DNA from: Eledone cirrhosa
Lineage: Eukaryota
Length of the DNA stretch: 64,000 nt
Direction: 5' to 3'
Assembly (NCBI GenBank): GCA_964016885.1
Contig: OZ024743.1
Span: 38,750,001 to 38,814,000, forward strand
Shown here: positions 1 through 64,000 of the stretch, in pieces
How positions within the stretch are numbered: the stretch's first letter is position 1
Layout: every line of letters starts with the position of its first letter
The notes under the pieces: model-generated
Told to the model about the DNA's origin: nothing
Databases searched by the model: none
The model's input: the letters and a program-made list of their open reading frames with translations, nothing else
Program-made: the position numbers and the translations under genes

Positions 1-759
1 ATCCAACAAATTGTGGAGAATTAAATCTATTATATCAACCCTCCGACGCTAATAGGCTCATTGTACTGGAAAGTATTATGCTCCCATTGGAGTCAAGTGA
101 ATGAATGCAGGCATGAAAATGCCAGAATTTAGCAAGCTATATTCCTTAGGATTGTACTATTTACTTTATCCGGTGAGTAGCCAGGAGCAACGAGAGATGA
201 ATCGTTTTGCTCAACGAACCGAACGTTTCAAGAAGCAAACACACAATCATCTGATAATGAACTCAACATACTGACCATTAGTTTAAATTTTTAGCTGTCT
301 GAGGCTATTCAACTTACATCCGCAGTGAACAACCTAGCAAAGTAGAGCAATTCTCCGGATATCAAGAATGTCTGTTTCTTTATAGCAAATCTTCAAATAT
401 ATATTTGTCCTCTGAAGATAACATAAATTTGACACTGCCTTCAATCAAGTAATTGCTTCTCATTAATATTTCTTCCCCGGTAAATTAAATTTACAGAACT
501 GTTTTAACTTAAAAGAGACGACACTATACAATCTCTGTACGCTTGTATTTTTAAAAATAATTATGGAGCGAACATCTTGAATTTTATGGTCTCTTTAACA
601 TGTTAATATCAAGTGGGTGTAAATGTTAACTCTTGACTTAAATATTACGAATATGAAGAATATTCACAATTTTTTTTAAATGGTGATTAGCTAAACGATC
701 CACTGACAATGGTGATTTATATCTCTAGTTTAATACGATATTTTCTATTGGCCACAATC

Positions 760-1790
760 AATTTATCACGGCGCTGACGGGGTAAACGATTTACGCTGGA
801 AATTCATCACTCAAAATTCATTACGCGAAATTACACAACGTTAAATGCATTGACTGTAATTTCATCGCATAGTAATTACAGCGTGAGCCAACATATCGAC
901 AGTAAATTCATCGTCATGACAAATTCAACGTCACTAATTTCATCATACTATACACAGAAAATCAGGTATCTGTTTTTCAGCATTGTAAATGAAGAGGGGA
1001 AATAATACGTTCATAATTCCAGTGTTTTTACTTTTTGTTTATTATTTATGCGCATTTTCTGGTGTTGCAGTAGAAATATCTAATCTAGATATTTTGTTTG
1101 GCATTTCTAAATTAGGGAACAGTTGAAATACTTTCCCAATCTATTATAGTGAACATTTGTTAGTCAGAAAAACGAAACGCTCACCATGATATTTGAAGAT
1201 ATAAAGAAGTCTATATAATAAATCATACTAAAATAATCTACGGATAAATATGCATCATTAGCACACGGCTTGGGAAACTGATGCGAGAAATACTGCTTAT
1301 ATTGAAGCCACAAGACTGAAACATTAATTGTAACTTAGGCAAAGCACAATTTTATTCTTCCACAACCATATGCCGGATACTTTGGGGTTAGTTATCTGCA
1401 AGCCCGTTAAATGTGAATATACAATTATTGAGATTTTAAAAAAGCTTGCATATGTTAATATGGTGCTCTGTGAAAATATTACTAGATGTCAAACCAAAAT
1501 GGGGAGCAATGGAAGAAATATGACCCCGGTCTCTGAAAATTGCTAGCATATCGAAGTGGTGCAATCCAATAAATTCTACACAACATATGGTGTCTTAAAT
1601 GGTGCTGATTTACCCGTTGTCTATGTTGTAATGATCAGAAGAATAAAAGAGACAACAATATGTTCTCAAAGTGAAATCGTTACAATCAACATTAGCATTA
1701 AACTAATTGTGACCATTTTCGAAAGAGCTGTCTGTAATGTTACAATTGAATTACACTACTTGTATTCTTCGGGCTTTCCGTGCCCTAGAT
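760..1790 (+). mobile_element. Decayed MULE/Mutator DNA transposon remnant
   Basis: ORF 1556-1810 (FYTTYGVLNGADLPVVYVVM...IVTIFERAVCN) resembles the MULE transposase core (LYTIHG...PLVY.L...DFE.A..NA). Degenerate ~15-bp AAATTCATCGC-type tandem units at ~790-950 resemble subterminal repeats. Confidence 0.55.
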
Positions 1791-2249
1791 TCAAAACCCG
1801 ATTAGGTTAAATTTAACTTTCCTCCTTTTGAGATCGATAAATAAAGTACCACACCATAACCACAGGATAAGTGACATTGTTAAAGAATACGACGGGTTGT
1901 CTTTTCAAGCTACGTTCGATTTGAGATCAAATTGTGCTAGCTATTGCCGGTGAGTCTGCTGGCAGAAATTGCAACCGACAAATAGTAGACCAACCCTTCA
2001 AGATTTATGCACACATATCGTAGAATTTTCTTTGCTGCTGTTCCTGATTACCTAAAACGCAAATATATTCCCCCTCTCACAACATTTAACAAAATCTTTT
2101 TCACTCTCATGAGTTCCAGTTCCCTCGACAACATAATAACCTCCAGGGGGGATAACTATGCATTCCACAGACATGTGTGAACTAGGGAGATTCAACAGGT
2201 GCAACACTTTTTTTGTAACTTAGCAGAGAGCGACCATATGTAGCGCAGA

Positions 2250-3700
2250 GCAACTCACGCATATACAATATATGTATATCAACACCCACACTGGACCACC
2301 CCCACCACTTATTATAGTAACACAACCACTAACCTTCACCCTTACCACACACACACACGCATACCCAAACACGCATACATACCCCATTATATATACACTC
2401 ACTCACACATGTGTACACAGCATCTTCCACTCTCTCCCCCCATACTACCACCACTAACCTCCACCCAGACACTCATATTGGACCACCCCATCACTAATAA
2501 TACTAACTACCCCACCCCTCTTCCCCCTTATCACACACACTCACACCCAAAACATACACTCTCACACCAGTGTATATGCACTCACCCACACTTATGGACA
2601 GAGCACCATTCCCTCTCTCTGTCTCTCTCTCCACCCATACTAACACCACTAACCTCCTCCCTGACACCCGTATTCAACCACATCACCACTAACGATACTA
2701 CCTACCCCACCCTCCTTCGCCCTTACCCTACACACGTACTCACACCCTAACCACGCACACACACAAGTATATATACACACACTCATACATATTTGCACAG
2801 CCCCCCCCCTACTCTCTCATTCCCCATACTACCAACACCACATCCACTAACACGCCCACATTCTTCTAACAGCTCCACTAATAAATTCCTTCATACACAC
2901 CACCATCCCCTTCAATATTTCCCTCCGACCTAACCTACTCTCATGTCCACCACACCTTCAGCACACCCATACACAAAACGCCACACAAACACATACCTAC
3001 ACAAATGCCATTCTCAGCCACACACACCTGCTGTCTACACAGCTACTTCACCCCACACAGACAGCTCTATTACTGACAGCATGCTACAGCTTCTGACTCC
3101 CCCTCTCACACATTGTCCTGCCATTTTCACTCTCGCCACCTTCTCTCCTCACCCCTTGATTTGACCATCTTGACAACTTTCAGTTGCGCGCGCCCCATAA
3201 CCTTCCACTACATCTTCACCATTCCTACGGCCCCTATCACAAGAACTACACCCTCTGATATCAACGCGTTGGAACTGTGCTATCCACTTATACACACACA
3301 CACCAACAACCATTCATATAATTACACACAGACACTTTCGTCATTTTCGGACACACGCAACCATACATTTCACACGAACCCATATCATGCTCTCTTCACC
3401 ACAAAACACACACACACACACGTGCACATCCTCACATACACCCACACTGCCTCCAGATCCAGCACGATCTCCACCACCCCATCCGGCCCCTGTACATCCA
3501 CACACACACATACCTACACACATTCAGGGACTATACACACACAGACATTCATTCCACTCCAACATACACAATGTATTTTCAAATCCCACAAGCACGTACA
3601 CCCACTCTCCTGCAGAATCTCTCACTTACATCCACGCAATCATATACTCACGTACATCTACACACACACACCTCACCTTCCGCCATCCTCTCTTGGACTC
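2250..3700. repeat. C/A-rich low-complexity region with degenerate internal duplications
   Basis: CA/CCA-rich, with recurring blocks such as CCCCATACTACCACCACTAACCTCC. The ORFs here are compositional artefacts. Confidence 0.6.
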
Positions 3701-3796
3701 TAATATAATAACTCTTAACTATAATAAAGGGAGGAGCGCAGGACTGCGTCCAGATATGTTTTTTATCCCGTTTGGAAAGTTGGATTACTTTGAATA

Positions 3797-3954
3797 AATA
3801 ATTGTTTCTACATTTGGAACAAGGCCAGCAATTAAACAGTGCATTACTGGTACTTTATTTTAGCAACCCCGTAGGGTTGAAAGGCAAAGTTAAACTCGGC
3901 GGGATTTGAACTCAGAATGGCAAGGGCCGTAACTCTATGCGTCAAAGCATGGCG
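3797..3954 (-). mobile_element. tRNA-derived SINE, 5'-truncated
   Basis: Reverse complement of the family consensus: B box GAGTTCAAATCCCGCC, central GCCTTTCA.CC.TACGGGGT.G.TAAAATAAAGTACCAG, 3' AGAAACAATTATT. Confidence 0.9.
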
Positions 3955-4275
3955 AATAAATAATGAATGAATATTACATAATTTATGTACTCAATTTCGT
4001 AACTCTTGATTAAATATAAATAATGTTATTGCTTATTTTAAGATTCACTTCAACATTTTCAAATGTCAACACTACGGGTTAACGCCCGTTATATTATAAC
4101 ATTTTATACATGGCTTATATAAACATTCATATAATTCCGTCGCTAATTTTCTCATAATGCAGTTTATAAATAATGTTATCGTTTTTAATTATCATGAATG
4201 ACTTTACTGATTACAGACTTCGTTCAATTTCTGTGTTTATTCTCAATTACGATTTCATTTGATGTATCATATCTA

Positions 4276-4311
<36 letters not shown>

Positions 4312-4339
4312 TATAATATCAATATGCACATTACACATG

Positions 4340-4740
4340 CTAGCAGAAAACAACGTTTCGGGAACTTTCTTAGAACCTTTCTACATTGCTTAGCTAATTT
4401 CTCTCTTGGGGTAGCATCCACGAACATGACACTCTGGTATATCTGTTTGTCGTGTCATGAAGTGGCTTTCCCTATCTTATGTTTAGTTCTATCTAAGCTA
4501 TTCCATGATTTGCTCCTGTATAATTGGCAAAATCATTTCATGTCCATTTGTATGAGCGTCTTATATTTCTTTGTGGCTCCTTTGCATAATCTGATTCTGT
4601 TTCTTTGGTTGTAGCCACAGGACTACATGCGATTGATGAAGTGTTGGATGTGTCCTTCCATTTCAATTGGGTCGCACATGCGGGACACATTTTTCATCAC
4701 TCTTACCGAGTCTGCTATCGGAATATCAAACTTAGCCCTA
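4340..4740 (-). mobile_element. Decayed Penelope-like RT thumb/linker fragment
   Basis: Minus-strand translation IQHFINRM*SCGYNQRNR...LYRSKSW...SVMFVDATPREKLAKQC resembles PLE post-RT motifs (SGY, LYR..W, SVMFV..TP...LAK). Contains stops. Confidence 0.55.
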
Positions 4741-4765
4741 TAATGTATGTTTTTTATGTATGTAT

Positions 4766-4775
<10 letters not shown>

Positions 4776-4841
<66 letters not shown>

Positions 4842-4874
4842 ACCCACACACACACACCCACCCACACACACACA

Positions 4875-4911
<37 letters not shown>

Positions 4912-4945
4912 ACACACACATACACACACACACATACACACACAT
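4776..4945. repeat. (CA)n microsatellite
   Basis: Seen directly. Confidence 0.98.
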
Positions 4946-5129
4946 ATATATTATAATTTACAGTTTTCACTCGGGAGTCATATACAATTATTAAGCTCTA
5001 AGAAATACTTCTGAGCATTACATTACAGTACGGCATTTCTATCTGGCTAATTTATTGTCAATTTGCAAAAAAAACACATGAGTGTTGATCATAATTTTAT
5101 ATTAAATTGTACTATATATATATATATAG

Positions 5130-5656
5130 TAATAATAATAAAATTGAAGACTAAAATCCAAAGAGGGCTCGATAAATTTATGTATTTATTTAATTTGTTC
5201 TTAACTTTGTAGCGGAGATTCATTTGGTCTCCTAGTTAGAATTTTAGTCTACGATTTCTGCTATACCATTTACGTGGTTTTGTCTTTGCGTGCTATTGTT
5301 CTCCACGCTCCACATATGACTTATTATCTTCGTTTTTTCGTTCATTGCCAGAGAACGTCTCTATGCACCACCTAAGAGAACATTAGTCTACGACCTCTTT
5401 TATACCATAAACGTGGTTTTGTCTTTGCGCGTAATTGTTTTTCACCGCTCCTATTAATGACGTATTATTCGTTTTTTCCCGTTCTTTGCCAGTGAACGTT
5501 ACCACGAACCAAAGTATCGTCTTCCTGTCTTCCCCCGGTTGCAACGTTTTTTGAAATATCCAGTTCTGCGTTTACAGATTGACTTTGTTAGTTTCAGAAG
5601 ATCCCGTTGAGGGTTAAAGCAGCGATTCTTTGCTTAAACTTTAATCTGTTATTTTA

Positions 5657-5660
<4 letters not shown>
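5130..5660 (+). mobile_element. PLE 3'-end fragment, same family as 52320-52672, with an internal ~145-bp tandem duplication
   Basis: Colinear similarity to 52370-52672 (CATTTGGT.TCCTA..TAGAATTTTAGTCTACGA ... TAATCTGTTATTTTAATAAA). TTAGTCTACGA...GAACGT block present twice. TA runs on both sides. Confidence 0.75.
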
Positions 5661-5719
<59 letters not shown>

Positions 5720-5765
5720 TAAAATAATGAATAAACAAAGAAACAGTTCCTTATATTAAACAAAT

Positions 5766-5907
5766 TCATCATTTTACGATCGTTTCTAGGATATATATGT
5801 GTTAGAGTGGTTATGCATATTCTATAGATCTATGTACAATATCTATACAAACTATCAGAGGGAATATACATACCTACACATATATATGCTGTCTTCAGAA
5901 ATAATGA
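5766..5907 (-). ncRNA. Type-I hammerhead ribozyme, inverted copy of 8667-8808
   Basis: Reverse complement of TCATTATTT-CTGAAGA...GAAA-CGATCG-TA-AAATGATGA. Confidence 0.8.
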
Positions 5908-6634
5908 TATTTGTTTATTGAAAAAAACAAAGATTCAATACAATATGTCTGTTTGGGAACAGGTTTTGAATTGACCAATAGAGAGATAGTGAGGGTCAAG
6001 GTAGTAATATAGTAGTAGAAGAACCTTAAATTATGGGTAGAGGAAGGTAGATTTCAGTTTTGGAAGGAAAAGAATATTATGAATGAAGGATTATTTTAGG
6101 GAAGAAATAGGTCTTATGCTGACCTCAGAAATAATTTTATTTGTTCATTGAATAAAACCAACAAAGAGCTAATATATTCTGTCTGTTTGGTAAGAGGTTT
6201 AGAATTAACCAATAGAAAGTTAATAATTGGCCAAATGGTAAAATAGTAGTAATTGAAGCTTATTTTAGGGGTGAAAATAGGACAGGTGGTCAGTAAAAGG
6301 TATACAAGCAGTTGCTGTTATAAAATAGTAATGCCAATACAAATATCTAAGGTGACTAAAGTTTTACGATAAGAATGTTAGTGAAAAAAATACATCTATG
6401 AGAAGAATATAAATTAATCTAATTGATGGGTATATTTATAATGATAAAATTATACTAATACATATAGATATGATAAATAAGATTTAGATGCAGTTGAAAA
6501 GTGCTGTTAAAGATGAGGGGAAATTAAAAGAATATAAAAATAATATATATATATATACACTTATATATATATATATACACATATATATACACATACACAC
6601 ACACACATACACACATATATATACACATATATAT

Positions 6635-6680
<46 letters not shown>

Positions 6681-6791
6681 GCATATATACATACATACAT
6701 ACATATATATACACACATACACACTTACATATACATATAATTATTGGGGGGGGGGAATTAAATCAATAAATCAATAAACCTAATTAAAATT

Positions 6792-7580
6792 GTGTGTGGT
6801 GAGGTCATTAACAATAATTCTCTTTATAAACATCAGGATGCATCCTATAAAAACAATAAACAACATCGAAACCGTAATAGACGAGTTACTTGGTATAATG
6901 CTCCATTTAATTTACAAATTAAGGATAATATACCTAAAAAATTCTTTAATATCCTAGAGAAAAACTTCCCGCCAAACCATAAATTCCATCAAATCTTAAA
7001 TAGATCAACGGTTAAATTCTCCTACTCAACAACCAAAAACATAAAACAAAATATAAGTGCCTATAATGCATATAAATGTAAAATAACCATGAGTATACCA
7101 CCAGTACATCAAACTAACCATAATATCTCCTCAGATACAGGATTCACGAAAAGTTGTAACTGTAGAAACAAGGCAAACTGTCCATTAAAAGGAAATTGCC
7201 TTGTTAATAACATAGTATATAAATGTGAAGTTAACACTAAGGACTCAATTTATTCATATATAGGAGCTACCTCTAACAAATTTAAGGTAAGATTTAATAC
7301 CCACAAACATAGTTTTAAAAATGCCGCACTAGCTAATACAACATCTCTAGCTGAAATAATTAATAGTTATAGAAAGAGGAATATAGATTATGAACTGACC
7401 TGGAGTGTGCTCAATAGGGCCACCCCTTATCAAAATAGTAGATATGAATGTAGATTATGTTCCCAAGAACTTTTTGAAATAATGAAATCTAAGGATATCC
7501 TATTATATAAGCGACAGGAATTAATAATATCGTGTAATCATAAACTGAGAAAAACCTTTAAATATTATAAACCTAATTAA
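6792..7580 (+). CDS. PLE linker and GIY-YIG endonuclease, C-terminal part of a 5'-truncated ORF
   Basis: Open 262-aa frame with RRVTWYNAPF, KFSYST, CNCRNKANCPLKGNCL, NIVYKC...YIGATSNKFKVRFNTH and CRLCSQE. Homologous to 43021-43750 and 52785-53693. Confidence 0.9.
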   Translation: MCGEVINNNSLYKHQDASYKNNKQHRNRNRRVTWYNAPFNLQIKDNIPKKFFNILEKNFPPNHKFHQILNRSTVKFSYSTTKNIKQNISAYNAYKCKITMSIPPVHQTNHNISSDTGFTKSCNCRNKANCPLKGNCLVNNIVYKCEVNTKDSIYSYIGATSNKFKVRFNTHKHSFKNAALANTTSLAEIINSYRKRNIDYELTWSVLNRATPYQNSRYECRLCSQELFEIMKSKDILLYKRQELIISCNHKLRKTFKYYKPN

Positions 7581-7848
7581 TATACACTTTAGAAATTAAT
7601 ATATAAACTATTTTTAATTTAGTTAACCTGTAATTAATATTCTACTACTGATGAACTACATCATTTTCCTTTCCTTCTTACAACTATCATTTCCTAAAAC
7701 TGATACCATTAAGTAAACATATATAATGCTTTAACTTCAGGTTATGACTCTATGTTCCTTGAAAACTATATATATTTATTATTTCTCACTAAAAAATTTA
7801 ATTCCCCCCCCCCAAATAATTATATGTATATGTAAGTGTGTGTGTGTG

Positions 7849-7884
<36 letters not shown>

Positions 7885-7891
7885 TATATGC

Positions 7892-7929
<38 letters not shown>

Positions 7930-8666
7930 GTGTATATATATGTGTATATATATGTGTGTATGTGTGTGTGTGTATGTGTATATATATATATAAGTGTATA
8001 TATATATATAAGTGTATATATATATATATATTATTTTTATATTCTTTTAATTTCCCCTCATCTTTAACAGCACTTTTCAACTGCATCTAACTCTTATTTA
8101 TCATATCTATATGTATTAGTATAATTTTATGATTATAAATATACCCATCAATTAAATTAATTTATATTCTTCTCATAGATGTATTTTTTTCACTAACATT
8201 CTAATCGTAAAACTTTAGTCACCTTAGATATTTGTATTGGCATTACTATTTTATAACAGCAACTGCTTGTATACCTTTTACTGACCACCTGACCTATTTT
8301 CACCCCTAAAATAAGCTTCAATTACTACTCTTTTACCATTTGGCCAATTATTAACTTTCTATTGGTTAATTCTAAACCTCTTACCAAACAGACAGAATAT
8401 ATTAGATCTTTGTTGGTTTTATTCAATGAACAAATAAAATTATTTCTGAGGTCAGCATAAGACCTATTTCTTCCCTAACATAATCCTTCATTCATAATAT
8501 TCTTTTCCTTCCAAAACTGAAATCTACCTTCCTCTACCCATAATTTAAGGTTCTTCTACTACTATATTACTACCTTGACCCTCACTATCTCTTATTGGTC
8601 AATTCAAAATCTGTTCCCAAACAGACCTATTGTATTGAATCTTTGCTTTTTTTCAATAAACAAATA

Positions 8667-8808
8667 TCATTATTTCTGAAGACAGCATATATATGTGTAG
8701 GTATGTATATTCCCTCTGATAGTTTGTATAAATATTGTACATAGATCTATAGAATATGCATACCAACTCTAACACATATATATCCTAGAAACGATCGTAA
8801 AATGATGA
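8667..8808 (+). ncRNA. Type-I hammerhead ribozyme with ~105-nt stem II
   Basis: Stem I TCATTATTT/AAATGATGA. Core CTGAAGA at 8676-8682, GAAA at 8788-8791. Palindromic stem III ACGATCGT. GUA cleavage triplet, cut after 8799. Confidence 0.85.
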
Positions 8809-8995
8809 ATTTTTTTTAATGTAAGGAACTGTTTCTTTGTTTATTCATTATTTTATTAATTTACCTTCACTCTGTTTTCCGTTTATTTTTCACCGAAAGT
8901 AGTTTTTGAATGCATCTTCTCTTTTCATGATATCCGGATTACATTGAGTTCTTCATTCGGGTTGGACACTACCGTAAACTTTTCGTAGATTTATC

Positions 8996-9110
<115 letters not shown>

Positions 9111-10233
9111 TTATACAGAAAATAATTCCTGGATGTTTAAATACAAAATAGAGCCAGAAGTCGATCTCACGATTTCATAATCTTGGGCGTTGATGCATGC
9201 CCACGCATATTCATATATGCCCTCCTAACATATACAATCACAGATATACATTTACAAACACACATAGATTCATATGCACGCATCATTCTCTGTATTTTAA
9301 TTTCTATTAAGCCACAAAACAATGGAAATGAAGGAGAACAAACTTCGAAATTGTTCATCCATAGCGTCACAAAATTGATTTCCTGTGGATAATTTTAACG
9401 ATGCACCTATAATCACTTAATACATTTAATATATGCACCGTGTTAGATATTCGGAAATTTAATGTTATTCGTTATATTTGGATTTCAGACTAATTCAATG
9501 ATTCTGCTGGTGAACTTGTCGTATGTTTCGAGTCGTTAACGAACCCATTCACATTTATAAACAATATATCCTAATGATTTCTTTAATTTGATAATACCAT
9601 AACTAATTTAATTATGTCGCTACTAGAATTCCAATTCTAAATTGATCAGTGATTATAATGAAAAATGATTTGTTAAGGAAGTCGTTTTATTATTATTATT
9701 ATTGTTATTATTAATATTATTATTATTGTTGTTGTTGGTGTTGGTGTTGGTGTTGGTGTTGGTGTTGTTGTTATTTTCTTTTTCGTTCTACCTTTTTACT
9801 TGAACATCGATATATGTTAATTGTAATTTGGTATGTTTTTGTTTTTGGAAGCAATTTATATTTGAGAGAGTTCCTTCCTCATAGTAGCTCCCAATTAAAA
9901 TAACATGTATCAGCTAGCAGCAAAATGTCCATGTTGGAGGAGGGGCACATTTACGACCTTCCTATAAAGAACATATTTATCTATTGCTAAGAAACACTAT
10001 AGTTGGGAAAATAATTGCGTATTCTCGTCTACAACGTTTTCGCCAAAGTTCTATCAAAACAACCTGTGGATAAACACGTTTATATAGGTAATATTCAATT
10101 GTTTACACTTGTAAAAGATATGATGCTTTGGGATCGACCACGACAGACCCCATAATTGCAAAGCAATTTTGTTTAGACAAATATCAATGTCTATTTCTTC
10201 AGATAAATATATTCATGCACATCATTTAATAAA

Positions 10234-10415
10234 AATAATTGTTTCTACTTTAGGCACAAGGCCAGAAATTACCCAGTACATTACTGGTAATTTATTTTAT
10301 CGAACCTGTAAGGATGAAAGGCAAAGGTAACCTCGGCGGGATTTGAACTCAGACTGTAAAGGGACGTAACTATGCTAGAAAGCATGGCGTCCAACCCTCT
10401 ACCGATACTGCCAAT
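10234..10415 (-). mobile_element. tRNA-derived SINE
   Basis: A box TGGCAGTATCGG, B box GAGTTCAAATCC and central domain on the minus strand. Confidence 0.93.
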
Positions 10416-11914
10416 GATATATAAATTCAACTTGAATAACACATTTTCTGTTATAGGTTGCATATGAAGAATTTGAGTGTGTATGTGCAAAAGCGACTAT
10501 ACAGTTCATGAAATATATCAGTGTGCATAAGCGAGCTGAGATAAAATACTTCGGTTAAATGAATTGAATTATGTGTTTAGTACCGAAGACGGCACTGGTA
10601 TCGATATGTGATGCATTTAAAAAATACACCACGTACCTTCAATGAAATGTAGAGTAATCACATTCGATAAGATTCCCGGGAGAGGCAGATGTCGGTAAAC
10701 ATTAGATTAGGTTGTGAAAATAAATCTCACGAAACTGAACCTCACAAACGAGATCGAAATATACTGCAATGCTTTAGAAAACGTACTTCGCTTCAAGGAA
10801 CCACCCATCTGCAAAGAACTTAACCTGACCTGATGCATCCTCATGCTTCCCACACCAACTATTACCCTTCAGTAACTATTCTCGGCATGACTCTAGAAAC
10901 ACACTTATACTAACCTCAGATTCAACCCACCTTTCTTCCACACTCCTAACATACTGACCCACTAGTCATATCCCCATAGTAGCTGTTATCACCACACTGT
11001 TGAGGAACATTCTCCGGTCCTCTCATCACCGTACAAAACTTGGACACATATAGTGTAGAATCCGTTCACCAGTAGAATAGATAACCAACAAGGTCTCTAG
11101 TGGTGGTATCAGAAACAATGCACACAGTATATATTTTAAGGTGAGTGATGACAAAAAGAAAATTATCCCCTATTAAAACTATCCAATCATTTCTCGAGAA
11201 GACACTTTACTTTGTGTCAGAGGCAGAACTGCCTCTTTATTGTTGGCAGTCTACACGCTGAACGCACACAGTACTCTCCTTCTAGTGAGAGAAAGTGTAT
11301 CCAGTACCAGTAAACCTGCCAGGAAAATGGTCGAAGCTATTTAGCTGTATGACAGACACGAAAGTTTCCCGAGTCACAATAACATCTACTTTGTAGATGG
11401 TGGGATCATATATAACCGAGATGCGGGCCAACAGCACATTCATAGAGTGCTGAAACGCACGGGTCCACTATTCTACGCACATGTTACAATATCATTAATA
11501 ACATGCACGCATGATATTTAATCATAGAGGTTACTGATATGTACTTAGTATAATGCACACAAATAATAGCTTCTACATAACATATTAACATTTAAATGAA
11601 AAATGTATTTCAATTTCTTCACTTGTATTAGAATATACTTAGTCACCTACTTCAGTCTACATGATATGATAGGTGTAAATGATAACATGTATTATATATA
11701 TATATATAATACTATTTAAACGAATAAATTAAATGCACTCATCTGCATTCTCAGATAAGTGAGAAGTATAATACGAGACAACGGCAACGAAGGTGAGAAG
11801 CACCGAATGTATGGGAGGCTTGCTTATAAAGAATGGTGTGGATGTGTTTGCATAATGCAAGTGGAAGTCTACTTATATGAGTACATATGTGTGCATTCTA
11901 TATTAGAAACATAC

Positions 11915-11985
<71 letters not shown>

Positions 11986-12299
11986 CATATTATAAACATA
12001 TACATACATATATATATATGATATCTTAATTCAGATTTAGATAAATAAATCACTGACACGAACGTAATTAACATATATTCTATGAATATCAAATTATATT
12101 AAAAATATTTATTTCTTATCCTGTTATGGCTTCAGTCATTAATCCAAACAAATTTCTCTTATGTGATACTTAAAGATTCTTAACTGAAGCACAGAGTCAG
12201 CAATTTCTTTTCTGGTGGGATGTGAAACCAATCGATTACAACGAACATAATAATTGATGAATGTTTAATTTGAACTCGGTGGGATTTTAAATCAGAAAG

Positions 12300-14450
12300 A
12301 ACTACTGGGAAAGTAAGTAATTGCTACTCTATATTGATTGTTGACATTGTCTGTTTTGCTAATGTTAAGTATGATTCTCGGGTACATAGTTTCGAAGGTA
12401 TTGATATTCTGCTCTAGAGTTTTTGTTATGGGGTTCGTTTCGGTTACATAGGGGAAAACAGACAGAACTGGTAATTGTAAAAAGAAAGCAACTTGCGTTT
12501 GACAGTTTATATAAATGACTTCTAATTTCTTCAGAATCAACAAACCTTTTTATCTATGAATGGTTTATCACGTATACTTATAAATTAACCATTGAATAAC
12601 TAACTTCACTGCGTTCAATGAAATCATTTATTAATTTGGTATTTAAGAATGCTCCACTATTAACTTATTCGATTTTCCTTCTTCGATATATTAACTGAGA
12701 TATTTATCAATAATATCCATAATATTAAAACGACTGTATTAAATAACCATTTTCAATTTTTATTGCAGTATTTCTGCTAATCATCTGTTATCTTTTGTGG
12801 AGCTACGCAATCGTTAGATATTATCAGTGAAAGTACCCGCCCATTGGGTAATATTTTTGTAAGTATTCATTTTTATTGTTTCTATGTAATTCCTTTGGGG
12901 TTTTTTTTTTTTTTTCGTATATTCTATATCAGTATATAGCTTTATAGAAATAATTCAATATGGAACTAGTCAATAAATTTCCTTGTTTTATTTTTGTATT
13001 TTTTTCCTTTCCTTTATCGATCGATTTCAATCGCCTTTTTCCAGAATTGGTGGAGGTTTTTCACATCCTTAGTAGTAATACCATCCTCCACTACCATCAT
13101 CGATATTAGCTTTATTGAACACGCACCTCGCTATCCCCATTACAATTTATAATCATGACGATCAGGAACATCACCATTATTACATCAACAGTATTACCTT
13201 TGCTATTATCACAACCGTCATTAAGATTAATGTCATCAACACCACAAACGTCAGCAATTCTTCGAAATCACTCATTACTAGATTTCCTTGTATTGCAGAA
13301 TTCGTCAAATATTCACGTAAACACATATTTATGTATAGATACGTACACATATATATATACATAAATAGGTACACACACTTCGAAACATATACATATGCAT
13401 CTGCGCGCGTGTGTTTATAAGGACAGATTTTCTTTTTTTTTTTGCTGTAGAATTTCCGCTTATATATTTTCTGAATTCTGTTTGTATTTCGATCAATCTA
13501 TACAATGTTTTCGCAGTATATCTGTGTTTGTGGTTTTGTAAAAATTAATAGTGTGCTGTTTGAATGTACGGGAACACTTTTTTTAAAGAAATGTATTTAG
13601 AACACAGGTAGGGAACGTTAGAATGCTTTGCAGCATTTGTTTTACCAAACTGCCCTCTAATATCAAATCTGTGTCAGGTCAACTTGCATGATTTCGTATT
13701 CATTATATAATGTAAAAGCCAACGTCTCTTTCTCATTTGTGTTATCTCTCGTTCACATTCTTTGCTCGAATACAGCTCTAGTTATATTTAGATTATTATA
13801 GGCTTCACCAGGTTTAAATTTCTAAAAGACACTTTATTGTTCTGCGGCGTCTTTTTCACCTTATCGTGGTTTACGCTCCCATCAATGCATAGATCGAAAA
13901 TAGAGCTAAGGTTTGCATTTATCCCCATGGTCAGATTTTCATTTTCATGAATTCGATAGAGTTCTTTGAATCTTGTTTGGAACAGTAAATGTCTCAAGTC
14001 CATCAAATTTCCTGAAACTACTCAGCTCTATATAATTGTGAGCATGTGGTTAGTGTGTGACAATTACACATCACAATAGGAACAGTAAATGTTACTTACG
14101 GTGTCAGTATTATCGGAACCTGCGTTTCCCCCCTTTCGAGTTATGCGTCAACTTTCAGAGAAAATGTTTGATTTTTGTTAGTCATTAGAATATAATATCT
14201 GTTTGGATATTACATAAACTTCATTGCTTGCGTATATACTGGAGGGATTGTAAAGGAGATAGTTGTTGTTACAGGCTGTGTGTATTCATTTGTGATGTTT
14301 CCATTGCACGTTCCGTCTTTCAGATAATGCCAAGATGAATGTACACTATCAGTGACAACACCTTTGCAATGGTATCCATTAACCAATTGCCATCCTAATG
14401 GATGTAGTTAATGTTATTCAATAACTCCTTCGGTTGACGTATGAAACATA
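12300..14450 (-). pseudogene. Possible decayed spliced-gene segments, Ig-like
   Basis: 88-nt intron-like segment 14012-14099 (GTAAGT...CACTAAC...TTTCAG). Strong acceptor before 12467. Protein-like frames (GTCNGNITNEYTQPVTTTISFTIP; LSVFPYVTE) interrupted by stops. Confidence 0.3.
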
Positions 14451-15812
14451 TCATATCATCCAGGAAAAGGAACGTAGAAGTTTTACCTTTTACTTACTAG
14501 TCATTTTGAAATTAAGTTAACATTGCACAATACATATAGTTTTCTTAACACAAAAAGGAAATGAAAACATGTGTACTTAAGGAGCGATGTCACCCAATTC
14601 TAATAAGGTAGTTAAATATAGTTCTACAATTAGACAGAATATAAGCCTTTGGCTGAATGCATTAATTGTTGCTGAAAATATATGCCTGGTATTGCCGCTT
14701 CAAGAAACATAATTGCATGGATATGTTACATGTGATAATGTGGCTACTTGTATGTATTTCAATTTGTATGTATTATGTGCTATCAAAATAGCGACATTTA
14801 AAAGCACGCAGAAACTGATTAATTAAACATGATCAACTAATACACCTGAAATAAAATCCAACCTGATCTTAATATATGATGTACCATATTTCTAAAATGG
14901 AATTCCACACCTTGCATACTAGATGATCAGACTTCCGCCTGTGTCGACGACGAGCTTTCATAAATTGATCACTTGAACGTCTATTTCGAGAACTACGATC
15001 TCTTTAGACGGGTTTTCCACATATTCATGTCCTCATGATTCTATTCTAATGCAAAATGAGGGGCACGGTGCGATAATGTAATTACAGATACATACTATTC
15101 GACGGTTTTCCACAGATTTCGCATACCCAATTTCACTTAGTAGGCTGACCCTGGGACATTATAAAGAGATTTATTAACGTGCCTCACAATCAGATTAAAT
15201 CAAGGATCTGAAGATATGGAAATATATCTTTTTAACTATCCGGACATGCCTACGTCCAATTTGGAGAAAAATGTATTTCTCGCAACATCAACAGAAATTA
15301 ATATTGGACAGTCATGACCAATATGTTTGATCATGGACCAGATCGTTTAATGCTAACATCTTGTTTTACAAGTTGAAATACAAGCTTAAAAGTCTTTACA
15401 TAATCACTAAACAGAAAAAAATGCTTATATACAAGGTAGGGCGTCAAACATTATTTCATTAAAAAACACGGAGAAATAGAGGTAAAGAAACTCGGAAGAG
15501 ACAATCACATGAAAATATCCGGCTCATCGGCTGTCTTCTGTGATTCATTATACTTTCGGATGGTTTTAAAAGACAGGGATTTTCACCACCTGTGAAACAA
15601 TAGAATCCAGGGAGTGTCCATGTATAGCTATTCGAGATGATGTCACCACTGACATTCAACAAAATAAAATAAAAGAAGAAATATCTAAATATGGATAAGG
15701 GACAGAATAATTGCTACAATCGAAAGCAACACGTGTGCGAATAGCTAGCCGTAGCATGTATGAAGGAAAAATCAAATTATTACAAGTTAGTACGAACGAT
15801 AGCCCTAGAACA

Positions 15813-16014
15813 AATAATGATTGTTTTTATTTTTACTTTTGGCAAAAGGCCTGCAATTACCCCAGTGCATTACTGGTCCTTTTATCTATCAAGCCCGTAA
15901 GGATGAAAGGCAAATATAACCTCGGTGGGATTTGAACTCAGAACGTAAAGGTGTATAACTGTATGCTGCAAAGCATGGTGTCTGACGCTCTACCGATACT
16001 GCCAATCCACCGCC
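15813..16014 (-). mobile_element. tRNA-derived SINE, full length
   Basis: Matches the family consensus from GGCGGTGGATTGGCAG to the 3' tail. Confidence 0.93.
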
Positions 16015-16750
16015 ACCATTACTGGTAATAAGATGCACCATATTGCACAGACTTTTTTTTATCAACAATACTATAACGAAATATAGTCTTTATACATATA
16101 TTTAGAAAGCCTTCTAGCTATGAATATTGAAAAGCTGACGGCTAGCGTTGTCTAGCAGATATACACCTATTCTGTCTATTATATATTTTGTTTATTGATC
16201 TATATATGAATATTTATATTTATACATGTCTAGAGACAATCATTTTTCAGGGCAACAACCCAACAAATGTTTGATGATTTACACAGTAATGGTTCCCTGG
16301 TATAAACTATGAACTACAATTTCCAATGAAGTTTTGTACTTAGTGAATGTCTATTAATTTTTATATGAATTCATATTTATTTTCTACATACTGATGTTTT
16401 CCAATGTACACTATTCTTTTGATAGATAACATTCCAGTATATTCTGAACGAAAAAATAAACATTTTCTTTAAAATTCAATATATAAAATTCCCATTTGTT
16501 TTTTTACTCCTTCAATGCCGGTTGTAATATTTCATATTATTTAAATTAATAAAAAACATAGCGTGTATTTAAGCAGCATATTTCGTACATGAATTATCTT
16601 CATTTAGAAGGGGAAAAACATAATGTATTATATGGTATGACGTTGAAAAAATCTACTGACATAATAAAGATTTAACTCTTTCAAATGTTCGGATTCATAT
16701 ATTTTTCATTCGCTGCAGTTATTATTTCGAATCGTATTATATTACTTGTT

Positions 16751-17122
16751 GGCGGTGGATTGGCAGTATTGGTAGAGGGTCGGACGCCATGCTTTCCAGC
16801 ATAGTTACGTCCCTTTAAGATCTGAGTTCAAATCCCGCCGAGGTTGACTTTGCCTTTCATCCTTACGGGGTCGATAAAATAAAGTACCAGTAATGCACTG
16901 GGTAATTGCTGGCCTTGTGCCTAAAGTAGAAACAATTATATTACTTTTTGGATCGGTAGAGAGTCGGACGCCATGCTTTCCAGCATAGTTACGTCCCTTT
17001 GCGGTCTGAATTCAAATCCTGCTGAGGTTGACTTTGCCTTTCATCCTTACGGAGTCGATAAAATAAAGTACCAGTAATACACTGGGTATTTGCTGGCTTT
17101 GTGCCTAAAGTAGAAACAATTA
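16751..17122 (+). mobile_element. Two tandem tRNA-derived SINEs (16751-16940 and ~16950-17122)
   Basis: Both match the consensus. TTATATTACTT occurs before, between and after them. Confidence 0.95.
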
Positions 17123-17469
17123 TATTACTTTAAATTGTGAAGTAATTTATGTTTTATGTTTCAGTGATGACTGCTTTGGGGCATAGAATCATATTTTATG
17201 GAGAACAACTTGGTATCTGTTGACAGAGATGTCCCGAAGTTCGCTTCATTTACACCGTCAATAATTATTTTGAGAAATATGCTAAATTCGTGTCTTCATA
17301 TTTCACTTCCCTTAAAAAATCAACAAAAAAATAATAAAACGGTATCGATCCGACTAATATGTAAACATGTCAAACCTTTGCTCTTTTTTTTTATCAAGAA
17401 CACTAACTCAAGTAAGTTTTAGGAAAGCAGGGGCGATGTTTTGAGGAATTTCAGGTATATGCCTGTAAA

Positions 17470-17818
17470 CGTGAAATAAGTATTAATTACAATAAGATAT
17501 ACTGCAGGTACACCGAGTAGCATTAAATATCATCACTCTCAGTGCTGGGTGTTACTTGACTGAATTCTTCATAAACAACGACACATTATTTCTATTCTGC
17601 TGATTATCAACGGCGGAGTTGGGGTTTTAACAAAACTACGTTTTGCGTCAATGCCATGAATTTTGCTGCCAAAGAAGTAACTCACTTAGTCCGAATGTCG
17701 AACTCGTCTATGCAGCGTATAGGAACTATGTAATCTAGGAAATTCGGCAGCCATTGTTCCGTATATTTATTTGTTTGTTTCAAATTCTGAAGCACCATTT
17801 GAGGAGCCGACAATTGTC
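17470..17818 (-). pseudogene. Decayed Ig-C2-like exon
   Basis: Acceptor TTCGTCTTTTTAG, then phase-1 frame GQLSAPQMVL...YIVPIRCIDE. After a shift: ELLLWQ and later FNATRCTCSI. Stops present. Confidence 0.35.
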
Positions 17819-18521
17819 CTAAAAAGACGAACTGTTATATGTTACAAAACAGTGGTTTTCCCAACAGGAAACATTGTTATTTAAACGGCTTTTAGTTGTA
17901 TGTTGAGAAAGGGGAATTATTTTCACATATGGAGTCTGCCTAATATATAAATGAATCCTTCTACTTAACAATAATATCAAATATAAATTGTAGGGTATAT
18001 AATCCCGAAAAGGTCTTTTTTTCATAATTGTTTAATCTAATCTAATAGCTCACTGGTTCCATAGGATGAAATAGCAGTAATTTTACAGTAATTTATACAC
18101 ATCTCTAGACCCCTGTGTACAACCTGATGTTATAGGAAAAGACGCTGGTCAAAGTTGCCGCGCAACAAGTTCCAGGCGGAAATCGCGTCGTTGTGCAGCA
18201 AAGTCCAAACCTAAATTACCGCATCGAAATCTATTTTTCAATTTAAACATTGAAAATTCCTAATGTTCAAATCAGAAATGATGTGGTTCTGTGTTTTCAT
18301 TTTCAAATCTGATGAAAGAGGGATATTATTTTTCGAAACATGCGTTGTCTAACGCAAATTTATTCGCATATGGGGATATAGAATACTCGATAATGCATTC
18401 CATCCTTGCAGTTATCTATTAAGTCAATTTAAATGCTGCATAAAGTCAATATCTACTGGTACTTTGTTTATGGTACTTTCCTTCATTTATTTTGCATAAA
18501 TCTCTTTATTTTACCTTACAG

Positions 18522-18713
18522 AATGTGTGAGTGATGTTACAACAGATGGAAAGATTGACATATCCCAGGGTCATGTTCACGAGTGTTGGATGGAAGGGGC
18601 TGAATTAAATGTAGGAATTGAAGGAGGTAGTGCAGTAATGATCCGTCTTCAGGATTCGGTCATGACAAACACCGAGCGTACATGTAAAAGCCAAACTCGA
18701 TATCTTCAATTTG
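18522..18713 (+). CDS. Probable exon encoding part of a CUB-like extracellular domain, possibly pseudogenic
   Basis: Polypyrimidine acceptor TCTCTTTATTTTACCTTACAG. 192-nt open phase 1-1 segment CVSDVTTDGKI...HECW...GSAVMIRLQD...TCKSQTRYLQF. Weak G|GTATTT donor. Confidence 0.5.
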
Positions 18714-19495
18714 GTATTTGTGACTACCAATATATATGGTCCGATAATGACCGATAAATTTCGATCTCAAATACAAGTGGCCAAAATAGGATTCCCCTGA
18801 AAGGTGTTTGTAGTAACCTGACACAATAGACTTCATAGCTCGGAGGTTAGGGATACGGAATTAAGAGATCACAGCTCCGATATGAATCACGCGCTACATC
18901 TAATCGTGTGATAATATAAATAAGAGCTGGTGTAATTTTAAACACATTCATTCTCTTTAGCAGATCCGTTTCATTGATGTTTTATTAGGCGCTATTTAGC
19001 TTAATGATAATGTTGGCTAAGAATAGAAAATTTAGTAATTTGCTTAGATATGTTATAATGAATATATTCATTTTCATTTTGTAAAGAATCTAGTTTAAAG
19101 CTAATTATTCGACTATGGTAGAAGGTATGTTGAACATAACTGTGAAGGTGGTAGGCTAGATGTTTCTCACAACATATCTAACCAATGAATAGTGGTTAAA
19201 ATTGTCAATATTCTTCTGTAATAATTTCCACGTGGTGTATTGTTCCTTGCCATCAATCCACACGCCAATATCACGATGATCTGATGTGTTTAGTTCATAA
19301 CTTTTCATTCAAACAGTGTTGCTATTGTTGTAACATAACTCATGGTCACTAATTATCCAGGGAATTTATAATCCAATGATATTTTATCCTAAAAATATTA
19401 TATCTAAAACTAAATTTATCAATATGTACTTCAATGCTTACTGTTTTATATAGTAATTAAGATATGATATCTGTAATATAGCAGCGTTTGAAATA

Positions 19496-19688
19496 TAATT
19501 GTTTCTACTTTTTGGCACAAGGCCAGCAATTAGCCAGTGCATTACTCGTACTTTATTTTATCGACCCCGTCAGGATGAAAGGCAAAGTTAACCTCGGCGG
19601 GATTCGAACGCAGAATGGCAAGGGATGTAACTCTATGCGTCAAAGCATAGCGTCCGACCCTCTACCGATACTGCCAATCCACCGCCCT
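19496..19688 (-). mobile_element. tRNA-derived SINE with 15-bp target-site duplication
   Basis: CGTTTGAAATATAAT at 19485-19499 and 19689-19703. Confidence 0.95.
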
Positions 19689-19789
19689 CGTTTGAAATAT
19701 AATGTAGGTCTGTCAGTATCGAGAATGTGTGTCCCAGTTAAATGGATGAATCGAACAACCCTTGTGTGAAATGGCTGATTATTTTACAG

Positions 19790-20680
19790 GCAATTATAGA
19801 CTTAACATAATTCAAAGGATATACCATGTGAAAAGACTGACCCTTAGAAATACAAGTGTATCTTGTCTGATTATTCTATTTCATTCTCAACTTTTCGATT
19901 GTGCCGAATCTATAGTAAATGGTATTTTCCAGGAAGCCACAAACTGAAATCGAAGCCAGAACATAATAAACGCCGGAGAGGTTGTGTCTGTAATGTAGTA
20001 GCATATCCATGTTTGTAATTCTTCTGGATGAAATATTCGTTTAATCAAGATTGATCTGAGAATAAACAAACATGTAATTCAATACACAGTAAATAAAACT
20101 GACCCTTCCACTGCTACAGAAAATTCAAAAGGCTAAGGTTATTTTCTTCTTATCCTACAGTGTTCCACTTTACATGTATATTACGGTCATCAGAAACACA
20201 TATATATTCCCCTTTCGGAGCGACAACACGAAATAATAACGTATAACATTTCATAATTCAAATCCTCAAAATTATTAAATGTAACGTATGATGTAATGTC
20301 CCCAATTGATCAGCAAAAATCACTGCAAAATTCTGCGATATGAAATTTATTTCCCCATATTATAAAATCAATCCGTAACGAACTTATTTCGGAATGATTC
20401 ATTTATCTTATCAATTGTAATACAGTACATTATTATATAATCTTTTAATTAGAAATATGTTTTAAATATCTTCGAATTTGTCATAAGAGGACATGTAAAA
20501 ACTACTGGTTTTTCAACTATAGATGGAAACTCCGTAGTTGACGTACAGACTAGAAGAACTGTTGCAATTCAGAGTACAACTGCAATTAACAGCATACATC
20601 TTTTCTGGAATTTCATGATGCAATCTCACGAATGAATCTCTATGAAAGTTGTAATAACGATATTCACATGAACTCTTTTC
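19790..20680 (+). pseudogene. Decayed CUB-like exons (acceptors before 19790, 20161 and 20523)
   Basis: Phase-1 frames TCILRSSETHIYSPFGATTRNNNV* and DGNSVVDVQ...FLEFHD echo CUB motifs (C...I.SP....NN; DG.S...F.SD). Stops and frameshifts present. Confidence 0.35.
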
Positions 20681-21296
20681 TGTACTAATTAATTGTTCAA
20701 TTTACTAAACAAAATTTATGGGAATTTTAAATATAACACACACTTTTAATGGTCCTGTGTACGGCCATATGTTATGTTAAAACTTAAGTGCAAAGGGAAG
20801 TTTTCAGAATATAAAACAATGGGCGGTTTCCTGTTTGCTATTGCAACTGTTCGAATACAGCAGATGAATTGGCAACAAGGGATATGGAAAGAATGTCAAT
20901 TACATCAACCATTTTAATGGCGATTAATAGTGAATCTTTATGATATAACTCGTTATTTCTGAAATTTACTGGAACCATATGTTAGTTTAAATGTCTTCAG
21001 CGGAAACGGATGTCATTTACTAACATAATCTTTTGTACTAGATCACTATGAATCATCAAAGATGGACAAGAATTTGTATTCTATTTTTACAATTATTTTA
21101 AATTTAAGATAGTCATAGCAAATTCCTTCCAAAAAACAATATACATTCATACTTATATGCTCATGGGCACGCGTACACACACACACACACACGCGCGCGT
21201 GCACACACACACACATATATATATAGTGTATTACACACATATATATATATAGTGTATATTCAGTGAATTACTGGTGGAGGTACCAAAATGAACACT

Positions 21297-21745
21297 AGGT
21301 TAACTTTGCCTTTCATCCTTATGGGGTCGATAAAATAAAGTACCAGTAATACACTGGTGAGTTGCTGGCCTTGTGCCAAAAGTAGAAACAATTATTAATA
21401 AGGGCGGTGAATTGTCAGTATCAGTAGATGGTTGGAGGCCATATTTCTAGCATAGTTACGTCCATTTACGGTTTGAGTTCAAATCCCGTCGATGTTAACT
21501 TTGCCTTTCTACCTTACCAGTAATGTACTGGGTAGGTGCTGGCCTTGTGCCAAAAGTAGAGACGATTATTAATAAGAACGGTGGATTGCCAGTATCGGTA
21601 GAGAGTAGGACGCCATACTTTGCAGCATAGAGTTATGGCCCTTTACAGTCTGAGTCCAAATCCCCCCGAGGTTAACTTTGCTTTTCATCGTTACGAACTG
21701 GGGTAATTGCTGGCCTTGTGCTAAAAGTAGAAACACTTATTAATA
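21297..21745 (+). mobile_element. Triple tandem SINE array
   Basis: Three diverged consensus units, each ending TATTAATAAG. Confidence 0.93.
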
Positions 21746-22139
21746 AGAATGATGTAGTTTCGTTTACATGTATTTAGACTTTTATTGTGTATCGACCAGT
21801 TATGCAGGACTCGCAGATGATTAGTACAGGGTTACCCTCAGAAGTGATTATAAATGTGTTCCGTATTGACGATACTACAGAGTTAAATACGCACAGATAG
21901 CACTTCATCCACCGTATGTAGTTCTTTTGTTACAGCTGAAGAGAGAGGATAAGGGTGAACAAATGTGTCATGGCTACACAGAAAAGCATTATGGATAATG
22001 ATGCGAATGGGATTTGCTCACTATGCAGAAACACAGCATGGAATATCATGGAAATGACTCTAAAAGAAGAGAGGGAAAACCATCAACTCATGGTATGATA
22101 GCCAGAGCTATTAGTGTCATGTTCGTCGATGTTACTTTG

Positions 22140-22670
22140 GAAGCGGACTAGCTTATGGTTTTAAAAGAGATTTAGACAAAATAAACCTTTGTATACATTC
22201 GTAGAAGAAAACCAGAAGGTCCTATAAAACCTCAGATCAATAGTGTATGCCCGTTTAAGGCAATCTACTCTCCTTATAGAATCTCTGTGTTCTGTAAGGT
22301 ATATTCGCACAGAAACTGCAACATTAGAAATGATGTCGATACGGTATGACTTACTGAGGAACAGTGCAGAAACAAGACACATTAGTGAGACAGCCCGTAG
22401 CATAGGAAGGGTATTAAAGTAAAACGGGTGAGAAATTAAGAAGAACACCTCCTCAATGCTATACCAACATGCCAAACTAGAATACGGATGATCAATAGAT
22501 AACATAGATTTAAAGATCCTGTCCACACATAGAACTGAGGCAACACTCAGATGAAATGCGAAGGCGACACGCGTAGTCACTTAATAGAAGATAGAACGAG
22601 CCTGAACAGAAACAGGAACAGTAACAGCCTGCAACTTAACGACTGAAGACATACTATGGAAAAAAGATAC
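22140..22670 (+). mobile_element. Decayed PLE GIY-YIG 3' fragment with a degenerate minimal hammerhead
   Basis: HISETARSIGR...SSMLYQHA...KILSTH..EATLR resembles YIGETARS..R..EH. CTGAAGA-CAT ACT ATG-GAAA at 22643-22662. Confidence 0.55.
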
Positions 22671-22869
22671 ACACAGTGAAATATGAGCGCCCACCCTCAA
22701 CATACACGTATAATACACAATACCAAAATATCGGTATCAATACACGGTCCCCTATCAAGTATCCTGCAAAAAAAAAAAAAAACATAAACGCACTTACACA
22801 CACATATATATATACATGTTTGACATCGATAACTATTATGCGTCAATCACCTTCCCTTTTTCTGAAGTG

Positions 22870-23030
22870 AATAATAATTGTTTCTACATGTGACACAAGG
22901 CCACCAATTATTGGTACTTTATTTTATCGACCCCTTAAGAATGGAAGGCAATGTTAACCTCGCCGAGATTTGAACTCAGATCATAAAGATACGTAACTAT
23001 GCTGGAAAGCATGTCCGAAGTCTACCGATA
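22870..23030 (-). mobile_element. tRNA-derived SINE, diverged
   Basis: Consensus match with deletions, followed by (CT)n at 23054-23110. Confidence 0.88.
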
Positions 23031-23049
23031 GCGTTAGCGAAATTGTTTT

Positions 23050-23113
<64 letters not shown>

Positions 23114-23852
23114 ACTTTATCTCTCTCATCTTCTCTCGATAACATCTGATTTCAGACCTGCAGTTCCGATGTTTAAGATGCCCATGTCTCATCATAGTAT
23201 CTACCTCCCCTTCAGTTGACATGGTTATTACTCTTCCATAGATACACCCCATAGAAAATATGCATACTGCGGTTGCTTACTTATAAGCAAATAACAGAAT
23301 GCTATCTGTATATGACTGAAATGTAAGAGATCCAATTTGCTAGAGTTGTGCATTCAACATTAAATTTTATGATTCCATTAGAGCCAAAAGAATAGAAATG
23401 TAGCTCAATTTATTCACACAACAAATATATAAGCAATAAACTATTGTTCTAGAATTTATTACATGACAATATGTGATAGCACATATTTTTCGGATTTGAA
23501 AAACAATACGAATTGTATGCTTCAGAGAAAATTTGGATCGACTGTAATTATAGAAATACATTACATTTTACTTAAGATTTACTTTGAGAATGCTATTCAG
23601 TATGTTGATTCTTATGTTATTTTCAAAACATTATTTTTTTTTAAATATCCATTGGAAAGCAATCAGCATATCAAAGCTGTCAGTAGGTTTAAGGTTCTTT
23701 ATCTTTAAATAATTATTTATAGTGCAGTAACATGTTAGGCAATATATCCAGAGATTTCCCCGTTGTATTTGTGCTTATTTGTTTTCCATTTACCTAAAAG
23801 CTCCCTGAATAATGCTTTACTCGAAAAGTATTGAGAAAATTATATTATTAAG

Positions 23853-23884
<32 letters not shown>

Positions 23885-23913
23885 TATATGTATATATGTG
23901 TGCGTGTGTATGA

Positions 23914-23955
<42 letters not shown>

Positions 23956-23976
23956 GTAGGTGTGCATGCGTGCGTC

Positions 23977-24021
<45 letters not shown>

Positions 24022-25006
24022 ACCTGCATCTGTGTGTGAGATTGTTTAATGGTTTAGATCAAATTCAGCTTCACCTAGAATTACATACAAAATAATATCA
24101 TGGAGAAAGCAGTAATTTTCTTTACTTTTCATTTTGTTTTCAATTTTTTGAATTGCATCTAGTATACCTAATCGGAGCCTAGCCAATATAAAATAAATAT
24201 GTAATATTTGAAAGGTCCATACACATGCAATTAAAAAAGTAAAGTTAAATAATGTGACTCAACGATTGTTTTTTCTTGCGCCTGCATGGCTTTATTAGTA
24301 AAGGCTTCCAGATACGTAGTAGAAGCACCGAAATGTCTCTACCAGTAAATGAGGACTAAAATTAAAGTGGTAAGAAATAATGATGCTATCTTTCTATGTC
24401 GCAAAAGTTTTTCCGTGTGTCATGCCAACCTACAAACCACAATTATATACTAGTACTTCAATGCTTATGGAGTGGTGTGTAGTCTTTAACTAATATGTTT
24501 ATCGGAAAGTGTTGGACAAACTATGATAGGTATATAATTTGAAAAATTATTTTCAAGTTTTATTTCCAAAAATAAGAGCCATTCACAACCTTTGAACGAA
24601 GTTCTGCTTTCATCTTATCTGTACTATAAATATTCAGTTCAGCCATTATCAGACGATGTCTCTCAACAAGATTAAGACCCTAGAGTGTAACGGTTATAGA
24701 GGGAAATAAGGATTCATTTGGGATTATAGACTGACATCATATACATATATAGAGAAGTTGTAAACTTCTGTACGATTAACATAGACCAGCTGTCAATTGT
24801 GTAAAATTTAAAAGTGAGATAACTTATATATACCGGTTTATGTATAAGAGTTGTCTTATACATACCGGTTTAACTTGTGAAAACCTCAGTGACTTTTCAA
24901 ACTGCGTAGGCAGCTATCCAGATTATCCGGAAAGTATTGTCAGAAAAGCCACTAAAGGAGAAAAAAAATTAGTTAGACAAGAAATTTTTACTACTATTAC
25001 ATGAAA

Positions 25007-25049
<43 letters not shown>

Positions 25050-25053
<4 letters not shown>

Positions 25054-25573
25054 TATTAAAAAAATAATGAATAAACAAAGAAACAGTTCCTTATATTAAA
25101 CAAAAAAAGTTCATTATTTTACGATCGTTTCTAGGACATATATGTGTTAGAATTGGTATGCATATTCTATAGATCTATGTACAATATTATTCAAACTATC
25201 AGAGGGAATATACATACCTTCACATATATATGCTGTCTTCATTATTTCTGAAGACAGCATATATATGTGAATGTATGTATATTCCCTCTGATAGTTTGTA
25301 TAATATTGTACATAGATCTATAGAATATGCATACCAATTCTAACACATATATGTCCTAGAAACGATCGTAAAATAATGAACTTTTTTTGTTTAATATAAG
25401 GAACTGTTTCTTTGCTTATTCATTATTTTTTTAATGATTTATCTTGACTCTGTTTTCCATTTATTTTTCACCGAAAGTAGTTTTTGAATGCATCTCTTCT
25501 TTTCATGATATCCGGATTACATTGAGTTCTTCATACGGATTGGACACTACCGTAAACTTTTGGTAGATTTATC

Positions 25574-25576
<3 letters not shown>
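25050..25576 (+). mobile_element. Short non-coding fold-back PLE derivative, family of 5715-9000
   Basis: Arms 25050-25241 and 25249-25440 with a 7-nt loop. Tail is homologous to 8861-9000. (TA)n flanks. Confidence 0.92.
25239..25379 (+). ncRNA. Type-I hammerhead ribozyme, long stem II
   Basis: Perfect 9-bp stem I TCATTATTT/AAATAATGA. CTGAAGA at 25248-25254, GAAA at 25359-25362, ACGATCGT stem III, GUA triplet. Confidence 0.85.
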
Positions 25577-25632
<56 letters not shown>

Positions 25633-25656
25633 CATGAAATGAATATATATATATAC

Positions 25657-25693
<37 letters not shown>

Positions 25694-25703
25694 CATGAAA
25701 TAA

Positions 25704-25736
<33 letters not shown>

Positions 25737-25752
25737 ATATATATTATATATA

Positions 25753-25785
<33 letters not shown>

Positions 25786-27023
25786 ATAACTAGAAATTGA
25801 TTAACATATATATAAACATGAATAATCACAGGAGATAATTGTTACAAGCATGTAACCACAAATAGCTAGGTAGGTAACAACATTTTGGATATATATATAT
25901 AATATATATGTATATAATATATATATATATATATTCAACCACGTGTCTATGGTATCAGAGCTGTGCTCTCTCAATTCTTAGAAATAGTGGCTGTGCTTTT
26001 AGTGACTGCCTGACGTCCGAACTACGCACTCTATCGAGTAACGTTACTCCGAAGCCCCTTCGGAGTAACTTGCTTTCGGCCGCTTGTATTCGTGATCATA
26101 TTCTTTCTGTAATTACCAGTGATTCCTGATCATAGGTAAGGTAAGGGTTGTAACGAATAGCGAATTGAAGTTAGCATTTCCAAAATGACCCATCACAATC
26201 TTAAATTATGTGAAAACAAATCTAATAAAAATATATATATGATGGAATTTTGCAGTTATTTCTTCGTGGATATTGCTGTTGTTTGAAATACATTATACCG
26301 AATGACATTCAATTTGAATTATTGATATATGCGTCGATCAGAAAGAGAAATATGTTTCCGCGTTTTTTATGAGTTCGAAGTTATTCTGTTAGGTATGAAA
26401 TATTGGTACTTATAATCCCATCATGAAAATCTCAGAGGAAATTAGGCACAGGTAACATAAATAAATGATTTGGGCGGCGGCATGACCGCGTGGCGTAGCA
26501 AATCTCTTTGGTACTATACCAATTCTCTTTACTCACACCATGAGAAGCCGCTTTTTGTTCGCGTTTGTCTTATGATGCAGTCGGTTGACCAATGCTAATG
26601 TGAATGAATGAGGTAGGTGAAATATTTTTCGGAAGGCTTTTATACACACTGAAACATGTACAGACATACTCACCCACACACATACACACACACACACACA
26701 AACACCCATATACACATACGTATACACGTACACACACACACAACCCCCCCCCCATATATATATATATATGCGTAATTATTTCATATATAAAAACAAGGTA
26801 GATCGATTGACAATCATTTCTACTTTGCTGTACCATAACCACTCAATGAAAGATATTAATCAGAGCAGATTCTTAATGTGTAATGATTCGGAGACATCTT
26901 TTTTAAAAATCTTGTAAATATATGACATAAAAGTGCAGAAAGGATATTACGTATATTGCATTAGTAAATCACAGCTGTTCCAAATATATACTAAGGTTGA
27001 TATATATATATATATATATATAT

Positions 27024-27732
27024 AACCGTAAACTGGAGAACTCTACAACGCTGGCCAATAAAATCTGGCAGCTTAAAATCACAAACCAGGAATATAGGAT
27101 TAGCTGGTCAAAATTATCGTATATATTTACAATATCGATTATAATTTAACACCTATCATCACACTTAATATTGATAAGCAAACACATTTCTAAATGAACA
27201 TATATCTGTTTACATATGTGAACTTTTCACTGACACCTCCAATACATTTACTTCCAGCCTGAGGACTGGTAGTAGCATATTAACACTTTTGTCACTAATA
27301 AAGCTATATAGGTCACGGAGGCCAAAACACCCCTATGTTCAGGGTATATACTGTTGTTATAGTTGGTGGAAAAAACAACCATACCCGACTGACCTGATTC
27401 CAGGACAATTCACCTAAGAAATTCAATAAACCTGATATTGGAATGGTGAAACTAAATATGTCTAATGGTAATTGTACTGATGCTTGTATTCATTCATTCT
27501 AAATCATATGCAACCAATGCATTGAAAAAACGACACCCTACGTCAGCTCTGAGCATAAACAAAAATAGAAAGAACAGAAGTAAACTTTATTCCTTCGTGT
27601 TTTGTGTGTATTTCTTTCTCTTCACATTCTAGCTGCCTGATGAGATCATAGCTATGGCATAATGGTTATCACGGATGTAACAGTGAATACGAATAAAGGA
27701 AGTGAATATTAACATGTTGATTTACACTTCTT

Positions 27733-27736
<4 letters not shown>
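27024..27736 (+). mobile_element. Decayed PLE 3' fragment
   Basis: NSTTLANKIWQLKITNQEYRISWSKL matches the GIY-YIG C-terminal part of the other copies. CTGATGA at ~27637 with a damaged 3' core. TA flanks. Confidence 0.7.
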
Positions 27737-27810
<74 letters not shown>

Positions 27811-27889
27811 AAGAAGTGTAAATCAACATGTTCTTGTCTTTATATATATATATATAAAGACAAGAAGTGTAAATATGTATATACAATAA

Positions 27890-28447
27890 GTAAGTTAATT
27901 TTCATAATTTTCTTCTTTTACGTCTTTTATATAATTGTTCTGCATCCCCTTGCATAGAACCACAACGTTACTAAGACAAAACATATATATTTGCTAGCCT
28001 AGGTATGCATCTGTATACATATGTTGGTAGATATACTAATTCTTTCTATTTATCTCCAAATTATTTGTTGAGCAAAACTTGCCGAAATTACTACTATGGT
28101 TCATGGTAGTAGTTAGGCTCTTGTCTTATTAGCACTCCACTCCTCACTGATTAACCTCAGTGTCATGTGATTGATTCTTTTGAATTTGGCACTGACCAAG
28201 TAGGCAGTGAATTTTTTCAATGTCCTGGAATTTAGTTCCCGCTCGCTTTTTTCCATCCACTGAATTATTTTCATATAAGTTCCCTGTGTCCACGCATGGC
28301 CTGGGAGCTTAGCTGAGAATAGACTCCCTGATGACTTAAGAATTCTCTGTGGGTGCGTTACGTAACCATATTTATTCCCTTACAGAAACTAATTAGTTGG
28401 AGTGAAATTTTAGTAAGTTAATTTTCATAATTTTCTTATTTTACGTC

Positions 28448-28452
<5 letters not shown>
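27890..28452 (+). mobile_element. Short non-coding PLE-like element with ~40-bp terminal direct repeat
   Basis: TAAGTTAATTTTCATAATTTTCTT.TTTTACGTCTTT at both ends. Hammerhead near the 3' end. (TA)n downstream. Confidence 0.7.
28323..28403 (+). ncRNA. Type-I hammerhead ribozyme with 50-nt stem II
   Basis: Stem I ACTCC/GGAGT. CTGATGA at 28328-28334, GAAA at 28385-28388. Palindromic stem III ACTAATTAGT, GUU triplet. The base of stem II is mismatched. Confidence 0.75.
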
Positions 28453-28511
<59 letters not shown>

Positions 28512-28585
28512 CTGAAGATAGCTAAGATGTTTCCATAGGCGGTATGCCGGTTGAGCACTCTATGCTCTTACAGAGCAGAGTATAA

Positions 28586-28737
28586 TATAATAGAAAACGA
28601 AAAATCAGTAATGCATCTGAACTCAATTTATTGTGTTGCAATTGTTTCGCCGCCGGACAGCTTGAGACGTGATCATTGTGTGGATCTGTTTGATTCTGGA
28701 CCCGCAGGTTCGAAGGACACGTCTAATGATTTCGGAG

Positions 28738-28813
<76 letters not shown>

Positions 28814-29214
28814 CGTGTGTGTATGTGTATGTGTGTGTGTGTGTGTGTGTGTGTTTCTGTGAGTGTGCACGTGGATGTGTAAACTACCAATGTATTTTCC
28901 GTATACAGACCCACGTGTTTGTCACATATTTCTCTTGTGTACTATCTCATATGCATACACGTTCCTTCTTTTTTTATAAATATTCTGCACACATTTTCTA
29001 TGTACGGTCTCCGCACACTATTTACTGTAACACCATTATGTGGCCTTGCCGGAAGATTCCATACGTGGATTGATCCATGTTCGCAATGTAACAACATCTC
29101 TGTAGACACATATAACTGGGCGCACCCTTTCATGTATAGCCCACTGTTTATCTCTATGTGCCTTATATGTGTATTTTTAGTATATTTCATAATTTTTAAT
29201 ACATATGTATATAC

Positions 29215-29268
<54 letters not shown>

Positions 29269-29272
29269 ATGT

Positions 29273-29318
<46 letters not shown>

Positions 29319-30275
29319 ATTTTCTATGTATGTACATGTTTATAACAAGATGCATCCTTTCATGTATGACTCATTGTGTATCTTTATATGACTTTGTGTG
29401 TATATTCTTTTTATGTATACACATATATATATATATATATTTTATGCCAGCGTGGGTGTGTATGTGAATATGCGCATAATTGTAGGAGTGTATATGAGCC
29501 AGTATGTGTGTGTGTACAATCACCCCTGTAGGGAAAGGGCTTGTTTGTGTATATATATATATATATATGTGCGTGTGCGTTTGTGTGTATCTGTACGTGT
29601 ATATATGTATATGGGTACTTGCGTGTATATGTGTGTGCGTGGATGGAGAGTAGGGTCTATGTATGTGTATGTACGTGTTTGTGTGTACAGGTATATATGC
29701 GCGTATGCATGTGTATGCACACCTGTGTGTGTGTATGGTGATGTATATAGGCATGTGGGCATGTGTCTGGGTATGTACGTGCCTCTCTCGATACATGTAT
29801 GCGTATGTTTATACGTTTATAGGTTCTCCTTAAGTGTGTCTGTACAGCGGGAGTCTATGCGTGCGACTGTCGCTATCTATGTGATTATGTGTGTGTGTGT
29901 CTGTGTGTGCGCACGTGGATGTGTAAACTACCAAACACAGCAGTAATTTATTGAAGTGTAGCAGACATGGGACAGACAATGCCCTGATGGTCAGCAGAAT
30001 AATACCTGTTGCCAGATTTATGATGACGTAGACAGCCAGCGGCAAATCGAAGAACACGCGAAGATGATGAAGTTTGTGATGGTACTAGCCCAGAGGGTCA
30101 GATACCCCAATGAGAGAATATGCTCCGAAATCATTATACGTGTCCGTCGAACCTGCGGATCCAGAATCAAACAGATCCATACAATCATCGCGCCTCGATC
30201 TGGCCGCTGGCACAACAATTGTAACACACAATAAATTGAGTTCAGATGCGTCACTGATTTTTCGTTTTCTATTAT
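28586..30275. mobile_element. ~1.7-kb element bounded by ~155-bp inverted repeats (28586-28740 and 30120-30275)
   Basis: ATAGAAAACGAAAAATCAG...TTTCGGAGCAT and its diverged reverse complement. The interior is microsatellite-rich and non-coding. Confidence 0.7.
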
Positions 30276-30309
30276 ATATATATACACATATATCTATGTG
30301 TATATATAT

Positions 30310-31108
30310 ATATGATAATAATGGAGCTGCGGCGTTGCAAATGGGTTACATATGAAAAAGTAAGTCCTTCGTCAGTGGCCTTCCAACCGTCCTAGGCATT
30401 TCATCACTTTAAAGGCCATACACCTCAGGTATATGGCCTTTAAAGGCACGCAAATAAAGGGGACACGCAAATAAAGGGGACGCTAGGGTTAACAAACAAA
30501 ATGTTTAAGCAACAGAAAGTGAGAAGAAAGAGACAAGTCCCAGATTTCTATGAATATAAACTCGGTGAAATCGTGAACGAGAGACTAAAGACCATCAAAC
30601 CTGGTTGAAATGTGAGCAAGGAAGGAATTTCGCACAGGTCTAACGGGAGGAAGAAGGGGTCTGGTCTGCGAATTCGGTAAACATAAGTTCTGTGAAGTCG
30701 CAGACGAGAGAGAGAGAGAGAAACAAATTCATACCGGCTTGGCCAAGAGGGCGCGAGAAAAGAATTCGGGCAGGTCAAACGGGAAGAAAGAGGAGGAGGA
30801 GGAGAGGTAGTAACAGAGAATGAGTGAGTGAAAGTTGAGGAAGAGGCTAACAGAGAGAGAGAGAGACTGCTAGAAAGGGTAAAGATACAAAGAACGAAAT
30901 AGACGGGTGGCATCAGAGGAAAAAATATATGTGTAAATATGATAATAATGGAGCTGCGGCGTTGCAAATGGGATACATATGAAAAAGTAACTCCTTCGTC
31001 AGTGGCCTTCCAACCGTCCTAGTCATTTCATCACTTTAAAGGCCATATACCTCAGGTTGGTGCGAACAACGGCTAAAAAAAGTCGTTGGGACACGCAAAT
31101 AAAGGGGG
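30310..31108. repeat. ~120-165-bp direct repeats (30310-30480 and 30938-31108) around a purine-rich spacer
   Basis: TATGATAATAATGGAGCTGCGGCGTTGCAAATGGG...CCTCAGG occurs twice. Probably a pLTR-like element. Confidence 0.75.
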
Positions 31109-31128
31109 ATTCATTTATTTATTCACGC

Positions 31129-31214
<86 letters not shown>

Positions 31215-31799
31215 CAAATATACAACTGACCCAAAAGAAAAATATAATCAATGTAATATATGAAGGCAATTGCACAAGCATTGGAATTTAGTAAAGATTT
31301 AAAAGTATGTTTTCATATGATGATGTAAATAGATCGCATAATATGGTATATAATTACTACAGAAACAATAACATTTTAAAGATGAATTATATTTTGTATT
31401 AATACTCATGTAGAGAAATTAGTCTCGCTATATGCATGTCACTCGGAACCTCAATGAAAAGTATTTCTTTTAAAAAGGTTCTCATCGGCCAATAACACAA
31501 TTCATCAATAATACAGCCACTACCACAACAACCACAACCACCGCTATCAGGAAGACTTAAGTTTTAGGATGTTTGACTTACGTCGACAAAACCGTAGGTT
31601 CTATTTTTTTTGTCCTGGTGTTGGTTTGCCATTGAGTATGAACATTACTCCCAGGTTGCTTTCCATGATATGACTGTGGGCTACTCTCATTAAAACACCT
31701 CATACAATGCCGTATATCATAGTAGGTGAGATAAACCTATATAGAAGGAACATGATTTTGTATGGCATAATTCGGATTATTTTTAGTAGTCTCAAGAGT

Positions 31800-31990
31800 T
31801 GGTGGATTGGCAGGATCGGTAGAGGGTCTGGCGCAATGCTTTGCAGCAAAGTGTTACGGCCCTTTATGATCTGAGTTCAAATCGCACCGAGGTTAACTTT
31901 GCAATTCATCCTTACAGGGTCGATAAAATAAAGTATCAGTAATACACTGGGATAGTTTCTGGTCTTGTGCCAAAAGTAGAAACAATTATT
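31800..31990 (+). mobile_element. tRNA-derived SINE
   Basis: Consensus match with imperfect TSD TAGTA(G/T)TCTCA. Confidence 0.92.
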
Positions 31991-33003
31991 AGTATTCTCA
32001 TGCATTCTTCTCTCATTTCCTCAAAAGGCTGTCCTGAAACTACTGTCCGTACATATAAGCACCTTTGAAATAATTATAAAATATATGATTTAAAAAAACA
32101 AACAGTTAATATAATCAAGGGATGTTCATCTAAAATGTAATTGATAGCTTTGGGTCAATAACTGTCACGTCCAAAATTAATTACACTCTGCATATCAAAT
32201 ATATTTGACCCGTACATGCCTCCTCTGTTTATTGCAAATTGAATTAATAGCATACACAAGTTTGAATAATTTACCCAAGATATACATGAAAACAAAATAC
32301 CCCCCCCCCCCCCCAAAAAAAAAAACAACAACAAATAAAACGAATGTAAAGGTAATGAAATTACTGCGAGAATAAGAAACAGGCAGTGAGTTACATGATT
32401 CGTTAATACATACAAACACCATTAATGGTTGCTATTTAGAATTGGAAGAAGTGAAAAATATATTATTAGTCAAATCTCATACTCTTTACCGTTAGTTTAA
32501 TATTCTTAATCAATATTGTCATATTTTTTGTTTATAATTACATTATCTTTCAATAATGTTGTTAACTACTTTTAATTATTTTGCCTTAAAGTCACTTCAT
32601 TCTGGAAGCTGTTAAGCAAATTCTGTTGAAAATTCGAGGGAAACTAGCATGTGATAAGCTACTTCACTGCCTACATTTTCTGTATTAAGTGCACTGAATA
32701 CTAATACGAATTGCAGAAATTTAATTATATTTTTCAACGATCATATCTGTAAAAACTGATTCAAGCTATTCATGTATTTCCTTCTATCGTTGTCACATTA
32801 AAAATATTGATGTGTGAGTTTCTTTTAGTATGTGTGTGTGATTGTTTTTAGTTTTATTTAAATGTAACATTATTGTTTATTTAGTATTTTGCTTGCGTTG
32901 GATTTCGGTATCGAGGTTACAACCTGGTTATTCAATATGAGGTGTTTTAGAAGCTCTCATAGTTTTGTTATTAACTAAGCCGAACGGAAAATAATAAAAG
33001 TAA

Positions 33004-33180
33004 AATAATTGTTTCTACTTTAGGCACAAGGCCAGCAATTACCCAGTGCATTACTGGCACTTTATTTTATCGACCCCGTAAGGATGAAAGGCAAAGTCAA
33101 CCTCGGCGGGATTTGAACTCAGATCGTAAAGGGACGTAACTATGCTGGAAAGCATGGCGTCCGACCCTCTACCGATACTA
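33004..33180 (-). mobile_element. tRNA-derived SINE, slightly 5'-truncated, 18-bp TSD
   Basis: TAATAAAAGTAAAATAAT on both sides. Confidence 0.95.
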
Positions 33181-33267
33181 ATAAAAGTAAAATAATAATG
33201 TGACAATATGGATATAAAACATGAAATAATTAAACATGCGCGAAGCAACATACATGGTGCAACTATA

Positions 33268-33331
<64 letters not shown>

Positions 33332-34159
33332 TATAGTTGCACCATGTATATATATATATATATATATATATAAAGAAGAGTGACACGGTTTGCTATACAA
33401 AAAAGGTTTTTAACAACATTGCTGAAAATGGTTTCTCTGAACTCGTAGGTCTAGAGATCGCTACCCGCCTGTTTTCGCGTCAATCTCCACCAATACATAG
33501 TTGTAACCAGTGAATTCATCAGAGATAGCGAGTATGAAGGGAATACACAGGCATGGCTTCTATATATAGTAATGGCATTCAATCAGAACAATAACAACAC
33601 TATTAGCAATGCTAGCAATACATTATTTGAAATAATCACATCAATCTAAGTAAGACATAGAGTGTACTTACGACTTTAGCATGTAAAACGAGCTGATATG
33701 AGGCAGATGTATGGAATTGACATGTAAAAGCTGTCATGGGTTGTATTATATATAGTGTAGAGATAAGCCGGGGCTTTAAACAATGTACCATTTCCTTTAC
33801 CGTAGATCTGTTGACCGTAAGAATTATTTATTATCTGACAGATAAAATATGTATCATTGTAGTGAGGATAGTAATTTTTGTGGTGTGAAGTGGATTCAAT
33901 ATTTATGTGGTCTATATCAGATGAAGGGATTGTTAGTTAGAATCATGGGGTTGTTTAGCTTTCACATCATCAATAACATACATGTATAAGATAACATTAA
34001 CAGGGTAGCAATACAATAGGTAAGTTAATACAGAGGTTAAGGAGGCAATATATATATATATCGAGAGAGAAAACATGCTGACTACAATTATAACAACAGG
34101 AGGAAGGTGATGTTTTACTGTGGTAGTATTCTGAAAATGTACTTGGATTTAGGTTCATC

Positions 34160-35871
34160 TGGGCCGTATCAGTGATGTTAACCCCCAACACACTATATCA
34201 GACATAACGTTTGGCGCCCCTGATGTCTTAGTGGCAATAAACGAAATTAAACACAATTCAGCTGTAGGCCCTGACAGGTTCCCTGCTTGTGTCCTGAAGG
34301 TGTGTCGACACCAACTTGCACCTCCTCTTGCTAATCTGTGAAGTAACTCATTGGACACTGGCTATATTCCTGAAAACTTTCTGTCACAGTCTTCAAAAAG
34401 GGAAATAAGTCTCCTGCAGTGAACTACCGTCCAATCTCACTCACCTCTCATATCATCAAGGTATTTGAGAGGGTGGTGAGATCACGAATAACCCACTTTC
34501 TTGAAAGCAACGGCCTGCTGAACTCCAACCAACATGGGTCCCGAAAGGGAAAGGAGTGCCTAACGCAGCTCCTGCATCACTTAAACAATGTTATGAGAGC
34601 CTTGGGAGAGGGCTCCAATACTGATGTCATCTACATTGACTTCAGTAAGGTCTTCGACAGGGTTGATCATTAGATTCTACTGAGAAAACTATCCAATGCT
34701 GGTGTCTCTGAAAGGTTACTACAATGGATCACTGTTTCCTGACAGGCAGAACCCAGCATGTTGCAGTCTAAGGAGTAAAATCAAGCCCTGCCAAAGTCAG
34801 CAGTGGCTTTCCACAAGGCACTGTGTTGGGCCCATTTCATTTCATCATCTACATTAAAGACATTACTGACATCATCAAGCACAGTAACATCAGAATCTTC
34901 GCAGATGATTCCAAGCTCCAAAGGGTCATCAATGAGGTGGGTGACCGGACTTGCCTTCAGTCAGACCTACTGGCTGTTATCCAATGGGCATACATGAATA
35001 ATATTCTGTTGAATGAGGATAAATTTGAATTAATCCACTTTGGAAAAAAGGATGCCCTGAAACTATCATAATCTCTTCCTTCGGGTGAAACTATACTGGC
35101 ATCCAATAACATCAGAGACCTTGGAGTAATTGTGGACCAGAACATAAGCTATGCCACTCATATAAACAGCAAAGTTGATATGGCCCACATAATGTGTTCC
35201 TGGATTCTTAGAACTTTGGAGTCAAGAGATATCCATACTGTTATCCTTCTCTTCTCCACTTTTGCCCGACCTCACCTTGAATACTGTTGTCCACTGTGGT
35301 CACCCCACACGAAAGAAAGTATTAGGAAAGTTGAAGTACTCCAAATGTCAATTACAAAAAAAGATAGATGGCATGACAGGCCTTGGCTATTGGAGTCGAT
35401 TAGAAAAGCTCAAACTTTATTCTCTCCAACGTCGCCGTAGCGCTACATTATTTGTATGATGTGGAAAACATTCCATCAGCTTTGCCCAAATGATGGTGGC
35501 ATCACATTTAGTGTACACCCAATACTTGGCACCGTACTATCCGCCCACGACAAAAATCTCACTCGCATCACATAACAACAATTTGGCACAATTATTTCAC
35601 CTCAATTGGCCCTGCACTCTTTAACATTACACCAAGACACGTCAAAGCAGAGACAACCCCATGTAGTTCAAAAAGTCCTTGGATAAATTCCTTCAAGAAA
35701 TCCCGGATAAGCCTCCTATACACAGGATATGCCTCCGTAAACAATAACTCTATGCTCGAGTGGGTCATGGTGCACAAACACTGATTTTGTAAGACTTCTC
35801 CAGGTGGTGCTATTAAGTTAGACATGGCCTGGGAGAATACAGGCCGAAACCTATCAAAGTTATCAAAGTTA
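34160..35871 (+). mobile_element. 5'-truncated, decayed non-LTR retrotransposon (CR1/L2-group-like RT)
   Basis: NYRPISLTSHIIKVFERVV, YIDFSKVFDRVDH, FPQGTVLGP, IFADDSKL, RPHLEYCCPLWSPH and LYSLQRRR across frameshifts. 3' tandem TATCAAAGT x2. Confidence 0.93.
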
Positions 35872-36083
35872 TATATATATATACATATATATATATGTAT
35901 GAATGTATATACATCCACACTCACACACACACACACAAATATATATATTAGAAAGTGAGGTTCTTTTACAGAATGAAAAACAACCGAGTTGTCCTACACG
36001 AGTGAAGGTATAAAGAAAAAAAGATGAAATCGAAAATGCAACTGGAGTCTTATTTAAAAAAAATATATATATTTATTTGGTTC

Positions 36084-36119
36084 CTTTACCGGTTTCGCAG
36101 GTCTTCTGTTTTTCAAAAG
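36084..36119 (-). ncRNA. Minimal type-I hammerhead, U3-A8 core variant, with a mismatch at the base of stem II
   Basis: CTT-TTGAAAA-ACAG AAGAC CTGC-GAAA-CCG-GTA-AAG. Confidence 0.6.
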
Positions 36120-37272
36120 TAGAGTTCAGATAGAGGGTCAATGGTTTTTCTCACATCTGGTTGGTCTTTGAATGTTACTTGTTTTATATGGAATAACGTG
36201 ACTCGAAACGTCAGGTTTTTAGAGAAGTAATTTGATTGGTTGTTCAATAAGTGCAATACATTTCGCGCCAGTTCGCGTTACAAAGTTCTTCAAACAAGGG
36301 TGGGAGGTGCTTAGGTTGTTTTTCATATATGAGTGTTTGAATTGCTTTTTCTTAAAAAAAGAGGCCCACGAAGGCTTTTTTTTAAAAAATGGAATCGGAT
36401 TGATTATAAATGAAATTATGGTAGTCAGGTGAACAAGTTCATTACATTTCTCGCTCGTATTTGGGAATTTATTTTGTAGCTTTTTACAGAATTTTATGAC
36501 AATAAAAAGTGGCTCTCGAAGGCTTTTTTAAAAAAAATGCAATTTGATTGGTTATAAATGAAATTATGACTGTCACGTGAACAAGTTCCGCGCCCGTATT
36601 ATTTATTTTGTAGCCATTTAGAGAATTTTATGACAAGCAAAATAATGGTGAATAGAAATGGGATGGGAGAATTGTTCTGGTTCGCTGGGGTGTCAGAGTA
36701 CAGATTTTCTATTGAAATAAAGAAAGTAGACATATGTATGTTTATTTGTGTGTTTGTGTGTGTGTGTGTGTGTGTATAGGAAGATGATTCTATTGGTAGA
36801 AATGGGGGAGGGAGTTGTGTGGGTGTGTGTATATGGGTGTTATGTGTGTGTGTGTGTGTGGGAGTACGTTAAGATGGAGAGAATATATATATTTCGTGTG
36901 CGTGTGTCTGTAGGAAAGTGATTCTATTAGTAGAAATAAGGAGGCAGTTGTGTGTGTGTTGGGGAGGGCGTTATGTGTGTATGTATGGGTGTTATGTGTG
37001 TGTGGGAGTATGGTTAGCATGTTAAAATTGAGAGTTTAGAGGAAATCTCTTTGAGTTCATTTAAGATGTCTTTGTTCATGGAGTTGTTGTTTTGTTGAGA
37101 CTTTGGTGTGATTTTCGGTCTTCGTGTGGTGGGTATGTATTAGAAAGTGTTTTTTTTACAAAATGAAAAATAACCGAAATGTCCTACACGAGTAAAAATA
37201 TAAAGAAAAAAGTTGAAATCGAAAATGCAACTGGAGTATTATTTAAAAAATACATATATATATATTTGGTTC

Positions 37273-37308
37273 CTTTACCGGTTTCGCAGTTCTTCTGCTT
37301 TTCAAAAG
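37273..37308 (-). ncRNA. Minimal type-I hammerhead, U3-A8 core variant
   Basis: CTT-TTGAAAA-GCAG AAGAA CTGC-GAAA-CCG-GTA-AAG, with palindromic stem III ACCGGT. Confidence 0.72.
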
Positions 37309-40199
37309 TAGAGTTGTGATGGAGGGTCTGTGGTTTTTCTCATATCTGGTTGGTCTTTGAATGTTACTTGTTTTATATGGAATAAAGTGGCTCGAAACGC
37401 CAGGTTTTTAGAGAAGTAATTTGTTTGTTTGGTCAATATGTATAATAAATTTCGCGCCAGTTCGCGTTACAAAGTTCTTCAAACAAGAGGAGGGGTGGGG
37501 GTGCTCAGGTTGTTTTTTTCATATATGAGTGTTTGAATTAGTTTTTACTTAAAAAAATTGGCTCACCAAGGCTTTTAAAAAGAAAATGTAATCTGATTGT
37601 TTATAAATGAAATTATGCTGTCACGTGAACAAGTTCATTAAATTTCGCGCCCGTATTTCGGGATTTGTTTTGTAGCCATTTAGAGAATTTTATGACAATA
37701 AAAAGAGGGGCTCACGAAGGCTTTTTTTTAAAATGTAATTTGATTGGTTATAAATGGAATTATGCCTGTTACGTGAATAAGTTCATTAAAATTTCGCGCC
37801 CGTATCTGTGAATTTATTTTGTAGCCTTTTACAGATGGGATGGGAGAATTGTTCTGGTTCTGTGAATAAGGCTAGTTCGCTGGGGTGTCAGAGTACAGAT
37901 TTTCTATTGAAATAAAGAAAGTAGACATATGTATGTTTATTTGTGTGTTTGTGTGTGTGTATGTGTGTGTGTATGTGTGTGTATAGGAAGATGATTCTCT
38001 TGATAGAAATGGAGGAGGGAGTTGTGTGTGTGTGTATATGGGGGTTATGTGTGTGTGTGGGAGTATATTAAGATGGAGAGAATATATATATTTTGTGTGT
38101 GTGTGTATGTGTAGGAAAGCGATTCTATAAGTAGAAAATGGGCAGGTAGTTGTTTGTACGTGTGTGTGTGTGTGTGGGGGGGGGGTTATGTGTGTGTGTA
38201 TGGGTGTTATGTGTATGTGGGAGTATAGTTAGCATGTTAAGATGAAGAGAATATATATTTTGTGCGTGTGTGTGTGTGTGTGTAGAAAATGATTCCGTTA
38301 CTAGGAATATTTTTGAATGAACATATTTCCCTTACTTATACGTATTTGTTATGTTGTATTGTCAGCGCAAACGTATGTTAAGATTTATTTAGTTCGGGGT
38401 TTTATTTTCTAAAGTAGAAGGTGTTATGTGGGTGTGGGTGTGTATGTGTCTGTTTGGTTAGCATGTTATGGTGTTGACGTAATGTATTTTAAACCATAGT
38501 TAATGCTGGTTTATATTTTTGAATAAACATATTTTCCTCATTTATTCCTATTTGTTCTGTTGTATCTTCAGCGCAAAGGTAAAATGGGAAGACTTCGAAT
38601 TTGGGTGTCTTATTACTTGCGCAAATATCTAGATATGCGCTTAGTGGTCTGTCTCGTGGTTGGATCTCGTAATTGTTGGCGATGAACTGTCATTCCATTT
38701 CTGAGTGTGAGTTTAGTTTGTCCTATATAATATTCATTGCATCCTTTACATTTAATGGTATAAAGCAGATTATTTGATGAGCAAGTGAAGTAATTTTTAC
38801 AGCAAAATGTTGTCCTGATTTAAATGTATACGTGTTGCCTTCAATGAGGTGAGTGCAGGTTCCACAATTAAGGCAACCACATTTTTTGACAGTTGGTTGT
38901 GGGTTTATGGTAGGTAATTTGGCATTGGTGAATAATGTTTTCAGTGATTTCGGTTGTCTTTTGATTTTGATTATTTTGTGTGTTTCAATGGCTTTTTTCA
39001 TTCTTGGGTCTTGTTTCAGTAGTGGGATGTTCTTGTGAATAGGGTTGTAAGCTTCCGCATTTCTTGGGTTGTGTGTTGAGATATATGATAGAATATTGGA
39101 CGTACCTTGAATTTGTTTCTGTTTTCGTAATTCATGAATGCCTATTACTTTAGCCCTTTCTATTCCATTATTTATTAGTAAAGGTGGGTACTGTCTTTAG
39201 AGTAGAATTTCCTTTAATTCTTGAAGTCTTTTATTTCACGTTTAATAATTGGAGACAATTGTGCAAATTCTTCTTGCTAGATTAAAAGGAATGTTCGTCT
39301 ATGTGTGATTTGGGTGGTGGGAGGTGAATAGTATATTTTGTTTGGAATCTGTTGGTTTGTAGTGTATGTCAGTTTCAATATTTGCATCTTTTTTTTAAGA
39401 TTAAGATGTCCAGAAATGGGAGTTGATCTTGGCTGTATTCCATTGTGAATTGGATGTGGTTATTGATGCCGTTTATTAAATTTTTGAAATCATTCAGTTG
39501 GTCGAGTGTGTGGGGCCAAATAATGAGACAATCATCCAAGTAGCGTTTCCAATTCTCTGATAAATATTTGTGGAAATTCAATCCGTATTTTGATTTGGAC
39601 TGTTCATAAATATGGACTTCTAAGTATGCCATGACTAAGTTGGCATACGTCGTAGCGGCTTTTGTACCCATCGCAGTCCCCGATATTTGCTTGTAAGTAC
39701 TGCCATCGAAATCAAAAATGTTGTTCTGTAAGATAAATTTTAATCCCTCGGTGATGACGCTTATATATATATTAATATTATCTCACTTCTTAAATTAAAT
39801 ATATTATGTTTAACTGAAATAAGTGTTACTAGAAAACGCAGGACATGATGAGGTCTAAATTTACTTCAGCTAAGACGTCTGGTAGACACAAGTATATATT
39901 GTATAACGAAGTCAATTGGTTCGTATCCTTACACTCTCGAATTTTATTTATTCACTTTGATGATTATACCAACTTAGATATAAGAGTACGCACATTTAGT
40001 TAGTTATTAAATAATTGGCTAGGTGTAGGCAATCGTATCAGTATTCTAATTAAATCCGGACTGCGCTGCATTCTGTGCATAACATGCGCATCAGTAAGTG
40101 CTATTAAGAGAAATAATGTAATATTGCTAAATATTACATAAGTTGGATCAGCCAAGGATTTCCAAGCCAAATACACCAGAAGGGATTATCCAAATGACT

Positions 40200-40790
40200 G
40201 CTGCAGACCAAATGGCATCAGCGTTTTAAAAGAGTTGGTTTCTCTCTGATGAGAACAAGTTTAATGAGCACCAAAAGGTCAAGCAAATAAATGACACATG
40301 TGTATTCAGTGATACCAAAGATGCGCCAACGATCATACACAGTCTCCAAGCGATCTGGTAGTCGTAAATAACGAGGGAGATGACAAGCCTCCGCACATCA
40401 TTCTTCAGAACTTGTTAAAACGCTTGCAAGCAGTCGTTGGAGGGTGTTGTGACACCATGGATAGAATACTTGAGCGAAAACATCACTAAATCTACTACCA
40501 AAGATTCTGCGGCGTAACATTATGTCGGGACGTCTCAAGAATGGATTACATAGCTCCAAACATGTGGCTTACCAGCTCTCATGGCCCGAATCTGTTGGAC
40601 TTCTACGTATGATGCGTAGTAGAAAGTGAAGTCAACCAACGCTTCCACAACACTATGAAAATTCTGAAATCTTCAATATCAGGCAAAATCTCAAACATCG
40701 ATAAAAATCATCATACTCGGGAATGTCAATGTTTCGGACATAGTATTGAAGTAGTCAAGAAGATTGGCAGGTGCATTCATGTCAATATTT
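40200..40790 (+). mobile_element. Decayed Tc1/mariner transposase, DD37D/maT-like
   Basis: WFLSDENKF, VVNNEGD..PPH, DSAA*H...SQEW, PNMWLTSSHGPNLLDFYV*CVVE..VN...HNT (compare WPPSSPDLNPLDY.VW). Confidence 0.8.
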
Positions 40791-41255
40791 TCAAGAATGA
40801 AGGTCTTTCTTATGACATGCGACTTTTACCTAAGTTCATGGAAATGTCCTTAAAGATATGACGAAGATTAGACAAAATTGGTGAGATTAGTATGCATGGG
40901 TGACTGAAGGCCTTCCACAAACAAAGTTGCCCGGGCTTGCGCCTCGGAAAAGAACATTCTAGTAGCAAATAGCCTGGTAATTCGTGACAGAAGGGGTTAT
41001 TTACCATGTATAACAAACATTCTTTTTTTTCGGTATGAGATCTTTAAATAAACTGTGATCATGTCACTGTCAAATCAACAGCAATATGAGATAACATATC
41101 GGCACAGTTTCTGGATCATTATCTTTCTTCGCGAGAAATTACTCCATTCTACTGAGGCCAGAAAACTCTCGCTCATGAACATCGGTTGATGATGCTACCA
41201 GTACGGTGCATACACACATTCACACAGACTCACACGCGCACGCGCATGTGTGTAG

Positions 41256-41307
<52 letters not shown>

Positions 41308-41308
41308 A

Positions 41309-41599
41309 CCTTTGTTTAGCTTTAGTTTTTGCATTGGACTATATTTGTAATATGGTTCAAAATGTTATTGACTTCCTTAGCAATTTTTACTTGATAATTT
41401 TTACCCGATAATTTTCCTATAAATTACCCGATAAATTTCCTAATGTATGTACACTCCATATTCTTCTGAGTTTTTGGCTTGTATTGGCTGATAGTGCTTC
41501 TTATAGCTTTAATTGCCCTGATGAGTCCTTAATAGGACGAAACATTGTTGGTTAATAAAGACTTTTGATGTATTGAAGGCTTCTTTGGTTTATTTTCAT
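41309..41599 (+). mobile_element. 290-bp TA-flanked PLE 3' stub with a hammerhead
   Basis: Bounded by (TA)n, with a hammerhead followed by AATAAA. Confidence 0.7.
41511..41556 (+). ncRNA. Minimal type-I hammerhead ribozyme
   Basis: GCC-CTGATGA(41518-41524)-GTCCT TAAT AGGAC-GAAA-CATTG-TT-GGT. Confidence 0.8.
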
Positions 41600-41600
41600 A

Positions 41601-41661
<61 letters not shown>

Positions 41662-41672
41662 TATATATATAT

Positions 41673-41769
<97 letters not shown>

Positions 41770-41773
41770 CATA

Positions 41774-41825
<52 letters not shown>

Positions 41826-41828
41826 TAC

Positions 41829-41874
<46 letters not shown>

Positions 41875-42021
41875 TATTTTCCGTTGTGTTGTAATATAAA
41901 TATTACACACAGTAGATTGACAGCTCACGTAGAGTTTGCTCGACGGTTCCAGTTGAAATTCCAAAAGTAATCCGGAGAAAAATAGAAAGATTTGAATAGA
42001 TACAGTTTAGTTGAAAGGAAT

Positions 42022-42138
42022 TTATTGACACGTGTTTCTATAACAGTTACATAACCTGAAAACAGCTGCTATCTACAAAGTATTATGCAGACAATCAATA
42101 TTTCAATGTTATTATTTACTGTCATTTCATCAGAATAA
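42022..42138 (-). ncRNA. Type-I hammerhead with ~85-nt stem II (3' pLTR)
   Basis: TTATT-CTGATGA-(ATGACAGT/ACTGTTAT, ATAAC/GTTAT, TGAAA/TTTCA, TTGTCTGCA/TGTAGATAG)-GAAA-CACGTG-TC-AATAA. Confidence 0.82.
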
Positions 42139-42686
42139 TATTACTGAGGACCTGTTTGGTTTTTATAGAGAATATTAGGAGAGAGGGGTGAAGTTGTTAG
42201 AAGAATATTTGAGGGAGTGGTTTTTTTATAGCAGTGAGAATTTTTGGTGGCAGTGAGTAATTAGATTCCCATCTGTTGTTTTGACATATTTATAGAATAT
42301 ATTATTGGTTATTTTTCTAAATCTGTAGAGGGATTAGAGATAGTAAAGATATGCGTGGTTGGTTTAGTGTTTGCACTTAATTAACATTCAGACTTACATT
42401 TTTTCTTTCCAGTGTACGTATCCTTTCACCCACGCATTCTCACAGAAACATATTTGCACCCCTCTACAAAATACATATACTCACATTCACATAGTAACAT
42501 GTTCATACTTACATACATATACACATGCATACATATATATATACACACATGTACTCATGTACATACGTACGCGTTCATGTGTGTACATTTTCATACTCAA
42601 CTTATCTTTATATACACATGTATAGACACACACATATATACATACATACTCTAGTCTATGTGTACATATATACACATACATATACA

Positions 42687-42744
<58 letters not shown>

Positions 42745-43020
42745 CACTTTAATACATGAATACACTTACATCAAACTATACACATCAAACATATATATAT
42801 ATTTACTTATTTATATACATTTTCACATATATATACATACTTATGGTCGCTTTTAGACACATTCATTATGGCATTTTTGCACCTATTCTCATCAGCATAT
42901 CTTTCCATTATTAGTGTGGTAATTTGAGGTTATTAATTTACATATATATGTTGAGAAGAAATTGTTTTTATATTTTTCTAACTAGATTGAGGTTTATATA
43001 GTTGGGGGGATGTCCCTCTT

Positions 43021-43532
43021 TTATGTAATATTCGGCTTGCAGTGGGAAAAAAGGGTTTTAGTTCGGTGACGGCAAAATAATGTTCGTTCAATTCTGTTAT
43101 TCAGCAATTTCTTCTTGTGTGTGATTATGTAATAAATCTCAAGATTACACAATTTGCAGAAATTTTGGCTCCTGGAAAAGCTTTGGGTTTTAGCTAATTT
43201 CTCCCATTTTAGGGTAAACTTTTGATCGCTATCCCTGAGCGTCCAAGCTTTTTCTGCTAAAGTTGTTACATTTCTTTGGCTCTGGTGTTTTATTGAGTAA
43301 GAATGCCTATATAATCGAGATTTAAACGATGTTGCCGTTGATCCCACGTAATACCACTCGTTGCCTCCGGATTTAATGGTACACTTATAAATAATATTTT
43401 TTTCCAGGCAGTTATTGCCGAGGGGGCAGTTGTCAGGATAGGTGCAGTTACAGTTGTGTACGTTGGGTTTTCTCTGGAGTAGTATGGCGGACGAACTTAG
43501 GTGTGGTTTATTTATGTTCTGTAGTGTATTGT
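43021..43532 (-). CDS. PLE linker and GIY-YIG endonuclease, -1 frame relative to the RT ORF
   Basis: HNCNCTYPDNCPLGNNCLEKNIIYKC...YYVGSTATSFKSRLYRH...CKLCNLE...LFCRH, open to the stop at 43021. Confidence 0.9.
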
Positions 43533-45341
43533 CTACTGTTTTTTTGTGTTCTTTGTACTTAAGTTTTTAGTGTTTTCGTTTAACCTTTTAGTATTGATCC
43601 TTTTTATGTGTTGTTCAAGGTTTAACGCTGTAGAGTATGACAGTCTTATAGTGGTAGGGTTTAGGATTTTGTGGTATTTGTGTGATGTAGGAAAATGTCT
43701 CTTAATTATTTTAAAGAAGAGTACTGGTAGATTTGTACTAATGGAACTATTGTATTCGGGGTTATACCATAAGTACTCTTTGCATCGCTTTCGATTTGTT
43801 TTGTTTGTTGGTTTACTGGTGTGCATACTATGGTAGTAAGTGTGGTTTGGTGTTGTGTTATTATATCTACCTATGTGGGATTTATTTTGGGTGTTTTGAT
43901 TGTTCCCATCTATATACTCTATTTTGTTGAGGTGGCCTGCTTTACCAAGGGCGTTATCGTAGTATTCGGCGTGTTCCTTAAATACTTGTATGTTAGAAGA
44001 TAGACCCGAGATTCTAAGGGAAATACTTTTAGGGATAGATTTAATTATAGAGATGGGGTGGTTAGACCCAACATTTACGTATTTGAGATTTTCATTCAAA
44101 TTATGAAACGGTTTAATCAGACCAGAGTTTAAATTGAGTGTGACATCAAGGAAGTTAACTACTTTAAGGTTGTATTCATATGTTATAGTTAGTCCTATTT
44201 CGAGTAGTAGTTTTCTTTTATCTTTGCGTAGTTTTTCTAGTTTTTGGTTATTTAGGTTTTTAACTAGGAGGAGAACATTGTCGCGGTATATTCCGCCGTG
44301 GAGATTGCTGAATTTTTCCTGGAGTCTAAAGGCGATAAATAACCCCACAATATCAGTTATTTCCGCCGAATCGTTAGAGCCCATTGTTATGTCAAAGTTA
44401 GAGGGTCTATCTTTACGTACCCAATAACTGTTCTCAAATTTGACTATAGTTTTCCTAGCTTCTAATATAATCTTAATTTCATCGTTTGTAAGGTCAGAGT
44501 TATCCTTAGCAAACTTAATGGCTCTATTCAAAGTTTCAGGTGATATCGATGAGTAATATTCATCGATATCAAACTGGATAAACTTAGATTTATTCTTATT
44601 GCTAATGCTATTAAACCATCTTATTGCTTCTTGGGTCTTCCCCCAGAGTTTAATGTTAACCTTAGCCTTAATTTGGGGGATAATTCTATCCAAGATATAT
44701 TTGCTTATTTTACCTATATCTGATTTAGAGGGGCAGATTAATCTAATTTTAGGGTCGTTATCAAAGTTTACCTTATGGTCCTTAAGATTGAAGGTGGGTA
44801 CCGCCGGTAAGAGTGGTCCTGTCCTATCTTCGATTCCGAGATTTTTCACTATTTCGCATGCCTCATCATTGATGTGCTTAAGAGTTACTTCATTCGTTTT
44901 TCTATATTTTTTATGTAATTCTTCTCGAATGAAGTTGTTGTATGTAGTGCAATCCATAGTATACAGGTTTGATGTTTTGTCCGCTTTTACTACGATTCCT
45001 TTGGTGTTTTTAAGGTCGTCCAGTAGTTTTTTTATATCTTTCTGTAATTTGTTGTTGGTGTTACGTCCTTTGCATTTAATTTTAAGGATTAAGTTCATAA
45101 GGTCCTGCTCAAATGCATCTAATAGTGGGTTGGTGGGTGGGTTTTTACACGTTCTAAAACCGAATTTGTTGTTTACACCACTTTCCAATGGTGAGTTCAT
45201 ACGGCTTCTATCATAGTGGAACGTTTTCCACCTGACATGTCGAATGAATTCATTAGTTTTTTGAATCATACTCAATAAGTATTCCTTTTTACCTTGGGTT
45301 GGTATGTCTTTGAGTGACATATCCAGGTAGTGTTTTTCCAT
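43533..45341 (-). CDS. PLE reverse transcriptase (602 aa), catalytic YRDD changed to YRDN
   Basis: KADKT, LKDHK, IRLICP, FIQFDIDEYYSSI, FDITMGSNDSAE, GGIYRDN, VNFLDVTL, YVNVGSNHP, LWYNPEY. Confidence 0.95.
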   Translation of the reverse strand: MEKHYLDMSLKDIPTQGKKEYLLSMIQKTNEFIRHVRWKTFHYDRSRMNSPLESGVNNKFGFRTCKNPPTNPLLDAFEQDLMNLILKIKCKGRNTNNKLQKDIKKLLDDLKNTKGIVVKADKTSNLYTMDCTTYNNFIREELHKKYRKTNEVTLKHINDEACEIVKNLGIEDRTGPLLPAVPTFNLKDHKVNFDNDPKIRLICPSKSDIGKISKYILDRIIPQIKAKVNIKLWGKTQEAIRWFNSISNKNKSKFIQFDIDEYYSSISPETLNRAIKFAKDNSDLTNDEIKIILEARKTIVKFENSYWVRKDRPSNFDITMGSNDSAEITDIVGLFIAFRLQEKFSNLHGGIYRDNVLLLVKNLNNQKLEKLRKDKRKLLLEIGLTITYEYNLKVVNFLDVTLNLNSGLIKPFHNLNENLKYVNVGSNHPISIIKSIPKSISLRISGLSSNIQVFKEHAEYYDNALGKAGHLNKIEYIDGNNQNTQNKSHIGRYNNTTPNHTYYHSMHTSKPTNKTNRKRCKEYLWYNPEYNSSISTNLPVLFFKIIKRHFPTSHKYHKILNPTTIRLSYSTALNLEQHIKRINTKRLNENTKNLSTKNTKKQ

Positions 45342-45545
45342 TGTTGTGGTTGCGTTTGCTGTGTGGGTTGCTCGACTTTACAGGAGGTAAATATACAGTA
45401 TTTTCCGTTGTGTTGTAATATAAATATTACACACAGTAGATTGACAGCTCACGTAGAGTTTGCTCGACGGTTCCAGTTGAAATTCCAAAAGTAATCCGGA
45501 GAAAAATAGAAAAATCTGAATGGATACAGTTTAGTTGAAAGGAAT

Positions 45546-45662
45546 TTATTGACACGTGTTTCTATAACAGTTACATAACCTGAAAACAGCTGCTATCTAC
45601 AAAGTATTATGCAGACAATCAATATTTCAATGTTATTATTTACTGTCATTTCATCAGAATAA
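45546..45662 (-). ncRNA. Type-I hammerhead with long stem II (5' pLTR), ~210 nt upstream of the RT ATG
   Basis: Same sequence and fold as 42022-42138. Confidence 0.82.
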
Positions 45663-45823
45663 TATTACTGAGGACCTGTTTGGTTTTTATAGAGAATGTT
45701 AGGAGAGAGGGGTGAAGTTGTTAGAAGAATAGTTGAGGGAGTGGTTTTTTGATAGCAGTGAGAATGTTTGGTGGCAGTGAGTAATTAGATTCCCATCTGT
45801 TGTTTTGACATATTTATAGAATA

Positions 45824-45951
45824 TATATATATATTTATATATATATATATTTATAGAATATATATATATATATATAGATACATATATATATATATAGATA
45901 CATATATATATATATTCATACATATATATATATATATATATAAATATATAC

Positions 45952-46016
<65 letters not shown>

Positions 46017-46059
46017 TACATACATACATACATACATATATATACATATATATATATGT

Positions 46060-46104
<45 letters not shown>

Positions 46105-46107
46105 TAC

Positions 46108-46142
<35 letters not shown>

Positions 46143-46220
46143 CATACATATATACATATATATATACATATATATATATATATACATACATATATATATA
46201 TATATACATACATACATACA

Positions 46221-46274
<54 letters not shown>

Positions 46275-46275
46275 C

Positions 46276-46314
<39 letters not shown>

Positions 46315-46323
46315 TATACACAC

Positions 46324-46400
<77 letters not shown>

Positions 46401-46411
46401 TATGTATATAC

Positions 46412-46444
<33 letters not shown>

Positions 46445-46450
46445 CATATA

Positions 46451-46495
<45 letters not shown>
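45824..46495. repeat. ~670-bp compound (TA)n/(TACA)n tract
   Basis: Seen directly. Confidence 0.97.
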
Positions 46496-46499
<4 letters not shown>

Positions 46500-48308
46500 C
46501 ACAGATGGGCGTGCGCGTGTGTGTGTGTGTGTGAGTCTGTGTATGCACAGTACTGGTAACATCATCAGCCGATGTTCATGAGCCAAAGTTTTTCTGGCCT
46601 CAGCAGAATGGAGTAAGTTCTCGCGAAGAAAGTTATTGATCCAGAAACTGTGCCGACATTTTATCTCATATTGCTGTTGATTTGACAGTGACATGATCAC
46701 AGTTTATTTAAAGATCTCACACCGAAAAAAAAGAATGTTTGTTATACATGGTAAAGAACCCCTTCTGTCACGAATTACCAGGCTATTTGCTACTAGAATG
46801 TTCTTTTCCGAGGCGCAAGTCCGGGCAACTTTGTTTGTGGAAGGCCTGCAGACATACATATATACAGGGACCGTTAAATTGATTCTGTGTGTCTGTATGG
46901 ATTCGTGTGCATTCATATAACAAAATGATTGAGAGAAAATTGTAGTAGAGTATGAAGCCTCCACAATTCAAACAAAATACTATATAATAAGAAAATATAT
47001 AGAAAATGCTATTATAACTGAAATGTATACACACGATACCAGCAGCGACTTTCAGATATAAAGAATTGGATAATTACATTTTATACGCTGTGAACATCGA
47101 AGTAAATAGAGATTTAATGAAAACATGTACAATATTATTTTGTTATTTTTCTCTCAAAATAAAATTAAAATAATATATATTTACTAGCATTAATACAGTG
47201 TAAAATATTGGAAGGCAATAGCAAGTGTTAAACATCAGACAATAGCAAAGCTTTAGAATGCTTTCATTATATGGCTTTAAACATTTGTGTGCATGGGTCT
47301 TTAAATCCAGCTTTCATCTGAGGGGCGTTGTAGTGATGTACAGCTTGTGTTGGAGATGTAAACCTGGAGGAGTCTATCAGCCTCCAATGATAAAGACATC
47401 TGATCTTTTCGGAGAAAGCGACAAGAAAGAGCAAGGGGGTAAGAAAGAGATATAATAGACGAATTAATTTCAACACTAGACTGGTACTTTATCTATCAAC
47501 CTTGAAATGATGAAAAGAAAAATTTGGCTGTTCGTTTGTATTTGCTTTGAGTCAGCACTAAAGCGGAGCGAATGCTGTGAATCATCTTATGCAATGTTCG
47601 AATGAGGCTTTCAGTTTGCTGCCTAATTAATACTTATATCGTACAACAGGATTACGTGTATCCAAAGACCATTCAAACATAATGTAGATACTAGAGGTTG
47701 TACAATAGGATGTAGAATCTAGAATAGGAGGAATACTGGATGACTAATGTGTGAAACTGCACGTCAGGGTGTATGAAGTGTCGTTTTCAGGCAAGTAATT
47801 GTCAGGCGAAAAAGTGGTAAGGACGCAAGTTAGTTGCTGCCTGTAAAGCTCTCGCCTTTATGGATTCAAATGATGATTTAATGAATGTAATATACATGCA
47901 GTTACAGTTAGGGGAAACATTTGTATCACTCTTATAGCGAGGAATGATGATGAAACGTATTCGGTAAGGTGAAGGGTTGACCAAAATCTTTTAAGAAACT
48001 TTAGCTTAGTCACGTATAATGAAATGGATTTAGTCTTGCTAAGTATATTTCTGGAGTGAACCCATTTAATTTTCTTCAAAGATAAACATCACATGGTTAT
48101 CCTGCTAACCGATCTAGCCATGACATGTTTAGAGCTTAAATATTCAAAGTGAGACGAAATATATATTTATTATACGTAAACATATCGTATATGAGTTATT
48201 ATGAGTTAGTGCTACCGCAGATTATATATATAATTCTTATATTATCATTTTAACATTATTCTTCATGCTTCCTCCAACAAATAATGATATTCAATTTAGG
48301 CAACTTAC

Positions 48309-48716
48309 ATGGTTTTGCAATATATACTCTGGAATACGTAATTGAATGTATCACGGGATTGGCAAGACGCTAGTTTCTGGGAATTTCTCCGTGATTTTTA
48401 GACGAAGGAGGGAACGGATTTCAGGCCCACTATTTAGCTTGGTATAGATTTGCTAGGTGGATAATGAAATTAATATCAGGCCTCGTCATAATGCTGATGG
48501 CATTTCTACAGCTGCTATGGACGGTGAAGTTAATATTTCATCTGTTGCTGCTTTATTTATTAGATTTATAGTATACCCTGATTGATAATGATATTAAGTA
48601 TGTCACCTTATCTTGAGACTGAAGTCTGTTATGAAGGTGTAAGTTGTACTCAAATTGTACATCTATACAAACGCTTACAAAAGTATGAACTCCGGTAAGA
48701 GCAGAAAATGTGCCAT
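48309..48716 (-). pseudogene. Decayed Ig-like exon
   Basis: Acceptor CCCGTTTTCAG and donor GTAAGT bound 408 nt (phase 1-1). DGTFSALTGVHTFVSVCIDVQFEY...IRSLLRLKITEKF. Internal stops. Confidence 0.35.
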
Positions 48717-48789
48717 CTGAAAACGGGTGATGGATTAATGACGGCGGAGACAATGATAATGGTGATAACACTTATGATACAAATGATAG

Positions 48790-48820
<31 letters not shown>

Positions 48821-50289
48821 GATGGTGATGATGATGATGGTGAAAAGTTTCATGAAAATCACTTACACTGATGCAATTAATGTTTAAAGTCATTACTAGT
48901 CTAGTTATTGTGTGGTGCAACTTAAAAACAATAAAAAAAAATATATATATATTTCTACTGTTTTCGATTTCATTGCTTCTTGGCTGCGTTACTACATCAT
49001 GCACAATCCTCAGTGCAGGACATTGTTTCAAGAGAAAATTACTTCGATTACATTCATTTATGAATCGGTGATTACGAAGAATCGATATGCCTAATAAAAG
49101 AAATTAATTAGTCAACTTTTCTAAGCCAATTTCAGTTATCAAGTCTAATTTAAGTAATTGTTTTAATGACGAAAGTCAAAACAATATTTGGCAATGAGTA
49201 ACGGTAAAGTAAAATGATAGAAACATGATTGCAACTCGTTTATTACTGACACACGCAGATACACATAGTCTTAGATGTAGTCGTATAACGCTATAGGCAA
49301 TATTTCTTTCAATCATACCGTATATTCGATGTTATGTGGTAGGTATGCTTATAGAAGCAAATATCTATCCATTTCAATATGCCTATGTACATATATTTAT
49401 ATCTGCAAATATACATAGCCACACACAAAAACACACACAGAGTTACATTGAATCTACTCTATATCTACAGTGGTTTTAGTTACTATTTTCCTACTCTTGC
49501 CTAGGTGTAAAGCCTGCAGCTTTCCTTAAGTATTTTAGGTTTGACTTCAAATATATATCCGTTATAGTATATAAGGCAGTTATCGAAGCGTTCTTCGACT
49601 AACAATAACCCAGGCGTTTCAGTGAATATATTTCACAAACACTACGCACTCTATATTATTTATTAAACATACATTGAAAAGTATCATTTATTTTTATATT
49701 TTACTGAAGCATATATTAGGTAACCCAAAATTGAGAATATTTAAAGTGACTATTAATTCAAATGTTTGTCCCTTTCTACAAACACATGTATACGCTTCCA
49801 TCGATAACCTACTCCCACTTGTTTTCAGTGACTTTTCTCTATCACGTGGGAAATGTAGCGGTGGTAACACCTACAATACGATTCCTCTATGTAAAGTATT
49901 CATTTTCAAGGCTTTATAAAATATAGTTTAACAGGATATATTGTAAATGTTTTCTTCAGTACACATGATGTTGTCCGTTCGATCATTATCATGTAATATC
50001 AAAAAGGATCAAATCATGAATATTTTTATACGTAAAGTGTCTTCCTAGTTCTACAATTCCTAAAGTTAGAATTGTCCTAGAGAAAAAACGTCTCTTTAAA
50101 TATATACAACACCCCCACCAACACGCACGCACTCACCCGAACAAACAAACACACACATATATACACACGTGATATATCATTTGCCTGTTATTGTTTATGC
50201 TACGTAGCTTATAGCCACAATAGTACCTTAGGAAGCAGACAGCAACATTTGAGTATATATGTTCATACAATATAAACATACGTATATAT

Positions 50290-50377
<88 letters not shown>

Positions 50378-50385
<8 letters not shown>

Positions 50386-51020
50386 ATACTTGGGGAGGGT
50401 CATATTGTTCTAATAATATTGCCAGAATTAATAACAAAACACACTCATTCTTTATTTTTTTTCACTTCTGTATTTTTTATATCAGTTAATTTAATTTATT
50501 CGGTCCTCCATGTTTACCATTGACTGACCAACGGTCAAAAATACAGATATAATATAGACACAAATACATATATATAGTCTAACAAAGTTCTTTGGTTGCA
50601 TATCTGCAACATCGTCAGTGGTGCTATTATGTTTCCTCCTGTTGTATTGTATGTCTACGCCATCTTAATTAATCTGTTTATATAAACAGATATAAACGGA
50701 TTAAATAAAGATGTCGTACAACAGGAGGAAACATAATAGCACCACTGACGATGTTGCAGATGTGCAAATAACGAATTTTGTTATACTATATATATGTTTA
50801 TGTCTATATTATATCTGTATTTTTGAACGTTGGTCAGTCAACGGTAAACATTGAGGACCGAATAAATTAAATTAACTGATATAAAAGATACATAAGCGAA
50901 AGCCAAACAAACAGTAAGTTTGTTCTGTTATTAATTCTGGCAATATTATTAGAAAAATATGACCTCCCCAAGTATAACAATATTTGTTTCGACACACGAT
51001 TTCATATAAAAAACCTCGCA

Positions 51021-51024
<4 letters not shown>
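50378..51024 (+). mobile_element. TA-flanked fold-back element with ~300-bp arms and a 40-bp tail
   Basis: TTGTTATACTTGGGGAGG... and ...CCTCCCCAAGTATAACAA. Centre at ~50681-50690. Confidence 0.88.
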
Positions 51025-51067
<43 letters not shown>

Positions 51068-51099
51068 ACACGTATGAATATATGTATTATATATATATC

Positions 51100-52672
51100 C
51101 GTATATTATATGGTATACCTCACCATATAATTTGGAGGGGCCACACCATTAGCTAAGATCTTTATCTCCCTTATTAAGAAGCATTCCTCCCGGCACATAA
51201 ATATAATAATCTTTTTAATAGAAATACTATTAAAATGTTTTACTCTACGACTCCTAACATTGCGCTTAACATCACTGCTTCAAATTTAACTAAATTACCT
51301 AGCCGAAGGAACACGTGCAACCCTGTACCTAGTACTAGCCGTAATTGTAGGAAACGAGTTGACTGCCCCCTATCCGGGAAATGCCTCAACATTGTCTTCA
51401 AATGTAAGGTTGAAACACCCACATCCCGTAGGGCCGACATAGGGTAACCGCCAATAGATTCAAGCAGCGTCTTTACATGCATATCCATTCTTTTCTTAAC
51501 CGTTTAAGAAGGAATGTGACGTCACTTTCAGCTTATATCTGGAGTCTAAAAGACAACCACACACAATATATTTTACACTGGGAGATCGTAGCTAACGCTA
51601 GATCGTATAACGGAAATAGAAGTCCATGCGACCTCTGAGCCGCCGAAGCCTTGGAAATGATCTACGCCAATGACCACATCTTAAACAAAAAATCTGAGGC
51701 AATTTCGGTTTTAAACATAAATTGCATAACACTTTCCTGTATTACAGCCCCACATTATACCCTTACGGATAGTACGAACAATATGCGGATAGTTTACGTC
51801 TTTATGTGGTAGCTAAGTATATTTTATGTTTATACCACTACTTATTTGTATAGGTATGTATATATTACCTGTATGTTTTGTGAACGTACGTATACTTTCC
51901 CGTAGGTATACTTGCTTGTATTTGTTATAGGTGTATATATTATATATATTCTGGAATATCTGTATACGTGTATTTCGCGTTTGTGTGTATAAGCGGGTTT
52001 GCACGTATCTAGGGTAGTTATATGTGTATTTTGTGTTTCGGTGGATGTATGTTTAGCCAACATATATGTATTTACCTGTACGTATGTGTGTGCGCGCGTT
52101 ATATACGTATTTATGTGCGTATATTTATATACGTTTATATAATTATATGTATACACGCACACACGCCCCCCCCCCACATATATATATATTCTTATATATT
52201 TGTTGTGTGCGGGTACAGGTGTTGCGCGGGGTTTTGCATGTGCGCGTGCGTTTTTGTGTACGCATCTGTATGTACGCATGTATATGTATGCGTGCATGTA
52301 TTTAATTATTGTTGATTTCAATAAACTCTGTGATTTATTTACATTATTCTTACCTCTGAATCCGAGAATCATTTGGTTTCCTAAATAGAATTTTAGTCTA
52401 CGACTTCATTTATACCATGACGTGGTTTTGACTTTGCGTGTAATTGTTTTCTCGCACCACATAATGACGTATTATCTTTGCTTTTTCCCGTTCATCGCCA
52501 GGGAACGTCTCCGCGAACCGAAGTATCGTCTTCCTATTTTCCTTCAGTTGCAATGTTTTTCGAAATATTTACTTCTGTGTTCACAGATTGATTTTCTTAA
52601 TTTCAGAAGATCCCGTTAAGGGTGAAAGCAGCGATTATTTGTTTAAACTATAATCTGTTATTTTAATAAATA
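51100..52672 (+). mobile_element. Decayed 5'-truncated PLE (GIY-YIG remnant and 3' UTR)
   Basis: FNRNTIKMFYSTT, NCRKRVDCPLSGKCL, NVTSLSAYIWSLK, PCDL*AAE. Ends in (TA)n. Confidence 0.85.
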
Positions 52673-52784
52673 AATATATATATATATCCGCATAGCGGAT
52701 ACAAACCCACCTTTCCGGGGTAACCCCAATTGCTGCACGGGGGGTACACCGCCCTGGAGACTTGGGACGATTCCGAACACTATC

Positions 52785-53693
52785 GTGACATCACAGGACG
52801 CCATCGACCCACAGGTAATTACCAGTTACAATAGACCAGTAGCTACTAAGGAGACAGGTAATTCTAATATAGTTAGTAGGAACAAGAGGCATCGGACCAG
52901 AAAGGTCCTGTGGTATAATCCCCCTTACTCCAATGGCCTGATCACTACTAGTATAGCTAAGCTTTTCTTTAGTGCTTTAGACAAATGCTTCCCTAGATGG
53001 CACAGATATTATAAAATATTCAATAGAAATACCATCAAGCTGTCCTACTCCACAACTAGTAACATAGCTCAGAATATAGCTAAGATGAATTATAGTAGAC
53101 TTAGGATAGCCAATGAGGGAATTAGGCATGACACGAACAGTGGCAGCTCTATTGAGGAACTGACTCATACATGTGAGGCGAGTCGGGTCTTCCCAATACC
53201 AGGGAATTTACCTATAGAGCAGACTGAAACTGGGACCCGACCCCAAAAGTACCCTGGTCCATCCGGAACTACCCAGATCGATAGCAAAAAATGTAACTGC
53301 AGAAGCACCGCCACCTGCCCTATGGCTGGGAAATGCCTTACCAAAAACATAGTCTGCGACTGTAAGGTCTCCACTCCTGATAGAACCTTTAGGTATGTTG
53401 GGGCAACTGCTACGGAATTTAAGGATATATGGTATAATCATCGCCATACCTTTAATAGATTAGATAAAACAAATAGCACGGAACTTTCGGAATTAGTCTG
53501 GCAGCTTAAACATCAGAATATAGAGCAATCCTTATTCTGGTCCATGGTTTGCTCAGCCCAACCTTATAACGGCAGCACTGGCGTCTGCAATTTATGTATA
53601 GCTGAAACTTCTAATATTGTTAGAGGAGCAGAATTTTTCAGCAACTGTCAAGATAGAACCTGGAACACCTTCCGCAGGATTTTTGGAAGGTAA
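52785..53693 (+). CDS. PLE linker and GIY-YIG endonuclease, partial, C-terminus disrupted
   Basis: RKVLWYNPPYS, KIFNRNTIKLSYST, CNCRSTATCPMAGKCL, YVGATATEFK..WYNH, CNLCIAE. Confidence 0.9.
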   Translation: MTSQDAIDPQVITSYNRPVATKETGNSNIVSRNKRHRTRKVLWYNPPYSNGLITTSIAKLFFSALDKCFPRWHRYYKIFNRNTIKLSYSTTSNIAQNIAKMNYSRLRIANEGIRHDTNSGSSIEELTHTCEASRVFPIPGNLPIEQTETGTRPQKYPGPSGTTQIDSKKCNCRSTATCPMAGKCLTKNIVCDCKVSTPDRTFRYVGATATEFKDIWYNHRHTFNRLDKTNSTELSELVWQLKHQNIEQSLFWSMVCSAQPYNGSTGVCNLCIAETSNIVRGAEFFSNCQDRTWNTFRRIFGR

Positions 53694-55059
53694 CCTACCA
53701 ATAACTCCTCCCTCTCTACTTTAGCCATACAGTTCTCTCAATAAACGGACAGTCACACACTTAGACAGTTAGACGGCTAAGATTATTTGCGCACTTGCAA
53801 ACGATACTCGGCCTGTTTCTACGGAGTGCTCACAGCTGAGTGCTCTCTTTTAGAATACCTAGCTAGCAAATAGTTTGATTGATTACACACTTAGTTAGGA
53901 CCGATTACGCTCTCTATACATAGCTCTACACACAGTACCCGTTTCCTTTAGACATTGAGCTCCCACGTTTACGACTGTCACGTTCCTACCGACTGAACAC
54001 TACACCAGGTTTTGATGCGTAATCATCTAACCATGGAGGACTCACTGTTACGGATTGAACAATGATACTGACACACCATTAATGGGCCTACACACATCCT
54101 TTGGATTTAACTGTCCTTTGTTTTCTTACTTCACCTTCTGTGTTGGATAACACACCTCCACCACTCAAACAACTATCTTAAAAACTCATTGGCCCATTTG
54201 ACGGGAAATCGCACTTGCGGACGCATTTACCCAATACCCAACCCTACACGGAGACCTTTGCTGGCCCGCATTGCAGTTGCTTGCACGCACGGATTTGGTG
54301 ACACGGATTCTCAACGGGACAGCGGTACACAAAGAGTTCGACATGAGCTGATTGCTTGCTCTTCACATGATTGTGTATGTACCCGGACAAACACCCCGCC
54401 CCCCACCCTGTTGGGGGGGGGGGGGGCGATTCGGATGTGTATATACCATAACACACACTTGAAGATATGGATGTTACAATTCGATCTATACACGCATAGC
54501 AGAACACTGAACTGAACTTACTTGCGCACACGCGCGTGCGCGTGTGTGTGTATGTGTGTAGCGTTGGTTAACCCAATATTTCAAATTTACATCGGCAAAT
54601 TGAGATTTGACTGACATAGCTTCTGTTGCTTTGTGAACTAACTTTCGGTGAGTGCAGTGTTGGTACATTCTTATATTTGTTTTTTCTCGGACATCGCTTC
54701 GGTGTGTATGAAAGTGTGTGTGTACCCACCCACGCTAATTCTACGGGTTTAATACTGTGTTGATCTGTGTATATATATGCATACATTTTTCTTTGACCTC
54801 GAGCCGATGTATGTAGGTGTAGAGTGTGTGTGTACCCACTCACTTTTAACTGTGACTGACTGTATCCCTACAGATTTGATTGATGTCCAGCGTCTTTTGC
54901 AGCGATAGAAATCTGAAAACTTTTTTGACCTTAACTAAAGCTAATAGCGCTCGCTATGTCTCTGACTGACTGGTGTGTCTCCATATGAGGGAATGAATTC
55001 TGTGAGAGAACATTGTTATTTTTTCTCCCTCATATCAAGAATATGAAGACAATTCATTT

Positions 55060-55133
55060 TCACCTGATGAGATCAGTGATAATCGATCATGATTTCACAA
55101 TCGATCTATCTCTTATTGAAACATGTGTCGTGA
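55060..55133 (+). ncRNA. Type-I hammerhead with ~47-nt imperfect stem II
   Basis: TCAC-CTGATGA(55064-55070)...GAAA(55118-55121)-CATGTG-TC-GTGA. Confidence 0.8.
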
Positions 55134-55347
55134 TTAAATGATTGGAATTTTACCTTGTCTTCGGATTTTCATTTTGATATATATATATAATATTAAGGAT
55201 ACTATTTATGGTTATGTATATATTAAAACTTTTTATAGTTCTGTATATTTTAAACCCTAAACAGTGAAAGTCAGTAATTTATTACTTCCTTATTACAAGT
55301 AAGATAAATAGCTCAATGTAGTAACATCAGTTATTCTACAGAGCAGT

Positions 55348-55489
55348 TATATAGTATTCACAAGAATCAAAGCTATGTTCAAAGCATTTATTCACTTACA
55401 ATTGTTTCATCCAAACCTAAGCTTGGATGAAACAATTGTAAGTGAATAAATGCTTTGAACATAGCTTTGATTCTTGTGAATTCTATATA
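55348..55489 (+). repeat. Fold-back with ~65-bp arms containing the 3' half of a hammerhead
   Basis: 8-nt loop at 55415-55422. The right arm reads GAAA-CAATTG-TA-AGTG-AATAAA. Confidence 0.85.
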
Positions 55490-55530
55490 TAAATATTTAA
55501 ATATTTATCTATTTATTTGTCATATTTTGT

Positions 55531-55602
<72 letters not shown>

Positions 55603-56184
55603 CATATTAATAAAAGGAATTCCAACTTTGTCTGATTTACTCGTTTAATTTACAATAAATTAAAATATATAATGGTATTATAATGAAATAGTATGATAGA
55701 ATATTAAATTCTAAGTGTTAATTGAACAAGTACTTTAATGCTTTCGCAATCTTCAGGTTCATAATATGTGGTGACAGTCAAGTTTGCAATTTTCAACTGT
55801 AATAAGATGAGTAAATTTCCTACCTTTTATACATTTTATACAGGGAAAAGTGGCTCCAGAATGCTAGGCCCTGCAAACTGTATTTCGACCAATCAGTGTG
55901 TAGTTTTACTGAATTACTAAAGCTGATTGGTTTAATCGTCATGGCTGGTTGAGCATGTCTAACGACCAATAATTAATCATATCCAAAGCATCAATTGTTT
56001 TGCTATTTTTAGAAATGATGAAAATAGCATTTTCTATTAATCATCACCATCAACATCACTTTTATTATTATTATTATTGCTGTTGTTGTTGTTGTTGTTG
56101 TTGTTATTGTTGTTGTTGTTGTTGTTAGTGGTCGTAGCCATAGTGGTAGTAGAAGTAATACCCCTAAGCGTCATTATTGTTCAT

Positions 56185-56560
56185 TTAGCTTGGGTTTTCT
56201 TTGATTTTTCTCTTGATTTCTCTTGGGCTGTGTAATTTGTAGACTTGGAATATTATAAATATTCCCTGACCACATGTTGCTAGATGGTTACTTAGGGGTA
56301 TCTGACGGACATTTGGGTCTCTGATTTGTTGACGGTGTACCCGTGCACGTTCCGATAGTGCATTTCCAGTTTGACCGACATATAGTTTTTCACAATTCGG
56401 GCATTTAATGCAGTAAATTAGAATTCTGCTTTTGTAGTTCATATTTGCATTTGGGAATATTTTTCCAGTTTTTGTTTTCATATATTGAACGGCGTGTATG
56501 GATTGACATGTGTCGCATCGACTATCATTGCATTTAGATACAGTGAATGATTGCCTGATT
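56185..56560 (-). mobile_element. PLE GIY-YIG fragment, Neptune-like
   Basis: KCNDSRCDTC...LIYCIKCPNCEKLYVGQTG..LSERARVHRQQI...LSNHLATC. Confidence 0.85.
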
Positions 56561-57842
56561 CATTCAGAATTGGCGTTCGTATACGTTTTAATTGGCGCTG
56601 CATTTATCCTGCTAACATGAATTGCTTGCTTCATTCAGCTATTCTTCCCTTGATGTCCGTTTAATTGGCACAGCATTTATGCTAGTAAGATGACATATAC
56701 ATTCTATTAATATTGAGTTAAAACCTACTGCAGCTTATACGAAATCTCACCTAAGCTTTCAATGTGTTTTTCGTTAGAATTTTACAAAGGTTAAAGCATA
56801 TGCAATCTCCACTAAAGTAAATAATTACTCCTGTTTACAATCTCTGTAGTTTGGGTTTATGAATCATACGTACGTTTATATTCTCTTTAATACAAAATGT
56901 ATAACATAAATAGAATAAAGTATGTGTAAAAAGACATGCGTTGGTTTTGTTGGTGATGGGATTTTTGTAAAATATCAAGAACATGTATATATAATGTACC
57001 TACAAAGAAATGCCATTGAACATTAAACACGCATACTTTCTCAAATCTAATAGAGATAATGCAAATATATTTTTCTCATAATTATAATAACGTACAATTA
57101 GTTTGTTTTTGCCTCCGTTTAACCGACACTTATTAAATAAAAACGATTCCGTCAAGTCAGTAAACAATGGGAGGTACAAATAACTTACGAAGTTTCGTGA
57201 CTAGATATGACAATAATTTTAGTTGAATTTTGAAAGCGATGGTGTCCACTCGTTTGACAGGCTTCATCATTGGATAAATATTTAAAAGTATATTATTGGC
57301 ATGGTAATGAATGATTTCTTAAACGGTAGTTTCTTAAATCTTCTCTCACATATAGGTTTAAAGCACGGGCACATTGGGCAGCTGTGTAGAAACAAACCAT
57401 TTATATCGTTATCTATGTATACTGTAGCTGATTGTGGAGGATCTCCAATAAAATTCTTCTAACGGAGCCCACTGAATCTCGGTGTTCAGAACATTTTAAT
57501 GCCGTTACACTTCTTGTAAAAGGGTCATTTTCCAAAGATGAAGAAGACAATGGACTACTAACACCCTTTACGTGGGGGATGAGAATTACATGTCAGATGA
57601 TGCGGGAATGCATCTCAAGTCATGTGATCGTTCTGTCAAGTCAACTTCATAGAACCAATTTGACATAGTCGATGAAATATGTGTATCTGTAAGCATGCAC
57701 TGTTAGTGTAATAAATGACTGTATGACGTAAGTCATCCTTGAGTTTGAGTGGTATTTTTATATCTATTACTTTGAATACTTATTACGAATTTTAGTTACT
57801 CACGATATGTAAACGTATATAAAAAAATATTTACCTTTTAAA

Positions 57843-59400
57843 GTGTCTCCCACAGGGATCGCCAGTCTCAGCCATTCTCTTTCTATATTATACAGCAGAC
57901 TTGGGCGGTGGATTGGCAGTATCGGTAGGGTGTCGGACACTATGTTTTGCAGCATATAATTACGATTACGGTCCTTTACGGTCTGAGTTCAAATCCCGCC
58001 GAGGTTAACTTTGCCTTTCATCCTTACAGGGTCGATAAAATAAAGCACCAGTAACGCAGTGGGGTCGATTTAATCGACCCCCCCCCCCACACACCAAGTT
58101 ACTGGCCTTGTGTCTATAGTAGAAAACATATTACACAACAGACATGTTTACATCTCTAAATAAAATTGTACAAGTATCCCATTATTCACATGATATCAAC
58201 TTATATACTTTCTCTAATATCATCAACAAAAACAAAACTAATTTATGCACTGCCCAATCAAATGTAACTGTATTGGAGAAGGAAAATGGACAACAATTTA
58301 ATCCTTCTAAAACACAATTGGTTCATTTCCATAAACCTGAATCCATCAATTATCAATGCGATGAAATACACTTGATGATCCAACTACTGATACCACAAAA
58401 TCCATCAAGACACTAGGGAGTTGGTTACAATCTGACCTGCAATGAGAGACTCATCTAAAACACACAATGAAAAAAAAGACATGTTCATAAAGAAACCAGG
58501 AAACGCAAATTGCTAACTGATCAGTTTAAATCCAAAATTAAACAGCATGATACTTGATTTCAGCCATAGGTAGAACATTTAAAATCATTTAGAATGATGA
58601 GTAAAAACAGAAAACGGAAGCAAAAACCTCCATAACAATATCACACGATTAATCTCTTTTAACAGCTGGGTCTGCCACACAGACAGACCACATTCAGACA
58701 AGGGGGTGGCTTTTGGAACTAATTAGTCTTTCAAAAGAAATTATGAAGATATGATTTTCAGATTATATCGAGAATATACTGTATTTGAAAAAGAATGATG
58801 GTGAATCACATTATCTAGAGATGCATCTAAGGAATTGCCACGAGAAAATGGTTTTCTGTTTACTGATAGTCTATAGGGATATTGAGAATGCTCCCCTAAA
58901 AATAGATATCTGCCTCTCAGAAAATATTAAAGAAATAATACTGATTTGGATATTGGGCCATAGAGATATTAGAGAAAATAGGAAAGCAGGCAAATTAGCA
59001 AAAAAAGGAGCACAAAAGGAGATGGTAGATATAGACGACATTCCAAAGCTTTTGCAAGTAAACTTATTTAGCAAACAAATAATTCGTCAAGGGGCAAAAC
59101 ATTTTGGGAATTATGCAGGGATGAGCCCATAAATCTCAAACCCCCATTTTCTCAACCAGATTTGACAACATTCAAAATGTATCTATCATTGAGTAGAATA
59201 AATAAAAAAAAACTAAGCTGGCGTCGAACTGGACATATACCTTTGAAATACATTCTATCATGAAAATGTTGGAGATATTCACCTCTATTTTCTTCTCGTG
59301 ACTCCCCAGAAACATCTATTCTGTCCAAGTGAGGTTGGGTCAAGTTATTTTACAATACTTCTTGAGAGGTGTGTACATGTGCGGAGTAATTTTGAAAGAG
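57843..59400 (+). mobile_element. Heavily decayed RNase H-containing LINE, interrupted by a SINE
   Basis: LPQGSPVSAILF, FNPSKTQLVHF, and RNase H-like LIWILGHRDIRENRKAGKLAKKGA. Confidence 0.7.
57901..58127 (+). mobile_element. tRNA-derived SINE (longer variant) with 16-bp TSD
   Basis: ATATTA(T/C)ACA(G/A)CAGAC at 57885-57900 and 58128-58143. Extra GGGGTCGATTTAATCGACCCC hairpin. Confidence 0.95.
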
Positions 59401-59599
59401 AGGTTTAAGAAATCTGGAAAGAAGCCAGAAAATTATATGTATATATATATATATATATACATATATATTAATCAATTAATTAGAGTTGGTTGATCATATA
59501 ATTTGCCACCTTTTTAAAAATCAAATTGAAAAAGCTCTACGATTTCTATTTCTTAGGATTTTCTTGGTAAGGTATCAACCGGAGTTTCAATATTATGTA

Positions 59600-59677
59600 T
59601 AAGAGAGACGGTTTTATATCTACATCTTTTTATTACATATGTAGTAAGAAGATGTACACATAAGACCGTCTCTCTTA
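59600..59677. repeat. Imperfect 39-bp-arm palindrome next to (TA)n
   Basis: TAAGAGAGACGGT...CATATG...ACCGTCTCTCTTA. Confidence 0.85.
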
Positions 59678-59708
59678 CTGATGTATATATATATACTTAC
59701 CCCCCCCC

Positions 59709-59743
<35 letters not shown>

Positions 59744-60989
59744 TTATAAATATATATATATACTAGTCATCTCCTCTTTCCCCCTATACAATTCCAGTCG
59801 CAAAGCATCGGTCAACCCGAAATATTGTAGCAGTTGTTTGTAACTTACCCAAACTTCTACTCAGTGTGATTGAACTTGGAGGCACGAGATTGTGAAAAGA
59901 ATTTCCTTAGCATGCATCTTTATTTAACTCTATCCGTGTATGCGTGTATTATTTGTTGAAGGTATATTTTAAAGCCATGTCTTTTAGTTGGTGGGAGAGA
60001 ATCAGTCTTCATGTAAAATAGATAAATCTATTTCATTCTAATAAATCAAAATGTTAAAAATATAAAGACTATTTCACCTGTTCAGACAATACATATTAAA
60101 TACGATATAATGTCTAATTTCGGTATTTTATAGGTCAAGTGTAAAAAGCTGTTACATGCGACCTCACAATCATTATAATTTAATTTCTATATTAATCACA
60201 AGATTGCACTCTAGTGAAACATGACTGCATATAAAATTCACACACGCACACAAACAATAATTTGAAATACCATAAAGAATATAATGAATTTAAATGCAAC
60301 ATATATATGGTTTTACACAAACTCACGCGTACACATACGTTTGTATGTCATTGTGTATTTACTTATTTATTCATCTTTGGTGAACACTTTTACATTTAGT
60401 GATTGTAGTTGTAAGTTGGTTAATTGCAGTACTATTTTAGGAGAAAGAACGTTTGACATTTGATTTCCTGTTGAGTAGCATTTAAAAGGAAACATGTGGA
60501 CCACTATGTTCGCTACATTGAAATTTTCTTTGCCAATTTGTTCGGAATGGAATTGCCAATAGCGATCAACCTCAATCAAAATGTGACTTGTAGAATTATT
60601 TAGAAAGCTTTTAGCAAGGAATAGATTTAAGTCAAATATGCATGAACAAAGAACGAAAATATTTCCTAAGAGTCACTGTTCTAAAGTAAAGAATAAAATA
60701 CAAAAATAATAATGTCGGTACAATTTCTTTCAAATTTTGTTACATTTATTTCAACGACAAACCAAATATTTTATTTATTTTCACTACATTGGCCTGCTAA
60801 ATATAGCATTTCATGTTCAACTTTGGTTGGTACCGAGGAATCATCATAAAAGCTGTGCCATATTACACACACAGATACATAAACAAACACACTCTCCCTC
60901 TCTCTCACACACATATACATATGTACGTAATAGTTGTTACGCACCTAACTAACACACACACATGCACACACACATATATACTACACAGA

Positions 60990-61052
<63 letters not shown>

Positions 61053-61060
<8 letters not shown>

Positions 61061-61459
61061 TAAATCATGTCCTTAAAATTATTAAATAAAATATGTACCA
61101 TTTCCTCTCCCAATTAGCATAATTAACCATATAAAAAATCAATTAGACCAGGTTATAATAATAAAAGGCTCCTATGAAGAAATTTCCGACAAATAACCGA
61201 AAGCGGCCTCTTCGCGGTGGCCCCAATAGAGTATTTATCCACCACGAAGAGGCCGCTTTCGGTTATTTGTCGGAAATTTCTTCATAGGAGCCTTTATTCT
61301 TATAGCCTGGTCTAATTGATTTGTTATATGGTTAATTATGCTAATTGGGAGAGGAAATTGTATATATTTTATCTAATAATTCTAAGGACATGATTTATGA
61401 TATATTGCTCTGATTATTTAATTTATTAATTCTTCATTGAGCCACAACGTGACCGGTTG

Positions 61460-61463
<4 letters not shown>
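61053..61463 (+). mobile_element. TA-flanked fold-back element with ~165-bp arms, an 18-nt loop and a ~58-bp tail
   Basis: Arms at 61053-61220 and 61239-61405. Confidence 0.88.
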
Positions 61464-61513
<50 letters not shown>

Positions 61514-61799
61514 GAAATAATGTACGGTATAATTATGAATTAGAACATATGTGTAATGCACACAAACACCAACACACACACAGACACATACACGCACATA
61601 TGCACACGCGCACACATGCACATACACACACTCACACATATATATGGATGTGTGTGTATGTGTGTGTAGATGTGTATTTGTGTAGATCACAAATATGCAT
61701 GTACAATCAAGAACACAGCCAGGTACAGGAAGGAAGTATTAACATGTAACCACTTCTTTGAGTCCAGATATTGTGCTGTAGTATTGGTTGTACCTTATC

Positions 61800-63007
61800 A
61801 AACACAAACCTTACAAAATACACTGTTAAACCTGGTGGAAGTTGAGCACAGAAACCTTCCGACACTGTAACTGTGTCCCTTCAACAAAGAAATATATTCT
61901 TCGCCATTATTATCTTGGAGGTCCCAGATGTGGCCCGAAAGTGTAGTGGCATGTCGACGGGAGGACGCCGTCCGTGTAACTTATGCTCGGAGGAAACATT
62001 AGAAATGTTGTTTTCGAAGGACCAACTCCTAAACAAGAAAGACGAACTGGTAACGGCATGCAAACGCAGATTGCGTAGGACTTAACTCGCCCTCAAACCC
62101 CATAACGACCTGGGTGGGTAGACAAGGGATGATGCCCCTCCCCCCACACAAACACTTGCCGAATAAGTTAGGGGATTCCAGCTTACATAGGTAGATGTAT
62201 CTCTTTTTTTTTCTTTTCCTCATTGCCTTCTTCCCCCTGTCTCATCCTATCACTTACTTTCACCCCCTATTTTCTTCCTCGTCTGCTTTTCCCCTTTCGC
62301 CTACCCCGATGCAGCCCATAGGGCCTCTGTAGCATCTGTACCCCCACCCATGTAGTTTTAAGATAGATTTGGCCGAATACGTTTTACTAACTACTTATAG
62401 CAGACGTGTTAAACCCCTTTTATTTTTGTATCAGTTTGGGTACTACTCAATTTCTACAAGTGTTTTCTATTCTCAACTTATTAACCTGTAATTGTAAGAT
62501 AGCATTTTAATTTTTTTTTATTCATTTCTCACTATCTAATTTTATATATTATTTTTATTTCTTTATATTAATTTTTATTGTCTCCTACTCTTATCTGATT
62601 TACTATTCTATAACCTCCCTCCTCCACTTCATACACTATCCTTAGAATCTGCTGTATATATATCACTTTCAACGCTTGGCCGCTCCTCTCACTCCTCTAT
62701 TGTTCTACAGGCAAATTCAGCCACCCCTACCTCCCACCAAATGCCATGATAGACTTATTTGTGTTTACAACACATTTTAACCAATCCTCTTGACTTCAAT
62801 CTTCAATCTTCCCATATAAGGAAGTACCCCCTTGACAAGTTCGGCTATTTATTCACCAGACTAACAATTCTAATTTAGTCCAGAAATAGCTGTCGAAACG
62901 GCTTGAGCTCTGCCGTCGGGGTCATACTTTTTCCTATTCCCACGCTACTAAGTATTAAGTACTCTGGTGTGTTATGGTCCATCCGGTTCCTTACCACATT
63001 TCCTTTG

Positions 63008-63009
<2 letters not shown>
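61800..63009 (+). mobile_element. PLE 3' fragment (GIY-YIG C-terminus, 3' UTR, hammerhead)
   Basis: GRRPCNLCSEETLEM...LLNKKDELVTACKR. Ends in (TA)n. Confidence 0.8.
62828..62921 (+). ncRNA. Type-I hammerhead, U3-A8 core variant, long stem II
   Basis: CCCC-TTGACAA(62832-62838)-stem II (CGGCTATTT/AAATAGCTG, GACTAA/TTAGTC)-GAAA(62895-62898)-CGGC TTGAGCTCT GCCG-TC-GGGG. Confidence 0.8.
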
Positions 63010-63068
<59 letters not shown>

Positions 63069-63782
63069 ATTGATCGCTTTGGAAACCTCGACAATTTAGA
63101 TGGGTAAATCTCCGGGTAACAGAATCAGGTGGTGATGAGAGGGAGAGAGAGAAATGTAAGAGATGTAGAATGAGACGTAGAGGATGTAGAAGAACGTAGC
63201 AAAGAGTGTAAAATAATAACACGAGATAGAGTTAATTTGGAATTGATTTAATTGTCCCTATATTTCGGATTTCGTATCCACAAACGGAGGTTTTCCGAGG
63301 GGAAACGATTTTAGTCGGAGAGTGACAACACGTGGCCTCTGTTGCTTATCGTGTACGTATAACTGAACTAATATATTATATGTATATATAAAGTGATATG
63401 ACAGGAGACCAAATATGTTGGTAAACATAAACACATTGTTTCTTCTCTGTATTTTCTGGGCTTGTTTCCTGAATGTTTAGCATCATTTTGTTGGTATACA
63501 TCTATTACGCAATTTACAGCTAAATATGTCACCGGGATCTTACCCAACATGGTTACTGAAATGTGCATATTGTTTGCAGAAATGAATAACTAAGGAAATT
63601 CAACATATTTGGCCTCCTGTCATTTCACTTTATAATACATTTACTCCCTTCCCGCATCACCAGTATGATTCAACAATAAATTTGGATGTGTTTCACAATG
63701 TCCAGTGCTTTGATCATATTACGCCATTATTAACATTGCAGAATGACTAACTATACCCAGTGGTAAACCACCAAATTTAAGC

Positions 63783-63845
<63 letters not shown>

Positions 63846-64000
63846 GGTTTGAATATAGAGCTTGTCTATTCCGTATGGTAAATCGTAATGTAATAATACA
63901 GAGAGTACTCAACGTAAAGCAGTCCAACCGTCTTTGTTTTTGTAGTTGGTGGTGCTATTACGGAGTTAAATATTATAATTAAATGACAGGAGGCTGGATT

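What the first reader, a model, noticed from the sequence alone, without database searches (positions are those of the whole stretch)
62828..62921. Second, independent U3-A8 hammerhead with well-paired stems I and III
Seen: TTGACAA core, 4 G-C pairs in stem I, a 5-bp stem III with a GAGCTC palindrome in its loop, a GUC triplet and a 56-nt stem II. It lies ~90 nt from the 3' end of a PLE of a different type than the 36-37 kb element. The same double substitution in two unrelated families within 64 kb suggests variant-core hammerheads are common and under-annotated in this genome.
Basis: partly seen in the sequence, partly recalled or inferred. Interest (0 to 1): 0.78.

Follow-up and report, generated by a model that had tools for sequence, protein, structure and literature searches.

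The report
Penelope hammerhead with drifting core pair
This is a real hammerhead-ribozyme motif at the end of a broken jumping gene with thousands of copies, and its U-A core pair is already in print; the one odd thing is that a third of the related copies carry a mismatched C-A pair that would be expected to cripple self-cutting, yet that lineage kept multiplying.

Summary
The motif is there as described (62828-62921, +) and beats chance (0 of 60 shuffles). It is the type I hammerhead in the terminal repeat of a Hydra-clade Penelope-like retrotransposon. The window holds a 5'-truncated 1.1-kb copy. U3-A8 is the family norm: 37 of 37 nearest copies have it, and only 15 of 5,479 cores in the clade are C3-G8. 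The 36-39 kb element is Neptune-type, so 'independent' holds. U3-A8 itself is not new: it was reported in nature in 2011 and in Penelope-like elements in 2014, and this scan noted it before on other genomes. Across subfamilies, 12 other core positions, stems I and III and the palindrome are fixed and stem II covaries, but pair 3-8 drifts. 1,764 of 5,479 cores are C3·A8, and two markers give a ladder U-A, then C·A, then U-A again. A published CUGANAA hammerhead was inactive, so cleavage is either dispensable for copying or the core tolerates a wobble. Cleavage is untested and no RNA run was listed. Verdict: new member of a known kind, with a testable side observation.

The parts
62828..62921 (+). 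Type I hammerhead motif, U3-A8 core
62821..62826 (+). Distal stem I, 5' strand (predicted to pair with 62925-62930)
   Evidence: no covariation shown
62828..62831 (+). Stem I 5' strand, pairs with 62918-62921
   Evidence: 93% of cells paired in 49 copies
62832..62838 (+). Core U3 U4 G5 A6 C7 A8 A9
62839..62894 (+). Stem II: G10.1-C11.1, UU/U internal loop, 9-bp helix 62842-50 with 62884-92, variable distal loop or hairpin
   Evidence: 3 pairs with changes on both sides
62895..62898 (+). G12 A13 A14 A15.1
62898..62916 (+). Stem III (5 bp) and 9-nt loop with GAGCUC palindrome at 62905-62910
62917..62917 (+). C17; predicted cleavage 3' of this base
   Evidence: inferred from hammerhead numbering; untested
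61957..62937 (+). 5'-truncated Hydra-clade Penelope-like element: end of the endonuclease frame (stop at 62083-85), 3' UTR and terminal repeat
62938..63009 (+). Penelope 'tail' (start of the next unit's 5' region), followed by (TA)n
61906..61960 (-). Inverted piece of the endonuclease gene (5' inversion with about 48 nt lost)

Best explanation
The motif is the type I hammerhead carried in the terminal repeat of a high-copy Hydra-clade Penelope-like retrotransposon, and it likely cuts the element's RNA slowly after C62917, probably as a dimer or with protein help. Shown: the anatomy, the element, family-wide U3-A8, conservation of the core and stems across subfamilies, and compensatory changes in stem II. 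Inferred: in tandem copies the upstream repeat is transcribed, the hammerhead folds with U3-A8 in place of C3-G8 to position nucleotide 8, and cleavage would trim the precursor about 190 nt before the reading frame. Inferred: activity is low or gated. Predicted monomer folds mostly hide the core, palindrome pairing between two copies would favour the active fold, and inserted copies read straight through the cut site, so the reverse-transcribed template was uncut or rejoined. Weak dependence on fast cleavage would explain why pair 3-8 could drift through pyrimidine-purine mismatches (C·A, U·G). The window's own copy is a lone truncated insertion with an intact core and is likely not mobile.
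For: 37 of 37 nearest copies have U3 and A8. 1,511 exact UUGA[A/C]AA 20-mers genome-wide, 0 for the reversed control. N7 takes all four bases among the first 100 of 5,479 cores, as expected for the free position. Among five hand-picked subfamily groups, 2 of 36 core, stem I, stem III and palindrome columns vary (positions 3 and 8) against 20 of 33 loop II columns (Fisher p 1e-6). Stem II has 3 pairs changed on both sides; 91.5% of cells pair against 29-51% for slid controls. The element carries RWR, DKT, CxCx5C, CxxC and CxH motifs and (TA)n targets. Insertions end 17-19 nt (128 of 160) or about 97 nt (98 of 149) past the cut site, matching the two reverse-transcription starts described in PMC11167929. 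U3-A8 is described as active in vitro and natural (PMC3088659) and present in Penelope-like elements (PMC4209133). Duplex formation through stem III gains about 7 kcal/mol per monomer in the model.
Against: No cleavage assay exists. The active fold is only about 1% of the predicted monomer ensemble for the window copy and 0.3-7% for five relatives; RNAalifold prefers a non-hammerhead fold. [quoted passage not shown] Stems I and III show no two-sided change, and two of five whole-structure measures do not beat shuffles. The stem II changes trace to few events between related subfamilies. 1,764 of 5,479 cores are C3·A8, which shows that a Watson-Crick 3-8 pair was not needed for amplification.
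Confidence: 0.7

Rival explanations
1. The hammerhead fold is kept as a structural signal (protein binding or positioning of reverse-transcription starts) and cleavage is vestigial in this clade. Pair 3-8, which matters mainly for chemistry, is therefore free to drift.
For: A C3·A8 lineage produced at least 1,764 core-bearing copies through several successive subfamilies. A natural CUGANAA hammerhead was inactive (PMC8490949). Hammerhead mutants did not affect insertion by an anole element in vitro (PMC11167929). Insertions span the cut site. The repeat ends right at the end of the extended stem I.
Against: G12, G5, A6, A9, A13, A14, U16.1 and C17 do not vary among five subfamily groups while loop II turns over. 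Only transitions are fixed at positions 3 and 8. The youngest branch regained U3-A8.
Confidence: 0.2
2. Pair 3-8 is always functionally formed. In the C3 lineage the core shifts register: C3 pairs with the G at position 7, the spacer nucleotide is lost, and the spare A becomes the extra nucleotide before G10.1 that is common in Penelope hammerheads.
For: 95 of the first 100 C3·A8 cores are CUGAGAA, while U3-A8 cores use all four bases at position 7. An extra nucleotide between 9 and 10.1 is a described feature of these motifs (PMC4209133).
Against: G7 can be simple co-inheritance. It also occurs in U3 copies just below and above the C3 grade, and the grade is short (about 0.05 changes per site), so zero changes at position 7 is not unexpected. 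I know of no active hammerhead lacking N7 (recalled, not searched to exhaustion).
Confidence: 0.08
3. The motif is a chance arrangement or a decayed canonical hammerhead peculiar to this copy.
For: Rfam gives no hammerhead match here; folding z-score only -1.85.
Against: 0 of 60 shuffles; thousands of copies with the same core; 0 matches to a canonical-core version of the family pattern; only 15 of 5,479 cores are C3-G8.
Confidence: 0.02

Closest known systems
U3-A8 minimal hammerheads of Cercyon Penelope-like elements, Schistosoma mansoni (Cervera and De la Pena 2014, PMC4209133)
   Same: Type I topology in the terminal repeat of a Penelope-like element; U3-A8 core (about 1,300 hits reported); 4-5 bp stem I; G10.1-C11.1; palindromic loop III.
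   Different: Here stem III is 5 bp with a 9-nt loop, not minimal. Stem II is 56 nt with an internal loop after the first pair. There is no extra nucleotide before G10.1. The host element is Hydra-clade.
Natural U3-A8 core variants (Perreault et al. 2011, PMC3088659)
   Same: Same compensatory swap at positions 3 and 8, described there as natural and previously shown active in vitro.
   Different: Rare variants there; here the ancestral and majority state of a whole transposon clade, with mismatched C·A and U·G lineages beside it.
Hammerheads of Hydra-clade Penelope-like elements (Craig et al. 2021, PMC8557442, File S2)
   Same: Same clade motifs, (TA)n target, hammerhead near the 3' end, stem III of several pairs.
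   Different: All 26 listed rows have CUGANGA cores and short stems II; none has U3-A8 or C3·A8.
Poseidon hammerhead of Anolis carolinensis (Frangieh et al. 2024, PMC11167929)
   Same: Hammerhead at the repeat-ORF junction; two insertion end points that define a tail.
   Different: C3-G8 core there, overlapping the start codon, and tested (protein-assisted, not needed for insertion in vitro). Here it lies about 190 nt before the frame and is untested.

Membership tests
Type I hammerhead ribozyme | Three helices around a core, stem I open | tested here: met
Type I hammerhead ribozyme | Invariant U4 G5 A6, A9, G12 A13 A14, A15.1-U16.1, H17 | tested here: met
   all present; fixed among five subfamily groups
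Type I hammerhead ribozyme | Watson-Crick pair between positions 3 and 8 | tested here: met
   U3-A8 in the window copy and 37 of 37 nearest copies; not met in 1,764 C3·A8 relatives
Type I hammerhead ribozyme | Literal CUGANGA consensus or Rfam hammerhead model score | tested here: not met
   no hammerhead match at E up to 10 over 62700-63010
Type I hammerhead ribozyme | Covariation supporting the helices | tested here: inconclusive
   3 two-sided pairs in stem II; stems I and III conserved without two-sided change
Type I hammerhead ribozyme | [quoted passage not shown] | not tested
   internal loops exist in both stems; no contact was modelled
Type I hammerhead ribozyme | Site-specific self-cleavage | not testable with these tools
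   needs an in vitro assay
Minimal (obligate-dimer) hammerheads of metazoan Penelope-like elements | Absent or 1-2 bp stem III | tested here: not met
   5-bp stem III, -6.5 kcal/mol as a hairpin
Minimal (obligate-dimer) hammerheads of metazoan Penelope-like elements | Palindromic loop III and position in the terminal repeat | tested here: met
   GAGCUC fixed in five groups; 20 nt from the repeat end
Hydra clade of Penelope-like elements | RWK and DKT motifs, CxCx5C linker, C-terminal GIY-YIG with CxxC and CxH around E and N | tested here: met
   L073 frame: RWR, DKT, CNCPDRSIC, VIY..YIG, CNLC, CKH
Hydra clade of Penelope-like elements | Insertion into (TA)n, tail, inverted or tandem copies | tested here: met
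Hydra clade of Penelope-like elements | Phylogenetic placement among named Hydra proteins | not tested
   assignment rests on motifs; Pfam and PDB searches gave no match

The most novel reading that the evidence does not exclude
This transposon clade is a natural experiment on the hammerhead's 3-8 pair: its master lineage went U-A, then C·A for several successive subfamilies and over 1,700 surviving copies, then back to U-A, with smaller U·G and C-G side branches, while every other core position stayed fixed. In this architecture the ribozyme works with any pyrimidine-purine 3-8 combination (or a register-shifted CUGA-GA core), widening the hammerhead consensus to YUGANRA, and the return to U-A records selection for cleavage.
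Probability: 0.2. Interest if true: 0.62.

Novelty: new member of a known kind. Interest (0 to 1): 0.33.

Why it matters
The U3-A8 motif alone adds a host clade to a known variant. The family around it matters more. Whether Penelope-like elements need their hammerheads is open: one in vitro study found cleavage unnecessary for insertion. Here sister subfamilies differ at the one tertiary base pair of the core, and one of them has a core of a type reported inactive, yet it amplified. Comparing their cleavage rates would show directly whether a lineage can spread with a silent ribozyme, or whether the accepted core consensus is too narrow. Practically, descriptors that demand CUGANGA miss all but 15 of the 5,479 cores counted here.

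Tried and rejected
Rfam found no hammerhead at the site; its only hammerhead hit in the window is a sub-threshold one at 41512-41556. Pfam gave nothing for the element's 710-aa frame and PDB no match, so clade assignment rests on motifs. No RNA holder was listed; this is no evidence on expression. Three runs of unknown kind, one sample, were laid as contigs and only repeat the genomic picture. My first reading of a continuous frame across 61906-61960 was wrong: that piece is inverted relative to the family. A C3-G8 ancestral subfamily was looked for and not found: 0 matches and 15 scattered copies. About 10 of the 15 fit post-insertion A-to-G changes in C3·A8 copies (my estimate); a few sit in an old U·G/C-G side branch. 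An 'off' fold pairing A9-G10.1-Y-U-C with the loop III palindrome is attractive as a dimer-released switch. It has no two-sided change and its predicted probability runs from 0.00 to 1.00 across copies (0.03 in the window copy), so I do not claim it. G7 linkage with C3 could not be separated from co-inheritance. Four papers likely to hold data on 3-8 mismatches were not held: Lunse et al. 2017, Przybilski and Hammann 2007, Nelson and Uhlenbeck 2008, two papers. An octopus-like host was my guess from genome size and repeat content; it was not tested and nothing rests on it.

Full report
Observation. A strict descriptor finds it once in the window and 0 times in 60 block-wise dinucleotide shuffles; a relaxed one finds 7 cores against a mean of 0.9. 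Both descriptors were written after seeing the motif. Folding energy alone is weak evidence (z -1.85). Rfam gives no hammerhead match at the site.

The element. A search of the window's own 3.0-Gb genome with 62700-63010 gave 3,371 first-look candidates, 40 scored. The window copy runs 61957-62937, plus a tail to about 63009 and an inverted endonuclease fragment at 61906-61960. [quoted passage not shown] The 710-aa frame of L073 has RWR, DKT, CNCPDRSIC, VIY..YIG, CNLC and CKH, the motifs that define the Hydra clade in Craig et al. 2021 (PMC8557442, section 11 read). Placement is by motif, not by tree. Of 339 distinct copies in my loci, 160 end directly in a simple repeat (128 of them 17 or 19 nt past the cut site), 163 carry a tail (98 of 149 measurable ones end at +97) and 16 are other. 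This matches the two reverse-transcription starts that define the tail in Frangieh et al. 2024 (PMC11167929, parts 1-2 of 4 read). It also means the copied RNA was uncut or rejoined at the hammerhead site (inference).

Independence from the 36-39 kb element. That element lies on the minus strand, with a minimal U3-A8 motif at 37305 (and a weaker copy near 36.1 kb) and a CxxxxCxxC-linker endonuclease at 38490-39196, i.e. Neptune-type by the definitions. It has 2,005 first-look candidates and shares no DNA similarity with the 62-kb element beyond 20-nt matches. The window's other Hydra-clade element (43.0-45.7 kb, 40% identical over 570 aa) has CUGAUGA cores, as do, in CUGANGA form, all 26 Hydra-type rows of Craig's File S2. 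Two separate origins of U3-A8 are therefore likely.

Family-wide core. 37 of 37 aligned nearest copies have U3 and A8 (29 UUGACAA, 7 UUGAAAA, 1 UUGACAU); these are the best scorers, so biased towards the query. Exact pattern counts are less biased. A pattern with positions 3, 7 and 8 free gives 5,479 matches and 0 for its reversed control. Of these, 73 have G8 (15 C3-G8, 56 U3·G8, 2 A3) and 1,764 have C3·A8, leaving at most 3,642 U3-A8. In the first 100 listed, 68 are U3-A8, 30 C3·A8 and 2 U3·G8, and position 7 takes all four bases. These counts are repeat ends, often two per insertion, and miss copies with other changes. A more distant subfamily with a quite different loop II is also mostly UUGAUAA.

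Selection on the fold. In 49 copies that I picked to span the tree, 91.5% of cells pair against 29-51% for slid controls, and three stem II pairs change on both sides. Stems I and III show no two-sided change, and two of five measures do not beat shuffles. Among five hand-picked subfamily groups (32 of the 49 rows), 2 of 36 core, stem I, stem III and palindrome columns vary, namely positions 3 and 8, against 20 of 33 loop II columns (p 1e-6; the G8 majority in one group comes from rows chosen by the G8 search). The groups are related, so the p-value overstates independence. RNAalifold prefers a non-hammerhead fold, and the active fold is about 1% of the predicted monomer ensemble of the window copy. 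Pairing of two stem III regions through the palindrome gains about 7 kcal/mol per monomer in the model, ignoring concentration.

The drifting 3-8 pair. A tree of 162 of 184 collected repeat ends (22 dropped for lacking upstream flank or a readable core; positions 3, 7, 8 masked) shows U3 in the deep branches, C3·A8 as a grade of successive subfamilies, and a U3-A8 clade nested inside it at 100/100 (bootstrap not converged). The endonuclease region 0.7-1.3 kb upstream repeats this with 49 rows and 43 rows (nested clade 100/99), and rejects a single C3 clade (AU p 2e-5; the group was named by core state but after I had seen the trees). The root depends on one or two outgroup rows in the endonuclease trees and on the longer end branches of the outgroup; recombination was not tested. 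The simplest history is U-A, then C·A, then U-A. Small U3·G8 clades also appear. 95 of the first 100 C3·A8 cores have G7, which allows a register-shift reading but is also explained by co-inheritance.

How it most likely works. From established hammerhead chemistry (own knowledge; consistent with passages), G12 acts as base and the 2'-OH of nucleotide 8, positioned by the 3-8 pair, as acid, so U-A can replace C-G. In a tandem copy (L086) the cut site lies about 190 nt before the reading frame, so cleavage would trim the precursor RNA. Published metazoan Penelope hammerheads are slow, dimer-dependent or protein-assisted, and mutants of one did not block insertion in vitro. I put 0.7 on a slow, gated but functional ribozyme, 0.2 on a structural signal with vestigial chemistry, and 0.08 on an always-paired core with a register shift in the C3 lineage. 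Against easy optimism: in a pairwise mutagenesis only the G-C swap rescued this pair (PMC9901934, passages), and a natural CUGANAA motif did not cut (PMC8490949, passages).

Comparison and novelty. U3-A8 was reported in nature by Perreault et al. 2011 (PMC3088659, parts 2-3 of 8 read) and in Penelope-like elements by Cervera and De la Pena 2014, about 1,300 hits in Schistosoma (PMC4209133, parts 1-2 of 4 read; one of two supplements could not be searched). Earlier notes of this scan list the same variant in other genomes (unchecked AI notes, found after I had the papers). I also read part 1 of 5 of bioRxiv 10.64898/2026.07.22.740005, passages and one section part of PMC6765202, and passages of PMC7151607 and PMC3884650. 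I found no report of an amplified C3·A8 lineage in searches or in the scan's notes. Four key papers were not held, Lunse et al. 2017 on Penelope hammerhead variants above all, so absence from print is not established.

Verdict.

Noticed in passing
G000-wide; e.g. L075, L078, L083: A sister lineage with a mismatched C3·A8 core (mostly CUGAGAA) has 1,764 matches; a younger U3-A8 clade (L073, L081, L086, L088) nests inside it.
   Followed up: yes
window 36040-39196 (-): Neptune-type Penelope-like element with a minimal U3-A8 hammerhead at 37305 (4-bp stem II, palindromic CCGG) and a second copy near 36.1 kb; 2,005 first-look candidates; all 25 fetched loci show the same core.
   Followed up: partly
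window 42040-45700 (-): Second Hydra-clade element (614-aa and 181-aa frames) with two identical minimal CUGAUGA hammerhead motifs at 45657 and 42133.
   Followed up: partly
window 41507-41556 (+): Degenerate CUGAUGA hammerhead, Rfam RF00163 28.4 bits (below the 34-bit threshold), followed by (TA)n.
   Followed up: no
L121-L145; window 62876-62940: Many insertions of this clade are tiny 3'-end or fold-back fragments with only the GAAA/stem III half: 4 of 45 such halves had the core half, and contig depth there is about 40 times that at the core.
   Followed up: partly
L079, L198, L199, L206, L207, L220; L202, L208, L209, L216: Small subfamilies with a U3·G8 core, one of which also holds C3-G8 copies (L201, L205).
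   Followed up: partly
alignment A1 columns 27-31 with 99-103 (window 62838-62842 with 62905-62909): A9-G10.1-Y-U-C is complementary to the loop III palindrome in all subfamilies; a possible off-state released by dimerisation, without two-sided covariation.
   Followed up: partly
window 61053-61405: 350-nt fold-back (arms of about 170 nt, 94-98% complementary, 18-nt spacer) between (TA)n runs; looks like an inverted 3'-end insertion of another family.
   Followed up: no
window 56188-56559 (-): Further GIY-YIG endonuclease fragment (Pfam PF01541, E 1.3e-5); a CUGAUGA hammerhead-like match lies at 55064 (+).
   Followed up: no
L071-L089: The distance from endonuclease end to hammerhead grows along the subfamily ladder, from about 690 nt in the window's subfamily to 1,000-1,280 nt in later ones.
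   Followed up: no
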